Origin: a virus
Taxonomy: Duplodnaviria; Caudoviricetes
Strand: one strand, 5' to 3'
IMG/VR virus record: IMGVR_UViG_3300020236_000094
Span: 1 to 36,810 of that record
Length of the DNA: 36,810 bases
The notes below the pieces were generated by a model. That model worked only from the letters and a program-made list of their open reading frames with translations, searched no databases and was not told where the DNA came from. Shown here piece after piece: positions 1 through 36,810 of this stretch. Made by a program: the position numbers and the translations under genes. How positions within the stretch are numbered: position 1 is the stretch's first letter; every line of letters starts with the position of its first letter.

Positions 1-175
1 TCCCCGACGGTAAAGCCCTCCGGCAGCGTGGTCCCGCTGAGATCGAGCGAGCCGCCCACGTCCCCGACGGTAAAGCCCTCCGGCAGCGTGGCACCGCTGA
101 GATCGAGCCAGCCACCCACCTCTCCGACGGTAAAGCCCTTCGGCAGCGTGGCACCGCTGAGATCGAGCGAGCCGG
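1..175. repeat. 60-bp tandem repeat, about 3 copies visible, coding
   Basis: Lines 1-60, 61-120 and 121-175 are near-identical and encode the 20-aa repeats. Confidence 0.95.
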
Positions 176-521
176 GGAAGCTCATATCTGTAATATAATT
201 TAGGGCAAAAAGTGCATCCGCCCCTGTGTAGATAATACACATTGCACGAGCAGCAATTTTGTCTTTACCGACAGATTTCCGCTCAGCTCCCGTCTCGACA
301 AACTCAACACGAGATCCATTTTTCGCAAAACCATAGCCGCCAGGCCCCTGCATAAAAAACCCACTACCATCATAGGTTTTCTTATTTGTCCAGTTTGGGC
401 ATTCGTTCCACTCCCCGATAGGTTTATGGACAAAGCCATCATGGCCTACACCGTTATTGCTGGTGCGCACCCCCCACAACCCGGAGTGTTTGAGTTCGTC
501 GAGCTTTTTGGTGTCTATCAT
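1..521 (-). CDS. Repeat-containing phage protein, runs off the left edge; N-terminal globular domain followed by 20-aa LRR-like repeats (GGxLDLSGxTLPEGFTVGxV)
   Basis: Not in the ORF track. Manual translation from ATG 521 (RBS AAGGGAGAG upstream) is open to position 1: MIDTKKLDELKHSGLWGVRTSNNG...MSFPGSLDLSGATLPKGFTVGEVGGWLDLSGATLPEGFTVGDVGGSLDLSGTTLPEGFTVG. Confidence 0.85.
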   Translation of the reverse strand, partial: MIDTKKLDELKHSGLWGVRTSNNGVGHDGFVHKPIGEWNECPNWTNKKTYDGSGFFMQGPGGYGFAKNGSRVEFVETGAERKSVGKDKIAARAMCIIYTGADALFALNYITDMSFPGSLDLSGATLPKGFTVGEVGGWLDLSGATLPEGFTVGDVGGSLDLSGTTLPEGFTVG

Positions 522-540
522 TGTTCTCTCCCTTGTGAGC

Positions 541-640
541 GGGTCAGCAGCAGCTGTCTAATTAACGGGGTATCGGTGATCATTAACTAGTCCCGTCCTC
601 CGCCAGGTCTCTATGCTCCTGGAGCACTGCTGCTAACCCT
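541..640 (-). ncRNA. Structured 5' leader of the leftward transcript (multibranch stem)
   Basis: 13-bp outer stem 627-639/541-553 with a G-U pair on the minus strand; inner stems 603-607/618-622 and 558-567/581-590; begins at the predicted TSS (~640). Confidence 0.55.
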
Positions 641-646
641 GAACAG

Positions 647-693
647 AGTAAAGCATAGCAAGCCTTGACTGTCAAGCCTTGGCGTGCTAATCT
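647..693. promoter_or_regulatory. Back-to-back divergent sigma70 promoters with overlapping -35 boxes and operator-like repeats
   Basis: Rightward TTGACT(665-670)-17-TAATCT(688-693); leftward TTGACA(675-670)-17-TTTACT(652-647); both have a TGn extended -10; CAAGCCTTG at 659-667 and 673-681. Confidence 0.8.
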
Positions 694-720
694 TTCCATG
701 AAAGCTGAAAAGGATTAATT

Positions 721-876
721 ATGGCAACAAAAGATGAGCTGAAAATCTGGGAAAAGCGCCGCCAGAAAATCGTCAAGCTACGCGATGAAGGTAAGACATG
801 GGCCGAGATAGGGCGAAAATTCTGTATCAGCAGGCAGAGAGCGCAGCAGCTATATGACGCTGAGGTAGGCAAATGA
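721..876 (+). CDS. Small HTH DNA-binding protein (Cro-like / sigma region-4-like)
   Basis: Manual translation MATKDELKIWEKRRQKIVKLRDEGKTWAEIGRKFCISRQRAQQLYDAEVGK; RBS AAGGA; first gene after the promoter. Confidence 0.85.
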   Translation: MATKDELKIWEKRRQKIVKLRDEGKTWAEIGRKFCISRQRAQQLYDAEVGK

Positions 877-1175
877 ACCACTACGACGCTGTACTCGGCG
901 CGCCCGATGAGCATGAAAGGAAAATAGCCCTGGATAAGCTGGTAGCAGAACTGACTGAGCCACTGGGGTTTGAGGAGTGGTGGCAAGATGGTGGTGGTGG
1001 AATCTACGGGAAAGAAGACGGCATAAAAGCCTACCAGGCTGGCCGTAACAGACAGCGCGAAGCAGACGCACGAACAATACTGGAATGGATAACACGGCAA
1101 ACAGCAACCGAATACCATGTACATGCTCCTATTGTGCGGCGCATAGCCAAGGCTATTCGTAACCAAGGGGAATGA
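873..1175 (+). CDS. Hypothetical protein
   Basis: ATGA overlap with upstream gene; GAGG RBS. Confidence 0.7.
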   Translation: MNHYDAVLGAPDEHERKIALDKLVAELTEPLGFEEWWQDGGGGIYGKEDGIKAYQAGRNRQREADARTILEWITRQTATEYHVHAPIVRRIAKAIRNQGE

Positions 1176-1176
1176 A

Positions 1177-1284
1177 ATGGATAGAACTACAACTATTATA
1201 ATCGGCATATTGCTGGCCGCCATTGCTGCATTCTGGATTTCAATTGGTTACGTTGCTGCTCACTTTCTTGTTAAGTATTGGTGA
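1177..1284 (+). CDS. Small single-TM membrane protein (35 aa)
   Basis: MDRTTTIIIGILLAAIAAFWISIGYVAAHFLVKYW; tightly packed between neighbours. Confidence 0.6.
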   Translation: MDRTTTIIIGILLAAIAAFWISIGYVAAHFLVKYW

Positions 1285-1394
1285 TGCGCTGGCTACATAT
1301 ACAAGGATTCAGAATCGCCGTCTATTACGGGCTGAACCACAGTTTCAAGTGGCGAGCGGCTAATCAGTGGTGGCGGAAATCAGGAGAGAAATGA
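1284..1394 (+). CDS. Small hypothetical protein (36 aa)
   Basis: TGATG and ATGA overlaps at both ends; MRWLHIQGFRIAVYYG... Confidence 0.4.
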   Translation: MRWLHIQGFRIAVYYGLNHSFKWRAANQWWRKSGEK

Positions 1395-1579
1395 CTAACA
1401 CCTGCAAAGACTGTAAATACTTTCGGCCCATGAGAGATAATCCTGAATCATGGGGCGCCTGTGAATGGTACAAGCATAATAATGTAATAAAAATCCCCGT
1501 CTGGTCAAACATCATAAAGTCATACGGATCAATCAGTCCTAACTGTACGGACTGTGAAGTATTTGAAAGCAAGGTTTAA
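1391..1579 (+). CDS. Small Cys-rich protein (CxxC...C...CxxC)
   Basis: AGGAG RBS before ATG 1391; CKDCKYF, GAC and CTDC motifs. Confidence 0.7.
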   Translation: MTNTCKDCKYFRPMRDNPESWGACEWYKHNNVIKIPVWSNIIKSYGSISPNCTDCEVFESKV

Positions 1580-1599
1580 TTAATTGTGTAGGAGGAAGC

Positions 1600-1818
1600 A
1601 TGGAATTAAATTCTGAACATAAAGCAATAATTGATCACACGATCTATCGTGCAGCTAATAACCTGTACTGTGGTGGCGGAAAGCATATGGATGAGCTGTG
1701 TGACGCTGGTTACATGGAGTTCGCAGGAAAGACAGGGCTTTGTCCTGACCCTTACTATCGTGTCACAGCAGCAGGCAGAAAAGCCGTAAGAGTGGAGCCA
1801 ACTCCAGATGAAGACTAA
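1600..1818 (+). CDS. Hypothetical protein, possible winged-helix fold
   Basis: AGGAGG RBS; LCDAGYME...YRVTAAGRKA resembles a wHTH C-terminus. Confidence 0.7.
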   Translation: MELNSEHKAIIDHTIYRAANNLYCGGGKHMDELCDAGYMEFAGKTGLCPDPYYRVTAAGRKAVRVEPTPDED

Positions 1819-2008
1819 AGATTTAGAGCATTTAAAAATGCTGGCAGAGATTAACTTTATGGGCGCTTGTATGTGGGCTGGAGATAATGTCGAGGATCTG
1901 TCAGAATTCTTTGATACATGGGCCTCTCACTGCGGAGCGTCCAGAGCTACCTTCATCGGCCATACTGTGCGGATGCTTGTTGGAGCCAGCTCAAGATCAG
2001 AGTTATGA
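1808..2008 (+). CDS. Hypothetical protein
   Basis: ORF track; overlaps both neighbours; GGAG upstream. Confidence 0.6.
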   Translation: MKTKDLEHLKMLAEINFMGACMWAGDNVEDLSEFFDTWASHCGASRATFIGHTVRMLVGASSRSEL

Positions 2009-2508
2009 CTAAAACAATCAGAAACCAGCGCCGAGCTTTGAAAAAAGAAAACGATAAACCTCTAAACAAGCTACGGCTCGTCCATTATGGGGCGCCAAGG
2101 TATGAACCGAGTCGGTTTAAGCCTGTTTCAGATGTCCCTTTCAGGAATAAACCGATGGGCGGGCTGTGGACCTCTCCTGTTGGCTCATCATACGGATGGA
2201 AAGAATGGTGCAAGGCCGAAGCCTACTCAGAATGTTCTCAATCTTTCGAGCTTGATTTTTTCGGTTCTATTTTGACGATTGACAGCTTAGAAGACATGAC
2301 CTCCTTACCGTGGATCGAAGTAGACGGAATGCACTTTATAAGTTTTCAAGCCATGTGTGCTCTTGGGTTTGCTTACGACGCAATACATTTGACTATTCAG
2401 GGCGAGTCAACTACAAGCTTCTCGCTCCCTAAATCACTGTATGGCTGGGGCTGCGAAACCGTTTTTGTCATGAACCCGGAGTCTATATCCGCAAGGTTGG
2501 AGCCATGA
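2005..2508 (+). CDS. Conserved phage hypothetical protein (HYG...KPxGGLWTSP...WC...YDAIHLT...LYGWxCE), possible ADP-ribosyltransferase-like fold
   Basis: Start trimmed to ATG 2005 (ATGA overlap); fold is inferred from motif pattern only. Confidence 0.7.
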   Translation: MTKTIRNQRRALKKENDKPLNKLRLVHYGAPRYEPSRFKPVSDVPFRNKPMGGLWTSPVGSSYGWKEWCKAEAYSECSQSFELDFFGSILTIDSLEDMTSLPWIEVDGMHFISFQAMCALGFAYDAIHLTIQGESTTSFSLPKSLYGWGCETVFVMNPESISARLEP

Positions 2509-2689
2509 TATCGGTATATGCACTACGATTTAATGTTGAGCAAGTCAAGGCGACGTAGGCCATATCTGCGATGACCGCAGAAAGGGATAACCTGTACATG
2601 CCAAAAATGTACGCCAGACTCTAGTAACTGGCCTAAACATGAAAAGGTTGGAGCCAACTCCAGGTTGAACCCATGATAAAGGGGGTCAG

Positions 2690-2718
2690 TTGACATGGTA
2701 TCCGAAATATCTCATAGT
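2690..2718 (+). promoter_or_regulatory. sigma70-like promoter upstream of the structured RNA
   Basis: TTGACA(2690-2695)-17-CATAGT(2713-2718). Confidence 0.6.
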
Positions 2719-2720
2719 CC

Positions 2721-3170
2721 CAGACAGCGAAAAGGCCCAATCCTTTGCGGAATGAGCCTTCAGCCGGAAGCAATGCTTCCTGAATCGGTTAGCTCTAGCG
2801 GGCACCGAGGTGAACAAAGTATAGGGCACTCAAACCCTATAATCAACCTCAAAAATACAGTCCGCTATAAATTTAACGATTCCGCTGTCGGGAAAGCCAA
2901 CGGTAGAGCGTATCTATGTGGACAATACTATGCGTCAAGAGTTTGACTTGATCACACAATTTACTGGCAATGGTGCGGCGATTGAGCCAAGCCGAACATA
3001 AACACTCGTTAACAGCGGGGCGCACAAGGGATGTGCCGGGGTTTGGGCTGATACCTCCGAGTTGATTACGTGGTCAACCAATCAGTCGAGTGCAATAGCA
3101 TCGCCAGCAATACAGGCCACAGCCTATATGAGCCCCTACCGTGGAACGGCTCATTAGTCGTAGGTGTCTG
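2721..3170 (+). ncRNA. Large (~450 nt) highly structured non-coding RNA candidate
   Basis: More than 12 nested stems, complementary ends CAGACA/TGTCTG, G-U pairs favouring the + strand, own promoter, no convincing ORF. Confidence 0.65.
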
Positions 3171-3192
3171 ACATAAAAGTGAGGATAAGCAT

Positions 3193-3405
3193 ATGACAGG
3201 ACTATGGAACCCAAGCAAAGTAGTCAGATCAGATATTAATCGTGGAGACAGAAAGGAAAAAATAGGTCGATTAAAGAAGGCAAAGGAAATTATTGCCATT
3301 CCGTGCCCTGCTTGCGATAGCCCGGTTTATTACAATGCTGGGACTGGTAAGTATTTGACGCTATCAGGATCAGAGCATAAATGCGTTGGATTGCTGTATG
3401 AGTAA
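3193..3405 (+). CDS. Small Zn-finger protein (CPAC...HKC)
   Basis: GAGG RBS; CxxC and HxC. Confidence 0.7.
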   Translation: MTGLWNPSKVVRSDINRGDRKEKIGRLKKAKEIIAIPCPACDSPVYYNAGTGKYLTLSGSEHKCVGLLYE

Positions 3406-3456
3406 GTTATTCAAACCTTTGAATGCAGTCTGTAAAAAATGTGAGGGAAGGATAAA

Positions 3457-3879
3457 ATGACTAAATTCCCTTTCACAGACGACCGTTGCCGAAAACTCTA
3501 CGAATTGGCCCGCCCCGTTGGTGATTATCACGCCTTCGCATGGAGGGAATCCCCGAATACTCTGCAAAATCATTGGGGAAAGGCAACAAAGGGAAAGTCT
3601 GAATCTGAAAAAGACGAATTATTAAGGCTCTGTCTGGCTGCTGGTGTTTTGCAGTCCAAGTACCGAATTGACGATGAACGACGCGGGAACCGGCTGAACA
3701 GACCGAAGGGGATAGCGCCCTGGTTTGCTGCTGGCGATTATTACAAAGAGCTTATCGGGCCAAAGGATGAAAAGGAAAGGACAATCCGTAACACCTGTAC
3801 GTTTAACGGCTGCGATGAAGACGTACATGGTCCACGGTTCGACTTATGCAGCGACCACCTTGCGAGGACGTATAGATGA
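3457..3879 (+). CDS. Putative replication-initiator C-terminal-like domain with C-terminal Zn finger
   Basis: Helical domain ending RPKGIAPWFAAGDYYKE resembles the PxTWLNxxxY motif of phage initiator C-termini; CTFNGC...CSDH; position in the early-right operon. Confidence 0.5.
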   Translation: MTKFPFTDDRCRKLYELARPVGDYHAFAWRESPNTLQNHWGKATKGKSESEKDELLRLCLAAGVLQSKYRIDDERRGNRLNRPKGIAPWFAAGDYYKELIGPKDEKERTIRNTCTFNGCDEDVHGPRFDLCSDHLARTYR

Positions 3880-4097
3880 AGGCATACCCGTACAAAACCA
3901 AAGATGGATATTGTTCAATTTTGGAAGCTGTTGATAAAGAAGATGCTTGCAATCATTTGCCAGTAGGTACTGTATTCTGTGAGATTCAGATTGAGCCATT
4001 AGATTTAATGACAAAATATGGTAACGATATAGAAAGGCATGTTGAAGGTTATCTTACTAGATATAATGAAATCATAACAGTTGGGACTAATGGATAA
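3876..4097 (+). CDS. Hypothetical protein
   Basis: ATGA overlap; GAGG RBS. Confidence 0.65.
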   Translation: MKAYPYKTKDGYCSILEAVDKEDACNHLPVGTVFCEIQIEPLDLMTKYGNDIERHVEGYLTRYNEIITVGTNG

Positions 4098-4185
4098 GCC
4101 CATCAAAATACCCTGCCCCCGCTGTAATAAGGCGATGGTTATTCTGGGCAGGCGGTGTAAATTTTGTTTGTGGAGGGATGAATGA
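4090..4185 (+). CDS. 31-aa Zn-ribbon protein
   Basis: MDKPIKIPCPRCNKAMVILGRRCKFCLWRDE; overlaps both neighbours. Confidence 0.55.
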   Translation: MDKPIKIPCPRCNKAMVILGRRCKFCLWRDE

Positions 4186-4340
4186 TTTGCGTAGAAGGAA
4201 AGATAATCATCGGAGAATACGTCATTGAGGAAAAGGATGACGATACTGTCTGGATTTCCCAGCTGGACGGTGAAGGTGGAGCCTTTGATGCGAAGGCACT
4301 TGAGTCAGTTATTGAACGGTTTTACTTGGATCATTTCTGA
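4182..4340 (+). CDS. Small acidic hypothetical protein (52 aa)
   Basis: GGAGG RBS; ATGA overlap; MICVEGKIIIGEYVIEEKDDDTVWISQLDGEGGAF... Confidence 0.7.
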   Translation: MICVEGKIIIGEYVIEEKDDDTVWISQLDGEGGAFDAKALESVIERFYLDHF

Positions 4341-4645
4341 TGAGCCAGCCCCGGCGCGCAAAGAAGATTGATAAATCCCAGATAGGGATAGTGGGGACGC
4401 TACGAGGTTATCCAGGGATCTCTGTAAAGCTGGACGTAGACGATATTTTGGTAGGCTATAACATGCAGAATTATCTTTTCGAGATAAAGAACCCTGATGC
4501 AATAAGCAAAAAAACGGGGTTATTACTCGAATCAAAAAAGACGAAATCGCAGAAGCGGCTGGACAGGACATGGACCGGACATCGAGGCTATGCAACCTGC
4601 GTTAAAGATATTTTGCAGGCTATTGGGTATCGGCGCAAAACTTGA
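4340..4645 (+). CDS. PD-(D/E)xK nuclease (VRR-NUC / Holliday-junction-resolvase-like)
   Basis: RAKKIDxSQxxIVxxLR...DILVGY...LFEIK...SQ pattern. Confidence 0.75.
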   Translation: MSQPRRAKKIDKSQIGIVGTLRGYPGISVKLDVDDILVGYNMQNYLFEIKNPDAISKKTGLLLESKKTKSQKRLDRTWTGHRGYATCVKDILQAIGYRRKT

Positions 4646-4691
4646 GGTAATTGTTATGAAAAACTTAAACAAAACCGCGTTGCTTTTGGCT

Positions 4692-4999
4692 GGTCAGTTT
4701 GACCGCCTTGTTATATTTTTTATTAATTTAGGTGAGCGATATGGAAGAAAGAACCGGAACAATTAAAAGCTATATTGAAGCGCCAAGGTGGGCTGCATTT
4801 CCTGAGTTTCTAAGGAACAGGTGTTTTGTTCTTGGGCTTGATTTAGAGCTTGATATAGATAAAGGATGGATTAGAGAAACGGTGAGATTTAAAATTGAAG
4901 GGAAAGAGTCGGTATTAAGACAATTTATTAGAGAGCTTGATGCAAGCATGAAAGATTACAACGAAATATAACAGTGATATATACAGAAAGCCGTGTATC
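4692..4999 (-). mobile_element. Integron-like unit 1: attI-like site (4999-4964), cassette with inverted gene, truncated attC left arm (4716-4692)
   Basis: Cores GTTATATTT(4710-4718)/AAATATAAC(4964-4972) are perfectly complementary; minus strand reads ATATAAC AAGGC GGTCAAAC TGACC. Confidence 0.65.
4741..4971 (+). CDS. Cassette-borne hypothetical protein
   Basis: AGGTGAG RBS; stop TAA lies inside the ATATAAC core. Confidence 0.75.
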   Translation: MEERTGTIKSYIEAPRWAAFPEFLRNRCFVLGLDLELDIDKGWIRETVRFKIEGKESVLRQFIRELDASMKDYNEI

Positions 5000-5153
5000 A
5001 ACCTACTGAGGGAGTCTCCATCTGATAGATGGGTGAAGGTTCGTACCGCAACGGCATGCTCTCGCACCCGGAAATCAGCATAACGATAACAGCCACGACG
5101 ACGGCGAAGACGAAGGGCAGAAGTCGGGCGGCAAGTTCAGTCGGGGGCAACAT
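4998..5153 (-). CDS. Small lipoprotein (51 aa) at the end of the lysis cassette
   Basis: Manual translation MLPPTELAARLLPFVFAVVVAVIVMLISG-CESMPLRYEPSPIYQMETPSVG; lipobox ISGC. Confidence 0.55.
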   Translation of the reverse strand: MLPPTELAARLLPFVFAVVVAVIVMLISGCESMPLRYEPSPIYQMETPSVG

Positions 5154-5388
5154 CGCCTAAAGATTTCCTGAACGCTTCTTTATCGTAATTACACGATGCC
5201 AGCGCCTTCACAGTCTGCCTGCACCAACCCACTAACTCCCCACTGTTTGCCGGCATCCAGCCAGGCGGCAGCGTCGGAGCCAGTAGTTGCTCAGGGTACG
5301 TTCTTTCGATCTTTACCGGCGTTTGGGAACAGCTGATCAAAAACACACTGAGGCAAAGGGCGGTCAGCCCACATTTTACAGTCTTCAT
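5137..5388 (-). CDS. rz1: Outer-membrane spanin (Rz1-like lipoprotein)
   Basis: Lipobox LISC, Pro-rich segment, ALASCNYDK; overlaps the i-spanin 3' end in another frame. Confidence 0.85.
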   Translation of the reverse strand: MKTVKCGLTALCLSVFLISCSQTPVKIERTYPEQLLAPTLPPGWMPANSGELVGWCRQTVKALASCNYDKEAFRKSLGDVAPD

Positions 5389-5644
5389 CGGATTTCAGCC
5401 TCGCTTGCCATCGTTGCTGCCATTGCTGTGCGGCCTGTTGCGCGGCTACACGCTCCCGTTCACGCTGTGCCAATATCCCGGCCTGTCGCTTGATCTCAGC
5501 TGTCTGGTCAGCCAGAGCAAGCCGGTAGCTGTCCCGCTCTGACTTTGCCTGTGCCTCGCCCTGCCATGCGCTCTTGAGCAGGTATCCGGTGCTGGTCAGC
5601 AAGAGGGCCAGTATACCGATGGCAGCGAGCAGGTAGCGGGTCAT
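5291..5644 (-). CDS. rz: Inner-membrane spanin (Rz-like)
   Basis: N-terminal TM, coiled coil, C-terminal CKMWADRPLPQCV. Confidence 0.85.
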   Translation of the reverse strand: MTRYLLAAIGILALLLTSTGYLLKSAWQGEAQAKSERDSYRLALADQTAEIKRQAGILAQRERERVAAQQAAQQWQQRWQARLKSDEDCKMWADRPLPQCVFDQLFPNAGKDRKNVP

Positions 5645-5856
5645 TTACTCGACCCTTTGACGTAGGACTGCAAATCCTTAGCAACACCCAGCACCAGACT
5701 GATTACAGTGACGAGCCAGACCAGATCAGATATGTCAGATAACTCAGTCTTTCCGTCTGACATCATCTGCGTGATGGCGCCCAGGAGGGCCGATGCGGCG
5801 GTTATCAGCCCGGCCATCAGCGCCGATATAATGTGCAGTCTTACTCTTTGCAACAC
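5641..5856 (-). CDS. Putative holin (2 TM)
   Basis: Two hydrophobic helices and a basic C-terminus; between endolysin and spanins. Confidence 0.6.
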   Translation of the reverse strand: MLQRVRLHIISALMAGLITAASALLGAITQMMSDGKTELSDISDLVWLVTVISLVLGVAKDLQSYVKGSSK

Positions 5857-5907
5857 GTTTCAGTTTCTCCCGTGCATCGATTGGTGCTCCATCCAGCATT
5901 AGCCGCA

Positions 5908-6321
5908 CTATTCAATCCACAGTGAGGGCGCAGCCGGAACCCCGCCCTGAACGCGCTGGCCATTCACCACGGTAAAATTTACAGGATCGCCCTTATCGCC
6001 CTCGCCGTAACCATTGGTCGATGTGGCTATACAGGTCCACTGGCCATCTGCCATGGGCACATCGACAAAATCAATCTGCGCTTCCTTATTCTGTACACCA
6101 ACAACATCGAATTGAAATGTAGTTGTCAGCTCATTGGGTCCGCAGTACATGGTAAATTTGAAAACAGTGTTACCAGGATCATCAATACATTGTTGCGCAG
6201 TACAGATAGACTCATCACGCAAGTGGAAATGTGATTGTGTTGTTGGATCGGCTAACGTTACGATCAATGGAAATAGCAGCAGCAGTGCTATCAATGCTCT
6301 TGCCTTGTAAGTAGCATCCAT
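5908..6321 (-). CDS. Secreted fibronectin-III-like beta-sandwich protein
   Basis: Signal peptide; DGQWTCIATSTNGYGEGDKGDPV...PAAPSL is FN3-like. Confidence 0.6.
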   Translation of the reverse strand: MDATYKARALIALLLLFPLIVTLADPTTQSHFHLRDESICTAQQCIDDPGNTVFKFTMYCGPNELTTTFQFDVVGVQNKEAQIDFVDVPMADGQWTCIATSTNGYGEGDKGDPVNFTVVNGQRVQGGVPAAPSLWIE

Positions 6322-6326
6322 GGTTA

Positions 6327-6773
6327 TTATGGATCTTCAAAATGAACAAGATCGTCGAAGGTCTGATCTGACAGATCATGGTCCCGGTCCCAGTCCCCGC
6401 CCCAACGTACCGGAATGCCCTCGGAAAAGGCAACTCCCTGTACATAACCAGCATAATGATAGAACTGTGCCAGGTCTTTAATGTAGCTATTTCGTTGATC
6501 CTTATTATTCCAATCATCAGGCGTTTTCGGCCACGGAATCCCACGTCCAGATAGGTACGGGGCAGAATCTATAGCACGGGAGGGGCTTTCATTATGCTTC
6601 CCCTGCTTTACCTTACTGCGCTTTTCATTGAACAAGGAAAGCTGTTCTTCGGAGGATCGCCATCCTTGAAGAATAGTATTGTCATACTCCTGAATAACTT
6701 TATTAAACAGTCGCTGGAAACGGTCAATTGCAGTATCAAGTTTCCCAGCAGAACTTTGGCTAAAGCTTGGCAT
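6327..6773 (-). CDS. Endolysin, peptidase M15 family (L-Ala-D-Glu peptidase-like)
   Basis: GWRSSEEQ, GKHN, AID, RWGGDWD and DLVHFE Zn-peptidase motifs. Confidence 0.9.
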   Translation of the reverse strand: MPSFSQSSAGKLDTAIDRFQRLFNKVIQEYDNTILQGWRSSEEQLSLFNEKRSKVKQGKHNESPSRAIDSAPYLSGRGIPWPKTPDDWNNKDQRNSYIKDLAQFYHYAGYVQGVAFSEGIPVRWGGDWDRDHDLSDQTFDDLVHFEDP

Positions 6774-6774
6774 T

Positions 6775-7068
6775 TTACTGTCCCCTGATAATCAGCTGTC
6801 GGAGTTCCTTGATGTCTTCCCGCGTCCGTTGTTCAGAGCGCTGAATTTCCTGGCGCGTTCTTGCCTCTGATTGCTGTATCTGCTGGGTAACATTTTTCTG
6901 GAACGTCTCAAGCTTCTCCGTATTGTGCATGGCTCTTTTCTCAGTCCCATTGGCCTGTGCGATCAACGTTGAATAGCCAAAGATAACTGAGGCGATTATG
7001 ACAATAACCGTTATCCACTCACCTGGAGAAACACCAAGACGATAGTTTTTTCTGTGCTCTGTTTGCAT
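6775..7068 (-). CDS. Single-TM coiled-coil protein (holin/antiholin-like)
   Basis: One TM followed by a coiled coil; directly upstream of the endolysin. Confidence 0.6.
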   Translation of the reverse strand: MQTEHRKNYRLGVSPGEWITVIVIIASVIFGYSTLIAQANGTEKRAMHNTEKLETFQKNVTQQIQQSEARTRQEIQRSEQRTREDIKELRQLIIRGQ

Positions 7069-7148
7069 TTTATGCCTCGTTCCAGTGTGACTCTAACCAA
7101 TCCAGCAACTGCATAAACCATGATATCTCCCCACTCACTGCCGTTCTC

Positions 7149-7835
7149 TTATATCCAACTGATTAAGCCTGGATATAAAACAGGTCGATTATCAACCGCC
7201 CAACTCCGCCATGTCCATTCAAGTGCAGCATTAATCACCGCTATCGGGGGAGCCTTCCCGGCCGCCCAGCGGATAATGCGTACTGAGCCAAGTTCTGACA
7301 TTCTTCGAATGCTCATGGATAGATTAAAAGACCCCATCCCGGCATCCGTACCCTTAGACCCATTCGTAGCATTTAGACCACCAAACACTGAGCCATCATA
7401 CGGGTCCGAAACATCCTGTAATGATGAAGCAAACCTGAATACCTGATTTTCTCGGTCAAAATAAGCAACAGAGCACCGGTGCTCAAACCCCATTGAGATA
7501 GAGCCAAATGTCGGCTCTATGCTATTGGTGTTATCGCCTAACAGAATGTCATGAGCAGACACGTGTAGTTGCTTCCCTGCTGTTCTATCTGCAAAGGCTG
7601 TATTCAATGTCATATCACTTGATAATTTCCAGCCACTGGTTTGTGGCACGGCCGAATAAATTACCAGCAAATGATCACCGACATTTGTCGTGAATGAGGC
7701 AAAATCATTCACATCAGGGACTGTACTGGTAATGCCTGATCTAATAACCGGCGTTATTAATCCTGTCCCTCTACGATAGGTAACAACCTCATTGGGATGT
7801 ATATAATCAATAGCATTGCGGTACGTCCGGAGCAT
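7149..7835 (-). CDS. Putative virion/tail accessory protein, paralog of 7835-8506
   Basis: Start trimmed to ATG 7835 (TAATG overlap); MLRTYRN...W...VLYPGLISWI. Confidence 0.7.
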   Translation of the reverse strand: MLRTYRNAIDYIHPNEVVTYRRGTGLITPVIRSGITSTVPDVNDFASFTTNVGDHLLVIYSAVPQTSGWKLSSDMTLNTAFADRTAGKQLHVSAHDILLGDNTNSIEPTFGSISMGFEHRCSVAYFDRENQVFRFASSLQDVSDPYDGSVFGGLNATNGSKGTDAGMGSFNLSMSIRRMSELGSVRIIRWAAGKAPPIAVINAALEWTWRSWAVDNRPVLYPGLISWI

Positions 7836-8506
7836 TACACAAGGCCAGCCCATCCGGGGTATAACACACCATCATCGTTAGCCAGCATCCATTTCCAACC
7901 GTCCAGGAATTTTGTCGGAAGGGCCGTAAATTTGAACAGGAAGGCATATTTAAGCGAGCTTTGGAAAAACAGGCTCTGGCCGGGTGTTACTGTCCCTATC
8001 GCAGTCGCAGTTGTCCCCGCACCAATGGCATCGACAATCCCGTCAGCAGGATCTCCCTCATAATGGTAGACAGCAGAGGCATCTGATGCCAATAAAATTG
8101 ATGATCCGTTTGCAGTATTTGTCGAGACCAATGATCCAACATCGGCAGCTGACCCATTGATATATCCATTGACAGCCACCCCTCCACTGGCTAGTCCCTC
8201 AGCTGCATTATCCAGACCTATAACACTACTGTGTACAAGGGACTGGAGGAACCCGGAGGCAACATATAGAAAATTATCCCCCAACGCAGGGATCGTCCCT
8301 TTTGTAACAGCTGCATCCGCTGTTATTCCAAATGAGGCTTTGCCGTCAGTGATACTGGATATAGCGCCGGAAAGTGGAAGTTCAACAGCGCCATCGGTCG
8401 AGACCAGAACGCTGGACCCGACTGTCTGGTCAGATCCCCGAAACCCTAAAACCATCGCAGGAAAATCAGCATCGGTAAAAACAGAATTTTTGAATGTGCG
8501 GATCAT
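7835..8506 (-). CDS. Putative virion/tail accessory protein (beta-rich)
   Basis: GGAGG RBS; MIRTFKN...W...VLYPGWAGLV. Confidence 0.7.
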   Translation of the reverse strand: MIRTFKNSVFTDADFPAMVLGFRGSDQTVGSSVLVSTDGAVELPLSGAISSITDGKASFGITADAAVTKGTIPALGDNFLYVASGFLQSLVHSSVIGLDNAAEGLASGGVAVNGYINGSAADVGSLVSTNTANGSSILLASDASAVYHYEGDPADGIVDAIGAGTTATAIGTVTPGQSLFFQSSLKYAFLFKFTALPTKFLDGWKWMLANDDGVLYPGWAGLV

Positions 8507-9000
8507 TATTCGCCCTCCAGTTCAAAGATCGTCCCGGCACCCAGCGTCCCTACGCCGACATAGTGGACGGAGACCAGTTGAGCAGTAAACTTGATCCATT
8601 CAGACCAGCCTTCATCACCGGGAGTATTCGCATCAGCACTGTCAACATTGGTTATGTTTCGATGCATCCGGTCAGTCGTGGCAGAACCAACATCGGCAAG
8701 CCATAATGTAGCGACTGCATCAGCGGCAGCAATTGTCGGGGCATCGAAAACAAACTTTACCACGTCCCCAGTTGTGCCATCCCGCAGCCGAACCCTGACC
8801 TTTTTTGGGCCATAACCAACCGTCCAGCTAAACACACCCTGAGTTGTTCCGGGGGCAGAGGCATACCTATCTCTGGATAGGCCGATTATGCCATCTGAAT
8901 GATGTGAAAAACCTTCCGTCCCTTCCTGATACTCAGCATCCCCTGTATCCTTATTAAGATACTTTGGAACCTTTTCCATTTGAGCTACTTTTACTGCCAT
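8506..9000 (-). CDS. Putative virion structural protein
   Basis: AGGAG RBS; late-operon position. Confidence 0.7.
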   Translation of the reverse strand: MAVKVAQMEKVPKYLNKDTGDAEYQEGTEGFSHHSDGIIGLSRDRYASAPGTTQGVFSWTVGYGPKKVRVRLRDGTTGDVVKFVFDAPTIAAADAVATLWLADVGSATTDRMHRNITNVDSADANTPGDEGWSEWIKFTAQLVSVHYVGVGTLGAGTIFELEGE

Positions 9001-9015
9001 AACTATCTCCTGTTA

Positions 9016-9351
9016 TCAAACTTTATTTCGGTATTGTTCCCACTGTGTAGGCAGCTGAAGTGTGCTGGTATATCTATTCCGTATAAATTTTACGGCTAGC
9101 CAGTATAGGTAAGAACGTATACGATCACCTTTCTCTTCATAGATATACTGCCTCAGCTCTTTATCTGCTTCAGGGACAGACACAACTGCATAGCGCCGCA
9201 GAAAGTCATGTAGGGCACAACCAAGGGAATACTCGTCAGCTTTCATTATCCCTCTAAGGTATTTCAGAATGCCAGGAAAGGTGCATCCATCTGACTGGAA
9301 CCCTGCTGGGAGAATCCACTGCCTTACTTTTACATCTTTTTTAAAAATCAT
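9016..9351 (-). CDS. DUF1353-like protein
   Basis: LPAGFQSDGCTFP...ALHDFL...EAD...YLYWLAVK. Confidence 0.75.
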   Translation of the reverse strand: MIFKKDVKVRQWILPAGFQSDGCTFPGILKYLRGIMKADEYSLGCALHDFLRRYAVVSVPEADKELRQYIYEEKGDRIRSYLYWLAVKFIRNRYTSTLQLPTQWEQYRNKV

Positions 9352-10319
9352 GCTGATTCATAAGATAGTGTTAAATAAATAGCTATATTGTTTGCTAATA
9401 CTATATTTCCGGCAGTCACTGCAACATTAGTAAGCCCACCGGAATTAAGCCGCTCAAGCCTTATTTGTGTTTCTCCCCCACTCACATAGGAAGCCAGATC
9501 AGTTGAAAAACTAATGCCTCTAAATATTCCAACACTACCACAACCTGTAACATCTGAACTCCCGCCAAAGGCAGTAAAGGGTAAGTTTTTTATAACCATG
9601 TCTCCAACAGGGGCAGTAGCAGTGGCAGTAACAAGGATCTTAACCCAGACTGTAACCAGCTTTCCTGTTTTAATATACCTACCAGATACATTTTGTGTCA
9701 TGCTCCCTGCCGTAGTTAATCCCTCCAAGTTAGGAGTAAAGGTGCCGGACGTAGCGAAAACACTATCTACATAAGCTTTAACGGATTGTTGAGTTGGAGC
9801 CTGAGAAGAACTATCGCTCACCATAGTATCCTCATCGATCAAGACTATCTTGTCAGTGATAGAGAGGTACCCATTACTTGAATTATTTACAATAAAGGTT
9901 CTTGCCTCTCCAGCGGCAAGAGTAATAGAACCACCAACAGACCCATCCAGTGTATCGGTCCCTATATTCAGGTCAACTGTTGTTACCAGTGATGAATCAG
10001 CATTATATACACCAACAAAATAGCCTTTCCCCATTGTTGTAGCTGTTCCAAGGCTGATTGTTGTAGTTCCTGATACCTCAATGACCGTATTGTATTCAGC
10101 AGCTGTTGTTGTAAAGGCTGAGTTTTTGGTTACTGGCCCCTGGTCGAAATGAGCCACCAGATCACTGTTTATAGTATCAGCAAGGTTTTTTATAGGATCA
10201 CCCAGTTTATCCCTATGCTTTGCCCATGTTAGTTGGTTATCAGCTCCAGTTGAGGCATCATCAGGAGGGGGGGTTGCATTATATCCTGATGTTGAATTTG
10301 AACTGTATTTTGTGCCCAC
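9348..10319 (-). CDS. Tail fibre/tailspike-like protein
   Basis: S/T/G-rich; DEDTMVSDSSSQAPTQQSVKAYVD and GTFTP...GRYIKTGKLVTV...LPF fibre motifs. Confidence 0.75.
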   Translation of the reverse strand: MGTKYSSNSTSGYNATPPPDDASTGADNQLTWAKHRDKLGDPIKNLADTINSDLVAHFDQGPVTKNSAFTTTAAEYNTVIEVSGTTTISLGTATTMGKGYFVGVYNADSSLVTTVDLNIGTDTLDGSVGGSITLAAGEARTFIVNNSSNGYLSITDKIVLIDEDTMVSDSSSQAPTQQSVKAYVDSVFATSGTFTPNLEGLTTAGSMTQNVSGRYIKTGKLVTVWVKILVTATATAPVGDMVIKNLPFTAFGGSSDVTGCGSVGIFRGISFSTDLASYVSGGETQIRLERLNSGGLTNVAVTAGNIVLANNIAIYLTLSYESA

Positions 10320-10321
10320 GG

Positions 10322-13081
10322 TTATTGCTCCAAGTCTTCGCTGGTTGCGGCTATATAGCCCATAGAATTCAGTAATTCAAATGCCTGTCTACTTTTCTCT
10401 GATAGAACGGATAATTCTGCAAGTTCGTTTAAATCCTGTGGATTTAACATAGCTTTTGATATGGCCTTTCTCCCTTCAAGTGTTCTGAACTTAAGAAAAG
10501 CTGTAAATAAAACCCCTTCTCTTGTTAGTGGTCTGAAAATGGCCCTAGCAGCTTGAGTTTCCACTCCAGTAGCCCCACGTTCTAACAGAATCGTTCCTGA
10601 ACGTGCTGATAAATCAAAGGCTTTCTTTATAGTAAACAGATCATCAACATATTTCTCACCAAAAAGCTCCTTATAAGTAGCTGCATTTCGTTTTAAATTG
10701 GATGCCAATTTTTGGGGATCAACAATACCATTAGGAGAGACTTCTGTTCGGAAGACGTTGCGCGCATCCTGCCGTATCCCCTCAAGCAGCCTTGGTTTTG
10801 ATTTAAGAAGGGAAACAACCCGTCTAGCCCTTCCTGGACCTGTTTTAAAGTTACTTACAATCCATGGAGAAACTTCTTCAGGGTCTAGTGTGGCCAATGT
10901 TTTCTGTAATTTATCCAAGGGGGATCGAGGGGTGTTTAGCGCCTTTAATATAGCATCTTTCTTTTTCTGTTGCCTTTCAACAACTTTTATAATCCCTCCC
11001 AGTTGCTTGATTTTAGACATTTCTGCTCGATTAAAAAAAGGTGCCATAGAATCAGAAAAATCATTAATGAATTTAATATGCCTTTTAATTGCTGGTCCGT
11101 CTTCACCAACAACTTCACGCTTATATTTAGAAAGGATATTGTCTCTCCATGCACTCATGGCTCCTTCATTGTCCCCGATTACTTTAACAATTTCATCTGA
11201 TTGCTCTTTCCCTCCCTTTACGAATCCTTTATCAAAAATATCCTGGTTTCTTACAGAAAATTGCCCTTGACGCTTTTCCATAATGGTCCCGACAATACTT
11301 CTATCAAGCATCGTACGTGCTTCTTTAGTAAAGCTATCTGCATTTTTTATAGAAAAAATAATATCATCACGACCAGACTTTATAAGAAATAAGTCTCTAT
11401 CCCTGACCAATGCTTTTAGTGTGCGTTTTACTGTAACAATCTGTTGACCATTTAATGCACTTGCCCCTTTGTCTTTTTCTCTAATTGCCTGTCTAAAGGC
11501 GCTTATTGTCTTCTGGTAATCAACTAAATCTGTAGTTGATCCCTTTGTAACTCTGGTAAAAGCGTTCCCCTGCTTATCAAGAATCCCAGTCTGGACGACC
11601 TTCCCGCCTTTTGACTCTTCAAATTTTCTTGTTAGTGCCCCTCTTCTTGAAGTTCTCACAATATTTGAAATAGCATTCCTTGATTCTGTATCAAGGGTTC
11701 TCATTAGTGAACGGACCCTTCCCCCTACAGTAATTTTTATATCAGATTGTGTTTCTCCCTTTGAAACATTAGCCAACCGCTTCCACTGGTTGTTGACAAG
11801 GTCAACTTTGTCATTAACAGCAATCGTTTTATCTTGGATAGCCTTCCGTACAATAGTCCCATCATCCCCAATAGTTTGTGGTGTTAAAGCCCTTAACTCA
11901 CTATCAAGGGTTTTCTGTGCTGTTTCGAGTTCTTTTGATGCATTGCTTAAGGATTTGTGCCTTACTCTTCTGAAAGCTACCCCTACTGTATCCCCCCCTC
12001 CGGCCGCTGATGGTGTAATTGCATCAAAGGCTTTTGTTAAACCAATTCTGTCTTGAGTGTCTCTTTCTGTAAATTCCCTTACAAAGTCTTTGTCCCTTCT
12101 AAGGGAGCTTTCATCACTTAAAAGAACTTCATCACCACTGCGCTTTGCAGTTGTCAGTCTTACTTCATCTTTTATTGGCCCAAACTCGCGCTGCAAATCA
12201 TTAACAGCATCAATCGTTTCTTTTGCTTCCTGTTCATTAAGCCCTGACCTGAATGCAGCCTCCTTGCTTCCTGTCCTCCCCTTGATAAAGTTTGCTACAG
12301 ATTTCCCAACCCTGGCTAAAGCCCCCGCCCCAAGGGTAAAGCCGCCGGCTATTGCTCCCTTTCTCCCTGCAAGTTGGATCATGTCATCAGTAGATAAATC
12401 CTGGTTGACTCCAACCAGCTTGCCTAACTGTAGTTTCACAAGTTCCCCAATAAAAGTACCTCCAGTAGATCCAACTGTCTGGCCAATAAGGGCTCCACCA
12501 GGTACAGGGATGGCTGCACCAAGTGCCCCTCCCCCTACAGTCCCTGCAATGTCGCCAACAAGGGCAGGGGTCTCCCCGGAAGCCTGGATAATGTCGCCAA
12601 GGTCAAGACCTTCAACCCCTACATTAACTATCCTGTTAGTTTTGGGATCTATATATTGAAATCTCCCCTTTTTACCAGGTAATGGGTCAAATCGTACATC
12701 AACTTTCTGCCCGAACTGGCTGTTTAGAATAGTCTCTATTTCTTTTTTTGGGAAAGCAGAAAGCCCAAGTTTAAGATTTGACAGTGGTTCAAGTGCTGTT
12801 TCCATTTGACCGGATTCGGCAAGAGCACGCCTAAAATCAAGTAATTCAACATCAACAAAAACAGGCATATTAGGACCGGTTAACTTTGTTGCTCTGTTGC
12901 GTTCCTTTTTCTCATCAAAAGGGATAGGACTTTGATCTGCTAATGAAAATGGATTAGGCTTAACTAGTTTTCTTTCTCTTAAGTCATCAAGAAGTTCCTG
13001 TCTATCAAAAGAAATTGATCCGGATTTTTCCTCTTCTTTTAAGGCACGGACTCCTTCTTGCTGTTTTTCTGTCAGAGGCAT
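10322..13081 (-). CDS. Large internal virion/DNA ejection protein (P22 gp16-like position)
   Basis: 919 aa, helical, Gly-rich hydrophobic hairpin; third of three ejection-type genes. Confidence 0.7.
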   Translation of the reverse strand: MPLTEKQQEGVRALKEEEKSGSISFDRQELLDDLRERKLVKPNPFSLADQSPIPFDEKKERNRATKLTGPNMPVFVDVELLDFRRALAESGQMETALEPLSNLKLGLSAFPKKEIETILNSQFGQKVDVRFDPLPGKKGRFQYIDPKTNRIVNVGVEGLDLGDIIQASGETPALVGDIAGTVGGGALGAAIPVPGGALIGQTVGSTGGTFIGELVKLQLGKLVGVNQDLSTDDMIQLAGRKGAIAGGFTLGAGALARVGKSVANFIKGRTGSKEAAFRSGLNEQEAKETIDAVNDLQREFGPIKDEVRLTTAKRSGDEVLLSDESSLRRDKDFVREFTERDTQDRIGLTKAFDAITPSAAGGGDTVGVAFRRVRHKSLSNASKELETAQKTLDSELRALTPQTIGDDGTIVRKAIQDKTIAVNDKVDLVNNQWKRLANVSKGETQSDIKITVGGRVRSLMRTLDTESRNAISNIVRTSRRGALTRKFEESKGGKVVQTGILDKQGNAFTRVTKGSTTDLVDYQKTISAFRQAIREKDKGASALNGQQIVTVKRTLKALVRDRDLFLIKSGRDDIIFSIKNADSFTKEARTMLDRSIVGTIMEKRQGQFSVRNQDIFDKGFVKGGKEQSDEIVKVIGDNEGAMSAWRDNILSKYKREVVGEDGPAIKRHIKFINDFSDSMAPFFNRAEMSKIKQLGGIIKVVERQQKKKDAILKALNTPRSPLDKLQKTLATLDPEEVSPWIVSNFKTGPGRARRVVSLLKSKPRLLEGIRQDARNVFRTEVSPNGIVDPQKLASNLKRNAATYKELFGEKYVDDLFTIKKAFDLSARSGTILLERGATGVETQAARAIFRPLTREGVLFTAFLKFRTLEGRKAISKAMLNPQDLNELAELSVLSEKSRQAFELLNSMGYIAATSEDLEQ

Positions 13082-14224
13082 TTATAACCTTCCTAGAGCT
13101 TCTTTATCTGTCAATTCACTAAGTGGCTTATCACCCCCTGAACGGTTAAACCTTGAAAAAGGTCTGAAGGGATCTTTCTCCCCTTTTACCGTCTCTCCCA
13201 TAATCCTGAAAAATGTATCAGCTTCTCTGATATTAATATCCCTGAGATTTTGTAGCATAAGCAGTGTTGACTGCCGATCTGCTGTTCCAGAAATCATATT
13301 TTTTGCATTTTCAACGTCTGCATCTGATATTTTGCCATCAGGATTTAATTGTTTTGCAACTATAAAGGCTAACCGTGCTACTGCTGCTTCACGTACATCC
13401 CCGCTTATTGCTGCACGGCGCATGAATGAAATATTCTCCTGACTAAGTCTTTCATCAAGTTCATTAAGAATCGCCCCTTCATTTGTAAATATAGTTTCTT
13501 TCCCAAAAGTCTGCGCAAACTGCTGGGATGCACTGTTTATTATGCTTAGAGTTTTCCCAGTTAAACCTCCTACAAAATTTTCACTTCTAACAAAATTTTG
13601 TACTTGTTCAAGTCCTTGATCAAGATTATTTGTATCAATTCGTTTCTGTGCAACTTCTTTAATGACCTTCTCTTTTCTTGTCCCACTGATCCCTACATCC
13701 TCCTGTGAACCTGTCACCTGAGGGAGCTTGAAGAACTGGCCCTCACCTACTCTTGAAGGAAGGATTAACTGACCATCTTTCTGTATTTTTGTTATCCCGC
13801 TGCTGTCTTTTACTGCCCTGAATTCATCCCCTGCTTTAGTTCTGAATATTCCAACATCGGTAAAGGTCTGCTCTTTCCCCTCTGGAACGCCAAGCCCTTC
13901 AACAGAAACATCTGAGACCCCAAGAGACTCTATGGTTTTAGATAGATCAGCCTCAGCATCTGCACGCAACGGATCATCAGCTGGCATCCCCTCAAGCCTG
14001 GACTGTTGCAGTGTTGCAATAATCTTCAGATTTGAGCGCTCAATATCCTGCTGCTGTTCCTCCCCCTTATCCTTTCGGTTCTGGGCCTCCTGTTGAGTCT
14101 TCTGAATCAGTGCACGATTGGATTGATTAGCGGCTGCAAGTCCGGGGACACGAGCTTCAAGTGCCCCTGTCGCAGCAGCATTAACCCCTCTTAGAACATT
14201 ATCAAAGGCTTTATTTAAGGCCAT
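13082..14224 (-). CDS. Internal virion/DNA ejection protein (gp20-like position)
   Basis: Helical; NPDGKISDAD motif; synteny. Confidence 0.65.
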   Translation of the reverse strand: MALNKAFDNVLRGVNAAATGALEARVPGLAAANQSNRALIQKTQQEAQNRKDKGEEQQQDIERSNLKIIATLQQSRLEGMPADDPLRADAEADLSKTIESLGVSDVSVEGLGVPEGKEQTFTDVGIFRTKAGDEFRAVKDSSGITKIQKDGQLILPSRVGEGQFFKLPQVTGSQEDVGISGTRKEKVIKEVAQKRIDTNNLDQGLEQVQNFVRSENFVGGLTGKTLSIINSASQQFAQTFGKETIFTNEGAILNELDERLSQENISFMRRAAISGDVREAAVARLAFIVAKQLNPDGKISDADVENAKNMISGTADRQSTLLMLQNLRDINIREADTFFRIMGETVKGEKDPFRPFSRFNRSGGDKPLSELTDKEALGRL

Positions 14225-15309
14225 TAGAGGACTCCTTGAGTGGGAGTAAAGTTTTTACCTGTCAGTCCACTAATAACCCCAAGCCCTGTTGTCTGCTGGG
14301 CTTGTTCAAGCCCGATCCGTTGGCCCTGTGCGACATTAGAGACCTGACCCAAATTAGCGGCAACAGACCCCGCGCCTGTAAACAGGTTAGAAGCAAGACT
14401 TAAGAGCATATTCTGGGTATTAATAGAAAGTCCAAGTGTTTGCATAATGCGTGAAAACTGTCCATTAACAAGGGAAGTTCTTGCATTGAAGATGTCTTTC
14501 TGCCCCTGTGCTGTGGCATTAAAGCCTGAAAGCTGACGGTTAAACTGCTGTGATGCTGCATCAAACTGAGTCTTATCCAGGCCAGAGGACAGCTGGAAGC
14601 CCTGTAGCTGTGCTTCTGTTAGCTGCCCCCCTGTTGCCTGTATCTGTCCCAATGTCCCGAGCTGTGCTTGCAGGGACTCACTGGTGGCTGTTGCCCGTTC
14701 ATTACCAATTGCACGATTAGCTTCAATATCGAAGTTTGTTACTGCCTGATTTGCAAAAGACCCTGAGACTCCGCGCCGATTAATATCGGCCTGTAGCTGC
14801 TGTCTACGGCTTGCAAGTGAGTTAATAAGGGGATCAACACGTGCCTGAATAAAGGGGTTATTGTTTGATGCCAGGTCTTGCCGGATACCACCAAGATCAG
14901 CTAATGTCCCTTGTGTGAGGTTTCCAAAATCACCCAGAGCTGTATTTATCCCCTCCCGCAAAACATTTGAGCGTTCATTAAATGCATTAAGTGCAGATGG
15001 ATCATTAGCAAGGTTCGAAATTCTGTTTATATTAGCAGTTGTCTGATTGATGAAGGGATTAAGCGCATTTCTATCCTGACGGTTAAAAGTATCAAGCCCT
15101 GTTATGTTCCGCCCCCTTATTGAGAGAGGCCCGGCAGTAAAAGGTTGGTTAGGACTTGCAAAGGCTGTGGCTTGCTCAAGTGTTTTAAACTGCTTGTCCT
15201 GAAGCTTTCCCTGTTTTTTTGCAAAATCTCGTGCAGCCTTTTGTGCATCAGTTGTTCCGAACCCAAGAAAATCTGTAACAGGCTCAAAAAAATCACCTAT
15301 TCCACTCAT
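14224..15309 (-). CDS. DNA pilot/ejection protein (gp7-like position)
   Basis: Q/N/A/G-rich; INRRGVSGS motif; synteny after GNAT. Confidence 0.7.
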   Translation of the reverse strand: MSGIGDFFEPVTDFLGFGTTDAQKAARDFAKKQGKLQDKQFKTLEQATAFASPNQPFTAGPLSIRGRNITGLDTFNRQDRNALNPFINQTTANINRISNLANDPSALNAFNERSNVLREGINTALGDFGNLTQGTLADLGGIRQDLASNNNPFIQARVDPLINSLASRRQQLQADINRRGVSGSFANQAVTNFDIEANRAIGNERATATSESLQAQLGTLGQIQATGGQLTEAQLQGFQLSSGLDKTQFDAASQQFNRQLSGFNATAQGQKDIFNARTSLVNGQFSRIMQTLGLSINTQNMLLSLASNLFTGAGSVAANLGQVSNVAQGQRIGLEQAQQTTGLGVISGLTGKNFTPTQGVL

Positions 15310-15848
15310 TTCATTCGCCCTGTCATATAGAACATATATTTATCCCCCCTTGGGGAACCGTTTTTGATCATTCCTGAATAGGACATCCTTGGAAGATACC
15401 GGGTTAATCGGTTAAAGAATTTTTGGTCCTGTTTCATGGAGGTTATTTTTATAACCCCCACTTCCTTTCGATATTGCATTTTGTGTAAAAATCCCAATAT
15501 ACCTTTTAATTTATTTTTTGCTGTTGCCCATGAAAAGGGTTCAAAGTGTGGCTCAAGTTCCCAACCATCATAGTGTGCAACTACAAGCCCTATTGGACCT
15601 TCCCCAGCACTGAACTGTGCGTTTTTATCCTCAATAATCCAGACAAACTGGAATTTACCGAATAGAGTAACGATGCTATCAGTAAATTCATCCTGTGAAA
15701 GATTATCCGGGAAGGGGAATGAATGTGTTTTGTAGGCTGCCCACAAGTATTTGAGATCCCCTGCATCATCTTCTGTAATAGGCTCCATTCCCCGAATGAC
15801 CGGTTTACCATATTTAAAAACACGATCACGTAAGTCCTTCGGCTTCAT
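15306..15848 (-). CDS. GNAT-fold tail assembly protein (T7 gp13 / P22 gp14 position)
   Basis: Position between nozzle and ejection genes; alpha/beta pattern. Confidence 0.5.
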   Translation of the reverse strand: MKPKDLRDRVFKYGKPVIRGMEPITEDDAGDLKYLWAAYKTHSFPFPDNLSQDEFTDSIVTLFGKFQFVWIIEDKNAQFSAGEGPIGLVVAHYDGWELEPHFEPFSWATAKNKLKGILGFLHKMQYRKEVGVIKITSMKQDQKFFNRLTRYLPRMSYSGMIKNGSPRGDKYMFYMTGRMK

Positions 15849-17617
15849 ATTTCCAGATTATCTATCTGGAAAGCAACAGTAGTATCCAGGTAGGCCCCTA
15901 TTTTCACACCATCAGCCTTACCGGTTGGGGAGAAGTTAGCATGTGAGATTTTAGCCTTGAAGGACCCACCATAGACAATTGATGGATTTCCATAATAATA
16001 AGCGCCCCCATAGACTGGGAATGTCTCACCAGCTAATGGCCCTTTCATCTTTATAGTTGATTCAGTTTTATTGTATTCATTCGACCAATCGAAACTTAAG
16101 GTCACTTCTGAATCACCAATTCTTCGATATTGAATACGCCCTATCAGCCACTGATTTTTAAAGTTTATTTCATCAAGGATTCTGGTCTTTCTGTAGGTGA
16201 TAATCGTTGTTGAGTTATCCCCTATCCCAGATCCATTAAGATCATAGATATTGCCGATATCATCACCAAAGTAAATAGAATAGGTTGTTTTACCGGGCCG
16301 CCTGATATAGACAGCTGCATTGGTATTGAAATTAAAAGCAAGGCTTGTCTTATACACAGACCAGGGGGAGACCTGTTTTGAAAAAAGAACATCTTTAAAC
16401 AGAACAAGAACTTTCCCGGTAACAAAGAAAAGGACTTTCTGGTTGTTCTGATCATATACAGTAATGCTTTCTTCCAAATCCTTTACAGTTGTTTGTATCC
16501 AGCGTGACATATCATTGGCCTGAATATCACTAGAGGTATCTGTAGCGATGACTGACTCAATATTCCCACCCTCACGCATATAGACAATATCATTCCCTAT
16601 ATTGGCTACTGTTTCAGTGCCTACTGCACGTGACCCTGAATAGTATGATATCCATGAATAGTTGGTTGTATCAAAGCCTGTCAGCCTGAACAGGCGTCCT
16701 CCAGCTGTTGATATAATCAGTTGGCGGTTAAATAGTGCAACACCGTTAATCGCCCTTAGATCAGGTGTCAGCATGTAAAAGGCTGCCTCTGGTATTGGAG
16801 AGCCATCGGCTGCACGCTGTGAGGTCGAATAGTTTTCAGCATCTTCAAAAAATGACCCAACCAGCATATGTGGATTTTTATTATTCCCTGTTGTCAGATT
16901 AAACAGCCAGTTTCTGCCGTTATGTACAATACAGTACTTTGCAAAAATCTCCTCTCCAATCTGTGATGTCCCATGTGTTGTTGAATTCCCAATCCCGGCT
17001 GTGGTTGTGAATGTGAAATTATTGGCATCAACCTGGGTTATTTCATACTCCCCGTTAAGCCCTGAAGGGACAGCATCAGCAACCGTTATTAGATCCCCGG
17101 AACTATAACCATGCGATACAATATTGATTGTGTAGGTTCCAGATGATTCCACGATAGAGACATTAGTAACAGCCGATCCTGTTAACTGGTTAGTTTTTAA
17201 TCGAGTACAGGTTACCCCATCCCACTTAAGCAAAGGGGTGACCTTTAACATATCAGTAATGACTATAAACTCATCAAGTCCCCAATAACAACTTCTAAGT
17301 TTTGATGCTGCATCAAGGTTATTGGTTCGCTTTGAAGTAAAGGTTGCTCCTCCATCCCATTCATAGACAGTAGGTGTTGTGGCATCTGCCTCAAACACAA
17401 GGGTTGTTTCGTCAGAAACAGCATTGCCTTTCTTGATCAATTGCATAATGCCATTGATGGGCTTTGTGAGTGTAGCGGTTCCTTTTAGATCAATCGGAGC
17501 ACGTGGTTTTAGTGCCCTATCCTGTGTCCCAAGCTCAAAGTTCCAGCCCTCCTGGCATTCAATAGCCTGAGCGTCTTCATTCTCATTCAGTCCTCCTTCA
17601 AACGTTATTTGTGCCAT
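15845..17617 (-). CDS. Tail nozzle / tail tubular protein B-like
   Basis: MAQITFEGGLN start; beta-propeller-like; synteny; inserted HGYSSGDLIT...LNGEYEIT domain. Confidence 0.8.
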   Translation of the reverse strand: MAQITFEGGLNENEDAQAIECQEGWNFELGTQDRALKPRAPIDLKGTATLTKPINGIMQLIKKGNAVSDETTLVFEADATTPTVYEWDGGATFTSKRTNNLDAASKLRSCYWGLDEFIVITDMLKVTPLLKWDGVTCTRLKTNQLTGSAVTNVSIVESSGTYTINIVSHGYSSGDLITVADAVPSGLNGEYEITQVDANNFTFTTTAGIGNSTTHGTSQIGEEIFAKYCIVHNGRNWLFNLTTGNNKNPHMLVGSFFEDAENYSTSQRAADGSPIPEAAFYMLTPDLRAINGVALFNRQLIISTAGGRLFRLTGFDTTNYSWISYYSGSRAVGTETVANIGNDIVYMREGGNIESVIATDTSSDIQANDMSRWIQTTVKDLEESITVYDQNNQKVLFFVTGKVLVLFKDVLFSKQVSPWSVYKTSLAFNFNTNAAVYIRRPGKTTYSIYFGDDIGNIYDLNGSGIGDNSTTIITYRKTRILDEINFKNQWLIGRIQYRRIGDSEVTLSFDWSNEYNKTESTIKMKGPLAGETFPVYGGAYYYGNPSIVYGGSFKAKISHANFSPTGKADGVKIGAYLDTTVAFQIDNLEI

Positions 17618-18339
17618 TACCTATACACATGACCATAACGGGTTGCAGGGGCTTTTGGACGGAGTAAATCAATTAATGCAGCTTTACTGGATGAATAAAT
17701 AATGTCAGATTCAAGTCCTGGAAGGGAAAGGTTTTCAAACATGTACTTCATTGACCGTGCAGCCATATTTGCGAACATATCGAATTCCATGGAATTTGTG
17801 AAGGGCATTTGATCTCCTTCACCAGAGACTGAAACATCCTTTTCGTAGGAATAACGTAGTTTTATTCCTGCTTTACTCGCATCAGGGATCATATAGAACC
17901 CAATTTGTTTGGTTGTTCCATTAACCCAGTACCACCATATGGGGTTTCCTTCGATAACCCGGTAGTTATGAATTGTCAATCTGAGCCGCTGTTCTCCCCC
18001 TTTATATTCATACAGGTATTGAGTCGTTGCCTGGTTACTTGCATCAAGCTCTACAAGGTAGGGAAGAGCATTGGTGGTTTCTATAGAAAAGTGGATGAAA
18101 TCATTTGCCAGAGCATAGTTGCGTTGCCCCTGAACATAAGTCAGAGTTGCTTCCGTTTCCTCATAGGGGATCATTCTGGATGAAACAAGTTCGATCAGGG
18201 TCAGGTTTATGGCTATTTTTGCCATATTAAGGGTTGCCTGATGCTGTGTTGTGCTGAAGGTTGTCAGATCATCATCATTATCCCCAATAAAGCCATTAGT
18301 CCTCAATACACGATTGGCAGCATCCAAGAAGGTACTCAC
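17617..18339 (-). CDS. Head-tail adaptor / tail tubular protein A-like
   Basis: TFLDAANRVL...GQRNYALANDF...GNP...PD pattern; synteny. Confidence 0.75.
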   Translation of the reverse strand: MSTFLDAANRVLRTNGFIGDNDDDLTTFSTTQHQATLNMAKIAINLTLIELVSSRMIPYEETEATLTYVQGQRNYALANDFIHFSIETTNALPYLVELDASNQATTQYLYEYKGGEQRLRLTIHNYRVIEGNPIWWYWVNGTTKQIGFYMIPDASKAGIKLRYSYEKDVSVSGEGDQMPFTNSMEFDMFANMAARSMKYMFENLSLPGLESDIIYSSSKAALIDLLRPKAPATRYGHVYR

Positions 18340-18554
18340 TTTATCATGCCCCCATAAACTGATTTTAAGGCGGCTATCAGGTCTTCTTTAACCCCTTGTG
18401 GGGTTTTTTTGCGTCCACTCATATTGCCTATAAAACCATGTACAACAATCGGAATTTCGACAGGGGCCTCCCCTGGGATAAAGATGCTAATACGTAATAC
18501 CAGGTCTCGACCGGCATTAATGTCAGGGTTTTGGGGACCACGTTTTTTCTGCAT
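18336..18554 (-). CDS. Hypothetical protein
   Basis: AAGGA RBS; GTGA overlap with adaptor. Confidence 0.6.
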   Translation of the reverse strand: MQKKRGPQNPDINAGRDLVLRISIFIPGEAPVEIPIVVHGFIGNMSGRKKTPQGVKEDLIAALKSVYGGMIK

Positions 18555-18570
18555 AGGAGTCCTTAAGGGA

Positions 18571-18590
18571 AAGTGCCCCGAAGGGCACTT
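18571..18590 (-). terminator. Stem-loop after capsid gene (partial terminator or mRNA stabiliser)
   Basis: AAGTGCCC-TTCG-GGGCACTT on the minus strand; weak U tract. Confidence 0.6.
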
Positions 18591-18596
18591 ATCTGT

Positions 18597-19670
18597 TTAA
18601 GCGAGGAGTGATGCCCCGGTCTGTACATGGACGACCCAGCCATTATTAAGGACGGCTCCTGCAAACCATGCTTTCCAGGCTAATGTTCCAAACTCATTCA
18701 TTGGATCACCTGCCCCGGCAGAACCTGGGAGGTGTTGGATGACCTCAACGGCTTTGATGGTGTCATACATCATCTTTTGTGAGGTCTCATGCCCCTGGCC
18801 CAGACCTACTGACCCGATGGCTTCCTGACCATAGATGAAGGATGAATACACATCACTTGTTGCCGCTGATGAACTAAATCGAAGTCCAGTAGCAGAACCC
18901 CCCCCACCCAGAACAATAGTTCCTGCTAATGGGCTGGTAGACCAGCGTACACCATTGAGTGTACCGATCTCCCCTATTAGGGATTCCATATACCCGGCAT
19001 ACTGTTCAACGCCGACAAAGCCTGCCAGTGCCCGGAGGTCTTCTTCAACATCCGGATGACAGATTCCATAGAAAGCCTCTCGGACGGCCTTGGTATCAAT
19101 CCGGTCCATGCCTTCCCCCTGTGTTTGAAAGGTCAGGGCTGAGTTCCGATTAAGCTGATTGACAGCATACTTAATGTCATTGCTGGAGAGAGCAGTTACC
19201 ACAGCCCCAGCACTGGCGACGGCAGAACCGAACCGGTTAGTCGTCGTTGACTGATAGATGTCGATCATCAGTTCATTGAGCGATTCACCAGCATTGCCTC
19301 CCAGGGTGTTCATATAGTTAATGCCCCTGAGATTCATCTGGATCAGATCGACTTCTTCATTCATATCAATGAAGTTACCGTATTTCAGTGGGGTTGCTGT
19401 AACAACAGAGACTGTTGCAACGACTGGGGTTCGCCCGTTTTGAAAAGCACGGGTAGAGCCTGTTGTCGTCTCACCGAGGGCTGTTTTAGTGATAGCCAGG
19501 TTGTTGATGCGCTCCCACTTAACAGCAGGTGCCCCCATATTCATCGACAGAGTGCCGGGGAGGGTTCCGTTAAAGAACGGGAGTTTCTTTTTAGCTGCAC
19601 TTAAAAGGCCGCGCATCAGGTCGAAATTGACACCCGATGGGGCAGCTGTAGCCAGGTTGGTAATTGCCAT
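18597..19670 (-). CDS. Major capsid protein, N4-gp56 family
   Basis: YGICHPDVEEDLR...F..VEQYA...GEIG...GVRW...DPMNEFGTLAWKAW. Confidence 0.9.
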   Translation of the reverse strand: MAITNLATAAPSGVNFDLMRGLLSAAKKKLPFFNGTLPGTLSMNMGAPAVKWERINNLAITKTALGETTTGSTRAFQNGRTPVVATVSVVTATPLKYGNFIDMNEEVDLIQMNLRGINYMNTLGGNAGESLNELMIDIYQSTTTNRFGSAVASAGAVVTALSSNDIKYAVNQLNRNSALTFQTQGEGMDRIDTKAVREAFYGICHPDVEEDLRALAGFVGVEQYAGYMESLIGEIGTLNGVRWSTSPLAGTIVLGGGGSATGLRFSSSAATSDVYSSFIYGQEAIGSVGLGQGHETSQKMMYDTIKAVEVIQHLPGSAGAGDPMNEFGTLAWKAWFAGAVLNNGWVVHVQTGASLLA

Positions 19671-19690
19671 GATTTATATCCTCATTTGAC

Positions 19691-19733
19691 CCTTCACAGG
19701 GTCCGGGAACCTCTCTACTGAGAGGGTGACTGC
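19691..19733 (-). promoter_or_regulatory. Two hairpins in the capsid mRNA leader
   Basis: CCTCTC-AGTA-GAGAGG and GACCCT-GTGA-AGGGTC just 5' of the GAGG RBS. Confidence 0.45.
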
Positions 19734-19761
19734 TGTCTCACGACAGTAATCAAGTTGAAGG

Positions 19762-20412
19762 TTATAGTGCCCCTTGTGCTCTGAGCTTGTTCCACAGACG
19801 GTCTCTTTCTGCATCTGTTTTACAGTCATCAAAAGCAGCCTGGAGCGGATTATCATCCGTTTCCTTGGACTTTGTAGCCAGTGCCTGTTGTGATGCTTTT
19901 GCTGCTTTATGATCCTCAAGGGCTTCTGAACTTGGCAAAGTCCATTTGCTCTGAATATCAGTTTTGACCGCAGTCAGGACTTTATCCAGTGCACGTGGGT
20001 TCTGTCTTCGATTGTCCCAGATCTTCCTGAAGGAAGGGTTATTGGCGGCAAGGGATTCCAGATGGGCACGAACCATGCCCGGGTCAAAGTTCAGACCATC
20101 ATTGATCTTGGTAACAGCGGTAGTAATTTCGCCTTCAACTTGATGTTGTTTTTCAGATCGCTGGGATGCATCGACCTGACCTTTCAACGTCTGTACTTCG
20201 GCTTGCAGTACACTTACCGTCTGGTTTTGCTGGTTAGCCCATGAATTTATCGAACTTTCATCCAGTGGGTCCAGTGTAACCAGGGATAGTGGTTGCGGGG
20301 CTGCTGGTTCTGGCTCAGCAGGGGCCGGAACATTAAATTCCGATGCTATGGAATCAATGGTCTGTTCAACAGAGACTTCAGGAATCTCATTCTCCTGTGT
20401 CATTTCAGTCAT
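19762..20412 (-). CDS. Capsid scaffolding protein
   Basis: Acidic, Pro-rich N-terminus and coiled coil; immediately upstream of MCP. Confidence 0.75.
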   Translation of the reverse strand: MTEMTQENEIPEVSVEQTIDSIASEFNVPAPAEPEPAAPQPLSLVTLDPLDESSINSWANQQNQTVSVLQAEVQTLKGQVDASQRSEKQHQVEGEITTAVTKINDGLNFDPGMVRAHLESLAANNPSFRKIWDNRRQNPRALDKVLTAVKTDIQSKWTLPSSEALEDHKAAKASQQALATKSKETDDNPLQAAFDDCKTDAERDRLWNKLRAQGAL

Positions 20413-20602
20413 TTTTTACTCCAAATAAGTGTAAACAAAGTTCAAAACCATCCAGTTGTGCTGAAGTGAATTTCATTTCCTCTTCATTCGACATATCATA
20501 CCGTGGTATAACAGGTGCATGGGATTTTACCTCTTTTACCAATCCCCGATACAGAGGGTTAGTGTTAAGTTCAAGAAGAAATGATTTAGTTGCTGCGTCC
20601 AA
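20405..20602 (-). CDS. Small conserved protein downstream of portal
   Basis: Overlaps both neighbours; synteny. Confidence 0.65.
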   Translation of the reverse strand: MDAATKSFLLELNTNPLYRGLVKEVKSHAPVIPRYDMSNEEEMKFTSAQLDGFELCLHLFGVKND

Positions 20603-22436
20603 AGGCTTTATCTATCCTTGATAGGGCTTGAAGTTCACGAATGGCAATTGATAGCTGTTCTTTTTCCAGTTCTTTTTGTTCGATCTCAAGTGAATGTTCT
20701 TCATCCTGGAACTGGAACTTCTGTATTTCCTGATTGAGTTGAGCAATCTGACTCTGGAAGGTCTGGACAATCTGCTGTATTTTCTGATTAATCGCCTGCT
20801 GTTCATCCTGATTAACCAGGAACCGTTCTGGGTTTTTAACACCGGCATCGAGGTACATTTCAAGTGCAAGCACATCCTGCTTGAGTAATTGTGGATTAGT
20901 CTGCATCCAGAAAGCAGTTACAGCTGTTGCTTGCTGTGACCGTCTTGCCTCACCAAGTACACCTTTTGACCCAACAATTTCAAAAACAGCATTTTTTGCC
21001 AGGTCATTTTTACTTGCACGGTTAAAGTCCGGGTTATCACTTTCAGAAGAATAGTAGGGATAATTATCCAGATTTAGCAGATTGAACTGGTGTTGAATAT
21101 ATAAAAAGGTTCTGAGTCCATACAGTTCATGTTTATCCACAAATGAAATCGTTCTAAGTTCAGACCCTTTTTCAGCTGTAACGACTTCTGTTGCAGTTTG
21201 TTCTGTCCCGGCTGAAACCCCGGTTCGGGGACTTGAAACAGCAGTACCACTCTGGACTTGTTCAATGCCGAACTGAAGTCCTGCCAGCGCAGATTCAGGG
21301 CTTCCGACATCCAGTATTTGCAACTGGGCTGATGTTTTATGTCCTATCTTTGCTCCTGGCTCAAGGACAGGGCCCCCATCCTGAACAAACTGGGGGTCAT
21401 TGGCATTATAGCCGATAGGGGGTTCTATCTTCATATCGATAGAGTCTATTAACTGGTTCGCCATGATAGAGCTTGCTTTCTGCCAGGGGCTTTGTTTTGT
21501 AATTGGACTGACAAAATAAGGATCACGAATATCCAGTTTTTCGTACCCAACAAATATAATTTCCGGGAAGGGTAAAGAGTTTGGTCGATAATGAATGATC
21601 AAGCCATTAGCGGTAATGACCCGACAGTTTGGGAGAAACAAATCCCCCCCTTTGCGTTCAATAACAAGATCACCGTATCGATAGACCAGTTCAACATCAT
21701 CTGTTTCATCCTCACCATTTTTATGCTTTTCCTGGTCAATCCTGTTTAGGTTGAAATAGGGGTAGTCTTTTATCCCTTTTAGTCTACGGACTTTATATAA
21801 GGGCATGTATTTAACAATCAGCATGGAACCTTGATAGAAGGGATTATTAATAATTGAGGTTGATGGGTCTGGATAGCAGTTCCACATAGAATGTGGAACC
21901 CATGCAGGGGCCGCTTTAAGTTCAACACGTCCTTCAGGTGTCAGGAGTATGGATTCCCACTCAACGGTAGCAACATAGCTACCATGGTGAAGGGCTTCTT
22001 TTACAGAAGAGTCCACACGGTTTTTCAGGCCGAAATCAAGGTGCTGTTGTGCCATTAAGGACCGCAGCAGGCCATCTTCAATATCCTGTATTTTCTTATC
22101 GAACAGTTTTTCACCTGTTTCCTGGTTTAAGGGAAAATCAAGCTCTTGTTTAGCCTCAAACCAGGTTCTATTCTGTGGGAAGGTCAGCCGTCTTACATCA
22201 GCAGACCACACTTCTGATGCTTTGGTCAATTCACCCAGTTCTATAGCTGAACGCCAATCGGGTGTTCCATCCCCTCTGGATATACGGCGTAGGGGCTTCA
22301 TAGCAACCTGCCGATCAACCTCTGCCCATATTTTCTCTGCATCTTGCCGATAGGTAGATCCCTGGCGGTCTTTTAATTCATTTCTAATCTGTGTTTCGAC
22401 CTTGTTCCAGTCTTTTTGTGTGATTTTTTTAGCCAT
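20586..22436 (-). CDS. Portal protein
   Basis: 616 aa after terL; ALHHGS, YPDP, TATEV and C-terminal Q-rich barrel helix as in P22-type portals. Confidence 0.85.
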   Translation of the reverse strand: MAKKITQKDWNKVETQIRNELKDRQGSTYRQDAEKIWAEVDRQVAMKPLRRISRGDGTPDWRSAIELGELTKASEVWSADVRRLTFPQNRTWFEAKQELDFPLNQETGEKLFDKKIQDIEDGLLRSLMAQQHLDFGLKNRVDSSVKEALHHGSYVATVEWESILLTPEGRVELKAAPAWVPHSMWNCYPDPSTSIINNPFYQGSMLIVKYMPLYKVRRLKGIKDYPYFNLNRIDQEKHKNGEDETDDVELVYRYGDLVIERKGGDLFLPNCRVITANGLIIHYRPNSLPFPEIIFVGYEKLDIRDPYFVSPITKQSPWQKASSIMANQLIDSIDMKIEPPIGYNANDPQFVQDGGPVLEPGAKIGHKTSAQLQILDVGSPESALAGLQFGIEQVQSGTAVSSPRTGVSAGTEQTATEVVTAEKGSELRTISFVDKHELYGLRTFLYIQHQFNLLNLDNYPYYSSESDNPDFNRASKNDLAKNAVFEIVGSKGVLGEARRSQQATAVTAFWMQTNPQLLKQDVLALEMYLDAGVKNPERFLVNQDEQQAINQKIQQIVQTFQSQIAQLNQEIQKFQFQDEEHSLEIEQKELEKEQLSIAIRELQALSRIDKAFGRSN

Positions 22437-23915
22437 TTACCAGTTTTCAACCCTTTGTCGTTTTACAAGGCGAAGTTTTGGAGCCGGTTGTGTTGTTGCA
22501 TGTCGTATAGACATAACAGCATAGCGTGTTGCATCGAGTGCATCATCTTTTACTTTGTGGATGACTGAACGGCCATTCATAATCTTACGATGGTATTGGC
22601 GTTTTTCCTTGAACCAGTCTTCAAGATCGTTAAAGACTTTAAAACGGCCTGTCTGCATCCGTTCGAGTATCTCCATCAGGCCGGCTTCGACGCCTATTCC
22701 GCCTTTCCCCTCTTCTTCACCCGGCCCTGGAGGATTGGTGAAGTGGTGTTCCATCATTTGTGTTAAGCCTTCTTCACTGTATAGATTTCTTAAGGTCTTG
22801 CCAGACTTTGGGTCTTCTTTCATGCCATCATGTGGCCAGGCGATGGGAATCCATAACTCTGAACGGTGTTTTATAGCACTGACATTAGTTGATATAAGTG
22901 CTTTCCGCTGTTTATAGACATCGGTAATATAAATAACATCTGTTTCAGAATCCCATGCAATAGAGACAAAGGCGAAGGGATGGTCAACACCAAAGTCAAT
23001 CCCTGATATTTTAAAGAAGTGTTTGGGTATATCAAACCGATCACAGGATATTTCCTCGTCCATAATAGGAAAGACCATGCCGGTTCCCATGATTGGTTTT
23101 CCTGTCGAGCGCATTTCACGTTCATTTTCAGGGAACTGTTTAAGCAGTTCTTCCCGCCTATCTGATGTCATATGATCAGCATCATCCCAGGTGGCTTCTA
23201 TACAGGCTTGCCATGGTTCGATTGATTCAAGCACCTGTGTAACAACTTCAGTCCAGCCATTTTCAGGGGTAAAAGTCATCAGGATATTTTTTCTAAGCTT
23301 AGCCAGCTGACTTCGTTTGACTTGTGACAAAATGTCTTGTGGACACTCTTCGTCAAGCCATGCAAGGTCATACTTAACGCCCATAAAAGCATCAGGCCCC
23401 TGTTCAAAGGCCATAAACCGTATTTTTGACCACTGTCCTGAGACATGTTTTACCAAGATAGCTGATAGGGCATTGGGGACCCCGGCCTTTCGGGTTTGTT
23501 TGCCTAAACGGTCTTTAGGAATAGCCCCTGTACCGAACTTTGATTCATCAAATGCATCACCAACAAGTTCTGCCTGGCAGGTATCTCGTGTTGTCTCATT
23601 ACGCTTTCCGGCAACAAGGATATCGACAGCTTTATTAAATCGAACCCCTTCCCACCAGTCAGGATAAAGGCCTGTTGTATGGAAGCAGACTTCATTAGCG
23701 GCACAGGTTGTTTTCCCGATTTGATTAGCACTTACAAGGTACCGTTCTTGTGCTATATCATCATCGACAAGCTCATAATGTCCGGATTCACAGTAAGAGC
23801 CACGGGTTGCATGGTGGAAGGCTCTTTGAAAGGGATAGGGCTTATAGTATTCTATCTTATGTGTGAGGTTATAATGTGCAAGGTCTTCAAGGGCATTCAG
23901 AAGTTCCAGACTCAT
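22437..23915 (-). CDS. terL: Terminase large subunit
   Basis: Walker A SANQIGKT, Walker B AWLDEE, motif III TFTP, nuclease GIDFG...DDALDATRY. Confidence 0.95.
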   Translation of the reverse strand: MSLELLNALEDLAHYNLTHKIEYYKPYPFQRAFHHATRGSYCESGHYELVDDDIAQERYLVSANQIGKTTCAANEVCFHTTGLYPDWWEGVRFNKAVDILVAGKRNETTRDTCQAELVGDAFDESKFGTGAIPKDRLGKQTRKAGVPNALSAILVKHVSGQWSKIRFMAFEQGPDAFMGVKYDLAWLDEECPQDILSQVKRSQLAKLRKNILMTFTPENGWTEVVTQVLESIEPWQACIEATWDDADHMTSDRREELLKQFPENEREMRSTGKPIMGTGMVFPIMDEEISCDRFDIPKHFFKISGIDFGVDHPFAFVSIAWDSETDVIYITDVYKQRKALISTNVSAIKHRSELWIPIAWPHDGMKEDPKSGKTLRNLYSEEGLTQMMEHHFTNPPGPGEEEGKGGIGVEAGLMEILERMQTGRFKVFNDLEDWFKEKRQYHRKIMNGRSVIHKVKDDALDATRYAVMSIRHATTQPAPKLRLVKRQRVENW

Positions 23916-24412
23916 TTTGAAACTGTTACCATGAACTCATACCCGTGGTTTTGAAATTCAACAACAGTGAACCAGTCAAAAATCTTCGGCAGCCACCATG
24001 AATAGGGTTTTACTGTAGCATGTGCATTTACCCCCCCCGGTAAACATTTTTGAGCTTTTACTGTACAGATAAGGAAAAACCCTGCTTTGCCCATGACCCT
24101 GCTTAAATCTTTGAGCACATCATCAATACATTTTTGTTCAACATGTTCCATAACATCGATACAGGCAATGATGTCATGTTTCCCGGGGGTTCTGGAAAGT
24201 TCAGGGATCGATGGATCATAACTTGTTACATCAAGGTCGGGTAATGCCTTTTCAAGTGTTTGCTTCCCTGCTCCATAGTCAAGGATCATACGTGTTTTAT
24301 GCACATTTGCCAGGGATCGGATTATGCCTGCATAGTTATGCCCGGTTGTTCCCCATAGGGGATCTTCGTGTGCTTTTTCGTTGAGGTGTCTATAGTTCTC
24401 TGAGATAAGCAT
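23912..24412 (-). CDS. Class I SAM-dependent methyltransferase
   Basis: ILDYGAGK, YDP and CIDVMEHV motifs. Confidence 0.9.
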   Translation of the reverse strand: MLISENYRHLNEKAHEDPLWGTTGHNYAGIIRSLANVHKTRMILDYGAGKQTLEKALPDLDVTSYDPSIPELSRTPGKHDIIACIDVMEHVEQKCIDDVLKDLSRVMGKAGFFLICTVKAQKCLPGGVNAHATVKPYSWWLPKIFDWFTVVEFQNHGYEFMVTVSK

Positions 24413-25304
24413 TATAGTTTTGATAGACCCGTGCAGTAGGAACCCATGGTGTTTTTTCTTTCAGTCCCCAGCGCCATTGAAGGGCATTGAATATCTCCCC
24501 TTTCTTTGGTGTCAGGATAACCTCACAGGGAATCCCCAGTGAGGAGGCGAAGTGCATATTGGAGTTTGGAATACCGACAAGGCGAGTTAATACGCTGGTA
24601 ATGGCAAAAATATCCTCGATATCGTCCATCAGGTTGATATCCGGCACAAAGGCCCAGTCAGGATGGTGGACGTTCCCATACTGAAGTGAGACAGCCCCTT
24701 CAACATGCAGTTTTTCCGGATCTATATCCCCCTGCCTGCCATGAAAGACAATGCCAACAGGATGGGCAGGCAAAACCGCTTTCCAGTAAGCCACTTTCTC
24801 AGGTAAGGGCTTGATGTAGGGCTTTTTTGGGAATTTATCGGGCGTTGTCCAGTAAAGTCGTGCCAGATCCCCCATTAATAACTGAGCGTCATGGCCTTCA
24901 TCCCATGAGCTGTCATTTAAATCAACCCGTGCAATAAAGGTGTGTTGTGGGAAGGTCCGGGCAAACAACTCAGCCAGGCGTGGCTCACACTCAATCGTAC
25001 ACGGGGGAAGGTGGACAAAGGCCCCCGCAAACATGATTTCATCCCCAATGCCCTGCTCACCAAGGACCAGTAATTTACCCGTCCCTGTCCATTGGGGATA
25101 GTGTGTCGGGATCATCCCATCACGGGGCTTACGCAAGTTCCAGCCCTCATAATCAAGATATCCCAGGGTCATACGGGCGCAGCATATCCGCCACTGCCAT
25201 TCATACGTCATCTGCCGCAGGACTTTAAGGCCCCATCTGTTTTTTCTCCAGTCCCTATCAATTTTTACCCGGATTTTTTTCTTCCGCCATTCCGGCTCAT
25301 CCAT
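24390..25304 (-). CDS. GT-B glycosyltransferase (GT9/heptosyltransferase-like)
   Basis: LLVLGEQGIGDEIMFA...EPRLAELFARTFP...SLQYG...NSNMHFASSLG. Confidence 0.8.
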   Translation of the reverse strand: MDEPEWRKKKIRVKIDRDWRKNRWGLKVLRQMTYEWQWRICCARMTLGYLDYEGWNLRKPRDGMIPTHYPQWTGTGKLLVLGEQGIGDEIMFAGAFVHLPPCTIECEPRLAELFARTFPQHTFIARVDLNDSSWDEGHDAQLLMGDLARLYWTTPDKFPKKPYIKPLPEKVAYWKAVLPAHPVGIVFHGRQGDIDPEKLHVEGAVSLQYGNVHHPDWAFVPDINLMDDIEDIFAITSVLTRLVGIPNSNMHFASSLGIPCEVILTPKKGEIFNALQWRWGLKEKTPWVPTARVYQNYNAYLREL

Positions 25305-25342
25305 CCCCTGGGTGGCGATTAGATGCAGGGCTTGCCTGATCC

Positions 25343-26098
25343 CTAAGGTGTCCAGAGGACGCCTTCAAAACCCGCAGAGGTATCCAGCCCTGTTGTTGAT
25401 CCAATCGAATTTATATAGATGTCAAAGAATTCATCAATAACAATCGGGGTTATAAATTCATGGTGTATATGGGTTGTCCCATTCCGGATAGAGCCCGTCA
25501 GGCTCTGTATCCGCTCAACCTTCCCTGCCTTACCATCCCGAAAATATAACTTGGATAGAATCTGGTAAACCCCTCCCGTATCCTTGTTCGCATCTGAATG
25601 GAAGGCATTAAGATCTAGTTTCCTCCCCTTCGGCACTGTGTAAAATGCCATCGCCGACTGATTGTCTCCCGCTAATATAAATCCGTAAATAACCGCCGCT
25701 CCATCCGTTATACGAATATCACCTGCCGGTGCCGTTGTATCATCAACATATAACCGGAAAACCCGCCATAAGGCCGTCACTAACCCTACATTCGTCGTCC
25801 CATTAGTCAAAACCGACTGACTGACAAAATTCCCCGAAATATCCAGACCCTCAATCACAATACTGATCGATGTATCCCCAGCCTGTGTCGAGGATAACCC
25901 ATCAATCGGCGCCGTCCCAAAAGCCGGAAATCCCGGCGTATTCGTATACCGCGGCCCCCCTCCCCAAATCGTTAACTCACTCGTCCCCAAAGAAGAAAAA
26001 CGACCAAACTTATTTATCCCCTCCTCTCCCGTTACCCGACCTCGCGCAACTTCCCGCGTATATTCCATTATCTCATTGACCTCGCGCAACGCATCCAC
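25343..26098 (-). CDS. Conserved phage beta-rich protein, possibly virion-associated; start may be ATG 26068
   Basis: EVARG...INKFG...IWGGG..Y...NQSAMAFYTVP pattern seen in phage proteins. Confidence 0.75.
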   Translation of the reverse strand: MDALREVNEIMEYTREVARGRVTGEEGINKFGRFSSLGTSELTIWGGGPRYTNTPGFPAFGTAPIDGLSSTQAGDTSISIVIEGLDISGNFVSQSVLTNGTTNVGLVTALWRVFRLYVDDTTAPAGDIRITDGAAVIYGFILAGDNQSAMAFYTVPKGRKLDLNAFHSDANKDTGGVYQILSKLYFRDGKAGKVERIQSLTGSIRNGTTHIHHEFITPIVIDEFFDIYINSIGSTTGLDTSAGFEGVLWTP

Positions 26099-26174
26099 AA
26101 CCGAATACCCAGACTCAATAAGTTCTGCAACATCAGATAATGTACCAATCAGATCATCCTCACCAGATTTCGCT

Positions 26175-26400
26175 TAAGCCAGCCCACAATCGCCTCGTAA
26201 AGGTCCGCGTGTAAAGGTGAGATTAGAGTGTAAAGGCTGTAAAGGGAAATGCAAACCTTTAGGGGCTCTAGTTAACTGGTGGAAAATGAGGGACGGGGTA
26301 CAGCCTATGCCCATGCCGCACAAGGGGGGGGCAGGGGGGCATCAAACCTGGGCTGGCTGAGTGGGGTTCCCGTCCTCCCGTCCTACTCCTGGTCCTGCTC
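26175..26400. other. Candidate packaging/terminus region
   Basis: GTAAAGG x4 (26197, 26211, 26230, 26239); G8-CA-G6 at 26324-26339; strand-skew switch; non-coding downstream of terS. Confidence 0.45.
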
Positions 26401-26487
26401 CCTGTGAGCAATCCTACGCCATGAACACCCCTGCACCTATGCCATAACCCATGAGCAATGTCCCCACACCTTAGACAGGCTTAGGTT

Positions 26488-26515
26488 ATTTAACATAATG
26501 TACATTATGTGCAGA
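26488..26515 (-). other. dif: dif-like XerC/XerD recombination site
   Basis: Minus strand TCTGCACATAA TGTACA TTATGTTAAAT versus E. coli dif GGTGCGCATAA TGTATA TTATGTTAAAT (24/28; XerD arm perfect). Confidence 0.88.
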
Positions 26516-26535
26516 CTACTTGGTATAAGTAAGGA

Positions 26536-26548
26536 TATCAATAACTTA
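26536..26548 (+). promoter_or_regulatory. IHF consensus site
   Basis: TATCAATAACTTA matches WATCAANNNNTTR; 20 bp from the XerC arm. Confidence 0.6.
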
Positions 26549-26812
26549 GGTATACTACGAACGGCTAATATACCCACATTACCCACTTGTAGACCATAAT
26601 CCTGCCTGTTATGGGATAACAATATCAGCATCCAATAGGCCCTAAACCCCTCTGTAGAGCGATTGTGAGATTTTCCGGGAGGAGAGAAGAGAGAGAGGGA
26701 GACGTCCTATACTGCAAAGCTAATACCTGTCTACGTCTAAAAAGGTACTTTCTACGCTGCCCGGTACTTTCTCCGCCATAGGCGGAGTCCCCGTGTGAGG
26801 CGCCCTGGTTGT

Positions 26813-27289
26813 CTACGCATTACCCTGTGTCTTAGTGTCTACAGTGACTAATTGTGTTGCGGAGCGTGCCAGGTCAGTGAGTTGGTTATCTGCGAGTAGC
26901 TCGGTGAGTATGTCTGGATCTATACCGGCTAATGCCATGCGTAGGCGTTCGGTTAGCTCTTCAGCTGTTGGTTTTGCTGTTAATTCTCGTGATTCTTTAA
27001 CTGGATCAAATCCTCCACGGCTTAGTACGTCTTGGGCGGCTTTGAGTTTTACCGCGGGTTGGTCGGCCATCAGGGCTAAATCTCTGATGATAGTTAGCAT
27101 CTGCGGCCCGAGCTGCCGCATGGAATCTCTTAATCGTTGATCGATGGTATCAGCGTGTTTGCGTTTAAGCTGACTGGCTCTTGAGGGCACTGATGCTGCG
27201 CTGCACTCAAACTGATCCCTGACAGATTGGGCTGCGTCTCCGGTCTCTAGGTATTGATCTATCCAACGTTCCTCGGCGGCACTTGCCAT
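26813..27289 (-). CDS. terS: Terminase small subunit
   Basis: WIDQYLETGDAAQS...RASQL HTH; VKLKAAQDVLSRGG; AGGAG RBS; first late gene. Confidence 0.8.
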   Translation of the reverse strand: MASAAEERWIDQYLETGDAAQSVRDQFECSAASVPSRASQLKRKHADTIDQRLRDSMRQLGPQMLTIIRDLALMADQPAVKLKAAQDVLSRGGFDPVKESRELTAKPTAEELTERLRMALAGIDPDILTELLADNQLTDLARSATQLVTVDTKTQGNA

Positions 27290-27330
27290 TGCGCTCTCCT
27301 ATCCTACTAGTCTATATGGGTTAATCAATA

Positions 27331-27434
27331 ATATGCAATTAATGCATAATAGTAGTTGACAATGCGTCATTACTGCGTATACTAACTCCATAGCCTAATG
27401 ACAGGCTACTGGGAGTAGCAAATATGCAATTAAT
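27331..27434 (+). promoter_or_regulatory. Strong early sigma70 promoter with operator-like repeats
   Basis: TTGACA(27356-27361)-16-TATACT(27378-27383); ATATGCAATTAAT at 27331 and 27422; hairpin TAGCCT-AATGAC-AGGCTA at 27391-27408. Confidence 0.75.
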
Positions 27435-27732
27435 AGAGCCGCCACATCAACCGCGAGATAGAGCTAAATTAGCTAGCATGGTCAAATCTCTTAGGGCAAA
27501 CAAAATGCTACCCGCTATTTTGGTATATGGGGAGCAGGCATATAGTGGCAGCCATCGGCTGGCTGCATGGTCAATGATGGATATTGAGCCGGACTATGTC
27601 GAGATTAATGACGATGAGTATACAAAAATAATGGGATCGGTAAACATGGACCCCATTTACGACTCAGTCTACGACTACGATCAGTTTTTGCAGGGCGCAA
27701 AATCCTTAGGATTAGCCGGAGGCGCCCAGTAA
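27424..27732 (+). CDS. Stand-alone ParB/Srx N-terminal-domain protein
   Basis: KLASMVKSL...LPAILV...SGSHRLAA (GxHR motif). Confidence 0.75.
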   Translation: MQLIEPPHQPRDRAKLASMVKSLRANKMLPAILVYGEQAYSGSHRLAAWSMMDIEPDYVEINDDEYTKIMGSVNMDPIYDSVYDYDQFLQGAKSLGLAGGAQ

Positions 27733-28052
27733 TGTCGTGGCAATATCCTAAACACGTTTGTGGGCACGACGGCGACAGGTACCAGGCTTACGGTAAAATG
27801 GATAACAGGGAGCGTCAGTTGCTTGCAATTGAGCGCCAGGAGTGCCCGGCATGCCTAAAAGCCAAAGCCGTCATTTTAGCTGACGAGTTGGGGCTGCCCT
27901 TACTGGTAGGGAGCGATAAGCAAATTGCGTGGGCTAGTGCTATCCGCGAGCGTGTGCTACGCCTGTTACCGACAGAGGATGCTGCCAAATATAGACCCGA
28001 GGTATCCGCAAAATGGTGGATAGATCACAGGGGCCTAATCAATAATGCCTGA
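27732..28052 (+). CDS. Phage hypothetical protein (HxCGH...CPAC...LxGSDKQIAWAxxIR)
   Basis: GGAGG RBS; recurrent phage early-gene motif. Confidence 0.8.
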   Translation: MSWQYPKHVCGHDGDRYQAYGKMDNRERQLLAIERQECPACLKAKAVILADELGLPLLVGSDKQIAWASAIRERVLRLLPTEDAAKYRPEVSAKWWIDHRGLINNA

Positions 28053-28076
28053 CACCTACCTATTGGAGATACGACT

Positions 28077-28319
28077 ATGACTAATCGAAATAACCGCAGA
28101 AAAGTGGTCGCTGGACGCTATAGTGTTGGCGACTGTATCCCAGGTGACAGCCGCATAATTACCGGCTTTGGCCAGGAGTGGGACGAGGGAGGAACCTGTA
28201 AGCAGGTTACTGATGATACCGCATGCGCTTACGGGATGGAACCTGGACTGGATTATTACCCAACAGTCAGAACTGCGCCCCAGACGGTCTGCTACGCCTA
28301 TTTCACACAGGGGGAATAA
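28077..28319 (+). CDS. Hypothetical protein
   Basis: GGAG RBS. Confidence 0.7.
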   Translation: MTNRNNRRKVVAGRYSVGDCIPGDSRIITGFGQEWDEGGTCKQVTDDTACAYGMEPGLDYYPTVRTAPQTVCYAYFTQGE

Positions 28320-28321
28320 CA

Positions 28322-28810
28322 ATGAAACACACAACTACTCGAGAAATGTTAAACGACCAATACGAACCACTACCTATGTATGGCTGGCGTTGTGGGATGT
28401 ACTCACTCGAGCCGGAGTTACAGCGCCATCGTGATAACGGTGAATTTATGTCTGGACTCAGATCAGGCAGGAAACAACGCCTGGCTGTGGGAGGCACACA
28501 GGGGTTAGCTAATATCCTGTCGCTACCTAACCTGCGTGAAATGCGCCGATCACTCCAGCACTTATATAACGACATTTCGTATAAATCCAAATTGGCGGCA
28601 TCGGCTGCTCGGGCTAGCATATATTCAAATAACAGAGTGTCGTGTATCGGACGATCCTATGCAGACGCATATCTGGATAAATCCGACACCATCTACGCTG
28701 AGGCGGAAGGACTTCAGCAGGAATATAACAACCTACAGAATGAATACCGCACTGAACTGGAGCGGTTATGTGAATTACGCGGAATAAAGTCCGGCTACGT
28801 CAATGCCTGA
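28322..28810 (+). CDS. Hypothetical protein with C-terminal coiled coil
   Basis: Start trimmed to ATG 28322 behind a GGGGG RBS. Confidence 0.65.
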   Translation: MKHTTTREMLNDQYEPLPMYGWRCGMYSLEPELQRHRDNGEFMSGLRSGRKQRLAVGGTQGLANILSLPNLREMRRSLQHLYNDISYKSKLAASAARASIYSNNRVSCIGRSYADAYLDKSDTIYAEAEGLQQEYNNLQNEYRTELERLCELRGIKSGYVNA

Positions 28811-28866
28811 CACCTGCCACCTTTACCTGCCACTGGCACAGACGCCAGCCAGAACTGGAGAATATT

Positions 28867-29073
28867 ATGACTATCCCTGATTTTTTAACTATCCAAGCGT
28901 TTGACGGCATTGAAGATACTCAATCCCGAGTGGTTCCGTCTATGCTGTCCAGCGGTGAGGAGGGATACGGCGTTATCTTGGTGGACACCGATGCGCACGA
29001 ATCTATCGGAGGCATGCGGATTTACAAAAAACTGGCGCCGGCGGTTGAGTACGCTAAATCGCTGGTGGCGTAG
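28867..29073 (+). CDS. Hypothetical protein
   Basis: GGAG RBS. Confidence 0.7.
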   Translation: MTIPDFLTIQAFDGIEDTQSRVVPSMLSSGEEGYGVILVDTDAHESIGGMRIYKKLAPAVEYAKSLVA

Positions 29074-29096
29074 TATCTAATAACACGGAGAAACGA

Positions 29097-29624
29097 ATGC
29101 ACATTACAGACGAATTACTTACCTCAAAAAACGCCTGCGCTAATGGAAAGCATTGGTTTAACAAGGGTTTCCCGGCAGGAATTGATATTCAAATCGCCAT
29201 TGATAGGGCTGTTGAGGAGGATTATCCTGATTATGCAGATTGGCTGATAACAGCATTTGGCCCCATTAACCGCACCCTTAAGGTTGATGGCGATTTAATC
29301 GTTGAGAAAAGCCTTTATTTTTGTGGATCAATCGCAGTTACGGGGCGAATACAGGTACAAGGTCAACTACGGGCCGGCTCGGGCATTAAGGCCGGCTCGG
29401 GCATTGAGGCCGGCTTGGGCATTGAGGCCGGCTCGGGCATTGAGGCCGGCTCGGGCATTGAGGCCGGCTGGGGCATTGAGGCCGGCTCGGATTTCGGGAT
29501 TTATGTCGGTCTGAGACTCCGAATGTCCTTGCGCGCTAAGCGTGCCACAGTAACCGCAAAAGAGGAGCCAAAAAACATTGTCTGTGGCACGTACAAACAG
29601 CCTGATAACGTAGACGTAACATGA
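29097..29624 (+). CDS. Beta-helix repeat protein with (AGxGIE)n
   Basis: ITDELLxxKNACxxGxxWF N-terminus plus hexapeptide repeats; GGAG RBS. Confidence 0.85.
   Translation: MHITDELLTSKNACANGKHWFNKGFPAGIDIQIAIDRAVEEDYPDYADWLITAFGPINRTLKVDGDLIVEKSLYFCGSIAVTGRIQVQGQLRAGSGIKAGSGIEAGLGIEAGSGIEAGSGIEAGWGIEAGSDFGIYVGLRLRMSLRAKRATVTAKEEPKNIVCGTYKQPDNVDVT
29373..29490. repeat. 18-bp tandem repeat, about 6.5 copies, coding
   Basis: GCCGGCT(C/T/G)GGGCATT(G/A)AG. Confidence 0.95.
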
Positions 29625-29800
29625 CCGGCCCCGAATTCCGCGCCCTCCGCCTAGCCATGGGAATTACACAGTCTGCCATGGCCGAGCTGTTTGGCCTAAA
29701 ACTCCGCCGGATTCAGCAGCTTGAGGTCCAGACTGTGATCACCGGGCCGGTCGCCATACTGGCTGCTCGGCTCTTAACTGAAATCAAAAAGGAAGATTAA
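29621..29800 (+). CDS. XRE-family HTH regulator (59 aa)
   Basis: Manual translation MTGPEFRALRLAMGITQSAMAELFGLKLRRIQQLE...; ATGA overlap. Confidence 0.85.
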   Translation: MTGPEFRALRLAMGITQSAMAELFGLKLRRIQQLEVQTVITGPVAILAARLLTEIKKED

Positions 29801-29882
29801 TTATGAAAATCATCAAACCATGGGCGCTTGTTGCCGTCTGGGTAGTTGCACTATAAACACTGATCTTTGACAATATTTTGTT

Positions 29883-29912
29883 AAATAGCTCGTTAAATCG
29901 GGCTATTTTTTT
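29883..29912 (+). terminator. Intrinsic terminator of the early block
   Basis: AAATAGCTCG-TTAAAT-CGGGCTATTT followed by a T run. Confidence 0.65.
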
Positions 29913-29995
29913 GTTCTACGTGAAACTATAGTTTTTTGCTCGGCTGCCGCTAAGGTTGTCAATCAAACCCCTATGGTTTACAAAAAGGACAGCTA

Positions 29996-30193
29996 ATGTT
30001 GACAATCAACGACATGCGCAAGAGTATTGCCAGATCCCATAGTGAGCTGATTAGAGCACAGATTGCCCTGTGTGATGCTCAATCATTCATAAAAAAGCAC
30101 CTACCCGGCGGAGGGCAGGTGCAATCGGCCTCTGGAGGGAGACCAGTGGCAGCCGAAGCTGCCCGGGAGTTGCCCCTTGACGGGGCGGGATGA
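29996..30193 (+). CDS. Hypothetical protein
   Basis: AAGGA RBS. Confidence 0.5.
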   Translation: MLTINDMRKSIARSHSELIRAQIALCDAQSFIKKHLPGGGQVQSASGGRPVAAEAARELPLDGAG

Positions 30194-30202
30194 AACTAAA
30201 TA

Positions 30203-30328
30203 CTATGCTGCTGACCTGAAATCAATAGGCAAAATCTGTACATCGCCGCACACCAAACAGCGCGTCAAATACTGGCCATCAATGCAGTAAACCCGCATCG
30301 CACCAGAACAGATGTGACAGTAGAACAT
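30203..30328 (-). CDS. 41-aa Zn-ribbon protein
   Basis: MFYCHICSGAMRVYCIDGQYLTRCLVCGDVQ...; two CxxC; weak RBS. Confidence 0.4.
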   Translation of the reverse strand: MFYCHICSGAMRVYCIDGQYLTRCLVCGDVQILPIDFRSAA

Positions 30329-30408
30329 TGTTCTGTAACAGAAAGTCCGGTTCCTTCTTGAGCGTCAGTTTTAACCATGGCTAAAGTGTAGCCCTACCGT
30401 CGCCGTTG

Positions 30409-30696
30409 TCAACTGAATATCCATAATCGCGCTGATTTCAGCAGTTTATAGCTCTGATCTCTGGATATGACTTCTTTGCGAATATATTTTTTTATTGTAT
30501 TGGTTTGGATGGTCTCAGGAGCGTGGATTAACCAATCTTCGACAACGCGGTCGTCCTGTGGTGTGTAATCAACCCCGTAGGGGATATGACTATGGGCGGG
30601 TGCATCGTTAAAATCAGCCAGGAAACACGCCGTGTAGCCCTGCTGTGCAGTACTCCCGAGTCGTAATAGTGTATGAGACGCCCAGCTCATTATCAT
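30409..30696 (-). CDS. Hypothetical protein
   Basis: Start trimmed to ATG 30696 (ATGA overlap). Confidence 0.5.
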   Translation of the reverse strand: MIMSWASHTLLRLGSTAQQGYTACFLADFNDAPAHSHIPYGVDYTPQDDRVVEDWLIHAPETIQTNTIKKYIRKEVISRDQSYKLLKSARLWIFS

Positions 30697-31028
30697 ACTG
30701 TGCAGCTGCGCGTGGACTGTCTGGCGGGCATATCGGGGCATTCGGACGAAAACCTGATGCTGGATAGCACGCAATAATACAAAAACTCTTCACTTCGCTC
30801 AATATTTTTACTCCCGCCAGACCAGCAGCCATAACTGGACTCACTGAATAGTGCGTCACAGGTATGACAAAAATACGCCGTCGCTGCATCACTGGCCTTT
30901 ATTCCACGGCCCTTTCCGAGAGTATGCTGACGAAATCCTGCGTAATGGCAGGCCCTGGTCTCGCCCTCTCTCCCGCAACGGACACAGGGGGCGTTACGTG
31001 CAGCCTGGAGCCGCTTTTTATCCCTCAC
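30693..31028 (-). CDS. DUF1364/YbcO-like HNH-type nuclease-domain protein
   Basis: LQAARNAPCVRCG...ACH...GKGRGIKASD...CHTCD; follows ninB. Confidence 0.8.
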   Translation of the reverse strand: MRDKKRLQAARNAPCVRCGREGETRACHYAGFRQHTLGKGRGIKASDAATAYFCHTCDALFSESSYGCWSGGSKNIERSEEFLYYCVLSSIRFSSECPDMPARQSTRSCTV

Positions 31029-31419
31029 GGCGGAACCTGTCTGCATCGGGGAGGGCTACTCCGCTCTCAGCTGTGAGTTGATAAAACCGCTCAATCGCCT
31101 GAGAATATCCATATCGCTCAAGATCCTCTGTACTCCCATCAGGTACTGTTAGCTCAACGCCAAATCGCGTCACCTGCTTGCTACCGAATAAGTGAATTTT
31201 GAATAAATCCTTTACCTGCCCAGTAGTTAATCCTATTTCATCGGCATAAATATCGAACAGCTTATGCAGCCATCCGCGCTGGCTATTGGTTTTCTTCCGC
31301 TGGTGCTGCTTGATCTCCACATCCCAGTCCCGGCCCTCGTCCAGCTCGTTTATCGTCTTGACGAGGTTGCAGCGGTACATCGCGAAATTATCGCCCGTCC
31401 AGAGAGTGAAGTTAATCAT
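31018..31419 (-). CDS. ninB: NinB/Orf family recombination protein
   Basis: VEIK..RKKTNSQRGWLH...KDLFK...STEDL...GVALP; GGAGG RBS. Confidence 0.8.
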   Translation of the reverse strand: MINFTLWTGDNFAMYRCNLVKTINELDEGRDWDVEIKQHQRKKTNSQRGWLHKLFDIYADEIGLTTGQVKDLFKIHLFGSKQVTRFGVELTVPDGSTEDLERYGYSQAIERFYQLTAESGVALPDADRFRREG

Positions 31420-31460
31420 TCAATCCTCCGAAGATACGCGGCTTTCTGTATATATCACTG

Positions 31461-31967
31461 TTATAACCCTTTTCGCTCAACAGTAACTATCGTATCGTTC
31501 TTGTTGCCACCGTGAGGGACTAGCAGTATCTCAATAATTTCAAATCCTCTATTTTTACCTATGCCCCCACTGCGCCAACCGCAGCAAATAGCCAAACCAC
31601 CAGGTTTAACCACCCTGGCAATTTCATTTTTTACATTTGCCCAATACTGCATGTTGGTTACGCTGCCAGTAAGCCTGCTTTCCCCATAATTTTTGTAGCA
31701 TTCACTAGCCTGCCTCATACTAAATGGTGGGTCATATAGTGCTACATCGGCACTATTACTATCTAGCATTTCCAAAAATTCTACAGCGTCCATATTGTAA
31801 TCTGTACCATATCCAGGGTTGAGATCGTTTGTTATTGTCCCGTACTTGCTGGCATTAGCAAACGGATCAATAACAATCCCAGTCACATACTTGTCTAATA
31901 AATGGCGGATCGGCTTTATAGTAAACGTCAATTTATTAGACATAGCCCAACAACGGTTTATAACCAT
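31461..31967 (-). CDS. Small DNA adenine methyltransferase (cassette-borne)
   Basis: IDPFA (motif I) and LYDPPFS (motif IV); likely start MVINRCWAMSN at 31967. Confidence 0.85.
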   Translation of the reverse strand: MVINRCWAMSNKLTFTIKPIRHLLDKYVTGIVIDPFANASKYGTITNDLNPGYGTDYNMDAVEFLEMLDSNSADVALYDPPFSMRQASECYKNYGESRLTGSVTNMQYWANVKNEIARVVKPGGLAICCGWRSGGIGKNRGFEIIEILLVPHGGNKNDTIVTVERKGL

Positions 31968-32050
31968 ACGGTCAAACGGATTCGCTTCGCTCACGCGCTT
32001 CCCTCCATCAGATACACGGCTTTCTGGATATATCTCTGTTATATTTCTAA

Positions 32051-32272
32051 TCAGCGTAGGGTTTTGGTAGCCAAAATGATGCACACGGGCATTTTCCCAT
32101 AATCATCTTGCATGGCACACATTGCCGCTACTGGGTCAGTTCCGCTACCAACCATTTCTACGATTTTCGCGTTATGGTCTTTCCAATATGTGGTTGAGAA
32201 AAACACGATAAAAACGATAGCTGTAAAGATAATTGCATTTATTGAAATCCAGAATTTACTTTCATCATTCAT
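32051..32272 (-). CDS. Cassette-borne single-TM protein
   Basis: GAGG RBS 8 nt before ATG 32272; TM helix then G.DPVAAMCA. Confidence 0.75.
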   Translation of the reverse strand: MNDESKFWISINAIIFTAIVFIVFFSTTYWKDHNAKIVEMVGSGTDPVAAMCAMQDDYGKMPVCIILATKTLR

Positions 32273-32296
32273 TTTCATATCCTCAGTTAAATCAAA

Positions 32297-32356
32297 ATAT
32301 AACAAGGCAAATTCACTCGGACGCAAAACCCGCGCCGGTGATTTGCGACGTTATAA
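32297..32356 (+). other. attC: attC (59-base element)
   Basis: ATATAAC AAGGC AAATTCACTCGGACGC AAAACCC GCGCCGGTGATTT GCGAC GTTATAA. Confidence 0.8.
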
Positions 32357-32358
32357 CG

Positions 32359-32565
32359 CTAACCCCATACCAGATCAGACGGGCTGGTGGCTTGCACAGT
32401 TCTACTTTTGCAATACAAAACCTTTACCACGTCGTCATTAAAATCAATAATCACGCCGGGTTCACAATCATCATGCCCAGCGTTTCCATTCGCATAGCCA
32501 GGGACATACGTCACATTGTCAAGATAATGCTGCTCTTTATTCAGTTCTATGTTTTCTATCTTCAT
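32359..32565 (-). CDS. Small SH3-like hypothetical protein
   Basis: AGGAG RBS; VTYVPGYANG...CEPGVI...ATSPSDLVWG. Confidence 0.75.
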   Translation of the reverse strand: MKIENIELNKEQHYLDNVTYVPGYANGNAGHDDCEPGVIIDFNDDVVKVLYCKSRTVQATSPSDLVWG

Positions 32566-32581
32566 AATAATCTCCTAAGGT

Positions 32582-32953
32582 TCATTGGGGGTCTGACATC
32601 GGCATCCAGTACAGGGGCAGACCGAACCTGCCACTTTCATCTGTTCGCCAAGCAGTGACGGTTTGCTGCGGCTCCCCTATCTGTCCGGCCCTGTATTTGC
32701 AGCTGGCTACCGCTCCGCCGTAAAACACCATCAGTAAGTGCTGCGATTTGTCTGGTGACAGCTCTTTTGTCGATACCCAAGTAGCCTCTAACTTAGCCTC
32801 CAGCTCGTAAATACGTATGTCCCTATGTGCAAGTTCTGCCGCAATGTCAGACTTGCTGTAAAGCTCTTCAGATGTCATATGAGACATATGGTCGTAGTAA
32901 ATTTGTCCTTGCTCCTCGGTATCCCTCTCTGCATATTTCTGTGCTTCAGTCAT
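32582..32953 (-). CDS. Protein with C-terminal DUF551-like domain
   Basis: GGAG RBS before ATG 32953; WVSTKELSP...YWMPM..P. Confidence 0.7.
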   Translation of the reverse strand: MTEAQKYAERDTEEQGQIYYDHMSHMTSEELYSKSDIAAELAHRDIRIYELEAKLEATWVSTKELSPDKSQHLLMVFYGGAVASCKYRAGQIGEPQQTVTAWRTDESGRFGLPLYWMPMSDPQ

Positions 32954-33022
32954 ATTATTCTCCAATAGCGGCAGCACCATAGTTTTATTCAGATTCACTT
33001 CCGCTACTTTGCATAAACAGTA

Positions 33023-33241
33023 TCAAACCAACTTTGTCCGAAAGAATTTATTGTTTATTTCCTGTGTTATGATTTCTGCGTCGATAAGTGTTTTCACCTT
33101 ACTGATCGCTATAGATTCTATCTTGTCATAAGCTCCATGGTTCCGACTGGCGGGACTCGTAGACCATACCCAATCAGCTGAGTATCCATGGGGGTCCTTC
33201 TTGGTGTAGATCCTGGCTAATCTATAAGTAATGACGGACAT
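33023..33241 (-). CDS. Hypothetical protein
   Basis: AGGAG upstream; operon context. Confidence 0.55.
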   Translation of the reverse strand: MSVITYRLARIYTKKDPHGYSADWVWSTSPASRNHGAYDKIESIAISKVKTLIDAEIITQEINNKFFRTKLV

Positions 33242-33531
33242 GCTTCTATACTCTCCTGCTTAACATTTGACAGGGCCGATAACCTCTCCGAGATAATAAA
33301 TAGGAATATTTCCAGCAGAAATTCCAATTCCTTGGCAAGCCCTGGGATACCTCCCCAGCAATCCTTTGCCTTGGCCTCAAAATAAACCAATATTCGGAAT
33401 AGGTGATAATGCTCAATAGGGGCGTCTGTGTGCAGATATTTCCATGCATCACATAATGGACCAACTAAGCACTGCTCTTCTTCAATAGCCGATACAGGAG
33501 AACCGAGCCGGTATGGGCTGAGTTTATTCAT
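33217..33531 (-). CDS. Hypothetical protein
   Basis: ORF track; operon context. Confidence 0.5.
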   Translation of the reverse strand: MNKLSPYRLGSPVSAIEEEQCLVGPLCDAWKYLHTDAPIEHYHLFRILVYFEAKAKDCWGGIPGLAKELEFLLEIFLFIISERLSALSNVKQESIEACPSLLID

Positions 33532-33540
33532 TTCAGTTCT

Positions 33541-33701
33541 TCATTCAAAAACTGAGTCTTCCCGGTACGCCCATGCCTGCACATTCATCTGTGCAAGCTG
33601 GTATCTTATAGCTTCAATACCATCCTCTATCGCTTTTGATGAGGACATTGCATATAAGAGCTGCAACTGACGTATGCTTCTTCAAGTTCTTTTCTGTTCA
33701 T
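33541..33701 (-). pseudogene. Frameshifted copy of the MNRKELEE leader gene
   Basis: MNRKELEEA, then a 1-nt shortfall before the IRQLQLLYAMSSSKAIEDG... frame. Confidence 0.5.
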
Positions 33702-34063
33702 GTGTATTTACCCCTAGTCTGTTTCGCCTCCTGGATGACAATGGTGGCATCTAGGGGTGTACAGAGTGTCCCCTTCAGTGATTCAACCTGTCGTATGTAT
33801 AGGTCACGATCTTCTATAGCAGATGTAACCGCGCATTCTAGCGCCCGAACTTCTTTTGCTATATCGTGTAAGGTCGAGTGTGTCCATGCGTTCGAACTCT
33901 CTGCCTCGTCTGCTATTTCGTCTATACGATCAGAAATAGGCATGGGAAGCTCTTCCATCTGCGCCAGCCAGGTTTTGGCAGCTTCTATAAGCGTTTTAAG
34001 CTGCGCCCCCCGAGCATTTTCCTCCCAGTACTTAATCGCTTCTTCAAGTTGTTTTCTGTTCAT
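33698..34063 (-). CDS. Hypothetical protein (MNRKQLEEAIK...)
   Basis: AGGAG RBS before ATG 34063. Confidence 0.7.
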   Translation of the reverse strand: MNRKQLEEAIKYWEENARGAQLKTLIEAAKTWLAQMEELPMPISDRIDEIADEAESSNAWTHSTLHDIAKEVRALECAVTSAIEDRDLYIRQVESLKGTLCTPLDATIVIQEAKQTRGKYT

Positions 34064-34343
34064 CTTTCTCTCCTGTTCTTTCTGCGGCCTTTTTAAGTGT
34101 GGTGCGCCATGCTCTATCAAAATCTTCATAGGCTCCTGCTGGAGAGTCTCCAAAACCACAAACACCAGTCTGAATATCGTCTCCATATAGTGCACACCAT
34201 GACGTTCCGTCAATAGTTAGAGTCGGCTTAAACAGAAAGGACGGCCGGTCAAACTCAGAGGTTGCCTCCATAATTCTATTTGCACAATCATCTGCCGCCA
34301 TACAAATAGCTTGCATTGCTATTACTGAATGATCATATTCCAT
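34044..34343 (-). CDS. Conserved phage hypothetical protein (DGxxWCALYGxDIQxGVxGFGDSP)
   Basis: GGAGG RBS; recognisable motif. Confidence 0.8.
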   Translation of the reverse strand: MEYDHSVIAMQAICMAADDCANRIMEATSEFDRPSFLFKPTLTIDGTSWCALYGDDIQTGVCGFGDSPAGAYEDFDRAWRTTLKKAAERTGEKDEQKTT

Positions 34344-34800
34344 TCTTCTCTTCCTCCACAGGGCAGTAGGCTATAACTTGATCCCAGCAAGTAATTGCCC
34401 TCGATTTAGGAAAAGTCATCATGTTTCCGCTCTTAAGCAGGGCGTGTATTTGCATAGATCCCACTCCCTTTGGCCAGCCAGTACCTAAATAGGGGATGAA
34501 CTGGAAGTTAAGGGGGATGCGGCGCCAGTATTTCCACGCGTAAATTGCTCCATCATGCGGGTATTGATAGCAATTAAGGCCGTCCTTTGTCATGCTTCCT
34601 GCACTTCTTCTGGGTTGCCAACCGTTGTGGGCATCATCCCGAACTTCAACGAGCATCCCTTCGGCGGGAACCCAAACTTCAGGCTCTTCCTTCATCTGTG
34701 CAAGCTGGTATCTTATAGCTTCAATACCATCCTCTATCGCTTTTGATGAGGACATTGCATATAAGAGCTGCAACTGACGTATGACGTATCGATTCTTCAA
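34333..34800 (-). CDS. Hypothetical protein; 5' end disrupted by a 7-nt duplication (ancestral start 34816)
   Basis: ATACGTC ATACGTC; TTG start overlaps the upstream stop. Confidence 0.55.
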   Translation of the reverse strand: MKNRYVIRQLQLLYAMSSSKAIEDGIEAIRYQLAQMKEEPEVWVPAEGMLVEVRDDAHNGWQPRRSAGSMTKDGLNCYQYPHDGAIYAWKYWRRIPLNFQFIPYLGTGWPKGVGSMQIHALLKSGNMMTFPKSRAITCWDQVIAYCPVEEEKNGI

Positions 34801-35186
34801 GTTCTTTTCTGTTCATCTTTCTCTCCTGTTTTAGACTCTTTGTGCAACTCTGCATACTCCTTCACTAGCTCCCGCATGTCCTCGTCAGGTTGTACGCAAT
34901 AACCTAGCTCCTGAAACGAAAAATACAGGTCTCCGCATGGTTCGCACATATAATAAGGGGCGAGGGCTACTGCTTCCCAATCATCACCATGAATCTTTTC
35001 TTCAATGTCATCCTTCGGCCCTCGTGTTCTTTCAAAGGAAATGCACACAGCCCCAAGATCGACAAGCTCGCCACAACTGGAACAACGCTTACGGCGTGCC
35101 CCTGATAGCATTGTGTAGTCGTCCGGGCTGTGCCAATACCACTCACAATCATCATCATAATCGGGACATGAGCACACAAGTGGCAT
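34797..35186 (-). CDS. Cys-rich Zn-binding hypothetical protein
   Basis: CSC, RCSSCG and MCEPCG; TAATG overlap. Confidence 0.75.
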   Translation of the reverse strand: MPLVCSCPDYDDDCEWYWHSPDDYTMLSGARRKRCSSCGELVDLGAVCISFERTRGPKDDIEEKIHGDDWEAVALAPYYMCEPCGDLYFSFQELGYCVQPDEDMRELVKEYAELHKESKTGEKDEQKRT

Positions 35187-35482
35187 TATAAGAGTTCCCC
35201 CTGTTCCTCCCCAATAACGCTATCTAGGCAATCATTAACCTCGTCCAGTCCGTCACGCCATTCACCAGTGCCATGCACGTCCCCTGATGCAATCATTCGC
35301 TGCGGCATTGATTGCATGCGTTTAACCATCCTTAGTGTATCAAGTACAGACTGCATGCTTTCAGTTTCGTGGTCGGCTTTCTGCTGGGTCATGCTGTCGT
35401 TCTCTACCCTGCGAGGATATACATAGACTCGCATCTTGATCTCTCTTTCGACAGTGGCGATTTGTTCAGTAAGGTTTTTCAT
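35186..35482 (-). CDS. Phage hypothetical protein (QIxxVEREIxMRxxVYPR)
   Basis: GAGG RBS; ATGA overlap. Confidence 0.75.
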   Translation of the reverse strand: MKNLTEQIATVEREIKMRVYVYPRRVENDSMTQQKADHETESMQSVLDTLRMVKRMQSMPQRMIASGDVHGTGEWRDGLDEVNDCLDSVIGEEQGELL

Positions 35483-35724
35483 GGCAGTATCCTCGCAGCT
35501 TCGCGCAGATCATTTTCTAGGGCACCAAGCCCTGTTGTTGCTTTCGTTTCTTCCCCTAATTTAGCGCAATAATCTTTACCGTAATACATGCTTGCTTTCC
35601 TACTCGCCATTTCAGCAGCATGGAGCAACCCCTCCTGATAATAGTGCTTGGCGATACTCCGTTCGTGGGTGTTGAGCTGCCCTATTCCTTCCGCCGCCAT
35701 GAAGCCGTCTGGTAGTTTGCTCAT
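35479..35724 (-). CDS. Hypothetical protein
   Basis: Start trimmed to ATG 35724, just after the DUF5131 stop. Confidence 0.6.
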   Translation of the reverse strand: MSKLPDGFMAAEGIGQLNTHERSIAKHYYQEGLLHAAEMASRKASMYYGKDYCAKLGEETKATTGLGALENDLREAARILP

Positions 35725-35731
35725 TTGTTTC

Positions 35732-36727
35732 TCATGTCGGACGCTCATCCCATTCGCAGCCATCCAGGAGGCAGCCGGCAGTTTTCTTGCCGATGCGCAT
35801 ATAAACATCCGTCCCGGTATGGTCGCCGCGGAAGGGTCTTTTCGGATCATAAGGAGCCCCTTGGCTTATCGTTAACCACTCCCCCCATTGTTTAAAAAAG
35901 AACGGCACCCCAGCAGCTTGACACTGATCCCGGATTGAGCGAACCCAGCATGGGCTCATCGGTCGCGCCTTTGGACCGGATTCACCGCCGACAACACACC
36001 AGTCGATAACATTGTGCTGGTTGTAATATCTATTATCGTCGCCGGTCATGAGACAGTTAATTAAACCAGGGGTTGAAATAGATATGTTGTACTCGGGCGG
36101 CAATTCAATTTGTGAAAAGTCTATCGGCCCCAGCAATGGCTCTACACTGATCCACCTAACAGCAGCCGGAGTCTCCAGCAGCAGCGGTATCCGCTCGTCT
36201 GCGGTGGCCTGGTCTTCTACTGATACGCCGAGCCAGATGTTTGGAAGCGGCCACGTCAGACCCATGTCCTCCGGCAACAAAGCGAAAACTCTATCAAGTG
36301 GGTTGCCGGAAAAATAGGCCTCCATAATTTGTGGTCGTTTCGATAAAACTTGAAATGAGTGTTGACCAGCCAGTGCCATAACCGCAAACACCTGGTCGAT
36401 AAACTCGAATGGCACATCCTCATGGAATAAATCGCTCATCGAATTAACAAATATCCTGCGCGGCTTCTTCCAGTGCAGGGGTTTGTTGAGGCGGTCAGGG
36501 TGACAAACCACATCTGTGAATTTTCTTTCCCGCTTGCCGAGCTGGGTTTCCTCCCCCTCAAATTCGAGTACTATTTCTATGGTCGCCTTCCCATAAACTC
36601 GTGGGAATAATCGCTCCGCATAGCAATTCTTGCAACCTTGGCTGACCTTTGTGCAGCCGGTTACCGGATTCCATGTCATTCCAGGAGTGCCGTCGTCGCC
36701 TTTTGTCCATTCAATCGCTGTGCTCAT
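35732..36727 (-). CDS. Phage Gp37/Gp68 (DUF5131) radical-SAM-like protein
   Basis: WNPVTGCTKVSQGCKNCYA, FVNSMSDLFH, SVEPLLG, GGESG and FFFKQWG. Confidence 0.93.
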   Translation of the reverse strand: MSTAIEWTKGDDGTPGMTWNPVTGCTKVSQGCKNCYAERLFPRVYGKATIEIVLEFEGEETQLGKRERKFTDVVCHPDRLNKPLHWKKPRRIFVNSMSDLFHEDVPFEFIDQVFAVMALAGQHSFQVLSKRPQIMEAYFSGNPLDRVFALLPEDMGLTWPLPNIWLGVSVEDQATADERIPLLLETPAAVRWISVEPLLGPIDFSQIELPPEYNISISTPGLINCLMTGDDNRYYNQHNVIDWCVVGGESGPKARPMSPCWVRSIRDQCQAAGVPFFFKQWGEWLTISQGAPYDPKRPFRGDHTGTDVYMRIGKKTAGCLLDGCEWDERPT

Positions 36728-36810
36728 TCGCTTAACTCCATTTGTGCCTGTTCACAGGTTTCCATTTTTCATAGGCAACTCTGTCTCCTGCCGCTCCAGA
36801 AGTTCCTCCA

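Follow-up and report, generated by a model that had tools for sequence, protein, structure and literature searches.

The window, as we call the whole 36,810-nt stretch of DNA analysed here, is a linear virus record estimated to be 58% complete, and it belongs to a tailed phage with a Gram-negative host. Its terminase, capsid, endolysin and spanin genes all lie on the minus strand, and the RNA element described below sits within a plus-strand operon that begins at 721 with a small HTH gene and runs towards the lysis genes, meeting them near 5100 (Table 1). The one run listed for the record is labelled a hydrothermal vent metagenome, and a terminase-based scan of genome contigs for the host returned three distant loci and no host. 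GC skew in the window tracks gene direction and does not mark an origin here. Three boundaries between genes of the early operon (1790, 1978 and 2646) carry an 18-nt motif with the core GGAGCCAACTCCAG; the hairpin region directly 5' of the element's promoter (2550-2669) folds with a z-score of -3.9 on the plus strand; and positions 1-180 consist of three tandem copies of 60 nt that, read by eye on the minus strand, encode a leucine-rich-type repeat protein open at the contig end. A joint in run X1 connects 1565 to 2643, skipping 1077 nt at a depth of 14, which suggests a variant without that gene block.

Table 1. Positions in the window of the RNA element, its predicted antisense partner and the two genes that follow
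Feature	Position	Strand	Basis
Sigma70-type promoter of the long sense RNA, TTGACA-17-CATAGT	2690..2718	+	Promoter scan, 10/12
Predicted long sense RNA (RNA II-like), ~450 nt	2725..3170	+	Folding and promoter; 5' end inferred from the promoter
Predicted antisense RNA, ~85 nt, three stem-loops	2728..2811	-	Fold
Hairpin and U run, predicted terminator of the antisense RNA	2729..2760	-	Fold; missing from the terminator-scan output for the window
Conserved core domain: outer helix GAATCG/CGATTC, middle helix, ACC bulge, variable inner arm, then CCGC	2782..2885	+	Folds, model, alignment
Early hairpin TCGGT/ACCGA	2785..2808	+	Invariant in window and L013; predicted by prefix folds
Convergent promoter TTGATT-17-TATACT	2818..2846	-	Promoter scan, 9/12
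Hairpin with GCGTA loop	2903..2917	+	Stem pairs changed relative to L013: two on both sides, one G-C/G-U
3' half, putative structure	2920..3170	+	Motifs GGTGCGG, ATAAACAC and CGGGGTTT also in L013
70-aa basic protein, CxxC...HxC motif	3193..3405	+	Directly 3' of the RNA here and in L013, with 40% identity
140-aa free-standing C-terminal-type domain of phage replication initiators, with C-terminal cysteine cluster	3457..3879	+	Profile comparison

The element had been proposed, from inspection of the sequence, to be a ~450-nt non-coding RNA with dense structure along its whole length (the original prediction). Its promoter is located where it was described and is the best-scoring of seven promoter-like sites in 1-5500, where 7.6 would be expected by chance, and all 17 complementary pairs listed with it are present at their positions. 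On the plus strand, the whole element folds with a z-score of -1.85 (3/100 shuffles were equally good); this value combines a strongly structured 5' half (2720-2912, -4.97) with a 3' half (2913-3172) at +0.03, to which no relative could be aligned, such that dense structure was upheld for the former and not for the latter. In a nested ensemble of 2720-3215, pair probabilities were close to one for the 5' helices GGAAGC (1.00), TATAGGG (0.99), TAGCGGG (0.98) and GAGGT (0.95), as well as for GAATCG/CGATTC (0.94), a helix absent from the original prediction. The better 3' helices reached 0.74 (ATGAGCC), 0.63 (CTGGC) and 0.58 (GCACA), and the poor ones 0.21 (TCAAG), 0.08 (GGCTGAT), 0.02 (GGTGC) and 0.00 (CACTCG); two helices that had been entered one base off are left out of these values. 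For the proposed pairing of the ends (CAGACA/TGTCTG), the complementary words exist but pair with probability 0.00, and the same holds for the proposed pseudoknots, although a nested model cannot score these. The GCTCTA/TAGAGC helix had an ensemble probability of 0.00, and its register is not kept in L013, a relative of the element (see below), where the TAGA strand instead forms part of the conserved GCGTA-loop hairpin.

The element is an ORF-free-type unit of ~500 bp in which iteron-like repeats were not found, and beyond 2946 it contains no long open frame on the plus strand. Relatives of its 83-aa ORF (2695-2946) were not found: neither PHROG nor Pfam gave a match, nor did tblastn against the record of L013, and the conserved GGGCACCGA falls in different reading frames in the window and L013 (by eye); thus, protein-level conservation does not speak against an RNA. 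ARAGORN found neither tRNA nor tmRNA in the window, in agreement with what had been noted. Rfam returned nothing at gathering score and a single chance match at E 9.9; GOLLD, ROOL and the group I and II introns were unmatched, and nothing favoured a ribozyme or an intron.

The two genes that follow the element differ in how much can be said of them. For the 70-aa protein, PHROG, Pfam and atlas searches found no family. The 140-aa protein lacks the N-terminal origin-binding HTH of an initiator. A search of 1.84 billion representatives gave 30 relatives of it, 28 of which were aligned to build profile A1 (the other two gave short repeated matches). On its own the window protein has no PHROG or Pfam match and atlas searches found no family, but eight of the 28 family members match PHROG 9474 and five match PHROG 270, both named replication initiation protein, and the family profile matches the C-terminal domain of a full-length prophage initiator with a probability of 97% (E 1e-10). 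Profile A1 matched only 2/401 genomes. In all three genome matches the domain is fused to a longer N-terminal part, giving a protein of 235-265 aa, and the next gene looks by eye as if it encodes a DnaB helicase or a DnaC-type loader. In fold searches, PDB had nothing matching at E 0.001, the best VIA score (Z 4.7) was uninformative, and among weak viral fold matches (best E 0.015) those with names were mostly replisome organisers or initiators. Helicase recruitment by lambda O-type proteins provides an analogy for the role of the C-terminal domain of an initiator.

To place the element, we compared what occupies the position upstream of this domain in related loci. Protein scans with the 3457-3879 product returned L013 and ten metagenome loci, and the slot could be judged at six distinct loci, with L014, L021 and L172 excluded for having too little upstream DNA and with L017-L019, which repeat the L013 element, counted together with it as one. 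L013, on a 19.5-kb record estimated to be 52% complete, has a non-coding gap in the slot followed by the same small gene as in the window, and L020 has a gene for an HTH_36 protein (E 3.4e-10). The downstream genes of L013 and its sister phage L020 have 91% identity across 387 nt, counted from the start codon, and upstream of it there is no match. Because homology ends at the start codon, the RNA unit and the initiator gene are alternative occupants of one slot, and since the RNA element lies where a close relative has its initiator gene, the phage may begin DNA copying with RNA, in the manner of ColE1-type plasmids. Together, the initiator-family gene downstream and the HTH_36 initiator in L020 bear out the replication-gene position assigned to the element. 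The early region appears inverted between the window and the record of L013 (judged against L169), the RNA operon being opposite to the late genes in the window (721-5000) and in the same direction in the record of L013.

Other loci have different contents. L015 and L016 have other genes in the slot, and L016 has a partial relative of the L013 element 2.7 kb upstream of its initiator-domain gene (E 6e-21); the gene after this RNA is an HTH gene, such that the RNA is kept although the next gene differs. Both loci also carry a long G/A-rich low-complexity repeat tract of GGCGAGGC-like units (L016:1935-2510 and L015:75-295) behind two genes without a Pfam match. Non-coding gaps of 580-650 nt precede relatives of the initiator-domain gene in L022 (3150-3803) and L023 (1895-2476, of which 1895-2190 has a z-score of -3.6); neither of our RNA models matches them, and they may represent other RNA families in the same slot. 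In the annotated phage closest by capsid, MW202713.1, an apparent gap was considered as an RNA and rejected, as it holds an unannotated 264-aa ORF after the cro gene (L168:7386-8180), which has no Pfam match and which we take to be initiator-like from its position and motif. An initiator N-terminal domain was not found in the 36.8 kb of the window or the 19.5 kb of the L013 record, both partial, with PF13730 or six initiator queries; given the estimated completeness of 58%, the part of the genome outside the window may encode an initiator.

Searches for further copies added little. The window element had no DNA match among annotated phages and plasmids, and the L013 element gave short chance matches only. 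In viral contigs, a 17-mer scan produced eight matches, all chance; a 16-mer, L013 and 17 chance matches; a three-part pattern, the L013 contig and five chance matches in coding DNA; a looser pattern, 118 loci from 49 of the 64 collection parts, none of them new; and protein scans, nothing or L013 only. A motif scan of these contigs returned L172, with little upstream DNA, and L173. A model built from L013 and L016 (R2) matched none of 151 genomes.

A putative convergent promoter and antisense terminator inside the element were overlooked in the original prediction. L013 has a minus-strand promoter-like site within its core (TTGACA-17-GATAAT, 11/12), and the -35 box at that position is kept in L016 (TTGACT) and at a loose end in run X1 (TTGACA); the antisense promoter of the window is shifted relative to it. 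Judged by sequence, the promoter and terminator signals are strong in L013 and weaker in the window. The equivalent terminator in L013 does appear in the list of the terminator scan (3439-3422), 55 nt past the antisense promoter, and the antisense RNA predicted there is ~70 nt long with two stem-loops. The predicted antisense RNAs fold with z-scores of -2.73 in the window and -4.20 in L013, compared with -1.29 and -2.63 for the plus strand of the same stretch. In both, the first stem-loop is the mirror of TCGGT/ACCGA, and in folds of successive sense prefixes from both elements the TCGGT/ACCGA hairpin is predicted to form first and to be displaced by the long core domain once the 3' strand of the latter is present. 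This predicted switch from hairpin to domain is the pattern expected for an antisense RNA that would act within a time window of transcription.

Relatives of the element were reached via the downstream gene and comprise L013, which is whole, and L016, which is partial, giving three distinct elements in all, one of them incomplete. The window and L013 share, in common order, TGAATCGGTT, GGGCACCGA, CAG.CC, CGATTCCGC and the GCGTA hairpin, with a promoter-like site before the element and the same two genes after it. The promoter-like site of L013, TTGACC-17-TACCTT, lies in the same place and scores 8/12 by eye, below the threshold of the scan; it derives from the final copy of a boundary repeat, TTGACC.ACACCAATGA, of which we count three copies by eye. 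The window and L013 were also compared in eight helices picked by hand, where 35 of 36 pairs hold in both, four of them through double-sided changes. The one-sided changes that keep a pair are all G-C/G-U on the plus strand; one one-sided change in the comparison stems from an anchor that is one base off. By its own statistics this homology is weak: alignment of the whole gap gave a z-score of 1.4 (41/500 shuffles reach the score), the best site of the L013 model in the window (2779-2908) scored 10.3 bits (E 1.2) where unrelated DNA reaches 9.9 bits, and the best 30-nt match was equalled in 8/2000 shuffles and 3/539 real slices. We accept homology of the 5' core because of synteny and the order of the motifs.

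A large RNA on the minus strand was also considered, as the whole element folds there with a z-score of -4.91. It was rejected because L013 has no strand bias (-3.5 and -3.3) and because the one-sided changes that keep a pair are of the G-C/G-U type on the plus strand; some of the minus-strand signal can be put down to the antisense cassette.

In six helices compared between L013 and L016, which include a long-range helix and a loop pseudoknot, 27/27 pairs are kept with seven double-sided changes. This result is reached in 4/500 shuffles, and slid controls are 30-46% paired, and a column-shuffle test yielded 2.85 +- 1.14 double-sided changes (1/400 shuffles reached seven), although these tests lean towards the helices, which were picked from the same two sequences in which they were counted. 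The covarying 3' regions nevertheless have weak folding z-scores (-0.1 for L016:14-245 and -0.9 for L013:3570-3750), and a z-score of zero in the 3' half of the window is therefore compatible with structure there. These results bear on the view that only the promoter and a small antisense RNA cassette are real, with the rest of the gap being the remnant of a lost gene and its 3' helices due to chance. The z-score of the 3' half would fit this view, as would the failure of R2 to match it and the course of depth in run X1, which is 68-98 over 2601-3000 compared with ~18 in most neighbouring bins and in which the extra depth from related contigs stops near 2926-3000. Loose ends in that run lie at 2687, 2882 and 2926, and the promoter and 5' half occur on other contigs of the run next to different flanks, one of these contigs matching from 2687 with a different upstream flank; X1 is a single run that is possibly the source sample, and so it does not count as independent support. 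A remnant would leave unexplained why 3' halves of weak z-score covary in the relatives, and neither a long plus-strand frame beyond 2946 nor a tblastn trace of initiator sequence was found in the gap. We consider this the least probable of the explanations weighed here.

The relatives also differ in size, at ~340 nt compared with 450 nt, and have the 5' core alone in common with the window. This difference argues against a trans-acting, stand-alone phage RNA, an ornate RNA or protein scaffold like GOLLD or ROOL that would be processed from the early transcript and to which the small basic protein with its cysteine cluster might bind. The element's own promoter, the possible pairing of its ends and the multi-helix, pseudoknotted fold of the relatives would suit such an RNA, as would the tight linkage to the 70-aa gene in two of three loci, but it has no match in Rfam, the window contains no tRNA, and such an RNA would account neither for the antisense cassette nor for the exchange with an initiator gene; we regard it as unlikely. 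Taken together, folding of the 5' half, the syntenic relative and covariation among the relatives lead us to consider the element real, with the support lying in its 5' half: a structured, non-coding RNA of no Rfam family that stands in place of an initiator gene and has a predicted antisense partner.

What is predicted here resembles the replication regions of certain plasmids. As described in PMC3035462, MRB replicons are ~488 bp long without an ORF, with an RNA I of 68 nt that has two stem-loops and a terminator between A and T runs and an RNA II of at least 465 nt, and that paper names just two plasmid families, ColE1 and MRB, in which replication is started by RNA without a Rep protein. 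Like MRB (pB1067 type), the element is an ORF-free unit of ~500 bp with a predicted antisense RNA near 70 nt that would have its own promoter and terminator, opposite a predicted long RNA of comparable length, and iterons were not found; some MRB members likewise have the antisense core alone in common (PMC3035462). Unlike the MRB replicons, which belong to Vibrionaceae plasmids and have no partner protein, it is found in a tailed phage together with a free initiator C-terminal domain (PMC3035462). A search of the plasmid collection, which lacks pB1067 itself, found no DNA match. The predicted features that the element shares with the ColE1 RNA II and RNA I (PMC5043065) are a long non-coding RNA whose 5' end is overlapped by a convergent antisense RNA, folds that alternate while the RNA is being transcribed and, in the window, three stem-loops in the antisense RNA, but there is no sequence or Rfam match, and the ColE1 RNAs are ~550 nt (RNA II) and ~110 nt (RNA I) long. 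The element would thus work like ColE1 and MRB in layout, by analogy; membership by sequence failed.

Two further comparisons are informative. The ARRPOF, GEBRO and PAGEV plasmid motifs and ROOL and GOLLD are present in Rfam, and the element has no match in Rfam 15 at E up to 10 save the one by chance. It is like them in being a mid-length structured RNA at a replication region, or a large phage RNA (PMC5737381); such an element in a phage is not described in the accessible papers, and the supplements of PMC5737381 might list the motif. In the IncI repZ leader and its antisense RNA Inc, a short antisense RNA likewise faces a long pseudoknot-forming leader before replication genes, but there (PMC8383071) the leader is followed by a complete Rep initiator and has its pseudoknot at the ribosome-binding site, whereas here a C-terminal-type domain follows without an origin-binding initiator and the covarying pseudoknot is internal.

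Based on the match in size and layout with MRB and ColE1 and on the initiator swap, we rate as most likely, with a probability of roughly 0.45, that the element is a ColE1/MRB-like RNA replicon in place of the origin-opening half of an initiator; a role as replication primer, which the original prediction had listed among others, is the best-supported function, by inference. Both RNAs would be made. The ~450-nt sense RNA would open the phage origin through an R-loop and a primer, its mature form remaining hybridised to its own template, and host RNase H and Pol I would start synthesis. The 70-85-nt antisense RNA would catch the 5' end of the sense RNA during transcription, while the early hairpin is exposed, which would prevent the mature fold and block priming. 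The free-standing initiator C-terminal domain would bring the host helicase to the opened strand, with either an RNA or an HTH protein as its partner. A replicon is supported by the exchange between the RNA unit and an HTH_36 initiator gene, whose breakpoint is the start codon of the shared downstream gene. Further support comes from the initiator-like ORF of MW202713.1, the link of the downstream family to initiators, the failure to find an initiator N-terminal domain in the window or the record of L013 or iteron-like repeats in the gap, the covariation among the relatives and the persistence of the RNA in L016 before a different gene. More tentatively, we propose that lambda-like phages may be able to swap an origin-binding initiator for a new family of antisense-controlled primer RNA, with the free-standing C-terminal domain as helicase adaptor. 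Such a hybrid RNA-protein initiator was not found in the literature searched.

The placement of the element next to a gene argues against a replicon. In the window, L013 and L016 alike, it ends ~10 nt before a ribosome-binding site, as a leader would, and the terminator scan of the window found no terminator 3' of it. Also weighing against a replicon are the score (9/12) and shifted place of the window's antisense promoter, the weak statistics of its homology with L013, a 3' half that neither matches R2 nor folds better than chance, the 2.7 kb between the RNA and the initiator-domain gene in L016, the lack of a family match for the window's own 140-aa protein and the incompleteness of the record. 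The main rival explanation is an antisense-controlled leader, in which the sense RNA would serve as 5' leader to both the small gene and the initiator-domain gene, whose translation or transcription the antisense RNA would shut off. Phage leaders of the C4/CI type are a possible analogue. Where the slot is filled by a protein initiator, its gene can likewise have a structured leader: that of L020 (50-192, z-score -4.5) has no Rfam match, and it and the leader in L173 (2560-2705) each show a long hairpin, a bulge complementary to a word just upstream and a T run at the end, reminiscent of C4/CI-type RNAs. When the antisense target is blocked in simulated folds of L013, the freed strand is predicted to pair with the ribosome-binding site (mean unpaired 0.51 to 0.28), but the window is unchanged in the same simulation (0.27 to 0.27). 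The mechanism itself is known for repZ (PMC8383071). A leader would not explain the loss of the initiator gene from the slot or why a covarying, pseudoknotted 3' half precedes different genes, and conservation of a leader peptide is absent. We consider a leader possible, if somewhat doubtful.

If the leader explanation is true, the element would still represent an uncatalogued family of antisense-regulated RNAs. If instead the element is an RNA replicon, it would be a third RNA pair, unrelated to those of ColE1 and MRB, residing in a tailed phage and trading places with an HTH initiator gene across a clean breakpoint. Phage replication modules could then be either RNA or protein, which would help to account for phages without an annotated initiator.

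Follow-up and report, generated by a model that had tools for sequence, protein, structure and literature searches.

Probable minimal attI sites, dispersed and reversed, each with one inverted gene cassette in an uncultured phage

Introduction

Integron cassettes are known from phages as well as from bacteria. The main text of a recent study reports 17 CALINs in phages, with methyltransferases among their cargo, and recombination of phage attC sites with IntI1 and attI1 (Qi et al. 2023, PMC9892861). The same text describes an attI that heads a CALIN in a cryptic Shewanella prophage having its own intI, and mentions divergent attC directions in one phage (PMC9892861). In general, an attI site is recognised by its cognate integrase (PMC2095811; PMC8946536, in the parts that concern recognition), and most marine attI sites are, according to the pertinent section of one report, simple sites without direct repeats (PMC3146285).

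The locus described here combines elements of these systems in a different arrangement. A phage contig, whose whole length of 36,810 nucleotides is called the window below, contains three copies of a 33-nt sequence that is very probably a trimmed bacterial attI, and each copy is followed by one gene in the opposite orientation (Table 1).

Results

The window encodes, among the 48 proteins that were scanned, virion and lysis proteins, namely terminase, head-tail adaptor, major capsid protein, endolysin and spanins. The contig is present in a single run (X1), a hydrothermal-vent metagenome that is possibly the source sample. A related phage is present in the same run with roughly half the depth; its gene content differs over positions 32795-35329, where 1686 bases are replaced by 850 and 373 bases are skipped. 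Among the small early genes, a perfect 93-nt direct repeat (33584-33676 and 34691-34783), with 43-nt repeats nearby, bears the marks of module shuffling. Two in-frame tandem repeats were also observed: an 18-nt unit in about seven overlapping copies at 29354-29515, within a 175-aa gene, and a 60-nt unit repeated three times at 1-180, within a gene cut by the left contig end.

Table 1. Features of the phage contig; positions are those of the window.
Feature	Position	Strand	Remarks
Phage contig (G000)	36,810 bases, linear		58% complete by CheckV
attI copy A	31433-31465	+	probable minimal attI; crossover between 31460 (G) and 31461; between methyltransferase cassette and ninB
attI copy B	32011-32043	+	crossover between 32038 (G) and 32039; core with two changes versus copies A and C
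attI copy C	4967-4999	-	crossover between 4972 (G) and 4971; end of rightward early operon, facing lysis genes
Cassette A gene, DNA methyltransferase	31461-31994	-	PHROG 11619, E 9e-46; 177 aa from GTG 31994, or from ATG 31967
Cassette A attC left arm	31958-31994	+	R'' 31958-31964 (complementary core), 5-nt spacer, L'' 31970-31977, stem start; right arm missing, copy B next
Cassette B gene	32051-32278	-	75-aa protein, hydrophobic N-terminal half; no Pfam, PHROG or NCBIfam match
Complete attC (cassette B)	32297-32356	top strand on +	complementary core 32297-32303; crossover between 32350 and 32351; cassette B spans 32039-32350
Cassette C gene	4741-4971	+	76 aa, predicted ACT/NIL-like fold; 4 matches
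Cassette C attC left arm and decayed right part	4635-4716	-	R'' 4716-4710 (complementary core); L'' as in cassette A
Leader frame, 36 codons	4656-4766	+	starts inside attC remnant, reads through, overlaps cassette C gene start; putatively translated
ninB-like recombination mediator	31018-31419	-	PHROG 72, E 4e-10; next operon gene after copy A
Operon gene upstream of cassette B	32359-32565	-	stop codon just outside complete attC
Gene upstream of site C	4340-4645	+	101 aa, no family match; 3' end overlaps far end of attC remnant

A first-pass annotation, made from the sequence alone, had described three copies of the 33-mer, each ending in GTT and each followed by one gene on the opposite strand, and the coordinates and pattern counts bear this out. 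A 24-nt pattern has 3 exact matches in the window against 0.00 expected from 100 shuffles, and copies A and C differ from copy B by 3 and 2 mismatches, the next best site in the window by 13. The inverted third copy is real, but it had been placed at 4964-4999 and its limits are corrected here to 4967-4999. Copies B and C have 37 nt in common (4963-4999 on the side of copy C), and likeness ends abruptly at the site edges. A distance of 578 bp separates copies A and B, which are direct repeats; copy C is inverted relative to both, with 26 kb between. When aligned with 35 host sites, the 33-mers show the architecture of a simple site, with a GTT-containing R box, a 5-bp spacer and a degenerate L box; as in an attI, no single-strand hairpin is formed (folding z +0.79, +0.52 and -0.69).

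The identity of the 33-mer was approached from bacterial sites and from bacterial integrases. In a GTDB-derived genome collection, a 22-nt pattern had two matches, one in a Gammaproteobacteria genome (G001), which has a site identical to copy A over 22 nt, and one in a Lachnospiraceae sequence of which 300 bases were viewed (L033). The core occurs four times in G001. One copy lies 139 bp upstream of a divergent intI (466 aa; TIGR02249, 441 bits; L034:1489-2889), and the other three, which share about 200 bp of upstream DNA, have no intI match near them in the stretches that were fetched and head ordinary cassettes where the contig continues. Several intI-distant attI copies that head normal arrays of their own are seen in G001 (L044-L047), G048 (L126-L128) and G045 (L117, L118). 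When up to 2 mismatches are allowed, 46 of 151 relatives of G001 together contain 72 matches; a reversed control pattern gives 18. Examination of 67 of the 72 places intI directly upstream in six genomes (G001, G132, G017, G021, G062 and G048), at a distance of 113-233 bp from the core, the gene being partial or cut by the contig or the fetched stretch in three of these six cases. Behind many other host matches there is a cassette whose complementary core is perfect, and some of the two-mismatch matches are plainly due to chance.

For the test from the integrase side, 36 long-form intI genes were fetched, and 30 were kept after removal of 6 with less than 160 nt upstream. Judged by eye, the best match ends in ACTG/TT or AATG/TT (the slash marks the crossover) at 134-231 nt from 23 of the 30 genes, 15 of them at 134-142 nt, and does not do so for the other 7; in 11 of the 23 cases, also by eye, a perfect 7-nt complementary core and then an attC arm follow. 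Under a strict limit of 4 mismatches, 6 of the 30 long-form genes pass, against 0 of 30 in both controls. Short-form intI genes (27, of which 3 were dropped) pass this limit in 0 of 24 cases and show the ending in 2 of 24. A weight matrix was made from 35 host sites selected through intI adjacency, a first-cassette match or inspection by eye, which score 28.0-44.3; copies A and C reach 35.2 and 34.5, and copy B, at 23.9, falls under the lowest host site yet lies far over the background, represented by the next site in the window (5.6).

Because the host core adjoins intI, and in view of the integrase-side test and the matrix scores, the 33-mer is very probably the trimmed attI of a Gammaproteobacteria clade with an integron integrase of about 470 aa. 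The attI reading of the first-pass annotation is thereby supported from both sides: the core itself in six genomes and a related site at 23 of 30 long-form genes. The sites are trimmed in that the upstream inverted partner of many host attI sites is absent from the phage copies. Accessory upstream sites are direct repeats in attI1 and variable in other classes, and not every attI has them (PMC3146285). The 5' end that the three phage copies have in common has no exact match in the examined host sites. The integrases of the clade carry an additional N-terminal stretch of about 140 aa, which looks like a further SAM-like DNA-binding domain (Atlas feature score 0.96, PF13495 clusters), and the upstream inverted partner of many attI sites of the clade might be bound by this extra domain.

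In all three cassettes, the 7-nt core at the cassette start is complementary to the R'' box at the far end, as the first-pass annotation had noticed. The attC of cassette B contains the R'', L'', L' and R' boxes in this order and extrahelical bases. Its bottom strand folds at -15 kcal/mol (z -4.45), with 0 of 200 shuffles as good, and it is matched at 30 bits (E 1.5e-5) by a covariance model that was built here from 36 host attC sites picked by structural scan of host loci and is not that of IntegronFinder; with this model, the complete attC proposed at first holds. Of the far ends, which had been read as either a left arm or a complete attC, cassette A has a left arm and cassette B a complete site; to this must be added, as a correction, an attC left arm in cassette C. 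The arm of cassette A has no match to the covariance model and no attC fold together with copy B (z +0.12), and the stretch 4716-4635 of cassette C matches at 19.5 bits (E 0.007) although its bottom strand lacks an attC fold; this remnant is possibly a whole attC with a shortened spacer that has decayed. Two of the three attC sites, those of cassettes A and C, are thus broken, without the complete imperfect palindrome. The intact attC is in cassette B alone, and copy B is also the most diverged of the attI copies. Directly outside the complete attC, a second TAAC (32351-32364) overlaps the stop of the upstream gene and is possibly the scar of an earlier cassette.

A CALIN has two or more attC sites within a few kb and no integrase. 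In the window, one complete attC and one half-site lie within 400 bp, with no integrase, which under strict CALIN rules counts as a single attC. The phage arrangement is like an integron turned round and split up; it is neither a complete integron nor strictly a CALIN.

The polarity of the cassettes is reversed. All three phage cassette genes are inverted, whereas the first cassettes of the hosts, where an attC was detected, are normally oriented in 11 of 11 cases; none of the three phage genes lies on the attC top strand, where it would be read from Pc across attI. The phage attI copies face against the operons, so that phage transcription would run through attC, gene and attI in this order. 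From the orientation of genes and sites, the cassettes do appear to be placed for reading by the phage operons, as had been claimed. Genes A and C have their TAA stop inside the core at the crossover. For the methyltransferase, both candidate starts lie inside the attC arm, GTG 31994 behind a ribosome-binding site and ATG 31967 at the position that matches the N-terminus of the homologs, and translation of genes A and C is likely to start inside the attC arms.

Relatives of the cargo were sought in several collections. A crude keyword filter for attC-derived N-termini flagged 3 of 108 methyltransferase homologs, one of them the query. Inspected by eye, some close homologs seem to have such N-termini. 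No attC was found at the ends of four methyltransferase loci (50-84% identity). The search with gene B gave 43 matches including itself. For the protein of cassette C, the predicted fold comes from structural look-alikes and is a lead, and viral contigs gave just 2 weak partial matches to its gene; a homolog of the adjoining 101-aa gene in phage G152 (40% identity) ends about four codons earlier and has other genes next to it. No ninB relatives were found in viral contigs.

Twenty-four gene-B loci were viewed of the 25 fetched (L010 was left out as a copy of L009). One of them, L016, is an unrelated contig in which an inverted cassette, with other attC sites around it, contains a gene B homolog with 56% identity, and it is the best outside evidence, read from sequence, that such cassettes may be mobile. 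This 2.3-kb metagenome contig holds an array of inverted genes (L016:118-1760) with long attC sites that contain ribosome-binding sites and start codons. The remaining 23 loci show no attC. Because just L016 among the 24 loci has attC, gene B and the like are probably ordinary phage genes that are sometimes in cassette form.

The tallies for the host clade take in one unpublished genome (G114), on which none of the positive findings depends. An IntI over the cut-off is encoded in 76 of 151 genomes. Of 81 genomes searched for the left arm of the complete attC, 16 have it, with 0 in the control; the two other left-arm types occur in 1 and 0 of 151, and gene B in 0 of 151. The cargo has the appearance of phage genes that were turned into cassettes, and not of host cassettes. 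In the host clade, genome G029, which encodes IntI and has an attI of the same type, contains a 5.5-kb phage contig (G029:C121, L202), which could be misbinned, with five virion genes 29-50% identical to those of the phage and a gene in the scaffold position; the capsid is 50% identical, and four virion genes are syntenic.

Neither a tyrosine recombinase nor an integron integrase is encoded in the 36.8-kb contig (no match to PF00589 or TIGR02249), which is linear and incomplete. No intI stands beside any of the three attI copies or elsewhere on the contig, as it would in a complete integron. Among complete relatives, the nearest one found is G152 (42 kb; capsid 59% and terminase 49% identical). 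It has a tyrosine integrase, which reaches 28 bits on TIGR02249, where the cut-off is 265, and is not an IntI. Because this relative has such an enzyme, the missing part of the phage genome may hold an ordinary integrase, and the label "integrase-less" given by the first-pass annotation is valid for the linear, 58%-complete contig only.

No sign of exchange at the sites was found in the collections that were searched. The contigs of run X1, which drop rare variants, contain no empty site, no cassette circle and no joint skipping a cassette. In viral contigs, exact 24- and 21-nt site patterns had 0 and 0 matches, and a looser pattern had 27, none with attC or intI context. Over 577,623 bases of other loci, no attI-like site scores above 17; five related phage records contain no attC; and the stretches fetched around 45 terminase relatives (up to 51% identity) show neither an attI-like site above 17 nor an attC. 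Against cultured phages and plasmids, BLAST of the site gave weak matches alone (E 0.6 or worse), and BLAST of the 1-kb region gave methyltransferase genes in 15 of 17 records, together with two weak matches. Rfam gave no relevant family and 2 weak histone stem-loop matches, and no RNA datasets containing the phage were found. Of the claim that the locus is a system by which the phage acquires genes, the parts that stand are the probable attI sites, the complete attC and the inverted cassettes; an empty allele, a circle and a related phage bearing different cargo were looked for without success, and no close relative for comparison came to light.

Discussion

Three things are observed, namely the identity of the sites with the attI of the hosts, the anatomy of the cassettes and their reversed polarity, and the mechanism that in our opinion explains them best, with a probability of roughly 0.7, is that the attI copies serve as landing pads that have been filled by an integron integrase of the host type acting in trans. 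The phage would infect, or would have infected, the Gammaproteobacteria clade that bears these integrons, and the IntI of this clade, probably supplied by the host, would have inserted each cassette by attC x attI recombination at G/TT. Transcription from the phage would then read the flipped gene, located on the bottom strand of the attC. Later, two of the attC sites would have lost their right arms and kept the left ones for their start signals, which may be why it is the left arms that survive; those two genes would thereby have become fixed. Of the three cassettes, B alone would remain a normal substrate, while the attI copies would stay open to new cassettes. Besides the attI match and the polarity, the left arm of the complete attC in host-clade genomes, the many IntI genes of the clade, the related virion genes binned in G029 and the inverted gene B cassette of L016 speak for this mechanism. 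Against it stand the two broken attC sites, the score of copy B (in front of the intact cassette) below every host site, the rarity or absence of the other left-arm types and of gene B in the host clade, the missing upstream inverted partner, and the failure to find an empty site, circle or switched cassette in the contigs of run X1 or another phage with this attI in the loci searched. That the phage borrows IntI in trans was already proposed in the first-pass annotation, and the lack of a tyrosine recombinase in 36.8 kb agrees with the proposal; it is a step that we infer, however, on a contig that is linear and incomplete.

A wider scheme is more tentative, and we hold it as a possibility well short of even odds: a cassette economy of reversed polarity that runs on the host IntI, with minimal attI pads at several operon positions, a pool of flipped phage-gene cassettes that host arrays would leave unexpressed, and start signals in the attC arms, in which a methyltransferase circle might arise by attI x attI recombination without attC and a 26-kb flip might also occur. 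Because attI1 x attI1 recombination works in both orientations in the experiments reported by the pertinent part of one source (PMC4792948), excision of the methyltransferase unit through copies A and B, or inversion of 26 kb through A or B and C, would be possible.

The attI-cassette units could instead be relics that were made once, in the host or in an ancestor, and are now frozen, having spread by homologous recombination over the 33-mer with no current activity of IntI. The breakage of two of the three attC sites, the adjoining ninB-like gene and the lack of switching in the contigs of run X1 are in keeping with this, and a shared 5' end without an exact match in the examined host sites fits duplication within the phage lineage. 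We nevertheless regard a relic origin as unlikely, since the host core is preserved without change over 19-22 nt in copies A and C, the likeness stops sharply at the edges, and the presence of a different gene with its own matching core at each copy suggests three separate insertions at G/TT.

Somewhat less probable still is an integron-type recombinase of the phage's own, encoded in the missing part of the genome and independent of any host. The linear, 58%-complete state of the contig leaves room for such a gene; against it stand the window without a PF00589 or TIGR02249 match, the tyrosine integrase of G152 at 28 bits versus a cut-off of 265, and the match of the phage attI to a bacterial chromosomal clade.

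We give very little weight to the 33-mer as an operator for a transcription factor (for example LexA-like or a phage repressor) that ends in GTT by chance: the three copies do stand in early operons, but they lie at gene ends and not at promoters, promoter-like sites nearby are not enriched (6 versus 3.6 and 0 versus 1.4 expected), and the host site is found exactly where the first cassette begins, so that the gene-end position and the host cassette boundary largely refute a simple transcription-factor site. One half of the 33-mer resembles what we take to be a LexA half-site, and the second inverted half of what we take to be a LexA box is absent. Equally improbable is that the 33-mer is the right arm of a long type of attC, with which it shares the box spacing found in an attI simple site and for which copy B is suitably placed directly after an attC left arm, because this arm and copy B do not pair and the host copies adjoin intI or follow a shared upstream block instead of lying between cassettes; the intI-adjacent position largely refutes this reading.

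If landing pads filled by a host-type IntI are indeed what the phage carries, integron integrases would serve phages, and not only bacteria, for gene swapping, and phages could gain methyltransferases and other accessory genes at exact positions in this way. For a phage that has not been cultured, the attI match also offers a host clue of a new kind. Since the matching integrase, its attI and an intact attC have all been identified, the case can be tested directly.

Comparison with known systems

A literature search, made mostly without subscription papers, found no account of a phage in which minimal attI copies are dispersed, set in reverse and paired with inverted cassettes. In the G001 clade, the sedentary chromosomal integrons are like the phage locus in having the same attI core, the same attC type as cassette B and several intI-distant attI sites per genome; they differ in that their attI sites have upstream DNA and head arrays in normal orientation, whereas the phage retains 28 bp to the left of the crossover and has reversed polarity. 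SALINs, or off-site insertions, likewise consist of single cassettes away from the integrase, which loss of attC is suggested to fix, but in the available text of that preprint they are inserted at a short genomic motif (Loot et al., bioRxiv 10.1101/2022.09.11.507474), and the target in the phage is a long, repeated attI that matches the host.

The Shewanella prophage M16-3 shares with the present locus a host-type attI that heads an integrase-less cassette cluster, and two attI copies; it is, however, a cryptic prophage with its own complete integron including intI, and its attI is not described in the main text as a reversed pad in phage operons (PMC9892861). Phage CALINs are similar in that attC sites and cassettes, with methyltransferase cargo, are present in a phage without a nearby intI. 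They differ from the window, in which three dispersed attI copies have one cassette each, reversed relative to the operon, with genes on the bottom strand and starts in the attC arm, none of which is described in the main text of the phage study (PMC9892861). Arrays of attC sites in phages, and a prophage attI that heads one, are therefore already published, and what is new here, relative to that text, is the dispersed and reversed minimal attI copies.
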